Origin: Cladosporium halotolerans
Lineage: Eukaryota
DNA length: 64,000 bases
Reading direction: 5' to 3'
Assembly: GCF_011745625.1 (NCBI RefSeq)
Contig: NW_027191452.1
Span: 434,001-498,000, forward strand
Under the pieces are notes generated by a model, which had not been told where the DNA came from, ran no database searches, and saw nothing but the letters and a program-made list of their open reading frames with translations. Shown piece after piece: positions 1 through 64,000 of the stretch. The position numbers were made by a program, and so were the translations under genes. Positions within the stretch are counted from its first letter, which is position 1. Every line of letters begins with the position of its first letter.

Positions 1-857
1 GGACTTCGATTGAGCTTAGTAAGGATCGCTGAGATGCTACACCTCTCAGCGCCAGGCCCTCTCTTTCACATGATAGAGGCGACGACATGGGCACCAGCCA
101 GTTCTGCACAGGGAATCTCAGCCGTTTCACAGATCAAGCACGGTGCGAGCAAGCTGATACCAGCTGCTTCAGCACGCTGGAAGATTGAGCATCTATTAAC
201 GGATGTATCTTCGAACGCAAGCGCTACGAAGGAGCATGCCTTGATGCCCGCCGCTCTGACACTTGGTTAAAAGCTGTACCTTGAGCAATATGTCTCTCAG
301 GACTCCTGAAAGAGTCAGAGGCGTCCCATATGCCAGCAAAATAGAAATCTAGACTATTGGGCCGAGCGGGATGCTGGAGGGGCCAAAGCTCAGAAGCGAA
401 ATCCACAATGATCGACAAGGGCGGTCAACACTCTACATACATCAAACGAAGCAATGCAGCACTCCGCCCATGAAGCTGCATTTTTCATATAAGTCTATAG
501 AAATCAATCAAATACAATCAATACCTACGTCCTGAATGAAAGATGTTCCAAGATGCCAAGCCCGGCTCGTTCGGCAGCCCTATCGCAAGGCTGAGGCGGG
601 AACAGCGGGTAAGGCGCAGAAGACGAGCTCAAGAGTGGGCCTTGCCCTCGCGTCCTCGCCCACATCGCGTCTCCAAGGCCGATCTGAACATGCTATTCTC
701 GAGCAGGAGACAAGATGCCACGTCATGCCAAGCAGAAGATGGCCGTGAAGCTGGCTGAACTGCACACTGGCAGTGCCAGACCTGCTCGCGTGAGCTCGTG
801 TGAGTACAACCACATCTGTTGGTGCTTCCTCTTTGTCTCCCGGACCCACGACTAGCC

Positions 858-3464
858 ATGCTGGAAACCACGAGCTATGACCCGCTATCCCCTCGCTCCA
901 GTAGCGACGAGCCTCGGAGCGGTGAGGAGGACCTGGAGATTGATTGGGTGCTCACTTATAACTTTGACGACATCGGTACGGAACCAAAGGATCTGGGTGT
1001 GTGGCAGTGTGGCAGGTGCCGGCTCCCAAGAGTAAACTGACTGACTGAGTGTTACTGCTGGACAGAGGGCGCAGAGGCTGCTGAAGAGTTCCGGAAGCTG
1101 ATCCACCAGCTGGACGGCCGTGGGCTTCAGACTCAAGTTCGGCATGGCTACGGGCAATCTCTCCTTGTCTTGATACGTTGCCCTCGAAACCTATTGGGCA
1201 ACGAGGTGTACCGCTCGAGGTAAGCAGACACAATCACGGGGTCTCCTCATCGACATCGTTCTCTCTAACAAATCCAGGGTCAAGGACTGGCTCCACGGCA
1301 TCATTCACGCTAAGCCAGTTGGCGATAGCAAGACCGTTGTGAAAGCCGATACACCCGCCGAGGCCCTTCGATCGGCCTATCACCTTATCACCTGGACACA
1401 TGAACAAGGTGGTGCCGGAATCGCTGCAGGCCATGGGAACTGGCACAGGGTCACGGAGTCTTTCCCACCTCAAGATGCTCTTGCCAATCGCAAGCTATTG
1501 AAATACTTGGCTGGTCGAACGTTCCTCAATGACAGTGATCTCGACAAGATCCGTGCTTTGTTCGGTGAGAAGGTATGCCGGCTATTCCTGGCTGATCTCA
1601 GATAATTCAAGATCGCTAATGTGAACCAGGTGGCGTTCTACTACGCATTCATACAATGCTACTCGATATTTCTCATCATCCCTACAATTTGTGGAACACT
1701 AACCTGGTTGTTTTCTGGGCCTTACTCTTCAGCCTTCGCGGTCTTCACATGTCTATGGGGCATCGTCTTCGTTGAATACTGGAAACGTCAGGAGATCGAT
1801 CTCAGCATCCGCTGGGACGTTCGGGGAGTTGGTGGAATCAAGGTCAACCGACCGCAGTATGTCTGGGAAAGAGAAGAAGTCGATTCGGTCACTGGAGAGC
1901 TCAAGCGTGTCTTCCCCACGCACAAACGCATTCTGAGGCAGCTCTGGTTCCTCCCCTTCGCAGCTCTCGCCGGCGTTGTACTGGGGACTGTACTTCTAGT
2001 CACCTTTGCTCTCGAAGCCCTCATGTCAGATGTCTATGGCAGTGTCCTTGAAGATCGCTGGGTATGTGCCATGTCGTAGAACAATATTCAAGACAGAGGA
2101 TGCGTACTGACGACGGCTCACAGTACCTGCAATACTTGCCCACCATCCTTCTCTCCGTGGCTTTACCATACATATCTTCAAGCCTCACCGATCTTGCAAC
2201 GAAACTGACCGACTTCGAGAATTACCGCACGAAAGATGAATACGACTTGGCCCAGGTGCAGAAGTCGTTCGTGCTCAACTTTATCACCTCGTTCTTTCCC
2301 ATTGTACTTACTGCATATGTCTACATACCCTACGGCTCCAGGCTCTTACCTTTGATCGTGCCTCCGACATGGGATGCAAAGAACGTCGTCAACTCGTTCG
2401 ACGTTGACCCCGGCAGATTGCAGGAAGAGGTGATATCTCTCTCTATGGCCGCACAGGCGATGAACTTCGGTGAAGAGTTCCTTTACCCCTTCTTCAAACG
2501 GAAAGCATTTGAATTTTGGCGACAGCACCACAGACAGAAACGCGCAGCAACATTCCACGAGAGAGACCACTCTTCGCCAGAGGAGAGTAAGCTCTTCAAC
2601 GACAGTCCTTCAGAGGCGCGATGGTTGACGCGACTTCGCCAGGAGAGCGATGCCGAAGAATACGACGTACACGAGGACATCATGGAAATGGTCGTTCAGT
2701 TCGGCTACCTGACATTGTTCGCACCGGCATGGCCGCTCATGCCGCTCGGCTTCCTTCTGAATAACTGGGTAGAACTCCGTGGCGACTTCTTTAAGCTCAG
2801 CAGTGAGAGTCAGCGTCCACCACCTATCCGCGCCGACTCGATTGGCGATTCCGTGGCAGCACTGGAGTTTCTGACTTGGCTGGGCACCCTTTCGACTGCA
2901 GCATTAGTTCACATCTACGGTGGACCGGGCCCTATCAGCACTACGCGACCTTCAAGGCTGCTTCTCTCCATTTTTGTCGCCGAGCAAGTGTTCCTAGCCG
3001 TGCGGTTTGGCGCCAAACACGCTTTCGCCAAATTCGGATCCGAGGCGGTTAGGGAAGCCGAAGCAAAGCGCTTCATGATGCGCAAGACATATCTGGAGAC
3101 TTTCTCCGAAGAGAAGGCGGGTACCTCGCGTCGCGTGCGCTCTCGCACATACGCTGGAGAGCGCAGGGGCTCCAGAGCTGTGGGCCTTACGGCTTCCAAC
3201 CCAGGAACGCCGGCCGGTGATCTGAGCCCTGTGAAAGAACTTGAAAAGCAGTTGCCGTCGATCACTGTAAACGATGAGCCAAGTGCCAATACTCAAGAGT
3301 TCGACTCGGAGTATAGCACCGATGCTGCGGAACGCTTCTGGACGGAGGATCTCGAAGCACTCGATACCGCTGAGGTTGGGGTTAGGCTCATCAAAGCGCT
3401 CAAGGCGTGGTTTGCGAAGAGCAATGACTCTGCAAGTATCGACGATCGAAGCAAAGCGGACTAG
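858..3464 (+). CDS. Anoctamin/TMEM16 (IST2-like) plasma-membrane channel/scramblase, 5 exons
   Basis: Introns at about 976-1065, 1220-1277, 1573-1629 and 2062-2124 (GT..AG with branch points) join the ORF pieces in frame. Motifs include VYRSRVKDWLHG, IRALFGEKVAFYYAF, EYWKRQE, FENYRT, EMVVQFGYLTLF and NNWVELRGDFFK. An extra upstream exon cannot be excluded. Confidence 0.9.
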
Positions 3465-3819
3465 TCGTGCGCCTCAATCGGTTGCACAGACGAGCAATAA
3501 TCTAGCACTACTCACCATAGTCGAGTGTCAACAATACGCGTTCAGTGATTACTCACGTTCACGCACTCGCACCAGAATATTGAACAGACATGCCGAGACG
3601 ATCCCGGATCGATAAGCTTTCCTTCCTGCAAAGAGTCTTTTCAAGCTTCCGCTATCATCGAATGTGGGTCTATACCGCGGCTATTCAGCTGCCAATCTCG
3701 CTACCGTTGGCGAGCGTCCAATAGCGCGCCACCAAGCCAGGCTACATTCTGGGGGGGTATATGACAGAAGCAGGCGCCTGCGATTCTCCATGTTCGCATC
3801 GAGTCACCTACCATTGACC

Positions 3820-4679
3820 ATGGCCGTAACGTTGAAACTCACTCTCATCGGCTTTGTCGCCCACACAATCGCTGGTGAGCAACCAGCGATCACACCTGCG
3901 CCACGACTCCATCGTAGGCAGGATGATCCGGCTCTCGTTGGCTACGTCGAGCAAGCCTGTACGTATAACAATGTCTCAGTGCGAGATAATTCAAACGTCT
4001 AAGTAACATCAACAGTCTACGAATCACGACGATGTGATTGTACGTCTCCCTCCGAAAAATCACCACGTACCTTTCACTTACAACCCCAGACCCGCAAACC
4101 GTCTCTACAAGCGGCTCCTACGTGCAGTGCTGCCCGGCCACTGGCGAGTGTCCTTTCTACACGACATGCTCTTCCAACACCCTCCTCGCAGCGAACGCCA
4201 CGGTTCCGTGCGACGTCGATGCAACTCTAGCTTGCAACACCGGTCTGGTCTTCGCCACGAGGGACGCTGCTGATCCGGCGTCCTATCTCGCGTGCTGGCA
4301 GACGTCGCTGGGTAGCGATGCGCTTACTATAATACAGAGTGTTGACGAGACGGGTAAGTTCATAGAAATCGAGCAGAGTTAGTGGCGATCATGCACTTAC
4401 CTCGCTCAAGCGGTTGCAGGCGGAAGCACAAGGTCTGCAAGCGGCTCAGGTTCGACTTCTGAGACTAGCTCGGGCTCGAGCACTGCGAGACAGACAGCTT
4501 CTGCCACGGATACAACCTCTGACGAACAGAGTGCGACTTCTACGGCCGATAGCTCGAGTGCTGGCGAGGGCGGCACCGCTGAAAGCTCGTCGTCTGCCGC
4601 CGCTGCGGCTGGGGGCTATGGTGCTCAACAGGGTGGTCTCTTGGGGGCCATGGTATTTGTCGCCCAGCTTTTAGTATGA
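3820..4679 (+). CDS. Secreted Cys-rich, Ser/Thr-rich, probably GPI-anchored cell-surface protein, 4 exons
   Basis: Signal peptide MAVTLKLTLIGFVAHTIAG, then ITPAPRLHRR/Q (Kex2-type site). Introns at about 3959-4015, 4040-4089 and 4354-4419. Cys-rich domain, S/T-rich stalk and hydrophobic C-terminus GGLLGAMVFVAQLLV*. Confidence 0.75.
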
Positions 4680-4838
4680 GTGGGAAGAACGATGAGACGG
4701 AACCTGGCGTCTTCTATGTCCATCGTGGTCTTAGCGCAACTACAACCAGGCCAAGCTGCGGACAAATATGAGAAGATAGATGATATATGAATACTACGCA
4801 AGTCCCACCATATGTTTTCTTTGAATGCTCCTGGAAGT

Positions 4839-5753
4839 CTAAGACGTCTTGCCCTTGACGCCACGAGCGACACTGATGCATCCCTTCGCGCTGTTCTCCT
4901 CGAAGATCCCACCATAGACGACACCCTCATGGATCCCACCCTCCTGAAACCCTTGCTTCGTGATATCAATTCCTCCAGGACCGGTTGGCTTCTTCAGCAC
5001 GCCAAAATGGTACTGGCCGAGATTGGAGAGATCATTTGCAAGGAACTTCGTCTTACGCTTAAGCGAATCGCTGCCCTTTGAGTAGAATACTTCGACCTTG
5101 TTGGCGTTGAAGTCGAGCACCAGGCCAAAGTTGTGCCAGACGTCCGGAGTGAAGGCCGTCTTGAACAGTGTCTGCTGAGGGCTGCTGGCGCTCGTTCCTA
5201 GGATGAACAGAGACCTCGCGTCTTTGGGCGAAGTGTTGGTGCTACCGTACGGCGTGCCAGTGCCGATAGTGAACTGATTCGCGGAGTAATCCTGGTTCTC
5301 CAGCCAGACAAGCTGATACTCGTGGCTGTAGTTGAGGGCCCGGGCATGATCAGTCTTCAGGCTGAAGTGGAGCGTCTTGATCCCGGTCACACTGTCCGTT
5401 GCGTTGGCAGGTTTGGGCTGGAGTTCGGCACGTCTGAAGCCGGTTTGGCGGTTGGTTGGAGAGGGCGTGAAGATCGAACGGTCGTCGATGGTGACTTCAA
5501 CGTTCTTCGAAGTGCTGTTGTCGAAGAGAGATTGCGGACCCTTAGGGAAGCGAAGAACGTCGGCCCATGTTAGATTGGCGCCTAGGACGTAGGAAGGGTC
5601 GTAAGACAATTCGCCCTTGACGAACGAGCTCCCTGTTGATTTCTGAGGGATGCGGCCGTCGAAAACGACAGGGCAAGAGATGTCGTTTTGGCGGGTAGGG
5701 TGGCCAATGGCTTGGGCCAGCAAAGCGGCGCCTGTAAACAATGTCCAATGCAT
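4839..5753 (-). CDS. Secreted glycoside hydrolase family 131 (beta-glucanase)
   Basis: Signal peptide MHWTLFTGAALLAQAIG. Motifs CPVVFDGRIP, EVTIDDRSIF, QTGFRRAEL, LNYSHEYQ, WHNFG and YGGIFEE are typical of fungal GH131. Confidence 0.85.
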   Translation of the reverse strand: MHWTLFTGAALLAQAIGHPTRQNDISCPVVFDGRIPQKSTGSSFVKGELSYDPSYVLGANLTWADVLRFPKGPQSLFDNSTSKNVEVTIDDRSIFTPSPTNRQTGFRRAELQPKPANATDSVTGIKTLHFSLKTDHARALNYSHEYQLVWLENQDYSANQFTIGTGTPYGSTNTSPKDARSLFILGTSASSPQQTLFKTAFTPDVWHNFGLVLDFNANKVEVFYSKGSDSLKRKTKFLANDLSNLGQYHFGVLKKPTGPGGIDITKQGFQEGGIHEGVVYGGIFEENSAKGCISVARGVKGKTS

Positions 5754-6439
5754 AATGGAAAAGCGAGTGAGAGGAAGTGACACTTTTCCTCTATTGGGGA
5801 ACTGTGGAAAATTTTATAGAGAACAGAGCTTGGGCTGGATACCCATGTTTGGAGCGGAGCGACTCCCTCCACGCTTGAGTGGCGTTTGCTCTACGTGCCG
5901 TCCAGCCTTGCTCTTGAGGGCGAGAATTGTTACCTTGCATTCGCGAACCGGTATTCCGGGTACGAGACCCGTAAGAGAAGAGCGTTCAGTAACTTTCCGC
6001 ACGAACATGGACTGGTTCACCAGTGTTTGGCATAGAGCTGTTAGGGCCGGATAGAGTTCGTTGGGCAGAAACATCGTGATTGTTCAAGGTGTGCGCGTCC
6101 GCCTTCAACATATGGTCTACGATATTTTGACATATCATTTGTGAGGATTTATTGGTGATTGACTGGTCTCTTCGCTCGTAGGATCATACACGCTATGGTG
6201 GCTGTAGATGTAGGAGGACGAGAGGAGCCTCCAATTTAGCCGGAAGCGCCGTGAAGTGCACTCAGCGGCATCGGCGTTTGCACGTCTGGCGTCATGCTTG
6301 GATGAGGGACAAAGCTCAATTAGCTTTCAGTGTAGATACGCGGTCATTTCAACTCGCACCTTCAGGTACACACATCCATACTGACACGCCGGATACAAAC
6401 GCTCTTCGCGAACACATCAAACCCGCAAACCTTAGCAAA

Positions 6440-6973
6440 ATGCCCCCCTACGGCCGCGGAGGCGCCGGAAATTACGAGGCTGTGCAACGCGAAAACGAGA
6501 AGGTATCTCACGATCTGGAGGCCAACCAGGGCGCCGCAGACAGCGCGACCAGCAGCTACCTGCCGCCGGATATTGCGGAGAAAGGCGAGGCGCAGTATGC
6601 GCACACGGGGCGCGGCGGCGCGGGCAATTATTACAGTCCCCAGGATCTGAGCAAGACGGGCAACTTCGATGGGGCTGAGACAAGTCATATCCTTGGTGAC
6701 GGTACACCAGCTCCTTCCGAGAGCGTAAGGCCTGCGGCAGCGCCAGCGTTTGACGGCATGTCGACCGCTGTCGGAGGACCTACACCGAAGACAGGACGAG
6801 GTGGCGCTGGGAACTACGACTTTGGCATCAATGAGGCAGAGCGCAAGGCGGCTAGGCAGCATCAGGATAGCGATATGAAGCAGCAGAGATTGAAGGAGGA
6901 TGTGGAGAATGGTGTCAAGGAACAGCTTGCCTTCCCTTCGAAGGCGAAGCTGCCTGGTGGAGAGCCTTTTTGA
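6440..6973 (+). CDS. DUF3602-type protein with three GRGGAGNY repeats
   Basis: ATG at 6440; GRGGAGNY occurs three times in the translation. Confidence 0.8.
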   Translation: MPPYGRGGAGNYEAVQRENEKVSHDLEANQGAADSATSSYLPPDIAEKGEAQYAHTGRGGAGNYYSPQDLSKTGNFDGAETSHILGDGTPAPSESVRPAAAPAFDGMSTAVGGPTPKTGRGGAGNYDFGINEAERKAARQHQDSDMKQQRLKEDVENGVKEQLAFPSKAKLPGGEPF

Positions 6974-7425
6974 TCGATCTATCCGGGCTACTGACTTTGT
7001 ATACGAGAGTACGACTTTATGATCTTCTATATGCGATCTACAGTGTCTTCGCACACTGATATTTGCTGAACTTTTCGGCGTTGTTTAAGGTGACCCTTCC
7101 AGATCTCCTTACGCTTAGTATCTACCACTTACTAGAGTCACACTGGGATTTAGTAGAGTGCAACTCCCTGCTGCGTTTTTACTTCAAACTTGATACCACA
7201 CAGCCTGCTTTTGCCCAGGCCTGAATATGAACTGAGAATGTCGCTCAGCGTGCATTCTTTGAGGCTCCCAACGACCACTCACCTACTGCCTGATACAAGC
7301 AGATACCCAAAAGAAATCGAACAGCATGTAAATTGTAGCAACAGTACAGCTGTTCCAATTTACATTGATTGGTACAGATTAACTAACCCCACCTCGGCTG
7401 CAGATCACCAGACAGACTCCAGGCT

Positions 7426-7442
7426 CGGCGAATGAATCCCCG
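7426..7442. promoter_or_regulatory. CGG-N11-CCG Zn2Cys6 binding-site candidate (RhaR/Gal4-type spacing)
   Basis: CGGCGAATGAATCCCCG lies about 245 bp upstream of the SDR start codon, with a one-mismatch copy at 7395-7411. The motif is short and could occur by chance. Confidence 0.35.
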
Positions 7443-7684
7443 AATGTGGGAACCCCACTGGTTCTCGTTCGCGGTCTTGTGCACTGCAGACTGCATGTTG
7501 AGGCTAAGGATCGAGTCAAAGGTAAGATTCGTGATGAGACGACGCTAGCAGTTCTTCCAGTGACGATCGTTCTTGGAATCAAGAACTACTCTTCCCGCTC
7601 TCGCCATCATCACGCTATTGCAAGCCTCAATATCTATCTATATTCGTCAGATCAGCAAAATTGCCAGGCAGAAGCACAGCAACG

Positions 7685-8509
7685 ATGGTTAGTCTACTTG
7701 CAGGCAAGTCTGCAGTCATCACTGGCGGCGTCACTTGCATTGGAAGGGCCATTGCACTAGGGTATCTTCGCCATGGTGCCGCGGTGACTGTGAACTGCCT
7801 CGACGATGCAAAGTCGGAAGAGCACTTCGAAAGCTTGAAGGCCGAAGCACCATCAGGCAGTCGTCTGTCAAGCATCGCTGGTGACATTGGCAAGAAATCA
7901 ACGGGCGAGGCCATCGTAGAAGCGGCGATCAACAAACATGGTTCACTTGACATTTTCGTCGCCAATGCCGGAGTCAGCATGTTTCGAGACTTCTTGACGT
8001 GAGTGCCAACAGGGCCAAGGAGGACCGCAAGAAGCTAATAGCGACATAGTCTTGACGAAGAGACTCTAGAGTCACACCTACACACCAACATCAGAGGCAC
8101 TTTCTGGTCGACCCAAGCAGCTGCTAGACAGATGATCAAACAAGGCCGTGGCGGCAGCATCATCGGCATTTCATCGATCAGCGCACATCTCGGTGGAGCT
8201 CAGCAAGTACACTACACGCCTACAAAAGCTGCCGTCTTGTCAATGATGCAATCCGAAGCCTGTGCACTTGGGAAGTATGGTATCAGATGCAATGCCCTCC
8301 TCCATGGCACCACCAGAACACAGCTTGCTGCCGGTGATCTGGCTAATGCAGAGAAGTTGGCATATTTGGAGAAGCGTACACCGCTGGGTAGGGTTGGAGA
8401 TCCGGACGATCTAGCTGGTCCTGCAGTGTTCCTCGCCAGTGATTTGAGCAAATATGTGACTGGGGCACAATTGCTTGTGGATGGAGGGCTGTCGATATCC
8501 TTGCAATAG
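7685..8509 (+). CDS. Short-chain dehydrogenase, L-rhamnose-1-dehydrogenase (LRA1/RHA1)-like, 2 exons
   Basis: Intron 7999-8049. Contains a Rossmann-like TGGVTCIG, ANAG, GGSIIGISSISA, catalytic HYTPTK and VTGAQLLVDGG..LQ, resembling fungal LRA1. Confidence 0.8.
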
Positions 8510-8761
8510 ATGATAGTCTTCGAAAGGATCACTTACTTCTCGTCAATCTCGATAGTCCATATAGTGATGATCCAACTGCCAGTCACGACAGAATGAGTCC
8601 TCAAGCGGCTGGTGGCACGGATATGAAGGTGTTTCCACTGCGGGGCATCGGCACAAGTGGGCGTCGCATCGGCATTTGACCATTGAACCTTCTCCAAGTC
8701 GACGACTTCACATGTCCCACCCACCTGGACTTGTCGAACGTAGCCGCCTCGTACCGCGTAT

Positions 8762-9847
8762 ATGAACGTCAAGATGGTCGGCCTCTCAACACACAAGGAA
8801 GTGGCGACTTTCGATTGGAAAGCCGCAGCGACCAACGCCGAATATTCCACCAACGCTCTCCCGGCAAACGAACCGGGATTCATAATCTACGATGAGTCCT
8901 TCAAGAAAATCATAGGCGACAGCCCAGAACTCGAGTTCGTCGAAGTCCGCGACGACAAGTTCGCCCACGAAGCCGGTGTGTACATCCAAAGTACCGACCG
9001 CAACTACTTCACCTCCAACTACCAATCCAACAAGTCCGTCGAAGTCTACTCCGTCGATACCACGCACCACAAAACCGAGCAACACTCCTTCCCCGCCGTC
9101 AAAAACCCCAACGGCGGCTGCTGGTACCAGGAACAAATCCTCTTCTGCTCCCAAGGCGACCTCACGCACCCCTCCGCTCTCGTCCTCGTCGACCCTCAGA
9201 CCGCAGCCTCCACGACCCTAATAAATAACTTCCACGGCCGCCCCTTCAACAGCGTCAACGACGTCGTGATCCACCACCCCAACGATGACATCTGGTTCAC
9301 GGACCCGACGTACGGCTACGAGCAGGCCTTCCGGCAGTCGCCCCAGCTGCCGAGCCAGATCTACCGCTTCAAGCCTTCGACGGGCCAGATCTGGTGCGTC
9401 GCGGACGGCTTCGTGCAGTGCAACGGCCTCTGCTTCAGCCCGGACTACAAGAAGCTGTACGTGACCGACACAGGCGCGGTGCAAGCGCACGGCACGCCGG
9501 GGAATGGGCAGAATTTCTCGCTGAACCCAAGGCTGCCGAGCTCGATTTACGAGTTTGATGTTGTGGATGGCGGGACGAGGTTGGCGAACAGAAAGTTCTT
9601 CGCGTATTGTTCCAGTGGTGTGCCGGATGGGATCAAGTGTGATGAGGAGGGGAATGTGTACTCGGGCTGCGGGGATGGGATCCACGTCTGGAATCGTGAG
9701 GGGCTCCTCATCGGCAAGATATTCGTGGGCAGTGTTGTGGCGAACTTCAACTTCGCTCGAGGAGGTGTGTGGACGATGGCGCAGGAGAAACTGCTTTTTG
9801 CTAGGATCAAGGCGAGGGGCGCATTGGCGAGTATTGAGGGCCATTGA
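8762..9847 (+). CDS. SMP-30/gluconolactonase/LRE family beta-propeller lactonase
   Basis: 361-aa ORF with FAHEAGVY, FNSVNDVV, IWFTDPTYG, NGLCFSPD..KLYVTDTG and PDGIKCD..GNVY. Confidence 0.9.
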   Translation: MNVKMVGLSTHKEVATFDWKAAATNAEYSTNALPANEPGFIIYDESFKKIIGDSPELEFVEVRDDKFAHEAGVYIQSTDRNYFTSNYQSNKSVEVYSVDTTHHKTEQHSFPAVKNPNGGCWYQEQILFCSQGDLTHPSALVLVDPQTAASTTLINNFHGRPFNSVNDVVIHHPNDDIWFTDPTYGYEQAFRQSPQLPSQIYRFKPSTGQIWCVADGFVQCNGLCFSPDYKKLYVTDTGAVQAHGTPGNGQNFSLNPRLPSSIYEFDVVDGGTRLANRKFFAYCSSGVPDGIKCDEEGNVYSGCGDGIHVWNREGLLIGKIFVGSVVANFNFARGGVWTMAQEKLLFARIKARGALASIEGH

Positions 9848-10034
9848 AAGCGGATTGCCGAAACATGGTATGAGTCGATGATGGAAATTTTAGCATTGCG
9901 AATCGGAAAAGAAAAGTCATTGTTTTCATTGGAACTATCACCCTCATCTCAAGCAATCCCAATCGGGATGCGATTTCGAAACCTGCCGTCCCTCATTCAC
10001 CAATACCTGCCGCCCTGCATATTCAACGCGTACC

Positions 10035-11080
10035 TCAGCAGCACGGGAACTTGTCATCGAGTAGACAGTGACGTCCATGGATCCCAGGAAGGAAGCCGCA
10101 GAAATCGCAGCTCCAGTAAATGCACCACCCAGTCGTGAGACACTGGGCGCCCGCACAGTCCGGGAGCAACTGCCTGCGCACAGCCAAGGTCAGCGAGGAC
10201 AACATCTACTTCGGCGGCATTCTGAAGCTGAGATCATGGCAGGTCCGGACGAAGTAGCGGTGGAGGTGGTAGCAAGAATCGCCTGGGCAGCCGATATTGG
10301 CACAGTTGGCGTTCTTGCGGCAATGCTTGCCCTGGCAGGCGGCGGGCATGTCTCCGTTCTTGATGAGCATAGTGTCGCTGTTCCAGTATTACAGTTAGTA
10401 AGGGGTCTCACCTTATGGTTTGTCCATATGGCAGTAACGAGCGGGCAAATCCTGATATAGAATGCAAGCATCACACTGGAGGAGCCAGCAAGTGAAACTT
10501 GTGTCGCAGGGCTTCGTCGCCTGCAATACGTACCTGTTCTCGAGGGACTTCTTGACCTCGTGAGCCTCGTTGACACTTGTATCCTCGCGCCAGTTGGTAT
10601 TATCCGGGTCGATGGCAGGGCGGAGCTGAGTTGGCGGATTGAAGATCTGCTCATGGTCCTTGACCGCGAAGCCGCTGACGTTGGCGAAGAGCTCATTGAG
10701 GTGCTCCTTGTCAGCCTCGAGAGAGCTGGGGAGGTTCTTGACCATCTTCAGGAGCTGCGCGTTGGAGAGAGGTGCGAAGTCGATGACTGCACCGTTGGCT
10801 AGGGAAGATGTCAGCACGGTCGTGTCAAAGAGCTTAGGCAAAATTGACTGACCTGAGTAGGAACGAGCGATACCATCGTCAGCGATGTGGACAAAGCCCT
10901 CAGGGTCAAGGTTCATGGCCTTAACAGACTGAGCGCCAGCCGGATTGGTCTGCAAATATTAGGTCAGTCCTTTGTTGTTGATAGTTTACAGGCTTCACTC
11001 ACTGGAGCAGACCCAGTGGAGATGGCGAAGATCGCCAGAACGAGGCCGATGGCCAGCTTGAAGAGTAAGTCGTGCTGCAT
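10035..11080 (-). CDS. Secreted pre-pro-protein with three alternative Cys-rich C-terminal peptide modules (effector/antimicrobial-peptide-like)
   Basis: Exon 1 11080-11003 (signal peptide), intron 11002-10950, exon 2 10949-10853, intron 10852-10799, exon 3 10798-10534 ending AAC AG before a GTACGT donor. Terminal modules: A 10533-10413 (read-through), B 10377-10206, C 10173-10035. Confidence 0.8.
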
Positions 11081-11646
11081 GGTTGCGAGCAGTAGTGGAA
11101 GTCTGATGTTCGGATTGTGTGAGAGGATGAGGTGTGCTGTTGTTGGTCGATGGTGAGAGAGAGAGAAAGAGATAAGGTAGTGGTGCGTGTTGAGGCTGTT
11201 TGTTAGCTGACGTGAAAGGAGGAAGGAAGGAAGGGAGGAAGGACAGGCCGCAAGCTGCGGTTGCGCCTTCCTTTTGATGCCACCAACAACACAACACCAA
11301 AGCGTCAACACGCTTTCACGAGCTGAGAGAGCGATGGCCTAGCACGTGATTGTTCCTGCAGCGTATAGGTCCTCAGTAAAGGCTGAAGTGTAATCCCTAC
11401 GATGGGCCTTTGATCGAGAAGAAAATAATGTCCATCATTATGCACTACTTATCAATTAACAATCCGGGAATCCCTTCTATCGGTGAAGTAGCATTTGTCT
11501 CACAACGGCCTAAACCCCGATTGCCATTTAACAGGACTCGGCACAAAAGCGAACACTTTTCTAATCGGACACGGCATGGCATTGCGCACAACACGGCGTT
11601 GACCTCATCATCCAAGTATTTGAGGACATACTTGGTTTAGGCATGC

Positions 11647-14600
11647 TCAATACGCGCGGCCACTTGACGTACGGCCGACGGTGAGGAAGGTCTCCACCTG
11701 GCCAGAGATGGCGAGTCTATCATTCGGGTCGACACCCATGGTCTGTGACTCAAAGTCAGTCTCACATTAGGTCAGTCAATGGAAGGGGCATTACTTACGT
11801 TCAAGTTATTGAATCCACTGAAATAGAAGCCGACCACGAAGACGAGGTAAGTCAGGATGAGCGAGCTGCCCTTGAAGTAGTTGCTCTTGCCCTCGCCGAC
11901 AACGTAGCCCATCAAGAACACGCCCAGAATGACAGTCACCATGTCCCATTGCGGGAAGATCAGAGTGAAGGCATGGTCGGCGTAGTCCGCGGGACTGATG
12001 AACTGGCCGTAGATCGCGGTAAAGAGCACAATGGCGGGGATCTGGAGAAGCATGACCTGCAAAGCATACGAATTGCCGATCTCCATGGAAAGCGCGATGT
12101 TTCCGTTCATGGCGAAAGATATGGCGTTCAGGAATTCAGTGGTGTTGGGGACGAGCGCAAAGAGTGTGATTCCTAGGAACTTCTCGTCGATGTCAACATT
12201 GCTGAGCACCGAGTCGACCGTGTCCACCAGAATCTCCGCGATGATTGCGTAGGCGACAGTGGCGGAAAGCAGAATGACGGCAGATTTCGTGCGCGACCAG
12301 TTGGGCGCATCGTGCCCTCCGGATGCTTGTTCGTGCGTGCCAGTAGCCACGACGGCAGCATTAGCAGCTGCAATCTCGCCAGCGGGTGCGGTAACCTCTC
12401 CAATACTGCTTGCTTCCATGTTCGCAGTGCGGAGGGACTGATTTTCATCTCTCTCCCGGCTATGTGAATCTTTCGCGATAGATCCATGTCTATGGCTGGC
12501 AGCGCGGGTAATAGCCATGTGCGCTGTCTTCTGGGGAGCTTTAGTCGCATCTCTCGTTGCCACAGCTGCAGCGGTAGCCGCCATTTCAGCGACCTGCTGA
12601 ACAAGTGCACGGTTGTCTTCGGCGCTGAGGCCCTGAATGCGGCCAGTCTTGACGCTACCGTTTTCACCATCGGCTGATTTCGGCGGGACAATGTGGTGAG
12701 TTTGGCCGTCAGTCTTGGGGACGGCATCCTCGCCATCGATCTTCTTCCCGGCCTTGGCGTTGATTCCAGCTTGTCTCAAGCTCTGGTTGAGAATCCGTTG
12801 GTACATCTGACTCTCTCTGATGTTGGTTTGTGAGACACTGCCGGAGGTCAAATTCCTAGCCATGTGATCACGCGGCTGATCAGTGTGAACAGGGCCAGAG
12901 ACACTGGCGTGACGTTCTTCAATGCGCTGGGCTTGTTGCTCCATCTTGGCCTCTTTCTTCTCGTCGGACTCGTTGTTCCAAATCACAGCGGCATGTGTCC
13001 GCAAGGTGAATAGTAGGCCGATGATGTAGCTGAGGAACAGCAACACAGCGGCGAACCAAGTGTACGGTCGGACTGCCTCAATGTAAAACTTCGTTTGTAC
13101 AGCAGGTGTCTGCGAGAAGTAGCAGCGCCGGCAGTCAGTGTCGGGTCCGTGAGTACCGTTACGGACGCAATTGTGGCAGTTCAGTTCGTGAGAGCCGTAA
13201 ATTTGATAGAAAAGCGTCGGACCGAAAGCGCCAATGACCGCAAACAACAACATCGTGTTAGTGGCACTAGCACTACGGACGTTGAAGCGTTGCGTTTTGC
13301 GTTTGAGAGCACCAAAGCACATACTGAGGCCGGGCAGGAAGAGAATACCCGCAAAGATCGAGCCGACGACACTGCCCTCGACTAGCTGACCCTTGCCTTG
13401 AGACAGTGCAACGCAGTACAAGTAGACTTCGACCACGGTACTGAAGAAAGCATTGGTAGTGGCACCAACACCCATCGAAGACTGAGCAGAGATGGAAGCT
13501 ACAGCCTGGCCGATGAAGTAAGCAAGTGGAATGATCGAAAAAAGGCCGAGAACGAAGTTGAACCCAGGAGACGTGAACCAGTTTTCGATGTGCAGAGTCT
13601 CGAAGAGTACAAAGTAGTTGAAGATTGTGAACGCAACAAGCCCGAGCATGTTGATGAGGAAAATGTTGGTTCCATCAATGGTATATTTCCAGTATTTTGA
13701 TCCCACGGCGCGGTATGTGCACATTAGGATGCTGTGCGAGTTGGCGCTTGGTGAGGATCGCGAATAATGAGTGTCCGAATGGAAGCTCAAGGCTAGTGGA
13801 TGGCGACGAAGATGGTGGAATAACAGGAGTGTCACCTTGCCCATGGGAATGGTAAATACGAGGAACCAGCAGATGGCGCTCACGAAGAAGAGACAGGGCG
13901 TGACCAGGAAGTAGAACGTCATGAAGAAGATGACACGTCCGACATCCCATTTGCCGCGGCCAAAAAGTCGCTTCTTTATCCTGTTCTCTGCGCGTTGATT
14001 CGCACCGTTGCGGTCGTGTCTGCCAAGCAGGCTGTCAGTCTCATTGGGCAGGTCTTCGACTTCTTCGCGACGGCGACCAATGAGTGAGCGATTTCCTTCT
14101 TGTGGGCCGAAGAACAGGCGACCTTCCTCAAGGTCGCCGGTCTGCCAGCGCTCGTACTCCCCAACGCTGCGACCTTCGCCTTCGTCTTCGTCAAGGTAGG
14201 CCTCATCGTGCTCCAGCTTGACAAACTTGCCAAAGGGATAGAAGAGGTAGGACGACAAATTCATTAAAACGCGACCATACTCTCGACATCCCTCAGCCTG
14301 AAGGAGACCGAATATATGGCAAAGGACGCCACCGAATGCAGCGACTAGAGCCAGCCACCATCCAAAGATAATCGTCCACAGGAGATTGAAAATAGAGAGC
14401 CAACGGCTGACTCTGCCGCCGGGTGCTGAGTGGATATCGCTTTCGGCGTTGCGCTGCACCGATCGATTCTTTTTGTACAAGGCGGGTTTCCAGATGCGGA
14501 TACCGAAGGGATGCGTTTCGTTGATCGCTTCTTGACGATCCCGGAGAGTAAAACTTTCCGCATCGCTCAAGTCTGGGTCGTCCTCGTCCTCGTCTTCCGT

Positions 14601-15328
14601 TCCTGGCGTGTCATCGTCGTCGTCATCGTCTCGTTCTTCCTCTTCCTCGCCCTGCAATGTGTCCTCAGAGCTAGGGTCCGCGTTTTCCTGGGCTGGCGCG
14701 GCGGGCGTGCTGGACCCAGCTACCGCGTCGGTACCTGTAGTCTGGGCTCCTTCTTCGTCTCCCTCCTCGCTGTCGACTTTTGGCAGAGCCGGCGCCTGCG
14801 CCGTAGGTCTGCGCCTGATAGTACTCCTACTCTCTTTCCTTCGAAGCAAGTGTCTCTCTCTTTGTAGGTTCTCTTTCGTTTGCTGCCGTACCAATTTCAA
14901 ATCGTTGTCGACTTCACCGGCGTCGTCATCTACGGAGAATTCGGCGCCACGGTGCGGCTTGTTCGAAGACGGCGCGCGTCGCACCGGACCCGGTCGTCGA
15001 GGTGTTTGCGGGTTCACGCTTTGTGGGCGCGTGCTGGACGAGCTGTGAATGGAACCTACGACATTTTGTTAGTGATACCGAAGAATTTCGCCTTTCAACT
15101 CAACTCACCATAGTCCATTGGGCGCGGTCTCGGTTTCTTCGCGCTCTCGCTCCCCTGCGCCGGCTGGTCTTTGGGGTCGATGGGCTGATCCGCCATGTTG
15201 CCAGCTGAGCTCATCGACGTGCGTCGAGTGTCGGGGACAGACGCGACGACGCGGTCTTGGGCAGCGGAGGCAGTTTGACGCTGCTGCTGCGGCGAGTCGC
15301 CAGGCACGTTCTCGACGTGGTCGGCCAT
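11647..15328 (-). CDS. VNX1: Vacuolar cation/H+ exchanger, VNX1-type (CaCA family with YccF-like domain), 3 exons
   Basis: Contains THPFGIRIWKPALYKK, NAFFSTVVE, GSIFAGILFLPG, GGHDAPNWS, LVPNTTEFLNAISFA and EGKSNYFKG. Introns at about 15108-15056 and 11798-11743. Confidence 0.9.
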
Positions 15329-16233
15329 GGCTGGGAGCTGGCCACAGATGCCCTGGCACGCTTGGAAGCCGAGCTTGAGCTCCACCGTGCGTGGGGCTAT
15401 ACTGGACGGGTGCAAGGCTGCGAGCAATGGCAGGGCCCGCAGAGTTTAAACGGTGGACGGCCGTTGCCCTACGCCGGCCGCTACTCGTCGCCAGCCTGCT
15501 GCACGTGCACGTCGGGCGTCATCTGCTCTCTGCCTGCGCTCGTGCCGTCGTGCGCGAGTCGTGTCCGTGGGCGTGGGCGTAGTTGGCGGACGTCTGGCCA
15601 CTGCACTTTCAAACGACGGGCAGCTCCTGTGCTGGTATATTACCTGGTGATTGATGATGTACATCGATTGTTCGTGTCATACATTCAGCCAGGCAGAGCC
15701 TGTTGCACCGGGGCTTCGCTTGAAACATGCCATCACCGCCTGTCGCGTGCCTTATCCGCTCGATGCGAGCATACCCGGGCCCTGCGTCAAGTCGTCCTGA
15801 TATCGTCGATCATCCCACAGAAATGCCCTTGGGTGCCGGGAAGCCAAGAATCACCTGCCTTTAACGATTCGTAATACATAACATCTCACGTAACCGCAGC
15901 TGGTGTGGGTCAAGGTGTTCGCCTCGTGACCGAGACACGCTGTCAAACGCCTGCTTGGCCGCTTATCAAACATAGGGTATCCATGGTCACCTGCGCCGGT
16001 GTGACCGCCGATATTAACCGAGGCTGCAGGTAGGAAAGAAATAGTGTCAAAATTGTGAAGTCTTGTTTGGAATGATCATGTATTCAGACAGATTCTACGT
16101 GCAATGTTCGCAGCCAACCCCTGCATTTCTGCGCCTTGCTTGATGCATGATTATAGTACAGCATAGCAAACGCAGAGCCCAGCCTCTCCTCGCCATCGTG
16201 TCCCATCGTACACGAAAAAGACACACTCGGCTA

Positions 16234-17456
16234 CTACTTCCACAGCTTCGTCAAACTCATCTCCTTGTCGTCGTGCCTGTTGAGCACCTTGGCCGTTGCG
16301 AGGTCGAAGTCCTCCTGTGTCACGTGCACTCTCCGCTCTCTCAGCGCGAACATACCAGCCTCTGTGCAGACACCCTTCAGCTCGGCACCGGAGCAGCCGT
16401 TCATCTTCTCCGCGATCTTGTGCAGGTCGATGCCACGGGTAAGGTTCATGCTCCTGCTGTGGATGCGAAGAATGTCCGCACGGGACTCAGCAGTGGGCGG
16501 GGGAAACTCGATCTTACGATCGATACGGCCAGGGCGAAGGAGCGCAGGGTCGAGGATGTCGAGACGGTTGGTCGCCATGATAACCTTGATGCCCTTAGTC
16601 GGCTCGAAACCGTCAAGCTGGTTCAGAAGCTCAAGCATGGTGCGTTGCACCTCGGAATCACCGCCGGAGCTGCCCTCGACACGCGAAGATCCAATAGAAT
16701 CGATTTCGTCCATGAAGATGATCGAAGGCGCGTGGTCGCGGGCCATGATGAAAAGCTCACGGACCATTCGGCTACCCTCTCCGATGTACTTTTGCACCAA
16801 CTCCGAACCGCTGACGCGAATGAACCTACAGTCCGTGTGATGTGCCACTGCTCTTGCCAAAAGCGTCTTGCCAGTACCAGGAGGACCGTAGAGAAGGACA
16901 CCCTTCGGCTGTGCGATACCGAGCGATTCGAACAGTTCGGGGTGTTTGAGGCCGAGCTCGATGACTTCCTTGATTTGCTTGACCTGCTCGTCCAGACCTC
17001 CAATCATGTCGTACGTGCTGTCCGGCACCTTTTCAACCATCATGAGCGACACCAGAGGATCGACGGAAGAGGGCAGGAGGGAAGAAAGCTTGTATGAGTC
17101 GCTGAGAAGGGTGACGCGCTTGCCAGCTGTGAGTTTCGTGATGTCGATGTTGTCCGCGATGTCAACGACTAGGAGACTGTCAGTTTCAACTCTTGCATAT
17201 CAGCTATGCGCGCTGCCTTACCATATTTGCCTTCTGGATGCACTTTCACAAGCACCTTCTTCGTTCCCATGACCTTGACCACCTCACCAACGTAGCTGCC
17301 TGGCTGCTGCAGGAGGCCCAACTCCTCGCGCAATAACCGCACCCTGCTATTGTACTCATTGCGCTGTGCTTCCAGACGTCGGAGAACCGCTTGGCCCTGG
17401 ATGATTTCGAGCTTCATGCTCTCGATCTTGTTGTTAAAGAACGTATCCAGCGCCAT
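16234..17456 (-). CDS. RPT6: 26S proteasome regulatory AAA-ATPase Rpt6, 2 exons
   Basis: Contains [23 protein letters not shown], Walker A GPPGTGKT, Walker [19 protein letters not shown] and C-terminal KLWK. Intron 17221-17169. Confidence 0.97.
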
Positions 17457-18369
17457 GATGGCGGTGGTCGTCGACGGTGATGACGATGTTTAGATAGATT
17501 CCTGATGTGCGCAGCGCTGGGTCCGGATTTGTTGAAACTTGTAGATGAAGTTTGCAGGTCGCCAGAGTGGTGGCAAGAGATACAGCACAAAGGTGTTGAT
17601 GGCGGCGTTGCTGCTTGGTGGTCGCGGTCGGTGGTGGCAGCTTGAGGCCGCAACGATGATGTGTTTCCGGCGACCCGGCTTACCTGCCGCAAGCACAGCA
17701 GCTTCACTTCGGCTCTGGGGTACCTAGGGTACCGTTACCCTAACAGCCCCAAACTATCACCTGTATCTCACACTCGAAAGGTCGCCGGTCATTGCAAGCA
17801 GCAGTAGGCGCGTTTGATTCGTGGTCAACAAGCCAGATATATACGCAGTTCTGAATGCAACCCTATTGACTTTCTATAGTGTTCTTAAACGTGAGGCCGC
17901 TGCTATCGTTGCTCCATGCCAGAACAAAGTTCGAGAGGCAATCACCATTCTAGCTTGCTTCAGAAGCAAATGCCTATCGCTGGATTATCAACGAGGTCTG
18001 TGTATCTTGTACTAACATGCTATGATCGTAACCTCACAAATGAAGCACGTCAATATCATGTCCGACTCAGCGTGAGAACGATACTGCCGCAATGGTCCCT
18101 TCATAGAGTCGTGCGCTAGTCGATAAGGCTCGTTAATTCCAGGTGAAGTCACCTAAAAGAGAAATGATAATGTTGCCGTTGCCGACGAGGGGACCGTAAC
18201 TATCTGAGTACTCAATGTCTTGCTGCCTTTGCGGTGTCGTTAAGAATTTGTCCTAAAGCAGGCCAAAACTCGTCTCTCACAAACCGTCTAGACAGAATCC
18301 AAAAGGAGAATGAGAAAAAACAGCGAAGAGATGCCCATAACAGGGAATCAAACTGCAAAAGAGTGATGG

Positions 18370-18562
18370 ACGATACTGGTGAGCCAGTACCGGAAGACTT
18401 GAAATCTGTAAGAGATATTCATTTCTGAAATCTCCCCAACAGGGAATCGAACCTTAAAAATGGAAAAAAGACGGTAGAACGATACTGGTGAGCCAGTACC
18501 GGAAGACTTGAAATCTGTAAGAGATATTCATTTCTGAAATCTCCCCAACAGGGAATCGAACC
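18370..18562. repeat. Exact 84-bp direct repeat (18370-18453 and 18479-18562) containing the tRNA 3' end and trailer
   Basis: Base-by-base identity at an offset of 109 bp. A third degenerate tRNA-end fragment lies at about 18334-18353. Confidence 0.95.
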
Positions 18563-18632
18563 CTGGTCTCCCGCGGCTTATCATCGGGGAATTAATGACA
18601 AGCGGAAATCATAGCCACTAGACCATTGAGGA
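18541..18632 (-). tRNA. tRNA-Asp(GTC) with 20-nt intron (18576-18595)
   Basis: Minus strand reads TCCTCAATGGTCTAGTGGCTATGATTTCCGCTTGTCA[intron]CGCGGGAGACCAGGGTTCGATTCCCTGTTGGGGAG. It folds as a cloverleaf, has A and B boxes, and the intron lies after position 37. Confidence 0.95.
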
Positions 18633-18718
18633 TTTGAACGTTTGGAGGCGTCCAATGGTGTGAACCATGCAACGAGCTTCAGTTTGCGTGATTATATCCT
18701 TTGTTCTGTAACGAACTG

Positions 18719-19962
18719 TCACTGATCGACAAGTATTTCGAGGTGCGTCACCTCGTACGAAGCTCCTCGCATATGAGACGGCCTGATGATGATGACCTCT
18801 GGCGGACCGAGACGCGGCATAGATTTCATCTTCATGTACTCGATCCGCTTCGAGACCTGACGTTGGCATTCCTCGAGGGTACTTCCAAGATATCTGAGCA
18901 GCCTGTTCACGCCACCGTGATCTCTGATCTCTTGACAAGTCTCGATGTACTTCCAGGCTTCATTGTTGATCACAAGGAAACCTCCCTGAATACCTGACCA
19001 GAAATTAGACGAGGAAGCTATCGCGGGAGACGGAAATGTCTTACCAATCGATGGCCCGACACATTCAAGTTTCAGCCGATCACGTGAAGAGGGTGAAGAG
19101 CGCAGCTTGATAATTGCTGCGTCCTACAGAAAATCAGTCATCTCCTGGGGTCCTGGGATCAGGTGATAGAGATGTACTCACAGAAGTTCCCGCTCCTACG
19201 TCGAGGAACAAAATCGAGTCATTCTCCTGTACGAGTGGTCAGCACATCGCAATGGAAAGACAGTGTGTAAAAACTGCTTACCTGGAGATAGGCGCCGTTA
19301 GACAGTATCTTCATACACGCACCGGCAACACATTGTGGCTCCTCGCGTGTATTGGCCCGGTCGAAGCCCGGTTCTCTGGCAGCGACAGTCATGACATTCG
19401 CAGCATCAGGACCCCAAGAAGCGGGAACGGCGATTTGAATTTCCCAAATGAGACTGTCCCAGTTCCGCTGCCTGCCACGATCGCTCAAACTCCTGATTCT
19501 GTACCATTCCATGACCTCTGCTTTGATGTCAATGAGGTGCTCCCTGATCCAGCTCTGCACGATGCGGATGATGTTGAAATGCGTCTTCGGCATGTCGCCC
19601 AGCAAAATGTCGAGAGTCCTCTTGACTACTTCCCTTTGCCGAAACGATGGGTGTAAAGCCATCTTCCAGCATGAGAGGACCTTGTGTTCGCCTCGAGGGT
19701 TGTCTCTGAGCCATTGCATGACTGCAGGCTCGCCCCATGGCAAGCCCACCTCCGGGACCTCCTCACCAAGGTCAACACCAGCTCGCACTATTTCCACACG
19801 ACGAACGAGGTTGCGGGATGGAAGGCAGACGTCTTCAATAGAAGCGTCGTCGATTCTCATGCCCGGGCCAAGGTGTTGTGTGGCGATCTCGAGAAACAAA
19901 GTTCCATAGTCCAAGCCGACGCGGATAAGCTCTTCCAAACTGTGGGACTTACTAGTCGACAT
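18719..19962 (-). pseudogene. Divergent Hsp70-like (actin-like ATPase fold) gene, apparently C-terminally truncated, 4 exons
   Basis: Contains VGLDYGT (phosphate 1), IAVPASW, EEPQCVA (connect 1) and LFLDVGAGTSD (phosphate 2). Introns 19281-19227, 19181-19124 and 19044-18994. It stops at about 360 aa with no adenosine or connect-2 motif. Confidence 0.6.
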
Positions 19963-20925
19963 GATGTTGGAATGTCAATCGACAGACTCAAAGGACTGAA
20001 CAAGAAGCTTGAGGGGGTGATTGAAGATAGGGACAAGGTCTGCTCTGAGTGAACGTAGAGGTAGCAACGTCCGTTTGATCTCTCAATTCTGGCGCCTGGT
20101 CATGAGGGCACCTGGGCGTTTGCAAATGCACGAGCCCGTTCCAGATCACAGATTAAGAGCACGGTGATACTGTGAGCCCAAGGGACCTTTCTTGTCCCAT
20201 CGCACACATTTCTCGCAAATTACGCGTTTGAGCTGCGTCCCAAGCTTGCCTGACGATGCTGAAACGTAGCGCCAGAACTCTACAGCATCACTCAAATGGT
20301 TGCTACTCTGACCTGTGATATCATTATGTTGAGAGGTCGATCAAAGGGAACAAGTGGGTGAGCTGCTAATAGCCGTGCTAGGTAGTCAGCAGTCTGCGCG
20401 CCTGTTGGGTCTTCGTCTTGCGCACCACGTCATGAACCGATAGGTCATCGTCTCGACTCAATTAGACCCTTTCGATCGATTGAAATATTGACTTACGACA
20501 GCTCCGGTGGAAACCAAGGTCATTTCATTGTTGGCCTCGTGCCAAATCACGTAGGCCGGTCAGCAATACCGTCATGGAGATAAGTCTCTATTTGTATCAT
20601 GATTTTGAAGAGTGATCGTTGTCGGTGAATGATGAATGAAAAGGAGGGTGAGCCGTAGGCTTGTGCACCCTTGATGCTTGGTGTCGGTAAAGTGCTTTAT
20701 GTACGGTCCCGAATATGATAGATCGCATGTTTGACCTGCATGGACAGGAATACGTGGAACCAAAAGCATGAGGCTTAACCGTTTGCATCTGCAGGCAATC
20801 ACAGGAGCATTGATATGCTTGGTTGCTTGCTTCAATCATCGTGGTGCATCCAGTCAGACTATAAGTGTCGATTTCAGCCCGTGGGTATTTAGCTTAGTAG
20901 TTAACAGAAAAGCAGCCATCGTCAA

Positions 20926-22594
20926 ATGTCGCATCCAACCATGGGCTCTGTCTCGAGTGTCCACTCAGACGCGGAAAGCGATTTGACATATGTGATTTCC
21001 ATTGCCCCTAATGACGAGTTTGGGAAATTTCTCCATCTCTATAGGAGCTTTTGGATCCGGGTCCTGGATGTCGATGCGAACAAGCCTCATATCGGACAGC
21101 CGAGCGACAAATACCGACCAGGCCGGAAACAACGCACTTTGGCGGACCTCTCGGCAAAACTTGATCTTCAAGTCATGACGATGAAAGGCTTGCGCCAACT
21201 CGACTTCGCCAAATTTCTTGACACTTTTAGGAAGAAATGGAAACATCTCAGGAGATGCCATAACGTCCACTTCAACGCTTTCTGGCAGGAGGGTTCTGTA
21301 GCTTGTGACCCAGAGAAACTGCAAGAGCTCCGGAACGCCTATGACTTTGCCCATTCAAGGGACCCTAATCTGCCCGAATATTCGACTTGGTTGCCGTTCG
21401 TTCCGGACGCTGGCGGCGAGATCGATCAAGTTCCTGAGGACAGCCCTATGAGAATCATCGAGCAATCAACTGTTGCCGGCGCTTCAGAGCCCGGAACAAG
21501 CACGGTCTCCGACTCTGACGGAATGCCGCAACTTGATCCGAATGAAATCTCCCACAACGTCGCCGAGGGCCAGGGTCAAAGGTACACCTCTATGGCACAA
21601 AGGACAGCCACAGCTCACCTTACATTGCCAAGTGATTTCGACTTGCATGAACCAGACACCGCTGGACCATCACAATCTCTGACGGGCCCAAACAACAGCA
21701 TGATCTTGCCACAGCCTCAAGCGCCGCTTGCAATCGAAGACGTTAGCAAGGAACTTCACAGAGTCGACACCTCTCTCTTGATCAGTGTCTCAGCGCTGGG
21801 CCGGAATCTCGGTTTGAAACAACGATCATGTCCATTTTCACCCGAACCCAACGAGTTCGTCTTGCGGATGTACATGAGATGCTGGGGCCAGGATTGGAGA
21901 TCGCGCTGCCAGGCTCTCTTGAGAGAGAACAAGCGTAGCATCATAGACGACACCATGGCTTTGGTCTCCGCGTTCGTCTTCGAGAACGTCTTCCAAAGTG
22001 ACCCACCAGAATGGATTAACGCCCCAGTCCATCCCGCCGACGGCCCATCAGAGTACGGTGAGTAGCATCATACATCCCTAAATTGTACCAACGACAACTA
22101 ACCGCCCCGCAGACCACTCGCCCGCCAACCACGCCAGACGCCCACTGACCACCACACCAGCACACCTTAACGCACACGCCCAGAACCTCACCACCAAGCT
22201 TCTAATCGCCCTCGACCCCTACCTCGCGAACCTCACGCGGCTCAGCCACATGATGTACATCTCGCCGCGCGCGCCGCACCTCGACGACCGCGCCGCACAC
22301 CGCGCCTTCGAGACCTCGCTTGCCGAGCTCATCGCGCGAGCGCTGGGCCTCAAGATCGACGTGGACGCCTCGGGGATCGCGGCGGAGCACTTCTGGCCCG
22401 CGAGCGGCGAGGCGTTCGATCCCTGGCGCATGCGCGTCGACTGCAGCTTCGACTACGGCGTGCCGGGCACGCATGCGGTCGCGTTCGCGAAGTTTCAGGG
22501 CGTGAGACTGCGGTGGGCGGCGGGGCGGGAAGAGGACGGCTTGGAGGTCGTGTGCCATGCGGATGTGGTGTTGCTGTATGTGAGGGATGAGTAG
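20926..22594 (+). CDS. Hypothetical lineage-specific protein, 2 exons
   Basis: The 379-aa ORF is joined by intron 22058-22112 (GTGAGT..CTAAC..CAG) in frame to the 22250-22594 ORF. No recognisable domain. Confidence 0.65.
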
Positions 22595-22685
22595 CGCGGC
22601 GGGCTGCGAGGGTTGGTAGTACTACGGTAAAGTATCACAATGCAGCTTCGACTTTTGGGACCCCTTGACTTCACGGTCATATCCC

Positions 22686-23090
22686 ATGCCCGCCATCCAA
22701 AACTTGTGTGCTCTGTACGTGAGTGCACTAGGCAGATCCGCGCATATCACTTACCAAGTTCACCTTAACTCCCTTAACCCACATCCCCCTCAGCACCACT
22801 ATTTCCTCACCGCACTGCACCGCACAGCGACATATCATCACCACGAAAACGAAGCACCATGCCAATTCGCGCACCAAGACCTGCGCAGCACGTCGGTCGC
22901 GCGCCCAAAGGCTGCGCCACGCCGCAACCGTGCTGCAGGCAACTGGGGCGATTGGGCGGCGATCGCTCGCTCGCTCGCTCGCGGGCATGGTACCTTAGGG
23001 GGTGAGAGATATTGCGGGGAGGAGGGTGATTGGCTGGCGGTACGAGAGTGGTTGATCGGTGCGGGATTTATTAGGTGTACTCTGGCTTGA
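22686..23090 (+). CDS. Possible small orphan gene
   Basis: ATG at 22686, an in-frame candidate intron (GTGAGT..CAG) at about 22720-22793, and the 5' C-rich/3' G-rich skew seen in real genes here. No recognisable domain. Confidence 0.2.
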   Translation: MPAIQNLCALYVSALGRSAHITYQVHLNSLNPHPPQHHYFLTALHRTATYHHHENEAPCQFAHQDLRSTSVARPKAAPRRNRAAGNWGDWAAIARSLARGHGTLGGERYCGEEGDWLAVREWLIGAGFIRCTLA

Positions 23091-23687
23091 ATAGGAGGCT
23101 TAGATATTTGCTCAGGCGCGCTGGGGATGAGTGGTCTGTTGAGGTGGACTTGGAGGGATTGTGGGGTCCACGGTGGGTTGCGCTGGGCAATGTTGTGGTC
23201 CGGCGGCCGTTGATGCGGAGGGGGTTGAGGCGGAATGGAATGCGAGATAAGGTTCGTTGGCTTGGATGGGGACTGTGAAACGGGGTCGTATGGATGTGCG
23301 GCTGAGATATCGTGCGCAGAGTGATGAGAGGTGAGCAATAGTAGTTCAATTTGCAGTAATCCACAGAGACATGTGGAGGAGAGACCTCTGAGGGCCGAAA
23401 AGTATTAATCTGACAGGCTCTGTCAAACGCCGCCAACACCATCGCTAATATCTGATAACAGTCCCATGATAATTTCCGCTGTCCCAGCGCCGCAGAATGC
23501 CGGGAAGCGGCATACAAAGAGGTATCTTGTTCACATGACGAAAAGCAAAAAAACAGAAAAGCAGAAATGTGTCCGTTTCGAGGGATGCCCGTGGTATCAT
23601 CACTCGTGTTCCGCAGCCGCAGAGGAGGTTCAACGCCGTCGCCAAGTAATCGCGTTCAGAAAGTGTTCAAGAGAGTCGAGTTCGGCT

Positions 23688-24638
23688 TCACTCAAGGTTA
23701 ATGCCCTTGAGCATGAGGTTCTCCCACCAGCCGCGCAGTCCGAGGACGGTTTCTCTGCCGTCGTCGCGCTTGTCCATGCCAGCGGGGTCGCCGACGATGC
23801 CGGCCATGAGCCAGTAAGCAGCCACTACCCATGCCGCGACCGCTACCCCGATGCTGAGGACCGGGCTGACGCAGTGCACGAAGACGAGCATTCCTGGGTG
23901 GAAGACGCCGTCTTCGTTCGCGTGAGGCGGAAGTGGCGTGTAGATGGACTTGAGCTGGAGGTTGAGGGCGGGACCGAGCAGGGAGGCGAGTTGCTGACCG
24001 AATGTGATCCGTCGTGCGCAGAGGCGGACGGGTTGGGAGAGGGTGGTAATGGCGAGAGATATGAGGGTCCAGATGAGGTTGAGGAACGAGAGTGCCACCA
24101 CAGGGCCAGACAGGAAGAAGAGAATCTTCATTGCCTTGGCTTCTTGTAGGGCGAGTCCAGCGTCGATTTCGGACTCAACATCTGAATAGGTAGCACTGAC
24201 GGCATCTTCCCTGGACTGACGGCGGGAGTGGCGAGAAGAGCGATGTGAGCGTGGTGACTGAGCGCTGTAAAAAGCCTTCTCAGGATCCCTTGCACTGTCT
24301 CGTTTGCTCCGGCGGCTCTCCCTCTCCTGATCCTTCGCGGCGTTCTTCTCGAGATCGAATGATGACATGGCTGTCAGGGTAGAGCTTTGGCCAGCTGAGG
24401 ACATGGAAGCGCTTTTGTGGCCAGGGCTGGACGGTGCTCGTCGCGAAGACGGCAGGTCGGTTGTCGCCAGTGCTTCGTCGCTGTAGGTGTGGTCTGAAGT
24501 CCGAGCCGGGAGCCGGGCGGTAGGCTCGGGATACCTGGGCGTGCCGACCGGGTGGGTGGCCGGACTCGCGAACGGGTCGACGAGGACGGGTCGAGGGCTG
24601 GCGGTGTATGGCGAGTTGGAGGATGCCTGGTCAGACAT
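23688..24638 (-). CDS. Conserved fungal hypothetical membrane protein
   Basis: 316-aa ORF with a disordered S/R-rich N-terminus, two hydrophobic segments, and C-terminal IVGDPAGMDKRDDGRETVLGLRGWWE. Confidence 0.75.
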   Translation of the reverse strand: MSDQASSNSPYTASPRPVLVDPFASPATHPVGTPRYPEPTARLPARTSDHTYSDEALATTDLPSSRRAPSSPGHKSASMSSAGQSSTLTAMSSFDLEKNAAKDQERESRRSKRDSARDPEKAFYSAQSPRSHRSSRHSRRQSREDAVSATYSDVESEIDAGLALQEAKAMKILFFLSGPVVALSFLNLIWTLISLAITTLSQPVRLCARRITFGQQLASLLGPALNLQLKSIYTPLPPHANEDGVFHPGMLVFVHCVSPVLSIGVAVAAWVVAAYWLMAGIVGDPAGMDKRDDGRETVLGLRGWWENLMLKGINLE

Positions 24639-25095
24639 GTTCGCTAGGGAGGAGCCAGAGTGGTACGTCGGGCGGCGGTGCCGCAGAGCTCATGGGCGGG
24701 CGCAGGATACAGGCGCAGGGCCGTGGGTGTCGGCGTCGGCGTCGGCGCGGTGGTGACGGGCGCTGGGCGTGATGGCGGTGGTGACGGGCAGCATGGGGAG
24801 ACGGGGCGGAGGGTGCGTGGCTCTATGTATCCAGGTAGTGCTGCGGTGCCATGGCTGGCAGCACCTCGCGCCCTCCGCCCAGGCCTTGGGGTAGCACCGC
24901 GAGCACTAATCGCCAAGGTATTCCAAGAGCATGCCGCCAAGAGCCAAGGGATGAAGTTGGAAGCGTTCGAAGGGCGCACGCGCCAGGCGGGCGTGAGCTG
25001 GCCGCCGGCCAAGAGGCGACGACGCCCATCGCAGCGCAGCAGCGCGCGCACCCGTCGCACAGCCTTTGCCGACCAGACACCGGCGGTGTTGGCGC

Positions 25096-25170
25096 CAGAC
25101 AGGGAGCAGTAGGTAGTACTGAGGCAGACAGGGAGCAGTGAGGCAGACAGGCAGTGAGGCAGGCAGGCAC
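25096..25170. repeat. Degenerate short tandem repeat (GAGGCAGACAGGGAGCAGT-like units)
   Basis: CAGACAGGGAGCAGT occurs twice, followed by TGAGGCAG and GGCA units. Confidence 0.6.
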
Positions 25171-27988
25171 GCAGGACCTCATCGCCTCCGCCCACCGGCA
25201 GCGGCGTGCAGCGGCCGGCGACGCAGCTCCACGGCGACAAAATGCAACAGCAATCTATAGAGGCGTCGAGCCCGCCAGCGCCCTATGCGGGTGTGTCCTG
25301 CTGTATCTACTGTATCTCCATACCACTCCCGCCCGCCCTGTCCCAGCGGCCGCGGCCCTCTCCTCCGTCACACCGTCATCCTGCCCAGCACCCCAGGCCT
25401 AAGACGGCACCGACGGCTCTCACGGAGTCACGGCTGGCGGGCGCGCAACCCTAACCACGACATCGATGGCCTGCACTGGAATCATGTACGAGACGGCCGT
25501 GACAGCGTCTGCCTCTGTCTTCCAAGGTTTGTGCCTCCGCGCAGCCGTTGATAGATCTCCCCATCTCCGCGGCGTTGTGCCCTGCCCCTACCGTCGCCCC
25601 AAACCCTCCCACGCCTCCGCCACAGCGCTGCCACTCCACCCTCCTCCTGGGCTCGCCTGTCTGCGCTTGGCTGGCGCTGCGTGCCAATGCCTCAGCTCTT
25701 GACCACCGCCTGCGTCTGCCTTTATCTGCCATCACGAGCTGCGCCGATGCCGCACGCCTCCCGCCAGTCTGCCATGCTCGGCGCCAGCTGTGACTGTCCG
25801 CCGGCATCACGCCAGCATGCGGTCTGCCTCGCCCTTGGCTCACGGCGAGGCAGCGATCTCTGAAACATATGCGCGTTGCCAACGCGCGGCGAATACTCAC
25901 ACCCTCGACAGGTCTCTCCGGCGCCTGTGCGCGCACATGTCAAGCTTCGCCGCCGCGCCCTATCCGTCCGCACAACCCTCTATACGGTCAAACAGGTCGG
26001 ATGGAGCGGCAGCACTGCTCACCTCTCCAATTTCTCGGTCTGGACGTGTGAAGGCGACAAATAGCCTTTGTCTTGCCCTGGGCGTGGCGTTCCCTGCGGC
26101 TCTCCGTACCAGAGCTACTCTAGTTTCAGAAGGGTGCAACGTCTATTGTAAAGCGAAAGCAGTAGTGTCGAATGAAGTCATTCGCAGTCTGCCTTACTGC
26201 CGTAGCAAACCCGTGCAACCAGACCAACGTATCATTGCCTCATCGCCGTTTTTGCCCATCTGCGACCGGCGCCGCCCTATTGGGCACTGGCGGCAATTGC
26301 GCCCAGAGGCCAAGGCCAAGCGCCATTGCTCCGGGTTGGAAGCCGACGAACACCCCATCATGAATGGCTCGCCTGATCTGATCATCCCATTTGACGTCTG
26401 GTGACAGCGTGCGCCGTAATAAAATATCACTGTATGGGAATTCGGCTGGAGCATGCAATCATCTGTTCCGCGACCGCCGAGCTTGGTCTTGCATGAACCG
26501 CGTTCGTCCGCGCCGTCATCCTACACCAAACGATGGCGTGCCGGACGCCGGCTGGAGATGCCAAAGCGATCAGCGCCCCAGCTGGCGGAGATCACCACTC
26601 CACCACCACCACCTCACCTGCGGTTCGGCCTCCGCACCGCCCCATTCAATCTCCATATGCCCTTTCCCGGCAGTCACGAAATCGAGCCCTTGACAACACA
26701 AAATCGATCTTCATCCCACTTCCTCCTCACGCCCTGTAGCACGCATGCATCCTGCCCCTCCGAGCGACGAACTTCTGGCATGGTCATCATCGCCAAGCGC
26801 CCATCCCACTCCCAAACTCGCCCACTCCACTCCCTAGCGCCCCTCGCGCCCGCGGAAAATCATCACAGAGCCTCAAGCCTCGGAACCAAAGCAATAACCT
26901 GTACAAATCCTTTCCTAACCCCAAGACCGAGCACGGGCACGCGGGAAGAAAACTCCTCCCCATCCCTACGCGGCGCCGTGCCTGTATTGCGAGCTAGTCC
27001 ACAGCCCTTGCCTTCTCTCGCTAAACCGTGCGTGCGTGCGTGCGTACGTACGTGCCCATCACCAAACCAAACGAGCGACCGGCAGGATCAGCACCGCGAT
27101 CCTTCGCCTCCGCCCTACGAGCGGCAAAGGCTTGCGGCGCGGCGCGTCAGCGCCAATCCTCTACGTTCGAGCCTGATACCTTCCTGTCGTACCTAGGTTC
27201 GGTTCAGCCTTGGGGAACCCCTTGCATTCCTGCCGATAGGCTTCTGGCCCTGCGCTGCGTGCTTGGAACTGTTGTCAGAGCCTGGGCGTGATGACTCCCT
27301 CATCTGTCACGGAGGGTGTGCGCATGTGCATGCCAGGTCCAACGGCGCGATGACCGTCCCGCGGAACGCTGGATGGCGTGCGAGGAGGACTGGAGTAGTG
27401 CCCAGAGACCTTTCACGTCCAGACACAAGTGTCTTTTGACATTTGACCTGGACCTGGTGAGATATTGCGGGGTCGGGAATAATGCGAAGGCCCGGGTTAC
27501 CAAGGCCTTTGGGGTCTCGCCAACTGTTGCTCGTCGATCGGTAGTGACTGCTAGTACTGTATAAGGTCATATCGACGATTGTGTCTACAAGACGACTTGG
27601 CGTAGCCGAATGTTCTCCGTGACACTGAGCATGGACCCAGGTAGCGTATGGCCATCGCTATTGATAATGCTGCATTTTGTCGTCGACGCTTCCGCTAGAG
27701 TAATGTCGTTGCGAACTTGGGAACACTGGATGAAGCGATGTTTCTAGCAATGGCGTCGTCTAATCGGTCAGAGAACATTCTTCAGCGCCGAGTAGAGGAG
27801 CTCGCCCTGATGCGCTTAGCGTTATTTTCATGCTGCAATGGTCAGAGAACATCAAAGAACATGTGTCGTTGATCGGCCTTCAAGAATGCCTCTTTAGCAA
27901 TTGAAGGGCTTACAATATTATTGCCATTCGCTAATCAGTCGTATGTCGTACAATGCAATCGAACTATTACCTCAATCGAACTATTCCC

Positions 27989-30388
27989 TCAAGTACCCTC
28001 ATACGTCGCAGCCTGCCTCGCCTCACTCCTGGCTTTCATGTCCCGAAACTTGTCACCACCGGCATCAGACGTAGTGGCACCAGCATCCTTACCAGCCTTA
28101 TCAGCAGCAACGCTCGGGCTCGCAGACCTGCTACCAAAACTCGGCTTCTTCGCCATCCACTGCAGCTTCGCCTTCTCCATGGCCACGGACGCGCTCGTCC
28201 CAGCCTGCGTCATCTTCGTGCCCGCCCATCCAATGTAGGACTGCTCGTTCTTCTTCTCAATCTCCTTCTCGAGGTCCTTAACATGCTGGTCCGAGATCTC
28301 TTTACTCTCAGTCTTCTCCAGCGCCGCGCCGCCGCCCGCAGCGTCCTGCGCACCAGCGGCCGCCGACCCAGCCGTCCCAGGAGCGCCCTTGGCCTCCTCC
28401 TGCTTCTCCGACTCCTGCCTCTGCTCCTCCTGCTTCGCCTCCTCCTCCTTGAGCGCCAGCACTTCCCTCTCGAGCTCCTTCTGATCCACATCCTCGAAAC
28501 CGATTTTCTGAAGAACAGTACCCGTCAGAAAGCGGTAGCTCGTGTGGCCAGTGACGAGATCCGAGACATCCACGTTCTCCACCCCCTTGACGCCCGCGAT
28601 GGCCTGCAGGCCCGCGACGCCGTACTGGATGCTGCTGCTGCGATACAGGAAGGCGAGGATGTAGTCGTTCGTGCTGTAGACGTTGATGACGCGGCCGGAA
28701 GCCACGCTGCGCATCGTGCGCCACTCGGCGCTCGTCGAGGGCGCCGGCGCGCCCATGAGCACGACGGACTCGACGAGGCCGAAGGCCTTGCGCTCCGCGA
28801 GCTTTTGGAGGCAGGTGTAGATCACGCGGGCGCCGAGGCTGTAGCCGATGAGGGTGACGGGGCGCTCGCCTTGGGCTTTGTTGATCAGGGCGTCGGCGAG
28901 GACTTCGCCGGCCTTGGAGGCGCGGGAGGAGGCGACGCTCCACGGGTTGTCGATGACGCGGGAGACTTTGAGGAGAGCTAGAGGCCAGAGGCCTGCTGTG
29001 AGACTGGCGAAGACGGTGCGCTTGATGATCTCGCTCTTCGCGACGCCCCACGCGGCGGACTTGACCATGCTCGTGAGGGAGTTGCCCAGGTTCATGAGCG
29101 CCTCGAGCTCAAAGCGCAGCGCGAAGCCCTCCATTCCGACACCTATGACTTTCCAGGGCTCGACGACCTCATCCTTGTCTGTGAGCCAGCCGCTGATCCC
29201 GATAGCGACGCGGAGCCTCCTATACTCCTTCTCGATCTTTCGGGGTTTGTGGTAGGTTGTGATCGGGATGAAGGCGAAGTCCTCGATTTCGCGCGCGTAT
29301 TGGTCCATCATCTTGCCGGTCATGCGGCCGCCGTAGGCGCCAAACAAGCCGCCGACGAGGACGGAGCTTCCGGCTAGGGTACCCAGGTATGCGGCACCAG
29401 CGGTGGCTCCAAGGCCCAGGCCTCCCATGACTGTTCCTAGACCTGCGGCCAGAAGGGGAGCTGCGAGTCCTCCAGTCACACCGATCAAGGCTGCGCCGGC
29501 AACGGTGGCTAATCCGACTTTCCACTTGCGCATGTCGGAGCCTTCTTCTTGCCGTTTCTTGGTCTCTTCGTCGGCACGCATTGTTTCGGCCGCGTTCAAA
29601 AGACCGCGGGCGACTTTGCTCTCATCATCTGCAAGGAAGCTGGCGGGGAGATCGAGGCTGGACGTCAGGTAGAGCAGAAGAGTCCGTGAGTGAGCGTGGT
29701 AGTGCTCCAAGCTCAAGATCAGAAGAAGCATTGAATGCAAGATCAGCGCCCTCTTCTCCTGCGGAAGCTCCTTCAACGTGCTCTCCACAGGCGGGTAAAG
29801 TTTGGCCAGTGCCTCCTTCACATTCTCATCGTCTTGAAGTCCAGCGGAGATTCCACCGCTCTTGGCAGAAGAAGGTCGCTCAGTCTTGGGGTTGGATTTC
29901 TCTTTCTGTTCCTCGGCCCTCTCTTTGGAGTTGACGACCTCGCCAACTCGCAGGATCACTTGCTCTCTCCAATCGTCGAAGTATGTGAGCGCGTCTTTCT
30001 TTAAGCTTTGCATTTTAGAGCTGTTGACCTCTCTCTCCCGCGCTTGCAATTCCTTCTTCGCCTTCGCCTCCTTGTCTTCTGCAGGTACGTCGGCGAGTCC
30101 AGGGTCCAGGTCCGGGTTGAGCATTACTTGCTCGCCTGAGACAGGCTCCATGTGCGCGACATCGTCATATTGCTGGCCGGTCTGATTGGGATCGAATGTG
30201 TCGAGTAAGCTCTGGCGCATGAGTTCCGAGCAATCGGCAACGAGGAGGGTGAGAGCGGCCCGGTCTCCCTCGGTCGGCAATACCGTAGTCAGCGACTCGC
30301 CCTCTTCGTCCCTTCTCGCATGTTGGCTCTTGTCGCGGGAAGCGGACGCTCCCCAAGGCGCTTTCACTTTGCTGAACATGCCCGCCAT
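27989..30388 (-). CDS. DUF726 family membrane protein with alpha/beta-hydrolase motif (MIL1/TMCO4-like)
   Basis: Contains KWKVGLATVAGAALIGVTGGLAAP, IDNPW, GERPVTLIGYSLGARVI and NVYSTNDYILAFLYR. Confidence 0.9.
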   Translation of the reverse strand: MAGMFSKVKAPWGASASRDKSQHARRDEEGESLTTVLPTEGDRAALTLLVADCSELMRQSLLDTFDPNQTGQQYDDVAHMEPVSGEQVMLNPDLDPGLADVPAEDKEAKAKKELQAREREVNSSKMQSLKKDALTYFDDWREQVILRVGEVVNSKERAEEQKEKSNPKTERPSSAKSGGISAGLQDDENVKEALAKLYPPVESTLKELPQEKRALILHSMLLLILSLEHYHAHSRTLLLYLTSSLDLPASFLADDESKVARGLLNAAETMRADEETKKRQEEGSDMRKWKVGLATVAGAALIGVTGGLAAPLLAAGLGTVMGGLGLGATAGAAYLGTLAGSSVLVGGLFGAYGGRMTGKMMDQYAREIEDFAFIPITTYHKPRKIEKEYRRLRVAIGISGWLTDKDEVVEPWKVIGVGMEGFALRFELEALMNLGNSLTSMVKSAAWGVAKSEIIKRTVFASLTAGLWPLALLKVSRVIDNPWSVASSRASKAGEVLADALINKAQGERPVTLIGYSLGARVIYTCLQKLAERKAFGLVESVVLMGAPAPSTSAEWRTMRSVASGRVINVYSTNDYILAFLYRSSSIQYGVAGLQAIAGVKGVENVDVSDLVTGHTSYRFLTGTVLQKIGFEDVDQKELEREVLALKEEEAKQEEQRQESEKQEEAKGAPGTAGSAAAGAQDAAGGGAALEKTESKEISDQHVKDLEKEIEKKNEQSYIGWAGTKMTQAGTSASVAMEKAKLQWMAKKPSFGSRSASPSVAADKAGKDAGATTSDAGGDKFRDMKARSEARQAATYEGT

Positions 30389-30767
30389 GATTCGCGGCGG
30401 GGTTCTTGACAACAATCAGAGGTCCAAGGAAGGTTGGGACGTGAGGACTCAAGTTGATAGACTCCCCGCCTAGACCCCCAAAAACAAAACCGGTGCTACG
30501 TCATAGCAACGCGGCAACGCGGCTGAAGATCGCCCGGCCCCACGCGAGGCGGCGCCGGCCCGACCGCCGGCGCGTGAAACGGCCACGCGTGCTCGTGAAA
30601 CAGCTCCCGATCTTCAAGAGGGTAAACGTTACAGCTGCGTCGTGTCCCCAGGAGCCCGGTCGATGTCATTTGTGTAGACTGCTCCCAGCGAGTAACCTTC
30701 CTTCTGCCGTGCTTCTATGCGGCCGTTCGTTGTGGTCCCGTTCCTTCAACCCTCCCTATGATTGAAC

Positions 30768-32955
30768 ATGGATCTGCAATCGCCCCTCACCCAGCAGAGC
30801 CGTCCGGAGTATTTTGAGCCTAAAATAGTCACGCTCTATAAGGAACTTTTCAGGGTAGGCGCTATAAGCTCAAATCCAGCTAGCATGCGACACCATTGAC
30901 ACAACGTAGGATGTCGAAGGCGAAGAGCACACCGAGGGGTTCTGGAGGGAGCTCTTTCTCTTGAAGCCGGATGTTCCGCGGTTGAAACAGATTTTGGATG
31001 ACATCGATGCGGATTACCTCCTCCATGCCCCAGTAAGTTTTCGATTCATCGATTGGCATCGTCGCAAACCTGACCGGCGCTCTTTAGCACCAATCTCGTC
31101 AATTACTCCTCAGAGCCGTCGCCGCTGTAAGGGAAGGGTCTGCTCCCGCTGACAACAACGCCCTCGATGTAAGCTTGCAACGATTGTTCGAGTGCGGGTA
31201 TTGAGACTAATGACTTAGACCCTCTCAGTATTCTTCTCTGTCGTCTTGACGAAGAAATTCACAAACCCTAGTTCTGACATTATTGATGTCTTGGCCGGGC
31301 TCGACAACGTGGATGCCGTCTTCTCGGATCTCGTAGCTACGCTAGAGGCCGCTATCAAGACTGGCCGTGATGGTGAGTACGAGTTTCTTTAATTTCATAG
31401 TGAGTGCTAACATCGTCAGTCTCCACGAGACAAAAGGCCATCAGGGCCGCCATAGCTGTAGTCGCGGGCGGCTACCAAACGGCACTTGTGTCGTACTTTG
31501 TGCATCGAGACTTCTTCCCAGTACTAATGAGCGTACGTTTTCCACACACATGACTGCCGAACGAGGAGCTAAATCGAACGGGTAGCATATTCTCGACATG
31601 GACCATCCTTTGCGAGCGTCGGAGCCCTTCCTGCTGGTCGGCCTGCTCGCCAATTATGACAAGTTTGAGACGCACAACCAATACAGGGTGCGATTGGCTG
31701 ACTACGTGGAAGAGAGTGCCATGCAAAAGGTTGTTGAGTCTATCGGTTGGACATGCAAGCTTCTGCAGGACCACTACATTGCCATCTTGGATGACACCCC
31801 CGTAGCTTGGAGTATAGGTGGGACTCTATCCTACGTTGGTCTGGGTGCACTGACGAGAACAAAACCGGCTGCTCCAGTCTTGAGTGAAGAGGAGCAACGC
31901 AAACTTTTCGCGGAACAGTAAGTGTGTTCGTGCCCATGTGGAAGTTCTCTAGCTAACGCTATTGTAGACCAGGACCACAGGCCGCGTCGGTGCTTGCGCT
32001 CTACGACTTCGCCTTGGCTAATAAGGTATTCCGCCAGAAGTTGATCGCTCAACCGAGTAGCGACAAGGATGTGGCCCCACCTTTCAGTATGTTTCTGTCT
32101 TACACATCATACTCGTTTCAACACGCCTATCGCACGACTCGATCGTCACTATATGCTCACTTGACGATCATCCTACTTTGGATCCTTGTGGAAGATCCCA
32201 CAACTGCGACCCTACTCTCCGAGACTACAGCAACCGTACGACTATGCCGTCAACGGCCTCCGTACTTGCTACCTCCAGCCAAAGAGGATCGTCCGTATAT
32301 GGCTGCTATTTTGGACATCTTCATCGACGGCATCAATCACAACCTTCGCAAGCGCTTGGACACGGTGTTCTATAACCAGAGCATTGTCGTTCTATCACGC
32401 ATTCTCAATCACTTCGCGAAGACTCGAGCGAAACTGACGTATCACTGGAGCGAATTATGGAGGTGTTTGCTCGCATTTGTACGTTTCTTGACAACATACG
32501 CCGAGGACTTGAACACGCTGCCCGGCACAACGAGCGTAGTGCGGGACTTGGTGGACCTTCTCACCCTGGCCTTGAATACCGGCGAGAGCTTTCTCCCCGA
32601 CTCGGCATCCTACGATGACTTGTTCTACAAGCTCGTCGAGTCAGGCGAGGCGTTGACGAATCTGCGAACCGCCTACAATCTGGCCAAGCCAGACGACCGC
32701 GCATCCATTAACACACTAATTGGCGTTTCCACGCACTACCGCGAGATGATCGACGAACACCACAAGGGCAGAAGCACGAATCTCAGTCCAAGAGAAGTCA
32801 GCAAGATTATCAAAATGGGCTACGAGACTTTGTCGATCGAGACCAGAGAAGGGCTCGAGATTGGAAAGACGTTCAGAGAGGCGGATTGGAAGAGTGTCGT
32901 CAAGCGGGCTACGAGAGTCGCTGTGGCTGATGCAGCGGCTTTGGTAGCTTCGTGA
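30768..32955 (+). CDS. ARMH3/C10orf76 (DUF1741)-like armadillo-helical protein, multi-exon
   Basis: Starts MDLQSPLTQQSRPEYFEPKIVTLY, with several short GT-AG introns between 30855 and about 31967. Contains LLANYDKFETHNQY, LCRQRPPYL, YHWSELWR and YDDLFYKLVE. Confidence 0.8.
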
Positions 32956-33017
32956 ATGATTCATATACTCTTGTCGATCGATGTCTATTCGACATCCTAA
33001 CCGATGCCTGTGCGACT

Positions 33018-33755
33018 TTATGTGAGTGACCCTAGAGCTCCTCCCAATTTTTCAAATGCCCACTCCAAACATGCGCTGAGATCGCCCTGCTTATCCTGAG
33101 GCATGATATCTATGTGTAATCTATCTGCAACCTGCGAGTTGACCTCGCCCTCGACATTTCCATCCTCGAACAAATACTTGTGATCATTCACATAATTCGG
33201 CCAAACGATCTTGTCAACATAGCCAGGCGGGTCCGCCCAGAATCCCTCAAGCGTCACGTAACCACTTCGCGCCTCGCGCCGCCTCTTTGCCGTCTCATAG
33301 TCGGTACGCAGGAACAGCTTCACGTCGAACGTGTCCCTGACCGCCTGCATTTCCTGAGAATACAAAAGAAACCCATCAACAATCGCCACCCGCACACCTC
33401 CCTCCCCTAGTCCCGCCGCCTGCGCCTTCAACCGCTCGATCAGCGCCCCATCAACATTCACCTCGCCAACAGAATTCTGATCCTCCTTGCTCTCGAAGTC
33501 CGGCGGCACGGCGCTGTGTGCCTTGATGTGTTTGAGCGCGGATTCCAGCGCGGGTAGATTGATGGATTCGAGGCAGTCCCAGTCCGCGATGTTGTGCTCG
33601 GGGCTCATGGGTATTTCGGCGTCGGTTTTGTAGAAATCGTCTTCGTGCAGGATGAAAGCGTTGGGCAGGATGTCGCGGAGGAGCCGGGCGATGGTTGTTT
33701 TGCCGCTGGAGGAGGGGCCGGAGAGGCCGACTAGGAGGCATTTTGGGGGGGACAT
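33018..33755 (-). CDS. NRK1: Nicotinamide riboside kinase
   Basis: P-loop GPSSSGKTT, LHEDDFYK, DWDC, IVDGFLLY and RREARSGYVTLEGFWADPPGYVDKIVWPNY. Confidence 0.9.
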   Translation of the reverse strand: MSPPKCLLVGLSGPSSSGKTTIARLLRDILPNAFILHEDDFYKTDAEIPMSPEHNIADWDCLESINLPALESALKHIKAHSAVPPDFESKEDQNSVGEVNVDGALIERLKAQAAGLGEGGVRVAIVDGFLLYSQEMQAVRDTFDVKLFLRTDYETAKRRREARSGYVTLEGFWADPPGYVDKIVWPNYVNDHKYLFEDGNVEGEVNSQVADRLHIDIMPQDKQGDLSACLEWAFEKLGGALGSLT

Positions 33756-34293
33756 TTGGGGCTGATGGCGAAGATGAATCAAAGATAGATTTTCCTGAAG
33801 GGGGCTCTTCTAGCTTCAGGCAGTGAATTGGCGCCTAAAGTTATATCCTGAATTGCTATATTGAACGGATGTTCTGGATGACGGTGCTCTATCCGTAGCA
33901 GTGACGGATTTAAAACTCCGAGTCGTGTAAAATGATGCTGATGTTGCCTCGTCCAGTCAATGGTCGCAATGCGATTCCTGGTTGCTCAAATATGTATGTT
34001 GCTCATTTACATGTGAAGAAGTGAAGATAAATTGGACAGACACGTGAGATCAAGATGCTATCAATGAATGACCAATTGCGCGTCCAATCCGGCCGCGCAC
34101 GGACTCTTCAAAGAGCACGCGCAAAACCAGCAGTCTCGCCCACTTCCCATTGCGCCTACCAACCTCCCCTCCTTTGTTCCTACACCCTCGAGCGCATTCA
34201 CGCACAGCGCATCAACCCTACCTTACCTTGAATACTGGCAGCATAGCGCACACGCGCAAGCATCAGCTGACCACCGACACTCATTTCGCCAAC

Positions 34294-36064
34294 ATGGCAC
34301 AGCCCGACATCTCCTCGATTCTGGCGGCTTTGGGTGAGCGCGCGCACAAATCATTAAGCACATCGAGCAACAACTGACTGTCGAATAGCCCAGCAGAACC
34401 AGGGCAGCACACCTAGTACCGCGACTCCTCAACAGCAACCGCAACAGCCGCCGAGTCAACCGCCGCCCGCGCCGTATCCTGGCGCAGTCCCGGCGCAACC
34501 GCCCAGCGCGCCCCCCGGCGCATACCTTCCTCCGCCTACTAGTAGCGGCAGCCTTGATCTGAACGCCATCAAGCCTTCTGCAAGTGGATCTGTGAGCATC
34601 GCGGAGGCGATTGCAAAGGCCAAGAACATCGCAGCCAACAGGGGCGTGCCCTCGTACGATCCGAGAGCAGGCTCACCGCGCGACGACCCTAGACTCGGCG
34701 GCCGCGGATACCAGCCTTCGCGATCCAGGTCGCGCTCGCCGCCGAGGCGCGACACATACAGCAACCCCTACCGTGATGAGCGCCGTGACGACCCGAGGCG
34801 CGGCAGCTATCGCAGATCGAACTCGCCTGATCGCGGCTACCGTAACTCCAGGGACAACCAGTCCCAGCGTGGCTCAGGCGACGGCGATTCCGAAACAATC
34901 CGCGTAAAGTCGTCCCTCGTAGGTCTGATTATTGGTCGCGGCGGAGAGAATTTGCGAAAAGTAGAGGGCGAATCAGGCGCACGCGTGCAATTCCTCTCGG
35001 CGAAGGACCCTAATGGAGCTGAGCGTCAATGTACTATCAGTGGTGCTCCTCGCAGCAGAGAAGCCGCCAAGGCCGCCATTTTTGGCATCATCGAGGAGAA
35101 TGGCGGTCCAAATGTCATGCAAGACAAGGGCGCATACACTGCGGGCATGCCTGGCCGTGCGAAAGTAAACTTGCCTGCGCTTCGGGATGGGGAGGATAGC
35201 ACCCAGGTGATGGTGCCCGACAAGACTGTTGGACTCATCATCGGCCGTGGTGGCGAAACAATCAAGGATTTGCAAGAGCGCAGCGGCTGCCACGTCAACA
35301 TTCTCGGCGAGACCAAGAGCATCAACGGCTTGAGGCCCATCAATCTCATTGGCAGTCCGCAGTCTGTTGGCATCGCCAAGGATCTCATTCTTGAAATTGT
35401 TGAAAGCGACAGCAGGGGCCAAGGTGGAGCTGTCACCGGATCTAACGCGAACCCGATGCGCGAACGCGGCTTTGACAACAACCGCGGAGGCGCTGGCGGA
35501 TCTTCGAAGACGATCCAGGTTCCTTCTCAGGCTGTTGGTATGATTATTGGCAAAGGTGGTGAGACTATCAAAGATCTTCAGCGCACCAGCGGCTGCAAGA
35601 TCAACGTTCACCAACCCCAGGCTCCGGATATCAACCGCGACATTGACCTCGAAGGCACACCCCGTGCAATGGAGGAAGCTGAGCGAGTTATCTGGGAAAA
35701 GGTTGAAACCGTCCAGGAACGTGACGGCATGGCCGGTGGCCGTGGTGGAAGAGGCGGAGGCGGCCGTGGTGGCAGTGGCTACGACCAAGGGTCGTCTTAC
35801 GATGCATACTCACAACAGCAGCAACAACCCGCGATGTCGGGCTACGGGCAATACATGCCCCAGCAGCAGCAGCAGGCCGCGCCTGCTATGCCTTCGTTCC
35901 AGATGCCCGCTCTTCCTCAACAGGGCACACCCACACAGGGCGCTTCGGGCACTCCGGCCCAAGATCCCAACCAGGCGTACCAGCAGTTCTACGCGCAGTG
36001 GTACATGCAGCAGATGCTGGCGCAGGGCCAGCAACCGGGTGCTGGTGCTCCTGGTTCGCAGTAA
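34294..36064 (+). CDS. KH-domain RNA-binding protein (FUBP/PSI-like), 2 exons
   Basis: Intron at about 34334-34388. Three KH domains with IIGRGGE/IIGKGGE loops, an RS-rich region, an RGG tract, and a Tyr/Gln-rich C-terminal box AYQQFYAQWY. Confidence 0.88.
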
Positions 36065-37069
36065 GCCATTGACATGCGACCATACTCGACGTGAGACGTG
36101 AACGCCGTGTCCGTGATGGTGATGGCTTGCCCTGGATCTCTTTCTCCGGATCACATTGCGCTTCACTCTGCTTCACTTACCCGCCGCCCTGTGACTCACG
36201 CTGCCGTGACTTACCTGGTAATGGCCGTCTGGTGACTACGTCTGCGTTTGACTGTCCAGTGCTGTAGCCATTTCTGGCGCGTTTGCATATACGGATCGTT
36301 GTGACTCTGTGCTACGACTGATGGTCGTCTCGCTGAATCTCTGGTTGTCTTCCACCAACGTTCTCGCATTAGCCTGCTGCTCCAATTTCTGGATACGACA
36401 TGATACGCCTAGCGCGTACTGCGCGAATTATCGCGATTCACCACATACGTATGATCGTCTTTTGAGCCAGCATGCTCAAAAGCGAGATCTGGGTATTCGC
36501 AGCTTGATTTATGCAAATCGTCATCAACCGGACTCGTCTTCGGTAAGGTCTGGCGCTCTCTGCCGATCGTAACCTCGGTCTCTATGCCTTGGCTCGAGGT
36601 GCGAAGGCTAGAATGTTTTGTCGACTTCTTGTTGCTACTGTGAGCATGCGGAGGACGTCATGCGCCTCACGATATTCGACATTGAAGATACCCGCTGGTT
36701 ATGGTGCAGGTGGTCTTGTTCTTTTGATCATGTTTGTAGCTCTGTAGCTCTCAAAAGGTTTTTCTTATACTTTGTTCATACCAGCTTTCTTTTTCGAATT
36801 TGCCTCTCATAATCATCAACCCATACCAATACACGAAGGCATTCGATCAATTCTAGCCCAAATTGTCACGTGACATGGCTCTTGAATGCGGAACTAAGCC
36901 GAGCCGCGCACGCGCCTTCAACCCGCGTTCGTCAGGTCAAGTTCAGGGAACACCGAATGGGGAAGCTGGTAAATACTGACGAACCTTGCTATTGCACGAC
37001 ACGTTCGAATAATTCTGGCTCGCAAACAACGATGCTCGGCGAGAGCGCGACGATATCGAACGACCTACT

Positions 37070-40000
37070 ATGAATGCGGCCGACCTCTCTGTCGGTCAAA
37101 TCATCGAGCTCAACGATGGCCGGATTGCCGTCGTCCGTCACGTCGGCCGCGTGCATTTCCAACCTGGCGAGTGGGTTGGTATAGAACTGGAGGAGCAGTC
37201 CGGCAAGAATGATGGTGCTGTTCAGGGAGAGCGGTATTTCAGTTGCGAGCAGGGCTATGGAATGTTTTTGCGCTCTGCCGGCGTGAGACAAGTCCTGGAA
37301 CAGCCAGAACCACCGCAACCACAAGCAAAACCTAAGCCGGCGACGACAGTGCCTGGAGCGCCTGGGGCAGCACGATCGCGTCCTTCAAGTTTGCACGCTG
37401 GAGTCAACGGAGCGAAAAAGCAAGATGCTGGGCATGTGAGGAGAACGAGCGCGGTCGCAGGGACCGCAAGCCCGACTCCGGGCGCCAGGACCGGTCTGAG
37501 CGGCTTGAGAAGTCCGACTAAGAGCCCGACGAAGCAGCTCGGACTGAATGGCGGAGTGGGTGCGGCGGCTTCTAGGACGAGTACGCCGGCGACTGCTGCT
37601 TCTAGAAGGACAACAGGAACGACTGGCGCAACACCGACCCATAGGTCGCGGCCGAGTGTCACGCCTCAGAGCACGACTACTTCGAAACGGACGTCAATGG
37701 GCCCTCCTGCGCCGGCTACTGCTGCTTCGAGAACGACGAGGCCTTCCTTGGCTGCTCCTTCGAGTACGAGGGCGCCCGCTTCTCGCACAGCCCCAGGTAG
37801 GACACCAGCTGCTCGTCCCGTTCCCGGCGCACGACCTGCTCCCGGCCGTAGGGAGCCCGAGAAGAGGCCTAGCCAGGCAGGCGAAGGAGCATCGACGCCC
37901 TCAGATCTACTCTCACCTCGAGAGAGCAATGTTTCCTCAGCTAGGAGCCAGTCTGAGGCCGAACAGGAGGATGGGGAAGATGGCGAGGAAGAGCCTGTCA
38001 AGACCAATTTTGCACCGCCGCCACCACCTCCCATACCAGACGACACCACCTCGAAACCGACCACATCACGACGCGGGTCTTCTCCCTCCGCCTCGATCCA
38101 TTCACAGCGTACTATTCGAAGCTCGACGCAAGCTGCAAGGCAGATCGAAGAGCTTGAGGCTAAGATCAGGTTACTCGAGCGGAAGCAGCAAGAGAGCCGT
38201 GAGATCAAGAAAACGCTGGAGTCAGCTGAGCAGGATCGCGACCGATACCAGGGCATCATTGAGAAGCTGCAAAAGAAATACCAGCCACAACAGCAAGAGC
38301 TCGCGGACCTCAAGAAAAAGCTGAGCGAGGCAGAGAGCAAGGGTCAGAGCGTTGAGGAGCTGCAAATGGAACATGAGAGCATCATGGAGATGGCTCTTCT
38401 CGACAAAGAAATGGCGGAGGAAATGGCGGAAGGCCTGAAAGCTGAGCTCGAAGCTCTTCGATCGAAACAAGAGGAACTCGAATTGGAAGTGGAGCTTCTC
38501 CGCGACGAAAATACGGAGTTCAGCAAAGAGATGAGCCCCGAGGAACGTACAAGTGCTGGCTGGCTGCAAATGGAGAAGGAAAACGAACGGCTGCGTGACG
38601 CCCTTCTTCGACTTCGCGATCTGACTCAAGACCGAGAAGGAGAGCTCAAGGAACAGGTGCATGATCTTGAAGCGCAGGTTAAAGAGTTCGAGGCCTTCCG
38701 GAAGCAATTCGATGATGCCAAGGAGAAGCTGCTGTCCAGCGAGGCTACAGCTGACGACCTTCGTCAACAGCTCGAGGCTGCACTGGGTGCAGAAGAGATG
38801 ATCGAAGAGCTCACCGAGCGCAACATGACAATGCAGGAGAAGCTTGATGAGCTCCGCGTCACGGTTGAGGATCTTGAGAACATCAAGGAGCTGAACGACG
38901 AGCTTGAGATCAACCACATCGAAGTTGAAAAGCAGCTTACCGATGAGATCGATTTCAAAGACAGCCTCCTCTATGACCGTGAAAGAACGGCAAAGCAACA
39001 GCAAGAGGCGCTCGACGACGCCGACTATACAATCAACCGTTTCCGCGAGCTGGTCACTCAACTACAGAGCGACTTGCAGGACATGCAAGCCTCAAAGCAG
39101 ATTTCTGATACTGAAGCTGCCGATCTGAACACGAAGTCTCGCGCAATGCTGGATCTCAACATGAAGCTGCAGTCAAGTGCCGCAAAGACCCAGGTAAAAA
39201 CCATCGACTTAGAACTGCGTAGACTGGATGCCCAGGAAGCATCCGAGCATCTATCAATTGTCCAGCTGTTCTTGCCTGATGCCTTCCAAGCCGAGAGAGA
39301 TAGCGTGTTGGCTCTGCTACGGTTCAAGCGCATTGCCTTCAAAGCAAACCTTGTGCATGGCTTTGTCAAAGAGCGTATTGCTTCTTTCGGAACGAGAGGG
39401 CTGGACGAAAACGTCTTCGCTGCCTGCGATGTCATGGACAAGCTTACCTGGGTTTCCTCCATGGCGGATCGCTTCGTCAATTCTGTATGCACGTGCAGTG
39501 TTGAGGAGTTTGCCAGCTACGAAGGCGCCCTGCACGAGCTAGAGCCAGTCGAGAGAGCTCTGAACAGCTACATCGATGCTCTCAGGCGGGACGACCTGAA
39601 AGAGAAGGACATGGCTGACGAGCTTCAACGGTCTGTCGCCGTTATGGCACATCTCGCAAGCCTTCATGTGAAAGAAGATGACTTGAGTAGTCATGCGGAC
39701 AGTCTGCTCATGCGAACGCTCTGCCTGCAAAGCCAACTTGAAAGTACTGCCTCCGCCCTCGGGATTGCGAAGATGCTTATCGAGAGCAAGCTGCGAGTCT
39801 CTCAGGCTGAGGACAAGGAAAACGAGAGCGAAGATGACGATGAGAGCCTCTCAGACGCAAGACAAATTATCGCTCGTGCGGATGCATTGATTTCCCAAGC
39901 AAGAAGTGCCAAGGTGACGACAGGCAAGGCTCACCGCGCTTTGTCCGACCTGCAGGCCCGATCTCTTACTCTCGAGAAGTCATGCGACGAGTCATTCGAT

Positions 40001-41164
40001 AGCGCCGAGTCGATCGCGAAGCAAATCAGCGTTTTCGGCCGTCAGGCAGGAGATGCTTTGCAGATGCTGTTTGGTGACGAAGGCAGAGCCGACCCTTTCA
40101 CGCCTCACGAAGTTGCGAGCGCTATATCCCGGGCAGCATCCGACTCGTTTGAGCTCTCGACCCCAGAAGCTGGCCCGTTTAATACACTTGCTAGCCGTTT
40201 GCGAGACCTCTCAGACGCTCTCGCCGATCTCGCTTCGTTGCCAACCGATCTGGACAACACCGTTGAGTTCGAAAGGGCGCCAGCACCATGGGTCGCACGT
40301 GCGGACCAGCTCAAGCAAACCAAGCTCACATCCATCGACACTGAAGCAGAGCTTGCACGAGCCCGTGAGACTATCAAGGAACGTGAGATGGTCCTCAAAG
40401 AGAAAGACACTGAGCTCGACGAGCAGAGTGTACAGATCGAAATGCTCGAAGCCAAAATGCGTGACGCCAGCAAACGCTCGGCCAAGATTGCACAGCTCGA
40501 GCAAGATATGCACGAAGCAAGAGATGCCGAGAAGAAGGCCAAAGCCGAGCTCATCCAGGCCAAGAAAGAGGCAGAGCAGGCCGTCGAACGCGCGCGCAGC
40601 GAGTCTTCCCGTATCGCGGAGCACCGTGGCAAGCGATCCTCGGGCCAGGCTCTGGATGCGAATGCAATGGGCGCTGGCGCGCAGCTTACCCTCAGCCGGC
40701 AAGAGCACCAAATCACATCATTGCAGGGCGCAGTTCGATACTTGCAATCTGAAAACCAGCGCCTTCGTCTCCCGCCGCCCGACTTCGTCGCTTCGACCAA
40801 CAGTTGGCTGCACCAGCCGCTCTTGCCTCCGAAGACGGACAAGCGCAAGCGGCAGGAGGCGCTGCACAAGGAGGGCAAAGACGTTCTCGCGCGGCTGCTC
40901 CATCTAGGCACAGCAGAGACTTCCCACATCGTCGACTTGACGCTGTTACCCGAGAACAAGCTGGCGTGGCGACCAGTGAAGGAGAGCAGCCGGTGGAAAG
41001 TCGAGAGCAGACGCGAGGAATGGGAAGCCTGGCGTGGTTGGAGGCGTGATGTGGTCAGAAAGGCTGCTGTGGCCGCGCCGAGGAAAGTGCAAAAGGCGAC
41101 GAAAGACGTGCACGCCGCTGAGCCGAAGATCGTCCAGCCGGAAGTCGATTCACCGGCAGCGTAG
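37070..41164 (+). CDS. NIP100: Dynactin p150(Glued) subunit
   Basis: N-terminal CAP-Gly domain (WVGIELEEQSGKNDGAVQGERYF), basic S/T/P-rich linker, long coiled coils, ALGAEEMIEELTERN and KTIDLELRRLD. Confidence 0.93.
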   Translation: MNAADLSVGQIIELNDGRIAVVRHVGRVHFQPGEWVGIELEEQSGKNDGAVQGERYFSCEQGYGMFLRSAGVRQVLEQPEPPQPQAKPKPATTVPGAPGAARSRPSSLHAGVNGAKKQDAGHVRRTSAVAGTASPTPGARTGLSGLRSPTKSPTKQLGLNGGVGAAASRTSTPATAASRRTTGTTGATPTHRSRPSVTPQSTTTSKRTSMGPPAPATAASRTTRPSLAAPSSTRAPASRTAPGRTPAARPVPGARPAPGRREPEKRPSQAGEGASTPSDLLSPRESNVSSARSQSEAEQEDGEDGEEEPVKTNFAPPPPPPIPDDTTSKPTTSRRGSSPSASIHSQRTIRSSTQAARQIEELEAKIRLLERKQQESREIKKTLESAEQDRDRYQGIIEKLQKKYQPQQQELADLKKKLSEAESKGQSVEELQMEHESIMEMALLDKEMAEEMAEGLKAELEALRSKQEELELEVELLRDENTEFSKEMSPEERTSAGWLQMEKENERLRDALLRLRDLTQDREGELKEQVHDLEAQVKEFEAFRKQFDDAKEKLLSSEATADDLRQQLEAALGAEEMIEELTERNMTMQEKLDELRVTVEDLENIKELNDELEINHIEVEKQLTDEIDFKDSLLYDRERTAKQQQEALDDADYTINRFRELVTQLQSDLQDMQASKQISDTEAADLNTKSRAMLDLNMKLQSSAAKTQVKTIDLELRRLDAQEASEHLSIVQLFLPDAFQAERDSVLALLRFKRIAFKANLVHGFVKERIASFGTRGLDENVFAACDVMDKLTWVSSMADRFVNSVCTCSVEEFASYEGALHELEPVERALNSYIDALRRDDLKEKDMADELQRSVAVMAHLASLHVKEDDLSSHADSLLMRTLCLQSQLESTASALGIAKMLIESKLRVSQAEDKENESEDDDESLSDARQIIARADALISQARSAKVTTGKAHRALSDLQARSLTLEKSCDESFDSAESIAKQISVFGRQAGDALQMLFGDEGRADPFTPHEVASAISRAASDSFELSTPEAGPFNTLASRLRDLSDALADLASLPTDLDNTVEFERAPAPWVARADQLKQTKLTSIDTEAELARARETIKEREMVLKEKDTELDEQSVQIEMLEAKMRDASKRSAKIAQLEQDMHEARDAEKKAKAELIQAKKEAEQAVERARSESSRIAEHRGKRSSGQALDANAMGAGAQLTLSRQEHQITSLQGAVRYLQSENQRLRLPPPDFVASTNSWLHQPLLPPKTDKRKRQEALHKEGKDVLARLLHLGTAETSHIVDLTLLPENKLAWRPVKESSRWKVESRREEWEAWRGWRRDVVRKAAVAAPRKVQKATKDVHAAEPKIVQPEVDSPAA

Positions 41165-41384
41165 CTCACGACGATCAACGTATGTACAGTGTAGTTGCTA
41201 GAGCAGACGAATATACCCATGTAAAGCAATGAAGCGATCAAGAACTCTCCATATCCATGTCGAGGTCTAAAGTAACTTCCATTAATCGCGTACACTACAA
41301 TCCTAGACGTCACGCCGGCTATGGCTAACTACGGCTTTTGTTTCCACTATCTCATTCCTCGTATCTCGTCGTCAAAATCGTTTC

Positions 41385-42638
41385 TTAGCGGCAGACGGCC
41401 TCGTGCATGAGAAGACCGTCCTTGCCAGCCTCAAACTCGAGCTCCACGTTGGGAGCAATGAAGTACACCTGGCCCTCCTTGAGCTCCGTTTTCTGGCCGT
41501 TGGCGGTCAAAGTGGCGCTACCCTGAGTAGCAAGTAGCACGCCGTTGCCCTCGATCTTCTCGAGACTCTCTTTCTCGCCACCCTTGAGAGTCATCTGGAG
41601 CATGTCGAATTCGCTAAGAGGCGGCGCGAGGATGTCGGTCTTGCCGTTCTTGCTGCGCTTGTAAGGCTTTGGCAGCAGCATGCATTCGTCCTTGTTGTGC
41701 GGGCTGAACGTCAGGGTGGAGGTGAAGAGGTCCGCAGAGGAGCGCTCGGCCTTAGGGCAGAAGCCGGTGTTCAGCACGTTATTGGAGCGCGCCATGCACT
41801 CGATGATGTCGCCAGAAAGATAGGCGTGAATGCCGTCCGCCGGGATGTAGATCGCCTCACCTGGGTTCAGGGTGAGGAAGTTCATCGTGAGTAGAGCGAC
41901 GAGAACACCTGGGTCGGCCTCGTCGTATTGCTCAGCGAGACGAGGAGCGAGCTTAGGGATGTAGGTGTCGTTGCCGAAGGCAGAGGGGTCGGTGGACGTC
42001 AAGGACTTGTAGGTCGATTTGAGGGCGTCCTGGTCGGCTACAAGAATGTTGCGGACGAATGTCTTGATCGATTCTTGGGTAAATCCCTTTTCATTGCTGT
42101 TGGGGAGGAACTTCTTCAAGAAGTCGAACTCAGTGAGGTAGGCAATTTGCTCCTTGGGCTTGAAGCCGCAGAAAGCCTCGAATTTCGAGAGCGCCAAAGC
42201 AATCTCAGGCTTGTGGTTGGGATCGGTGAAGTTCTGAGGGTCTTGCTCATGGAGCTTGGAAGAAAGTTCCTTGTTGGGATGAACTTGAAGTGGCAGAGCC
42301 TTTGCGATCGAAAGGACCTTGGGCAGATAAGGGACCTTAGAGTGACCGAACTTCTTGATCATGTTTTCACCAACGAGCTCCTTCGGGTACTTGTCCAGAA
42401 CATCTTGCAGATCCTCACCAGTGGAGGCGATGTAGGAGGGTAGAACAGGGTAGGTGCCCATCCACATCTCGGCGTAGGGCTTGCTCTCGTCGAGCTTGAA
42501 GTCCGACTTGGGGCCGTTGTCGCCATATCCAGGCTGCTTAGCACACAGGCGAGCGGAGACAGACTCCTTACCAACTTTACCCCAAGGGTACTGGTTGGTT
42601 GTGCATTTGAGCTCGTAGAATGGCTGAGGTGTAGACAT
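41385..42638 (-). CDS. PMI40: Mannose-6-phosphate isomerase, type I
   Basis: Contains YPWGK, PYAEMWMGT, KVLSIAKALPLQVHP, DPNHKPE and HAYLSGDIIECMARSNNV. Confidence 0.92.
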   Translation of the reverse strand: MSTPQPFYELKCTTNQYPWGKVGKESVSARLCAKQPGYGDNGPKSDFKLDESKPYAEMWMGTYPVLPSYIASTGEDLQDVLDKYPKELVGENMIKKFGHSKVPYLPKVLSIAKALPLQVHPNKELSSKLHEQDPQNFTDPNHKPEIALALSKFEAFCGFKPKEQIAYLTEFDFLKKFLPNSNEKGFTQESIKTFVRNILVADQDALKSTYKSLTSTDPSAFGNDTYIPKLAPRLAEQYDEADPGVLVALLTMNFLTLNPGEAIYIPADGIHAYLSGDIIECMARSNNVLNTGFCPKAERSSADLFTSTLTFSPHNKDECMLLPKPYKRSKNGKTDILAPPLSEFDMLQMTLKGGEKESLEKIEGNGVLLATQGSATLTANGQKTELKEGQVYFIAPNVELEFEAGKDGLLMHEAVCR

Positions 42639-43394
42639 TTTGTAACTTTTGACAATGGACGTTGAGGTGGTGTGTAGAAGGAAAGGGGAGACACGAGGGA
42701 TCAAGAGAGAACGGAAAACCTACTTGTATGCAGTCATTGAAGGCGATCTGTAATCTGCTGTGATGTGAGCAGAGGCGAGACCCTACGAGAGATGATGGCG
42801 GATCAACGTCATTTGAGAGGAGCAGAGTGGACCGCTCTCCGGCCTCGTCAGAAACAAATCAGGAGCACAATGTTCTTATGCATCCTAAAAGCTAGGCAGC
42901 CATGCATTCATGTGGCACGTATGCTTGCCATCAAGCGCAGGCAGGTTGAGACGCTGTTGCAGTCCGATTCCGTCGCAGTTGCTCAAGCATAAGAATACAG
43001 CGGCTCAATTCGCCACCCTGGGCTCATCAAGTCTACGAGGTCATTCGGGTGTTCAAAGTCGCGTCGACGGAAGATGAGCAAATGACGAGGACATAATATT
43101 CTGAGCGCGATTCAGTCACGATTCCGTCAATGAGCTCCAAAAGATGGATATGTTATCACTCTCGTCCGGTAAAATGCGGGTTTAGTGTATTTGCGAGGGT
43201 CGTAGGTTTAGGCTCCCGGCTGCCTGCATTAGCTCCCGCTTCTTATCGATTAGCCTCCAAGGTGGGCAGCAGTCGAAAAAAGCGCCTGTGAGTGCGGGTC
43301 GCAAGAGTCGGTCGCATGCTCAGGACGAGTCTGCAATCACACATTCACTGTGGCTTCTCTTAACATCCCTTTCCGCTTCGAGGCCGGCGGCAAA

Positions 43395-45914
43395 ATGGGT
43401 GCCCCAAGCGGTGAGCAACACCACCATCGCTCGACTACAAAATCCACCAACAAGCCTTACAAGACTCGTCACGCTTCCAAGTCGGCTCTGAAGGAACGCA
43501 CCAAGGGCAAGGTCGACTCACTCGAGACTGGATCGCGCAAAACTCCTCACCAGCAGGTCATGTCAAAACTCGTCCGCAGGAACCAGCAAAAACAGAAGCG
43601 CATCTCCCACTCTGCCAAATTGGCCGCAGACAGCAGTGTTTTCAGTGGAAGAGATGGAGCACCCAGGATTGTCGCGATCGTGCCACTTTGCGAAGATGTC
43701 AACAGCAAGAGCGTCGTGGAAGAGTTGAACCGCAGTGTCGATGTTGAAGCCGAGGCGCCTGAGGCCGGCACTTGGAGACTTGATATTCCCAGGTTCAAGC
43801 AGAAGCTGCAATACCTCACACCATCTAGAGATCTGCTGGAGTGTTTAGACGCCTGTCGTGTAGCGGACTTTGTACTGTTCGTACTTAGCGCTGAAGAGGA
43901 GGTTGATGAGCTCGGTGAGCACATGCTTCGCTGCATCGAATCGCAGGGTGTCAGCACGGTCATGACCGGAGTGCACAATTTGAACAAGATTGAACCTGCT
44001 AAGAAGCGACCGGATGTTCTTAAAAGCTTGAAAAGCTTCATCACTCACTTTTTCGCAACTCTCGAGAAGGTTCACGATTTAAGCAGCCGGCAAGACAGCA
44101 GCAATGTGATGCGCAGTTTATGCACGACCATGCCGAAGGGTATCAGGTGGAGACAAGACAGGAGCTGGATCGTTCCCGAAGAAGTCAAGTGGGAGGATCA
44201 ACAATGCATTATTGCAGGTGTGGTACGAGGTAAGAACTTGAAGGCCGATAGACTGTTGCAGGTGGGAGACTGGGGAGATTTCCAGATCGAGAAGATTACC
44301 GCCGCACCTCTGGAGACTAAGAAGAAGCAGCATGCAAAATCTAATGAGATGGCCGTGGATGCATCCGAAGGTGATCAGGTATTGGAAATGCCAACTGAGG
44401 ATCAGGACGACCTGGCCGAACTTGCTCCGGAGGAGACCTTGATGGATGAGGATGGCATGACGATGGGTGCCACCTCTATCGCGCCTTCTGAACGGAAGCA
44501 CGTGTTATTGGACGATCATCGTTACTTTGATGAGGATGAAGACCCGTCGGACGCCATTGCGAAACCTAAGCGCTTGCCCAGAGGTACGAGCAAGTACCAG
44601 GCTGCCTGGTTCCTGGGAGATGTATCGGATTCTGGTTCGGATCTGGAGTCAGTGGATGACGACGAAGATGAGGACATGGACTTCGGTGAAGCCCCTGCGG
44701 CTGGCCCAGCAGATGGTCACTTCGACGAGGCTATGCGCGAGCCCACTGAGGCTGCACCGTCCGAATACCCTCAGAGCGAGATGTTTGAGGACCGAGCCAT
44801 CGAGGAAGAAGCGGATCAGCTCGCACAATATCGCAAGCAGCGCCGTGAGGAAGCCGAAGATGATCTCGAGTTCCCAGACGAGATAGAACTGCTCCCAAAT
44901 ATGTCAGCCAAGGAGAGGCTGGCCCGTTACCGCGGCTTAAAGAACATGCGCACTAGCCATTGGGAGACAGAAGAGGACAGGCCATATGAGCCCGAAGAGT
45001 GGTCGCGTCTTCTCGAGATTGCAGACTACAAGTCGACCAAGAACAGGATCCTGAAGGAAAGCCTTGAGGGTGGCATCAAGGCCGGTACCCGCGTTAACAT
45101 TCAGTTGCGCATTGCACCTGAGCAGGCCAATGAACTGCAAAACCAGCCTCGACCCACTGCTATCTTCTCTCTCCTCCGCCACGAGCACAAGCGGACTAAT
45201 GTCAATACATCTATCACATTGTCATCTGAGCACCCTAGCCCGCTCAAGAGCAAGACCCAGATGGTTCTTCAATGCGGACCACGCCGCATGGTGGTCAACC
45301 CACTTTTCAGCCAAGCAGGCAACACGCCCAACAATGTGCACAAGTTTAATCGCTTCCTGCACCCTGGGCAGACCGCAGTGGCGTCCTTCATTGGACCCAT
45401 CGGATGGGGCAGCATCCCTTGTCTGTACTTCCTGCCGACCGTGCAAGGCTCCAGCGAAAACGATGCCGTGTCCGATTTGGCGAACGCCATGCAAAAGCCA
45501 ACTCTTGAGCTCATCGCGACCGGAACGTCTCTTGCACCCTCCACCTCGCGCATCGTCGCAAAGCGTGTCATCCTCACTGGCCACCCTTACAAGATCAACA
45601 AGAAGGTCGTCACGATCCGCTACATGTTCTTCAACAACGAAGACGTCGAGTACTTCAAGGCCATTCAGCTCTGGACCCGCCGCGGCAGACAAGGCTGGAT
45701 CAAGGAGACTCTCGGCACGCACGGCTACTTCAAGGCCACCTTCGACGGCAAAATCAACCCCATGGACGCTGTCGCCATCAGCTTGTACAAGCGCGTTTGG
45801 CCCAGACCTGCCAGGGCCTTCCAACCCGGTATGGAGTTGGAGGCTGCTGTCGTCGAGGGCGATGAGGAGGAGGAAGATGTTCCGGAGGAGCTCGAGGGCA
45901 GGATGGAGGAGTGA
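43395..45914 (+). CDS. TSR1: Pre-rRNA processing / 40S biogenesis protein Tsr1
   Basis: Bms1-type inactive GTPase region, PRGTSKYQAAW, LEFPDEIEL, RLARYRGLK, LTGHPYKI, LGTHGYFKATFD and LYKRVWP. Confidence 0.95.
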   Translation: MGAPSGEQHHHRSTTKSTNKPYKTRHASKSALKERTKGKVDSLETGSRKTPHQQVMSKLVRRNQQKQKRISHSAKLAADSSVFSGRDGAPRIVAIVPLCEDVNSKSVVEELNRSVDVEAEAPEAGTWRLDIPRFKQKLQYLTPSRDLLECLDACRVADFVLFVLSAEEEVDELGEHMLRCIESQGVSTVMTGVHNLNKIEPAKKRPDVLKSLKSFITHFFATLEKVHDLSSRQDSSNVMRSLCTTMPKGIRWRQDRSWIVPEEVKWEDQQCIIAGVVRGKNLKADRLLQVGDWGDFQIEKITAAPLETKKKQHAKSNEMAVDASEGDQVLEMPTEDQDDLAELAPEETLMDEDGMTMGATSIAPSERKHVLLDDHRYFDEDEDPSDAIAKPKRLPRGTSKYQAAWFLGDVSDSGSDLESVDDDEDEDMDFGEAPAAGPADGHFDEAMREPTEAAPSEYPQSEMFEDRAIEEEADQLAQYRKQRREEAEDDLEFPDEIELLPNMSAKERLARYRGLKNMRTSHWETEEDRPYEPEEWSRLLEIADYKSTKNRILKESLEGGIKAGTRVNIQLRIAPEQANELQNQPRPTAIFSLLRHEHKRTNVNTSITLSSEHPSPLKSKTQMVLQCGPRRMVVNPLFSQAGNTPNNVHKFNRFLHPGQTAVASFIGPIGWGSIPCLYFLPTVQGSSENDAVSDLANAMQKPTLELIATGTSLAPSTSRIVAKRVILTGHPYKINKKVVTIRYMFFNNEDVEYFKAIQLWTRRGRQGWIKETLGTHGYFKATFDGKINPMDAVAISLYKRVWPRPARAFQPGMELEAAVVEGDEEEEDVPEELEGRMEE

Positions 45915-46288
45915 GAGTTGTGAAGCACGCCTTCTCACACGAATTTAGATTACGATCCGGTATCATGAAATGAAAAATTCTCTTTGCGTTCATACATGAT
46001 CAGGAACATATTTCTCACACTGTCCACGGTAAGCTTGATTATGTAGCTCTAGTCAATAGTCATCTCACACGCGAGAGAGTGTTATTGCCTTAGGCGTTCC
46101 GCAAGACGAGGCGCGCTCACAGATGTTCGGTGACATCAGTGGACGTGAGCGGAGATAGACGGAAGTTTGGCATTCGTTGCGAGTGCCCGCTTGAACGACG
46201 CCTTTAGATATTCTTAGGCCTTGTATTTCGAAACATCACAAGGAATATCACAAAACGCAGGTTATATCACCGCACATCCGAGATCATC

Positions 46289-46783
46289 ATGCAGCCCATC
46301 ACACGAGCATTCCGCACCGTGCGGCCAGGCTTCTTCCGCCGCCCATTCTCCACGACGCAGCCCGTCAAATCATCCTGGAGCCCGCAACCATCGCCACCAC
46401 GTCTCCCTAAGGAAGAGCAGGAGATCTTCGAGAAATTGCAAGAGCAATCTACCGGCGCCTTCAGCACTCCGCGCTCGGCCTCTTCACCCACGGACCCCGC
46501 GCCGCCTACCAAGAACCCCGTCGCGGACGAGCACGGCAACGTGGGCGAGCCCGCGCGCTCAGCTCAGGCGGATGACATGCTTGCGCAGCTGAAGGAGCGC
46601 GCGAGAGTGTCTGCGAATGGCGAAGGAGAGGAGCTACACCCGAATGTCCGGCGAGGCGCTGCGCCTGAGTTCGAGGGCGATGTGAACCCGAAGACTGGAG
46701 AGGTGGGAGGCCCGAAGAACAACCCTCTGAGATGGGGCGAGACGAGCGATTGGAGCTACAATGGAAGAGTGACGGACTTTTAA
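46289..46783 (+). CDS. SDH8: Succinate dehydrogenase assembly factor 4 (DUF1674)
   Basis: Mitochondrial presequence-like N-terminus, PSPPRLPKEEQ, EFEGDVNPKTGEVGGPK and DWSYNGRVTDF. Confidence 0.92.
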   Translation: MQPITRAFRTVRPGFFRRPFSTTQPVKSSWSPQPSPPRLPKEEQEIFEKLQEQSTGAFSTPRSASSPTDPAPPTKNPVADEHGNVGEPARSAQADDMLAQLKERARVSANGEGEELHPNVRRGAAPEFEGDVNPKTGEVGGPKNNPLRWGETSDWSYNGRVTDF

Positions 46784-47089
46784 GAGGAGGAACTATGTTA
46801 CGGATCGTGAATGCGGAGGCAGATCTATATCTACATACGGCGGCGCCTCTGGCACACGTCTTCAAAAAGGCGAGTATGCAATAGTGGCAATAGATGGGTA
46901 GGAACATTGTTAAACGTTTGTGGACGCTACAGCCACCTTGAACAACGTATTGATTCCCTTGCGCGCATTGCTATCGGCGAGCCTTCAGGTGCTGTCCATG
47001 TTGTCATTGCAAGAAGCGGATTTTGCTGCACTCGCAGGTGTCAGACGAATTGCAAAGGAAGCACACGTTCACGATATTATGATTACACG

Positions 47090-47726
47090 CTAAAGCTTGC
47101 CCATCATGTTCCCACCACCGCTGTTGTACTTGTTCTGCTCGCAGGTGCTAATGATAGCGCCATCTCTTTCCCTTTTCATCACGCCCTGCAGCAAACACAT
47201 AGTCTTGCCGATTTGAACGATCAAGGGCAATGTTAGTACCTTGACTGATAGACGCAAGGACCCTTGTATAGGAACACTTACCTCCATCTCCATTCGAACC
47301 CACTCACCAAGTCTCGCAGTCCTTAGGAAATTGATGCTGAAGTTTCGACTGAAGCCCATTTCCTCCCAGAACCCACGCTTCGCCAATGGGAACGGCAAGT
47401 ATGCCATCGCTATGTCGTACGCCATGCACTGAGCTGCCCCATGGAGAAGATCTGCAGGGTTGCAATATTCGTACTCGACCGGGAACCTCCATGCGATTTT
47501 GACGCTCAGGTGGCTTTTGACCGCTGATACTACGGTCGTGGAGTCCTTCCAGCGAGATTGAAATTGCGGCTTTCCTTTTGACTGTTTGCCATAATCAGTT
47601 ACTCTGGCCTAATGTGGCTTTGTGAATCGGTATTGGGGGCTAAGATTTTACCTTCCTCGCTACAGGTCCATCGTGAAACGATTTGCTCACCAGGCCGGTC
47701 ACGTCAATCGTATCTGACTCTGACAT
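47090..47726 (-). CDS. Hotdog-fold thioesterase (PaaI/ACOT13-like), paralogue 1; second intron lacks its AG acceptor
   Basis: Intron 47651-47582. Contains YCNPADLLHGAAQ, GFSRNFSINFLR, IVQIGK and IISTCEQNK. The second intron-like segment is 47281-47222. Confidence 0.75.
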
Positions 47727-48208
47727 CTTTCCGATCTCTGATTGGTCTCCAACTTTGCTTCCTATGGAAGGAACGCCAAATGAGGAGTGGATCTAACACA
47801 GTAGAATTAGTGTTCACAAGATCATATGGGATCGGGATATTGTTAGGAAAGCATGAGCATAGCATGCGATTGAGCCATATAAACACACTGGCACGGCACG
47901 TATTTTTGAGATACGATTCGTTGGTAGCAGATTCGTAACTTGTTGAGTACTAAGAGTGATCTGATCTGCAGCGGTTTTGGCTGAAAGGGATAATGCACAG
48001 GCTTCCCGTTGTGGACCCTGATACCATCATGAGCAACGGAGGTGTCGGAATATGGAAGATCGGTGCTGATGCGGCGTGTTAGGAGTCGATTTCGATAGCC
48101 CATTTCTTATTTACGATCCAATTAGGATGTTGAAAGGGTCGCGAAGCATATGCTCGTCTGTCTGCATGCAGTTATCTAGCCCAAGTTCAGTGAAGAAGCT
48201 CGAGACCA

Positions 48209-48874
48209 TCACAGCTTGTTTCCTTTGTCCGCATCGACATTGTAGAGCTCATGTTCGCATGTGCTCACTACAGAGCCGTCTTCCTTTTTCAACACTCCTC
48301 TGAGCAAAGCTAAGCGTTTGCCAACGCTGACTGTCTGCGAAATTCTCAGCTTTCAGAGTCTTATCGAAGTTCTGCTCTTGACCCATTATTTCGGGCTTCA
48401 GGAGCATAATCCGGACTCACCTCACACTCCATCGTCAGCACATCTCCTTCCCTCGCAGGTCGAAGAAGGTTTACGTTGAACGACCTCGATGTCCCGTGAC
48501 TGCACCAAAAGTCCGGTTCCCGAGCAAGTGGACCCAGGCAGTACATTGTACACACGTCGTGGAAAAGCGTCTGAGCTGCGCCCGCGAGGGTCTTGCCAGG
48601 GTTCAGATACTCGGGGTGTACAGCAAAGCGGAAGCTGACTTTCGACTGCGTTGGGGAATATTGCACTGCTGAAGTCACCTCGAGGTTTTCGAACCAGGTC
48701 ATGTAGAAGGGTCTGGTCGGGAGGGATTTCAGCTGCGAGTGGTGTCAATGTTGCCGCTTACGATTTCATACACCCGTGTTGGGTCAGATTATGTAAATCA
48801 GTAGGCTCAAAGCGTACCTTTTGCTTTATTGCCCCTTCGATGAGATGCTTCGTCTGAGGGAGCACGTCTGTCAT
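48209..48874 (-). CDS. Hotdog-fold thioesterase (PaaI/ACOT13-like), paralogue 2, 3 exons
   Basis: Contains YLNPGKTLAGAAQ, GTSRSFNVNLLRPA, VSVGKR and VVSTCEHE. Introns at about 48817-48733 and 48420-48335. Confidence 0.8.
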
Positions 48875-49128
48875 TTTGGTTTCACGGTGATGGTGTGACT
48901 CGAAGAATCACTGGGAAGAGAACAATGTAGAGGACGTTGGACAGACTACGCTTGTAACGCCCACATACACGTTACCTCGGAACATACTGCACGAATAGCT
49001 CAGGCTCAGCCGGACTGATCGGCACGGTCATGGAGCGTTTCGATTGGGCTTGCAAACGAGACAGCTGCCAAGAACTGCCTAATACGCTGCAAGCTGCATC
49101 CTTCGCGATATTAAACGATCCACTTGTC

Positions 49129-50285
49129 TCATAGACGACGCTGTGCGTCAAGCTTAGCGATGTCACCACGCGCCCTCGCTGTCTCCCGCAAAATCTCCGC
49201 ATATTCGTCCGCCATGCTCTCCATACCCCTGCCCGCCCGGTACTGCTCTAGCTTCTCCTCCGCGGACTCGATTTTGCGCCTCAGGCTGATCTTCTCCCTC
49301 GACATCTCCGCAGAGCGCTCGCGAAGCTCGGCCTGCATCTCGCTCGAGTAAATTTGCGAAAGAAGCTGCTGATGCTGGACACCGAGCTTTTTCGCCATGC
49401 CTTCGGCGACTATGGCTAGATATTCCGCTTTGGCTTTGGAGGCTCGTGAGACTGCGCCGTGGATGGTTTGCTCCAATAGCCTGATGCTGGTGATGTAGAT
49501 TTGTTTGTACAGGTCGTGCACCATGTTAGTCTCGTGTGTGACTTTCAGGCGAGCTGCCGCAAGGTCTGATCTGCTCGTCGCGAGCGACCGTCTCAGGTTG
49601 GCCAGAGTTTGGGGTATGTAGGCAGCATCCATCCTATCCTCTGGCGATATAACACGTGCCAGTATCGCCGCATTCTTGTTCAGATTACGTTCAATGGACG
49701 CTGCAACTCGTGAGGGGTTTTCCTATCTCACTTAGCAATAGACCTCGAGATGCGAGCGATGAGCCACAGTACCACAAGCGCATCCACGTACTCCTGCACA
49801 ATATCCTGGTCTTCTTCGGGTACCTGTCCGTCCAGAGTTGCTGCTGTTATAGCAACCAGCTCTTGCAGCTGCACGCGTAAGTCAGATCGCCTTCTAGCAC
49901 GCAGGATGACTCTCGAGCCTACCTCGTCCGGTAATGTATCGGCTGTGCAAGATATGCTCCGTAATTCAGATTTGATCAGATCACGTTTCGCTGCTTCAAG
50001 TATTGCTGTTCGCAGATCCTATACCATGTCGTGTCAACAATGGGCCCCTTTTTGCGTTTGGGAGGTTTCGACAGCCATTGAAGCTGACACCCTTTCGTGA
50101 GATTGATCGTGTTATTATCAGTGTGTCATGAGGCTTACGGTGGCGAAGACATCGCGCTCCTTTTGCGCCTTCTGGTCGAATCCTGAAGAGCCGTCTGGGT
50201 TCAGTTTGTTTGTGCACAGGTCGCGGTAGAGGGCTTCGAATTGAGGGTTGTTGGCAAGTAATATAGGGTCCACTGGCGGCAGCAT
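49129..50285 (-). CDS. Coiled-coil protein, HAUS4/augmin subunit-like, 4 exons
   Basis: N-terminus MLPPVDPILLANNPQFEALYRDL..DGSS resembles the HAUS4 N-terminus. Three GT-AG introns join it in frame to the 49129-49632 coiled-coil ORF. Confidence 0.6.
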
Positions 50286-50592
50286 GTTTCTGCCCTTTCT
50301 AGCAGATCGAGAATCGCGGTAAGGCGGATGTTGGTGGTGTTTTGGACTCGAACGCAGGTGCTTTGCTTTCGTGGGGCAGGAGGCGAAGTTTGGGGCGAGC
50401 GCGTGCTGCACAAAGCGGAGAACATGATCAACGACTTGGTTGTGATTCAGCATGTGATTGAAACTAAACCGTAGATCTACCTCTTGCCTAATGCATTACT
50501 ACTGCTGCTCTTCAAAAATTTATCACGAAGAACGAGGCAATTTGACATTACAGACATATATAGAAAGAGCGCGATCAGCCTTTGTATGGAAT

Positions 50593-52278
50593 CTATCCTA
50601 CTTTCGTCTTCACGACAGGGTCTTTCAGCAAACCCACAGATTCAACCGCGTCCAGAACCCTTGAAGCAATGGACTCTGCGATGGGCACAAGCGTCCTGAC
50701 TACAGGAAGCGCAAGCACGATCTCAAGAATGGAAATCCAGATCATGGTGACCATCAGCACCATTCGGAGCAAGTAGTCCTTCCAAATAAGCTCTGGCTTG
50801 TGCCCTCTCGAGTACGTCGAGTCCACAAAATCGAATGGCAGCTTCGCGCCCAAATGGTCGATTGCGACCTTCAAGCCACTACTGAAGCCGTCCTCGTGAA
50901 AGCCGTATTTTGTCCAGGCGCCGCAGTAGCTCACACCGCGCGTATTTTGCAGAGCCTCCAAGCGCTTCTGCGCACGAACGGCCTCGACTGTGTAGAGCGG
51001 ATGTCTATAGATGAATTTCCCCTGCGTCAGGGCGGGGTCTGGCGCGTGACGGGGATTCATGGTGACCAAGACGGGGCCAAGTTTGCTCTCAGGCAGGTGC
51101 TGGAGGATGTTCATGCAGTAGGTCAAGCTCACCCCAGCCGGATGAGAGAGCTTTGAGGGCGCGGAATGCGTTAGATAGTTCCAGGCAGTCCATGTCGCAC
51201 GTCGTCGGGGCATTAGAGTAAGGTCTGAGTGCAAATAGCAGACGTTCTCAGTCGTCTGAAAAGCGGAAAACACATCCATCTCCTCTTGCGACACCTGCTG
51301 CAACTTGGACGGAGAGTTCGCAAAGTTCTTTGTGTCAGTTTTCGCGCCATGCTTTGAAAGTATTGGGAGCACGTCGTCTCCATGTGCTGCGATCACGACG
51401 TGATGAAACACGTCACCCTGAATGCGACTGGACTCAGAGTCGATCCAGGAGACGGTGACACCTGCATCCTTTTCCTTGGTTGGCCTGACAATGTTCGCGA
51501 CCTCGCAAGATGTATGTACGTGCAACTTGCCGGCAGGATATCCTTTTACGATCGCATCGATGTATCGCTGTGATCCGCCGGCAATGGTGAGCCAAGGTGG
51601 TCGGACTGCCAGCGTCGATAAGAGGTGGTGATTCCACATGAATCGAATCAGCGTGTGCGCCGGGAACTCCAGACTTGTCTTGTCCGGCGATGTACTCCAT
51701 ACTGCAGCAGTCATCGGGATTAAATAGTCGTCCTTGAAAGATTTGGAGTATCCCTCTTTCTCCAAGTACTCGCCAATGGTCATGTCTCGTGAGTATTTCC
51801 TGCCCTGAACCGGCGATCCGAATCGGCTGAGAGCGTCCTCGTCGTCATCAGCCAGAAGGTCCAAAGCAAATTGATTGAAGCGGACAATGTCAAAAATCAT
51901 GCGCCAATGTCGTGGTCTGAACAAATTGCGTCGCTGAGCGAAGATGCCCTGACCCTCTCCAGACCATTCAAAAGCGCCACTATCTCGTGAGACGCCGAAT
52001 GTCATCTCTGTCTCGACAGGATCGACACCGACTTCTTTGAGGAAGCGGATGAAGTTGGGATACGTGGCAGTGTTCATGACAATGAATCCAGTGTCGACCT
52101 GCACCGTTTGATCGCCGACCTCAAAAGGCTGCGTATTCGTGTGGCCTCCCAGCTTGGCCGATTTCTCGAAGACATGGACCTCATAATCCGTGTTCCTCAA
52201 CGCCCAAGCGGCACCCAGACCAGCACAACCGCTGCCTACGATGGCGACTTTGCGCCGATGTTCTTTGGCAGGCGCCAT
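50593..52278 (-). CDS. FAD-dependent oxidoreductase, amine-oxidase superfamily (COG2907-like)
   Basis: Contains VAIVGSGCAG, EK..KLGGH, VDTGFIV, YPNF and GAWTKYGFHEDGF, with a hydrophobic C-terminal segment. Confidence 0.85.
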   Translation of the reverse strand: MAPAKEHRRKVAIVGSGCAGLGAAWALRNTDYEVHVFEKSAKLGGHTNTQPFEVGDQTVQVDTGFIVMNTATYPNFIRFLKEVGVDPVETEMTFGVSRDSGAFEWSGEGQGIFAQRRNLFRPRHWRMIFDIVRFNQFALDLLADDDEDALSRFGSPVQGRKYSRDMTIGEYLEKEGYSKSFKDDYLIPMTAAVWSTSPDKTSLEFPAHTLIRFMWNHHLLSTLAVRPPWLTIAGGSQRYIDAIVKGYPAGKLHVHTSCEVANIVRPTKEKDAGVTVSWIDSESSRIQGDVFHHVVIAAHGDDVLPILSKHGAKTDTKNFANSPSKLQQVSQEEMDVFSAFQTTENVCYLHSDLTLMPRRRATWTAWNYLTHSAPSKLSHPAGVSLTYCMNILQHLPESKLGPVLVTMNPRHAPDPALTQGKFIYRHPLYTVEAVRAQKRLEALQNTRGVSYCGAWTKYGFHEDGFSSGLKVAIDHLGAKLPFDFVDSTYSRGHKPELIWKDYLLRMVLMVTMIWISILEIVLALPVVRTLVPIAESIASRVLDAVESVGLLKDPVVKTKVG

Positions 52279-52974
52279 TTTGTTGACGTCCCGGCTGCGA
52301 GACTGATGTGCCTTGCCTTTCCCTCCGAATAGACTCACTAGCGGCGTCAGACTGGACTAGTAAAAAGAGGTATTGATATGCGTTGGGGGAGGTGTGAACA
52401 AAGCCACAGATGGCAGGAATGGTGTGGCGCCCACCACGGCGCGATTGCTCTATCATCGATGATGGCACGATGGATACCAGCGGCAGCAACGGGCCGAAAG
52501 GCTAGCCTGGCGGAGAGATAGTGGAGTCCAGACTGGACCAAAAGACGAGAGAGATAGCATTGCCATAGGCATTATTATTGAACCTCGTATAGGATCGCTT
52601 TTGTTACATTTACCAGCACTTTGTAGATCACATACTGGACTGCCAAACGCGTACGTACATCGTGTTGTTGGCCCCCGCGCATGAGTCGCTGGCCGCAGTC
52701 AAGACCTCGGTCTAGGCCACATCGGGAAGGAAGCCGGCGTGGCAGTGGAGTTGCAGCGTGACGATGTCCCGGGCTTGCTTCCAAGGCATCAACATTCACT
52801 AACTCACTCCCCCATACACAGGCAGACTACCTCATACGTTGGACCAGCAGGGCGCATCAGTTCGAACTAAATTACCTCAGCGCTGCAAATCCCCACCAAT
52901 CCGCATCCACCCTTTCGCGACCGCTGCCGCAGAAGGCAAACACCCAACTGAAGCCCCCTCCATCGACAAGCACA

Positions 52975-53697
52975 ATGGACTCTGACGCAGGCTCCGAGCG
53001 CTTCGGCAGCTACGAGGCCGAGCTCAAGCTCGTACAAGCCGACCTCAGCCAGAAACTCGACCAGATCCCCGAACTGTCTGGCGAGCCCAGGAAGGCCGCG
53101 ATCAGCCAGGTGGAGCGCGCGCTCGAAGAAGCCGGCGAGATCCTGGATTCGATGCGCTTGGAGAAATCGAACATCCCGCAGAATCTGAAGACGAAAGTCA
53201 ATCAGCGCTTCCGGAATTACGAGAGCGACGTCGACGCCGCGAAGCGTAAGCTCAAGGGCTTCCAGAGCGACAAGGCGGCGCTTTTCGGCAACCGGTACAC
53301 GGACGACCCGTCGCGCGATGAGCAGCTGGAGCAGAGGCAGCAGCTGCTGAGTGGCACGGATAGGTTGGAGAGGAGCAGCGGCAGGCTGCGCGAGAGCCAG
53401 CGGATAGCGCTCGAGACTGAGGACATTGGGCGTAATACGCTTTCGGATCTTGCGAGCCAGCGCGAAACGATTGAGCACACGAGGGGTACACTGTTGGAGA
53501 GCGAGGGATACACGGACAGGAGTAACAAGACTCTGAGGGGCATGGCTCGAAGGTATTTACCGAGCCTGTGGTGAAACGATGAGAGGGTTCTGTGCTGACG
53601 ATTTATTAGGATGGCCACTAATAAGATGGTGACGATTGCGATCATCACCGTGCTGGTCCTCCTGATCATTGCGGTCATTGTCAGCAAGTTCAGGTAG
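52975..53697 (+). CDS. VTI1: Qb-SNARE Vti1, 2 exons
   Basis: Habc domain and SNARE motif QRQQLLSGTDRLERSS..ALETEDIG..QRETI. Intron 53553-53609 precedes the transmembrane exon MATNKMVTIAIITVLVLLIIAVIVSKFR*. Confidence 0.95.
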
Positions 53698-54118
53698 TTT
53701 TGTGCTGGTTTCACAAGCTCGGGGATTCACGGTTCACGGCGTTGAGCGCTGTAATATTACGAGGCAGTCTGCTTTATCTATTGATACCATACCCCAGAAA
53801 TGGTAGATGCATCCTAGACCTTCTTCAAATGCGACGTGGGTTTCAGGCGAAAGAAAAACGGGGCTATCCTGTGCTTGTATCCCTCAATATCTGAACGCTG
53901 CACTTTCCGTCGACTTAATAGTGTCCATTCTCTAAGTGCAGTCCTCGTATGAGTAGGTACTGGAAAAGTGGAGTTCTGTGTCCGCCAAACTCGGGAACCA
54001 TCCTCTGTTTGGGAAGATTTAAGGCGATATATTTTGCATCTGGGTATGAAAGATAGCCTGCCAACGCCGCGCTAAACCGATAGACATATCCACGAAGAAT
54101 GGGCCAGGCAAGACCAGC

Positions 54119-54865
54119 CTAGTCCTCCTTCATAGCCTCATCGCCGTCTCCGCCCTCGCCAAAAATATCCTCCATTTTGCCTTCTCCCTCTTCGTCTCCT
54201 TCCTCCTCCCCCGTACCGTCCACGCCACCCATATCTTCATCTTCTTGCTTCGCAGCTGACGGTGCGGCGCCGGCAGTTCCATTGACCCTCGGCTCGTCCT
54301 CTTCTTCCTCTGAATCCCACTCTTCCTTCAAACCCCAGCCAACTCCAGTGAGACAGTACTTCTCTTCCGGCAACTGCACGCCATATCCCCTCTCGACCTT
54401 CGGCAGCGCCACCCGATTCCGCTCCTGCGCCTGCTCCAACATGAACTCCTTCGGCAGCGCGGCCTCGAACGCATAGCCTTGCCTGCTTGCGATCGCCTGC
54501 CTCAGCGCCGTCACAGTGATATTGCTCCCGTCGTCGCCAGCAGCCGCGCGCCGCTTGTCCTGCGCTCCAGACGTGTATCCCTCCGCGCTCAGGCGCAGCG
54601 AGTCGGACAGCACGGACGATGTGTAGCGGTAGGCGAAGTCGAGGAGCTGCAGCGGGACCCGCTCTTGGTAGTTTTGCACGCCGAGGTTTTGCAGCACTGT
54701 ATGGATGAGGCGCGCATCGCGCGGGCGTTTGCTTAGACCATCGTCTTGTTGTGAGGTGAGAGGCGCTTCGGGGTCGGCTTTGGGCTGTGAATCTGCGGGC
54801 TTGTTGGCGGTATCGGTGGTAGGCGGTGTTGATGGGTGGCCGTTTTGGAGTTGAGGAGATGCCAT
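54119..54865 (-). CDS. TAF9: TFIID/SAGA subunit Taf9
   Basis: Histone fold RPRDARLIH..YQERVPLQLLDFAYRYT, then ERNRVALP, LPEEKYCLTG and an acidic tail. Confidence 0.93.
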   Translation of the reverse strand: MASPQLQNGHPSTPPTTDTANKPADSQPKADPEAPLTSQQDDGLSKRPRDARLIHTVLQNLGVQNYQERVPLQLLDFAYRYTSSVLSDSLRLSAEGYTSGAQDKRRAAAGDDGSNITVTALRQAIASRQGYAFEAALPKEFMLEQAQERNRVALPKVERGYGVQLPEEKYCLTGVGWGLKEEWDSEEEEDEPRVNGTAGAAPSAAKQEDEDMGGVDGTGEEEGDEEGEGKMEDIFGEGGDGDEAMKED

Positions 54866-55443
54866 TGTGGGTGTTGCGGTGTTGCGCGCAGCTTGATGAG
54901 TCTGTCGCGAAGGCTTGCACGCCAGCTAGCAGTCGGAAAAAAGATTGATCGCCGATGCAATACCGAGCACAAGAGAAGAAGCGGTTTTGAGTTACTCTCG
55001 GAGGGATTGGCTTGGACTGGGCGGATTCGAGCGGGTTAGTTTGTCAAGGGAAGTGAAGTGAATCGCACGATGAGGCTCTGAAGCGGCTTCCCCGCGAAAC
55101 GTGAAGTCGGGGATTCAGAACGCGGCTGGTGGCTGCGAACGACCGCATCTGGCAACCATCGCAACTGCGGTGCCTCAGCCGCAACTGGGTGTCTGAGAGT
55201 AGGCTATCAAGGGTTTTTCATTTCCGTTAATAGTACCTGAACACTGTCACGTCGGTCGTCTGCCATTTAGTCATTGTACTAGCTCCAGCACTGTAAAGGC
55301 AGCTTTGCCGGTTACAATAAAGTAGCCGAGGAAAACGCGTCTTCTAGACGCGTGCTTTCACGCCGATTGCCACAGGGCGTTGATAGCATCCACCCTAACA
55401 CTCTCGGACTCCCGGCGCGCTGAAGACTCGTTCTTTACCAGCC

Positions 55444-56403
55444 ATGTCTGGCTCTTACGACAATACTCACCGGGCATTCCTACAAGCTCTCCTCGCCCGC
55501 CCAACACTCACGTTCGCCGATGCACAACCCCTCATCGCCCTGATACAGACTCAGCAAGATCCCACCCGCCCGGTTTTAGAAGGCGACATCACACGTGCAG
55601 ATTTCGACCACTACATTCATGCCGTCAACAATGCGCTCTCGCCCTTCGACATGGAAGTCCGCAGCACGGCGCACCAGTCCGCGCGAGGTGTCGAAGTCTT
55701 CGCGCTCGTGAACACGGCTAGCGATGCCTTGACGCAAATGGCCACCGTGCATACCGCCGACGAGATTGCGTTCGTCAAGCGTGTGCTCGACTGCATGTTC
55801 GAAACGAACAACACCCGCCGCGCGGAAATCATGGCCGTCTCCGGTCAACAGGCTCTCAATCTCGCGAAAGCACCCGATGCGAGACGACAAAGCGGCGCCG
55901 TCGCAGACGACACTCAAAGTCAGGCCGCCAATGCCAGTCTGACCATGGCGCAAGCAGAGAAGGTCCTTCGGCTCCTTGTTGCCGAGTCCTGGTTTGAGCA
56001 GTCGCAACACGGCTTCTACACTCTGTCCCCGCGCGCTCTGATGGAACTCCGCGGCTGGCTACTAGACACGTACAACGACCGAGACGCCGAGTCCGACAAC
56101 TCGGATCAAGGGCACTTACACGAAAAGATCAAAGTATGCGCTGCGTGCCGCGAGATTGTCACACAAGGCCAGCGTTGCCCGGATCCGACGCTGCGGTGTC
56201 CGGCGCGCTTGCACTCTCACTGCGTTGGCAAGATGTGGCGCGCGCAAGGCGGTAGGGAGGTTTGTCCCAGTTGCTCGCGCGAATGGAAGAATCCATTGCA
56301 TGTGGGGGAGAAGGCAGCGAGAAGAGGCAGGCAGAGTGGGAGCGCGGGTGGGAGGGGACGACCAGGGCCTGCGGAATCGGAAGTCGCAAACGAAAGCGAG
56401 TAA
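55444..56403 (+). CDS. NSE1: Smc5/6 complex subunit Nse1
   Basis: Contains HRAFLQA, FALVNTASD..QMAT and LSPRALMELRGWL, with a C-terminal RING-like CAAC..C..C..HSHC..CPSC..W. Confidence 0.9.
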   Translation: MSGSYDNTHRAFLQALLARPTLTFADAQPLIALIQTQQDPTRPVLEGDITRADFDHYIHAVNNALSPFDMEVRSTAHQSARGVEVFALVNTASDALTQMATVHTADEIAFVKRVLDCMFETNNTRRAEIMAVSGQQALNLAKAPDARRQSGAVADDTQSQAANASLTMAQAEKVLRLLVAESWFEQSQHGFYTLSPRALMELRGWLLDTYNDRDAESDNSDQGHLHEKIKVCAACREIVTQGQRCPDPTLRCPARLHSHCVGKMWRAQGGREVCPSCSREWKNPLHVGEKAARRGRQSGSAGGRGRPGPAESEVANESE

Positions 56404-56888
56404 TGAGGGGCGTTGGTACGCAAGATTCCCTGGCTTGCAGGTGAGTTCACTTTTTAGTAGGGCCTCTTTTAGCGACGGCGTTTGGCGCACGCTCTATACG
56501 GACTTTGGAGCGCTGTTCGCTCAGTACACTGTGGAGACGATCTCTTGACGAGATAATGCGACATGTAAAAGGGAAATCCAGGAATGTCGCTTTTCTGGCA
56601 TGACAGGCATGAGAATATGAGATAATTGCAACAACGAAGTGTATCCATGAGACGCTTTCCTTTCGGCTGAACGCTGATGTTTCCGATTTGTACTTTTTCT
56701 CGTTTCCGTCTTCTCCGCTCGTCTAAAAGCACGCCGCACTCAATTCAAGACCGCGACGGGGAGCGAGAAAAGCCCCACACAACCCAGCAGCAGCGCCCTG
56801 CTGGATGCGCGATCGCAGCAGCATCCAGCCCAGAGAAAAGCGACATGAAAACTCCTTCCCCCGCGCCAGTGACCGGAAGATACACTCT

Positions 56889-57630
56889 TTAACGGTAAGA
56901 CTTCTGGTAGCGCGCACGGGCACCGGGACCGCCGAACTTCTTGGGCTCCATCCGCCTGTTGTCGGCGACGAGGAGGGTGCGGTCGTAGGCGACGAGGGCC
57001 TGCTTAAGCTGGTTCTTGCTGTGCTCGTCGACGTACTTCTGGTAGTAGGCGATCTGTAGGTGGGCGTGTGGTTAGTGCATGTTCGTTTTTCGAGGGGCGT
57101 TTCGCAAGAAATTTGCTCGTCGCGACGAGATTTTCGAGATCGGTTCGGGTAGACGTACAATGCCCTTGGCAATGGCCTGACGGATGGCGTAGACCTGGGA
57201 GGTGTGACCACCACCACGGACGCGGACGCGGATGTCAATGCCAGCTGTTACAGCAATTTGTTAGCGAATGTCCTCTTGCGTAAAATCTCCGACAACAATG
57301 GCCCCTCCCATTCCTTTCGCGCTGCGACCTTCCATTTCAGTAATCCCATCTCTTGTCTTTCCATTACTTCCACCCTATTCCCATCTCCCCACCTAATCCT
57401 CCAAAACATTTCCAGATCCTTCCCACATCCTTCTTTCAGGCGAACGTACCGAACTTGTCCAGACCGAGGAGGAGGACGGGCTCGTAGACCTTGAAGCGGA
57501 GGACCTGGGGCTCAACAAGGCTCAGAGGCTGGCCGTTGACCTTGATGAGGCCCTTGCCGGCCTTGCAGTGCGCGACGGCGGTGGCGGTCTTCTTCTTGCC
57601 GAAGCACTGGACGGACTGAACGGACGCCAT
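56889..57630 (-). CDS. RPS16: 40S ribosomal protein S16 (uS9), 3 exons
   Basis: Contains [43 protein letters not shown] and [19 protein letters not shown]. Introns 57449-57245 and 57158-57054. Confidence 0.97.
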
Positions 57631-59649
57631 TCTTGCGGTTGTGTGTGAGAAGGGGAGAAGCGTCGGGGCAGTCGTTCGATCTCGCGGGGTCGTCGTTGGG
57701 CGGCTGGTCCTGATGTCGAGATGCGCTTTCGCTAATTCCATTTCTGCGCGGTGCGAGCGTCGCCAAGCCCCGGTGGGCGGGAATTGCCGCGGGCGAAGCG
57801 CGCCCAAAAGTGTCGCTTGACTTTCCGTTCTTATCGACTTTGCGCTCCACGGCAGCTTACGCTCGCTTTTCCGTTGTCGATAAGAAAACTTTAGATCATC
57901 CCGGACGCTTTGTACGGCAGTTGAGGACATGATATGAATCGTCAATGTGCTGGACTGAAGCAGCATGCAACTTGCACGCAAACGTTGATCAACAGTTTCG
58001 TCACACAGGAATCCCGCAGGAGATGGAAATCGGGTTTATGCAACCAACTGTGCACTTGTCCGGCATCTCAGCATAGCTGTGGCATCACCACGATGATTCT
58101 CAGAGATGATCTCATCCGTCGCATTGGCAACATAGCTGGTCTGCTTGACGCAGACTGGGCATACAAAGATACTGGATAAGTCTAGTGATTGGGCTATCAC
58201 CTATTGTAGGGCTCGGTGCTGTATTTCGTACGCCACTGGCGGAAAATGGAAGACCGCTCTAACTGACTGGGGCTGTCTCGTCAGATTTGCGAGCTTACTG
58301 GGACGCACTTGCGGTATAGCAAAATTGCCAATCGCGATACTGGGGAGATCAATGTATTTGTAGTGCAGTGGGGTTTTGTTCTTGTTGTTACTTTAGCGAC
58401 TGCAACCAATCATCTTTACATCCAATGTAGCGCGCGCACGAACGTCGTAGACGGTTGACAACTGTGTATATCTTGTCAGTATCCAAGACTGATGACGCCA
58501 GGTAATCGACTTGAACACAGTATCCGATCTTGACACTCTAGTCGCTATCAATAGATGTGATTCCTACAAAAACGCTGTGCCAACTGGGTTTCTCTAGAAG
58601 GTCGTCACACTATGATACTCATTGCGAATTGCAGAACTCGACCTCTAGCTCCTATCTCACTTTCGAGCAATACGTGGGAGCAATACGCGGGATGTGAAAG
58701 AAACCACGCTAGGGCTTCCATCTCCAGCAAAAAGTTGTACCACAATTTCTTGCGGTAAGATGTTTGATGTACGAGCCCAGGTGACCAGACCCAGCTCGCT
58801 TGGCAAAGGCCTCGACTTTGATGAGTGTCTGTCCGGCATTCTGGCGTCCAAGCAGCCACGCCACTCCAGATGTCCGAGAGGTCATTGACATGCGATCGCG
58901 TGAAGATGGATCACCTAAGGATCTCATTGTAACTTACAATACACAACACGGCCATTTTCCGAGAAAACGTCTGGAGACAACAACACACCCGGCATTTATC
59001 CTCCATCAGCATGACGCAGGGCAGACGCTAGCGAACCGGTGCCGACGGGCCGTGGGGGGCCGCTCTCAATGTCTGGCCGCTTTCGTGGGGATGGTGTGGC
59101 GATAGCGTCCTTTGGCTGATGTCGGCATGGCTACTAGCGAGACATCTGGGAGCGAGTGTCACGGAAGTGAACACGATTAGGCAGGCAGTCTATGCACTCG
59201 TTGACCATTTCTCAAATAGCACAACAATGTACATCTCACGGAAGGAGGTCGCTGTTGATTCATCACGGTGGAAAAAGACATGCAAGAGACAAGTGAAATT
59301 TCCAGGTCACTTCCCGAGCGATCGGCGAGCGGCTCCAACTCCCATTTGATGAAAGCCGCCATGTGCCACCCTCCGCCTTCCAACGCGACCGCTACCTTAT
59401 CTTCTTCTCCGCACTCGCTGTCGCGCTTCCAACTTCATTCCAGGCGCTTCCTGCCTGTCATTCCCAAAACTGCTGTTGATCACTCAAAGCGTTTCTAAAC
59501 ATCCACCAAGTTATTGAAAATCCATTTCTAAAGCCTTGCACATTCTTCTCGCCACCACTTCGCTTTCTCCGCAACCACTCCGATAGCGACGGAAGTCTAC
59601 GGTTTGCTTGGCCGGGAGCATCGTAAGATTGAGCCAGGACTAAGCGGAT

Positions 59650-61522
59650 ATGGTACTTACGCGAGAAGGATCCCCTCGAGACCCAGACAAGTTTCCAGCT
59701 GCGCAGCTATTTCTGCTAGGTCAGTTCACACCTTTTCCCCGTTTGTAACGACTGTTGACACCGCCCTACAGCACTCGTTCGTGTCGCTGAACCTATCGCC
59801 ATCACCTCAATTTTTCCATACGCCTGGAAGCTCGTACTGCACTTCGAGATCGGCGACAGGAGTAATGCTTCTTTCTACGCGGGCATTCTCATCGCGGCCT
59901 TCGCTTTGGCGGAGGCTTGCACCAGTGTGTATGTTGGACTACATTTGAGCCCTTTTGTATGTTCTCCCATATCTCAGCGGAGATTAATTCCCATCACAGG
60001 TTCTGGGGTGCGCTGTCAGATAGGCTAGGAAGGAAGCCAGTAGTGCTGATGGGATGCTGTGGCACCATCTTCTCTCTTCTGTCGGTCGGCTTGAGCACCA
60101 ATTTCTGGATTGCACTTCTAGGTCGAGCACTTGGCGGAGCTTTGAACGGCAATGTCGGAGTCATTCAGACCATGGTTGGTGAGATGATCACAAACCCAGA
60201 GCATGAGCGTAAGTACCGTTCCAAGCTTCTCGTAGCCATGCTGTTGCTGACGTCTCCAAGCCAAGGCATACGCTGTCATGCCCTTCGTATGGTCTGTGGG
60301 CACAATCATAGGGCCTTCCATTGGTGGTCTGTTTTCTGAGCCAGCGAAGAATTTCCCTGGCCATTTCTCGCCAAACGGCATTTTTGCGAAGTTTCCTTAC
60401 CTCCTGCCGAACCTGATATGCTCAGCGTTGATGGTCACCTCAATTATTGCAGCGTGGATATTCATGGCGGAAACCCATCCGGACAAGCAACCACCTCGGG
60501 CCCCCGATGTTCCGCATAGGCCAAGTATGTCCACTGGTAGACCGCTTTTCCCTGCACAGCCAACTTCCACCGGCGCTGGCGCCAACATCGAACATGAGAG
60601 CTACGGCACCTTCAACCATATCGAAGAGTCAGCTGTCGAGGAAGACTGGAATGTTACGGCAGACGGCACGAGCAGGGACTCTGATGCCAGTGGGAAGACT
60701 TTCACCAAGCGAGTCATCCTGCTTACTGTTGCTTTGGGGATTTTCACGTACCACAGCATGACCTACGACCACCTTCTTCCCATTTTCTTCCAAGACGAGC
60801 GTGTGCCGCCTGATGGGACGCATATGCTAGACAACAGTTTCACACCAGGCTCGCTCGCTGGTGGCCTCGGCCTGAGTACGAAAGACGTCGGTGTCATCAT
60901 GACGGTGCAAGGCCTTATTGCGCTCTTCATTCAAGCAGTCGTTTTCCCTCTCATGGCGAGCTACCTCGGAATCTGGCGCACCTTTATCGTGGTCACCGTG
61001 GCGCATCCGGTCGCCTACTTCATCGTTCCTTGGCTGGTCTATCTGCCGCAAAATCTGCTGTACCCAGGTATTTATGCCTGCCTGGCAGTCCGCAATCTGA
61101 CCTCAATCGTGGCCTACCCGATCCTTCTGATTCTCATCAAAGAAGCCTCGCCTGCACCTAATTGTCTTGGCAAGATCAACGGGCTTGCTGCTTCTACAGG
61201 TGCTGCTTGCCGCACTATGGCTGCGCCTATCGCTGGTTTCCTGTATGGTGTTGGCATTCAGATTGATCTTACCGCGCTGGCTTGGTGGGCTAGTACCGTC
61301 GTCGCCCTCGCCGGAGCTGTGCAGGCTTTTTTCATCAACCAACGGAAGACTGGACCTCAGCATGAGGTTCATGTGGCAGCGCCTTTTCAATTCATGGAGA
61401 ATGAGCACCGACACCGACAAACCCGCCACTCAATCGTTCACATCCATGTTGGCGAAGAACGTGGCAACGATGACACTGACGAGAGGACTCCACTGAGGCC
61501 AACCCGATCTGCCATTCACTGA
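59650..61522 (+). CDS. MFS transporter (ZIFL/YCR023C-like), 4 exons
   Basis: Contains FPAAQLFLL/ALVRVAEPIAITSIFPY, motif A WGALSDRLGRKP, LNGNVGV, IIGPSIGG and FPYLLPNL. Introns at about 59720-59771, 59928-59999 and 60209-60260. Confidence 0.9.
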
Positions 61523-62146
61523 TTGAGAAGAAGCTATTTCCTTACTTTTGAGTTTGGTTCTGGGTTTGAACGGGCGTCTGGATTAGTGTTAGAAGCGATT
61601 GGTTGGGACTTTGATTACGGATTGAAGGATTTGGCGGGCATGGCATACAGCACACGGCATAGAATGCGTACCCTCTTTGGCGTTGGGGGGGAATAGAATG
61701 AATGGTTTTGGCGATACTGACACGTTCATAGAGCATATACAAGCTGTACAATCTCTATTTGGTCATCTTTCGTAGATGCGCGGTTCAAACTCCAGACTTG
61801 TGAAGTGAAGAGAGCAATCATTAGCGTCGGCTTTACGAAGTAGGCAAGGGCAGGAGTAAGGTGAGGTCAAGGTGTCTAGAACATCATCGGTCTTTCACAT
61901 GGCCATACTTTGTTGCGTCTTCTTCACTCGGCAGCGGCTCACTGGTGGAACTCATTCACTTTGCTCACGCGCTTATCACAAGTCGAATTTCGTTCGATCA
62001 AAGATTCTCCGATCCCTCATCACTGAACATCATCATCTCTGAGACAGCGGCAACCCCGTCCTCGACTTGCGCCACAAACTGACGAACGCAAGTGCTCACA
62101 TTATTGCGTCTTACTCAAACTAGATTGACCGAGACAAGCGCACACA

Positions 62147-62866
62147 ATGGCTCGGTCTGCGGTTTCCACGGTATTCAACACAACCGAGCTGCTGGAAATG
62201 ATCCTGCTCACGGAGAATGTTCGCATGCAGAAGCTCTTCGTCCTGCAGCGTGTCAACAAGAAGTTCCAGGACGTGACCGAGGGATCTCCGCTTCTTCGAA
62301 TCAAGATGTTCGTGGACTACAGCTCGGTGGGCGCCACGAAGATACCCGCCAACCCGCGGGAGCTGAAGCACTTCATGAACACTCTGACCAACCCTATTAC
62401 TGGACCGATACGGACATCTTCGCATATCTTCGTGCGCGGACTGAGCAGGCACTCGGGAATATTAGCTCAGGAAGGAGCGGGTAGATCTTTCGATGCCGCC
62501 CTGGAGTTGCTCCCATTCCGCCACTTCGACTTCAACCTGGGCACCGACGACTCCGGGCTCTACGTCTCATCTTCGACTCTCAAGTACGGCGCCGTGGAGA
62601 AGAGGCTGGAGCCTCGCTTGGCTGGGTCTTGGAGGAGACTGAAAATCACCAGAGTACCGGCGAAGCTCGAGTTCAGGCACATCCGTCTCGTTATTAGGCG
62701 CGATGGCGGTCCGAGTGACACGGTGTTCGAAGCAGATGAGCACACGACCATGGGAGACCTTGCGGACTGGCTTGCCAAGTGGTACCATATCAGATACCTT
62801 GAGTACAAGCGGAACCACAGTCTCTCTGGACAATTCTTCTTGAAAGCGGACATTCACATCATCTGA
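62147..62866 (+). CDS. F-box-like domain protein
   Basis: N-terminus AVSTVFNTTELLEMILL..KLFVLQRVNKKFQDV..S..LRIKMF is the fungal F-box-like signature. Confidence 0.75.
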   Translation: MARSAVSTVFNTTELLEMILLTENVRMQKLFVLQRVNKKFQDVTEGSPLLRIKMFVDYSSVGATKIPANPRELKHFMNTLTNPITGPIRTSSHIFVRGLSRHSGILAQEGAGRSFDAALELLPFRHFDFNLGTDDSGLYVSSSTLKYGAVEKRLEPRLAGSWRRLKITRVPAKLEFRHIRLVIRRDGGPSDTVFEADEHTTMGDLADWLAKWYHIRYLEYKRNHSLSGQFFLKADIHII

Positions 62867-63412
62867 GAGCTACGAGCATCTTCATTCCGAAGGCTCATGG
62901 CCTGCTTGACGATGCAGTTCAGTAAGATTCTACACCCTGCCCCATTCAGTCACTTTCATTTCAGAGAATCAGTAAGAAACCAAATGCACCAAAACCCTTT
63001 TAATCCTGCTTCATCGTGATCGTGCGTATATGGGCATCAATTGTTCTCAGAGCGTGTGATCATTCGAGAACTGGATCGGTTGGACCGTTTGACCTTGAGA
63101 GAGACGCTGGTAATTCAATATCTATACAACACATAATACAGTCCTGTCATTTTTCCAATCAACGAAATGAATTATCAGTCCGAGCCAGCAGAAGCACGGT
63201 TACAAAATGTCCATGCACTCAGCCTCAAGCAGACGTTCAACCGCGTCACATGAAATCCGCCTCCGATGATGAGCGGCCGATTTGCCTCGGCTCATTTGCT
63301 CGGACTTCCTCAAGCGCACAACAAACACCAGCCTCCTAACACCCGATCCTTCGTCCCACGCGCTGTACAACATGTGAGGTGTCGTTACATCTAATACTGG
63401 ATTTTCATCAAG

Positions 63413-64000
63413 ATGGGTCCGCCACGGCCTGCCAGCGACGATAGTCGTTCCTCATCTGGATCGACCGGCGCTTCGAAGCGCCCCATCGACCCGATCACGC
63501 GCACCGCGTTGCGCTACACTATCAGCCCGCGGGAATATGAATTGCTCCACCAATACCTAATATCACGTGCACCGGAGAGAGTGCAGAAAAGGACGCCGAA
63601 CCCACCACGGTACGAAAGAATCATCAAAAGCGCTAGTGAGACGGGCGACTACAATGTCGCGAGTTTTCGCGCCGCGTTGCGGGTCTTCGTCGCCGCGTAC
63701 ACCGGGTTGAAGGGATGGGAAGTCATATCGCGCCATATTGCGAATCGAAGAGGAGGAACACAATCCAAGTCGAAAGCTGTTGTCTATGGCCATCCCAACG
63801 GCCGAATCGCGCTATCTCTTTCCACTATACTGCTGTTCCATCGCCTGCTCACTCGCTTCTTCCGGCGTCTTCGCGCATCGCTTTTGGAGGGGTCTGCTGA
63901 GCCCTGGCGGAACCGCAACCCGACACTGGCACGTCTTCTCACGTCTAAATACACACCTGCCGTTGGCTCGTCATTGGCAGGCCTATGCCTTGGAGTAAGC
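63413..64000 (+). CDS. 5' part of a TMEM135-like fungal membrane protein (runs off the window)
   Basis: Open from ATG 63413 to the window end. Contains DPITRTALRYTISPREYELLHQYL, SFRAALRVF, LLFHRLLTRFFRRLRASLL and PAVGSSLAGLCLG. Confidence 0.7.
   Translation, partial: MGPPRPASDDSRSSSGSTGASKRPIDPITRTALRYTISPREYELLHQYLISRAPERVQKRTPNPPRYERIIKSASETGDYNVASFRAALRVFVAAYTGLKGWEVISRHIANRRGGTQSKSKAVVYGHPNGRIALSLSTILLFHRLLTRFFRRLRASLLEGSAEPWRNRNPTLARLLTSKYTPAVGSSLAGLCLGVS

Follow-up and report, generated by a model that had tools for sequence, protein, structure and literature searches.

Results

Structure of the locus

Reading of the sequence identified a small gene of fungal type, interrupted by introns, at 11080-10035 on the minus strand of the window (the whole 64-kb stretch of DNA that was analysed; Table 1). 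Its constant part is formed of three exons, which encode a signal-peptide-like start and a predicted folded pro-domain ending in L-E-N-(AG), and is followed on its 3' side by three homologous Cys-rich ends, here termed modules A, B and C, which share one genomic frame. The start codon, donor, TACTAAC and GCTGAC elements, acceptor CAGs and three stops described in an earlier reading of this DNA from its letters (the sequence-only reading) were all found in the sequence. The N-terminal signal peptide was judged by eye only, from its hydrophobic stretch, while exon 1 and the position of intron 1 are the same in two of the related loci described below (L002 and L004).

Table 1. Features of the locus in the order of transcription (positions are those of the window).
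Feature	Position	Strand	Description	Basis or comment
Exon 1	11003..11080	-	ATG at 11080 and hydrophobic, signal-peptide-like N-terminal segment, 26 codons	Sequence, spliced translation
Intron 1	10950..11002	-	53 nt, GTGAGT...CTGAC...CAG	Sequence and gene model
Exon 2	10853..10949	-	Start of conserved pro-domain (DPEGFVHIADDGIARSYS)	Conserved in family consensus
Intron 2	10799..10852	-	54 nt, GTCAGT...CTGAC...TAG	Contig joints
Exon 3	10534..10798	-	Rest of pro-domain, disordered linker, L-E-N and AG (first two bases of the processing-site codon)	
Module A	10413..10533	-	Arg and 39-aa peptide, 5 Cys, stop TAA 10415-13	Read when donor GTACGT is unused
Intron 3, non-coding 3' end	10378..10412	-	Branch site TACTAAC 10400-10394, acceptor CAG 10380-10378	Sequence, X2 joint
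Module B	10206..10377	-	Spliced terminal exon; junction codon Ser and 56-aa tail, 6 Cys, stop TAG 10208-06	
B-C spacer	10174..10205	-	Open in the same frame (MLSSLTLAVRR); GCTGAC 10194-10189, acceptor-like CAG 10176-10174	
Module C	10035..10173	-	45-aa peptide, 8 Cys, stop TGA 10037-35	In phase with the 10534 donor, Arg kept

The coding sequence of exon 3 ends in K-K-S-L-E-N plus AG, with the donor GTACGT immediately after it (10533-10528), and this strong 5' splice site (AG/GTAYGT) sits inside the codon of the processing-site Arg. Module A is at the same time the 5' part of intron 3 (10533-10378). The acceptors in front of B and C are both in phase 2, matching the 10534 donor, and in-silico splicing gave open frames for constant part plus A, constant part plus B and constant part plus C. 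The Arg of the processing site is retained with A or C, giving an L-E-N-R motif of LxxR type in these two isoforms, and becomes Ser with B. The layout of a constant carrier and a variable payload put forward in the sequence-only reading is supported at the locus. B and C had been described there as missing from the open reading frame list, which was incorrect, as both appear as ATG-ORFs of 54 and 56 aa, respectively. Between them lie one in-frame TAG and an open spacer with Arg-Arg as its last residues. We also considered a 34-nt GTGAGA...CAG stretch on the 3' side of the A stop as an intron, and discarded it since that stop already precedes it. Using tblastn with eight family proteins, we detected no further paralogues within the 64-kb window.

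The three Cys-rich ends are homologous

The modules are short and, beyond the Cys and a few other residues, very different from each other, with a shuffle z-score of only 1.5 between C and B, which could suggest a chance or low-complexity resemblance and no real multi-module locus. To set against this, a regular expression for the framework (C.5C.4C.2-4C.10-11C) gave three matches when the 64-kb window was translated in six frames, each of them at this locus and on the same strand and frame, compared with four matches in total over 200 block-shuffles. The full six-Cys framework, which B and C satisfy, had 0 matches in 200 block-shuffles. An independent profile made from 58 distant family modules scored A, B and C at 21.7, 14.8 and 13.6 bits, respectively, and a three-frame profile scan of the locus returned exactly these three modules, in one frame. 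Furthermore, the module of a distant family member, P0018, matched the C region (10175-10071) at E=5e-4 in tblastn, and module B has clear orthologues. The profile scores mark the three modules as true homologues and not a chance pattern, and on these sequence comparisons we regard chance resemblance as already refuted.

The adjacent exons are both homologous and in the same splice phase, as defines tandem-duplicated alternative exons. Judged by profile and framework counts, the tandem duplication of the Cys-rich payload end that had been suggested earlier is real. The five-Cys framework described for all three modules was found in each of them; B and C have its six-Cys version, and A has five Cys, the first Cys of the family framework being replaced by Gln. 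Neither the read-through ORF nor any of A, B and C scored above cut-off in Pfam. A protein search among lengths of 30-98 found no relatives of the 56-aa C ORF, small ORFs being rarely called.

A family of predicted secreted pre-pro-peptides

Using a family profile formed of exon 3 and A against a library of 1.84 billion entries, we found 103 representatives (clusters) at E<=1e-3, of which 23 were at <=1e-10 and four at <=1e-30. The pro-domain consensus (G..H..DDGV.RSY...G.VIDY..LSN.QL ... VDG..V.D..Q...P..L.P) is shared by the window gene. Full-length members have a signal-peptide-like start, the pro-domain, a variable linker, a site (LEGR, LDKR, LDER or LENR) and a single six-Cys A-type module, which follows the L-x-x-R-like site with the pattern C-x(3-6)-C-x(4-7)-C-x(3-5)-C-x2-C-x(7-13)-C. 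Exactly one A-type module was present in 63 of 105 family proteins, while B-type modules and pairs of modules were each found in 0/105. As the single A-type module is the normal ending in this family, A is the ancestral, canonical payload. Compared with the family pattern the window has three modules, of which A lacks the first Cys, C fits, and B has x4 in loop 4 (C-x4-C). B is an innovation of a clade that carries 'R-Y-V' after the site, this being the translation of AG/GTAYGT.

No Pfam family reached cut-off in any of the 15 members tested (15/15), which gave sub-threshold noise only. The gene belongs to a fungal family of predicted secreted pre-pro-peptides that is so far uncharacterised. 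Three observations go beyond the sequence-only reading: A is the ancestral family end, it looks degraded here, and B and C are split in frame by a single TAG.

RNA-derived contigs join the constant part to B and read into A

Contigs of four runs (X1, X2, X6 and X8) were aligned to the locus at 90% likeness; they show presence and not absence, and contig depths cannot rank isoforms. We guessed X1 and X2 to be RNA runs, and both hold RNA-derived sequence, since intron 2 is removed in one contig of each (joint 10798/10853, 54 letters skipped, CT..AC ends), with a side of 255 letters in X1 and 28 in X2. Intron 1 is kept in X1 and X8 contigs and no contig joint is listed for it, while one X2 contig ends exactly at 11003 with 11 further letters unplaced.

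A joint from the constant part to module B, as predicted by the sequence-only reading, was present in one X2 contig (10377/10534), with 156 letters skipped and GT..AG ends on the gene strand (CT..AC). The shorter side of this joint is 24 letters, six of them ambiguous because exon 3 and the intron have the same last letters, GAACAG, and with one contig of one run at 90% likeness a joint with so short a side needs caution. Another X2 contig covers exactly exon 3, at 10534-10800. The unspliced form, which had also been expected, was seen in a 964-letter X1 contig, in which intron 2 is removed and which runs through the donor into A up to 10447. This same contig keeps intron 1 and extends >100 letters upstream of 11350, and because a retained intron 1 would stop the frame early it may represent RNA with incomplete processing or an extended 5' end. 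Unspliced contigs over intron 2 and over A are likewise present in X2, which indicates that this run contains DNA or pre-mRNA.

No contig joining 10534 to 10173 was detected in any of the four runs, and the third junction that had been proposed, to module C, was not recovered. The C region itself is covered by X2 (9941-10135) and by X6 (10044-10230), the latter continuous with the end of B; X2 at 10136-10217 and X6 at 10372-10527 are without contig cover, which is not readable as absence. Contigs of X8 and X6 gave no splice information for the modules, and a protein search among lengths of 91-293 aa found no spliced protein of constant part plus B or constant part plus C. Joined to the constant part we have therefore seen B in one contig, A in one contig with intron 2 removed and C in none from the four runs, and among the alternatives exclusive use was observed only for B. 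Swapping of the A and B payloads is well supported, while use of C is unproven, and of the three alternative exons first proposed A and B hold and C as the third is a prediction.

The coverage of C also bears on a reading in which B and C form one frame across the single TAG (10208-06), by read-through or with the TAG as a recent nonsense change, to give a two-module tail from which C would be released by Kex2-like cleavage at A-V-R-R. A, B and C do share a genomic frame with one stop between B and C, RR forms the last two residues of the in-frame spacer, immediately ahead of C, and the X6 contig is gap-free over 10101-10230. However, the window, P0106 (a B ORF from a close relative) and the X6 contig all retain the TAG, the one listed change of that contig being at 10186; none of the 105 family proteins has two modules; and no read-through signal was evident by inspection. 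Such a fusion could otherwise be made by a 36-nt in-frame mini-intron between B and C (GTAGAT...CAG), which we rejected on its length, its poor donor and the distance from branch site to donor, as ~20 nt is too short for a spliceosomal intron. Taken with both sides, a fused B-C tail is very unlikely.

The A/B layout is retained in distant orthologues

A word-indexed protein search returned two relatives only, both read-through ORFs with module A, of which P0001 is 95% identical and P0002 is 53% identical with all six Cys. Scanning of metagenomes added four loci (L001-L004) at 48-51% identity. A downstream convergent gene with an SGL domain is syntenic with the window in L002 and L004, which shows that these two loci are orthologous to that of the window. 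In L002, L003 and L004 the end of the exon reads L-x-x-(AG), with GTATGT after it and then an in-frame A whose stop is at the same place; a branch site, CAG and an in-phase B come next, with an intron of 149-151 nt. B in these three loci has an additional 52-nt intron before a short last exon, which is not present in window B. The processing sites are L-D-E-R in L002, L-G-E-R in L004 and L-D-K-R in L003, and B has its own cleavage-like site (K-R in L002 and L004, L-S-P-R in L003), while window B brings neither an LxxR nor a KR site. Three more sequences (P0106-P0108) contain B-type ORFs, and that of P0106 ends at the same place as window B.

Three-frame profile scanning of L002, L003 and L004 found only A and B, with no third module. 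The expectation that homologous loci would show more than one module was therefore borne out for A and B, both of which are open with all their Cys in the orthologues, but not for C. On sequence comparison the layout of A by retention and B by splicing is conserved across ~50% identity.

We next considered whether A is maintained as coding sequence. A six-Cys A with the same stop position and an invariant C-terminal stretch is present in L001-L004, P0002-P0004 and P0006, and an orthologous six-Cys A is also present in P0008. Comparison of L002 with L003 gave dN/dS values of 0.36, 0.48 and 0.41 for the constant part, A and B, respectively, which come from 40-58 codons and are individually not significant, while the true introns of this pair differ at 29% of sites (mismatch 0.29). 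The window and L002 have diverged to saturation at synonymous sites, and the frame of A, its stop position and its Cys positions are still kept; identity for this pair is 35% in A, 52% in B and 56% in the constant part. Retention of frame, stop and Cys at such divergence is hard to reconcile with A as a mere intron.

Variation among close relatives

Compared with the window, X2 has three changes inside A, all of them non-synonymous, at first positions and matching P0001, and 0 changes in B (10218-10383). X6 has three changes inside C, all synonymous and at third positions, and one non-synonymous change in B. These counts are tiny and some of the contigs are below depth 5; within this limit they suggest that the evolution of A is relaxed or diversifying and that C is constrained as coding sequence. 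To judge from its five Cys and its non-synonymous changes only, A appears to be in decay in the lineage of the window. The odd number of Cys and the 3/3 non-synonymous changes in A also fit a plain intron. Module C is intact and looks constrained, and a branch site and an in-phase acceptor of its own lie in front of it.

These data can be read as an exon replacement that is nearly finished, in which B would be the sole functional end, A the previous coding terminus turned constitutive intron that has not yet acquired stops, RNA running into A a precursor, and C an untranslated duplicate in the 3' UTR of B. Consistent with this are the loss of one of six Cys in A and its non-synonymous changes against X2, the lower identity of A than of B or the constant part to L002, and the A modules of the 'RYV' clade that have lost Cys, which include those of the window and P0001 (five Cys) and of P0007, P0016 and P0026 (three to five). 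The retention of intron 1 in the X1 contig that enters A, the X6 cover of C that continues from the end of B, and the lack of any C joint among the contigs also agree with it. However, A is open, with the same stop, six Cys and invariant C-terminal stretch, in all eight of the sequences given above, and at the divergence seen in introns (L002 and L003) and at synonymous sites (window and L002) a neutral intron would not remain both open and Cys-complete. Moreover, C has only synonymous changes and a proper in-phase branch site and acceptor. We regard a nearly finished replacement as the main competing reading, and as less likely than not.

Predicted structure of the pro-domain and modules

AlphaFold2 (AF2) modelling of the 167-aa read-through ORF with a 108-sequence alignment gave a mean pLDDT of 79 and a pTM of 0.73. 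The pro-domain was predicted with pLDDT 90-97 over most of its length and is formed of strands and helices, residues 106-131 (the linker) were below 50 and disordered, and module A (pLDDT 76-92) was predicted to form a short helix and then a hairpin. For the model of pro-domain and A, Foldseek gave 0 matches at E<=0.001 and an exhaustive VIA search gave 0 chains at Z>=2. The family is unstudied; it lacks a Pfam model, and its pro-domain matched no solved structure.

Module C modelled alone with a 67-row family alignment (pLDDT 80.6) had the same helix-hairpin order as A, and its sequence has the A-type C-x2-C loop and ends in CC. Foldseek gave 0 matches to this model at E<=0.001, its top rows being CS-alpha-beta scorpion toxins that were non-significant (E 3.4-4.5). 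VIA returned 19 of 48161 chains at Z>=2 (2.0-3.3), mostly knottin-type mini-proteins with a few plant defensins, and the best match had a Z of 3.3 with an rmsd of 2.2 over 35 aligned. The knottin-type matches were a tomato cystine-knot peptide, spider and scorpion ICK toxins, and carboxypeptidase and trypsin inhibitors. Cys loop lengths are 4, 5, 4, 2, 10 in C and in orthologous A, and 4, 5, 4, 4, 10 in B. Knottins are characterised by I-IV, II-V, III-VI disulfide connectivity and by loop lengths whose consensus includes 4, 5, 4, 2 or 4, and 10-11, and the six Cys of these modules are within these ranges; in contrast, the Z values of the C model are too low for a fold assignment, a short helix precedes the hairpin and there is no sequence-family match. 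A cystine-knot-like fold of C is therefore plausible and compatible with the model, with Z too low to establish it.

CS-alpha-beta defensins pair a C-x3-C in the helix with a C-x-C in the last strand, and this motif is absent from modules A, B and C. The earlier description of the peptides as knottin- or defensin-like is plausible at this level, the best matches of the C model being knottin-type at a Z of only 2-3.3.

Discussion

We propose that the locus encodes a carrier with exchangeable A and B payloads, and that a third copy, C, arose in the lineage of the window, and we give this reading a probability of roughly 55%. The precursor would begin with a signal peptide and a folded pro-domain of ~100 aa, continue through a disordered linker to a Kex2-type L-x-x-R site and finish with a six-Cys peptide of ~35-40 aa, and its payload-coding end would have been duplicated in tandem in this clade. 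When the donor is not used, translation would continue into A, the ancestral payload, and keep the L-E-N-R site. When the donor is spliced to the TACTAAC/CAG acceptor, A would be removed as a 156-nt intron, B would become the end of the protein and the site would read L-E-N-S, such that one carrier could give two different disulfide-rich peptides. C would most likely be reached from the same donor through the GCTGAC/CAG acceptor, with removal of a 360-nt intron that restores L-E-N-R ahead of payload C, a step that we infer from sequence features. The A and B products would both be synthesised as proteins and cut by a protease of the Kex2 kind; that they are translated, secreted and cleaved, and that C is used at all, are predictions of this model.

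A broader version would make all three modules genuine payloads, by retention for A and by two acceptors for B and C, with Kex2-like release of A and C and with B staying attached or being processed differently. This would be a fungal switch of the calcitonin/CGRP type, and tandem payload duplication behind a conserved, chaperone-like pro-domain would be a general route of diversification in the family. We consider this broader version unlikely. Among the points against a swap that includes C are the lack of a C joint, the absence of C from L002-L004 and a C ORF without relatives.

In animals, the calcitonin/CGRP gene has a common signal and pro-region and alternative downstream exons, with the choice made by splicing or by the 3' end. 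The present locus resembles it in having one carrier and alternative downstream mature peptides, but differs in that the payloads are paralogous by tandem duplication, the first payload is a retained intron, the donor lies within the cleavage-site codon and the organism is a fungus. In filamentous fungi most alternative splicing consists of retained introns and is commonly regarded as noise, and to our knowledge functional alternative splicing of the payload-switch kind has rarely been documented in fungi.

Among known fungal proteins, the closest comparison is with the K2PP effectors, which are Kex2-processed secreted proteins with a pro-domain (Outram et al., PLoS Pathog 2021, PMC8528282). 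Between pro-domain and mature part they carry KR/RR or the extended Kex2 motif LxxR, which is cut after its Arg and before secretion; the pro-domains that define K2PP candidates are short, rich in disorder-promoting residues and devoid of secondary structure, and a chaperone role has been proposed for pro-domains of this type (PMC8528282). Like these proteins, the gene described here has a signal-peptide-like start, an N-terminal pro-domain, an L-x-x-R site at which cleavage is predicted, and a small Cys-rich mature part. Unlike them, its pro-domain is long, is conserved over 103 representative clusters and is predicted to be folded (pLDDT above 90), with disorder confined to the linker at 106-131 in the AF2 model; moreover, the available portions of the K2PP paper describe no alternative mature domains for these effectors (PMC8528282).

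Tandem exon duplication with mutually exclusive or otherwise alternative exon choice has been reviewed (PMC9013439), and the locus is like such cases in its adjacent homologous exons, their common phase and the expectation of one per mature mRNA. It differs in that the modules are terminal and contain stops, in place of being internal cassettes, and in that one option is intron retention. A full-text literature search, at the level of titles and abstracts, found no description of fungal alternative Cys-rich terminal modules behind one pro-domain.

Taken together, one gene here probably makes different small secreted peptides. The retained 'intron' would encode the ancestral mature peptide, and its removal would swap in a paralogous peptide, in a layout that is kept at ~50% identity. 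This would be a concrete example of how splicing can diversify secreted disulfide-rich peptides, here possible antimicrobials or effectors. Annotation with one model per gene would give one payload and miss the others. The locus may also be seen as a terminal coding exon caught during replacement by its own duplicate, with different lineages showing intact, decaying and newly added copies.

Genomic context and upstream transcription

The peptide gene is flanked by two genes, one of them convergent with it (see table), and the synteny of the SGL gene and the peptide gene was also found in two of the orthologous metagenome loci, L002 and L004. A pyrimidine-rich CT repeat lies ~130–170 nt 5' of the peptide-gene ATG and is possibly a core-promoter CT box; as a repeat, it was left out of read placement. 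RNA-library contigs from runs X8 (1813 letters) and X1 (964 letters) extend from intron 1 or exon 1 to upstream of 11350, and over 10952-11350 and beyond they head toward the upstream gene from its 3' side. Transcription could read through here, the 5' leader could be long, or the libraries could contain DNA.

Features in and around the peptide gene
Feature	Position	Strand	Remark
SMP-30/gluconolactonase/LRE-like (SGL) protein gene	8762-9847	+	flanking, convergent
Na/Ca-exchanger-domain membrane protein gene	11772-14264	-	flanking, upstream side
CT repeat	11212-11250		
GTGAGA, donor-like	10412-10407	-	one base past module A stop
GTACGC, donor-like	10033-10028	-	one base past module C stop
Extra module B intron, L002	4687-4738		
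Extra module B intron, L004	4685-4736		
Extra module B intron, L003	759-810		

Splice sites and module structure

Because the hexamer GAACAG forms the last bases of both exon 3 (10539-10534) and intron 3 (10383-10378), the splice joint of this intron is ambiguous by six bases. Donor-like motifs also follow the stops of modules A and C, with the context of the C motif (GAG/GTACG) resembling that of the real donor (CAG/GTACG, 10536-10529), a pattern that might be left over from the unit that was duplicated.

Module B is interrupted after ...C-H by a 52-nt phase-1 intron in the metagenome orthologues L002, L003 and L004, while in the window C-H-D-L-S-F-R is coded contiguously (site 10230-10225). 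The intron has thus been either lost or gained since the window and orthologue lineages parted.

Module A also varies within the 'RYV' clade, whose members carry R-Y-V after the processing site. The A modules of P0007, P0016 and P0026 contain only 3–5 Cys residues, with the frame intact and the conserved ...F-C-Y-S-D tail retained, and could represent either independent decay or a payload variant with reduced disulfide content.
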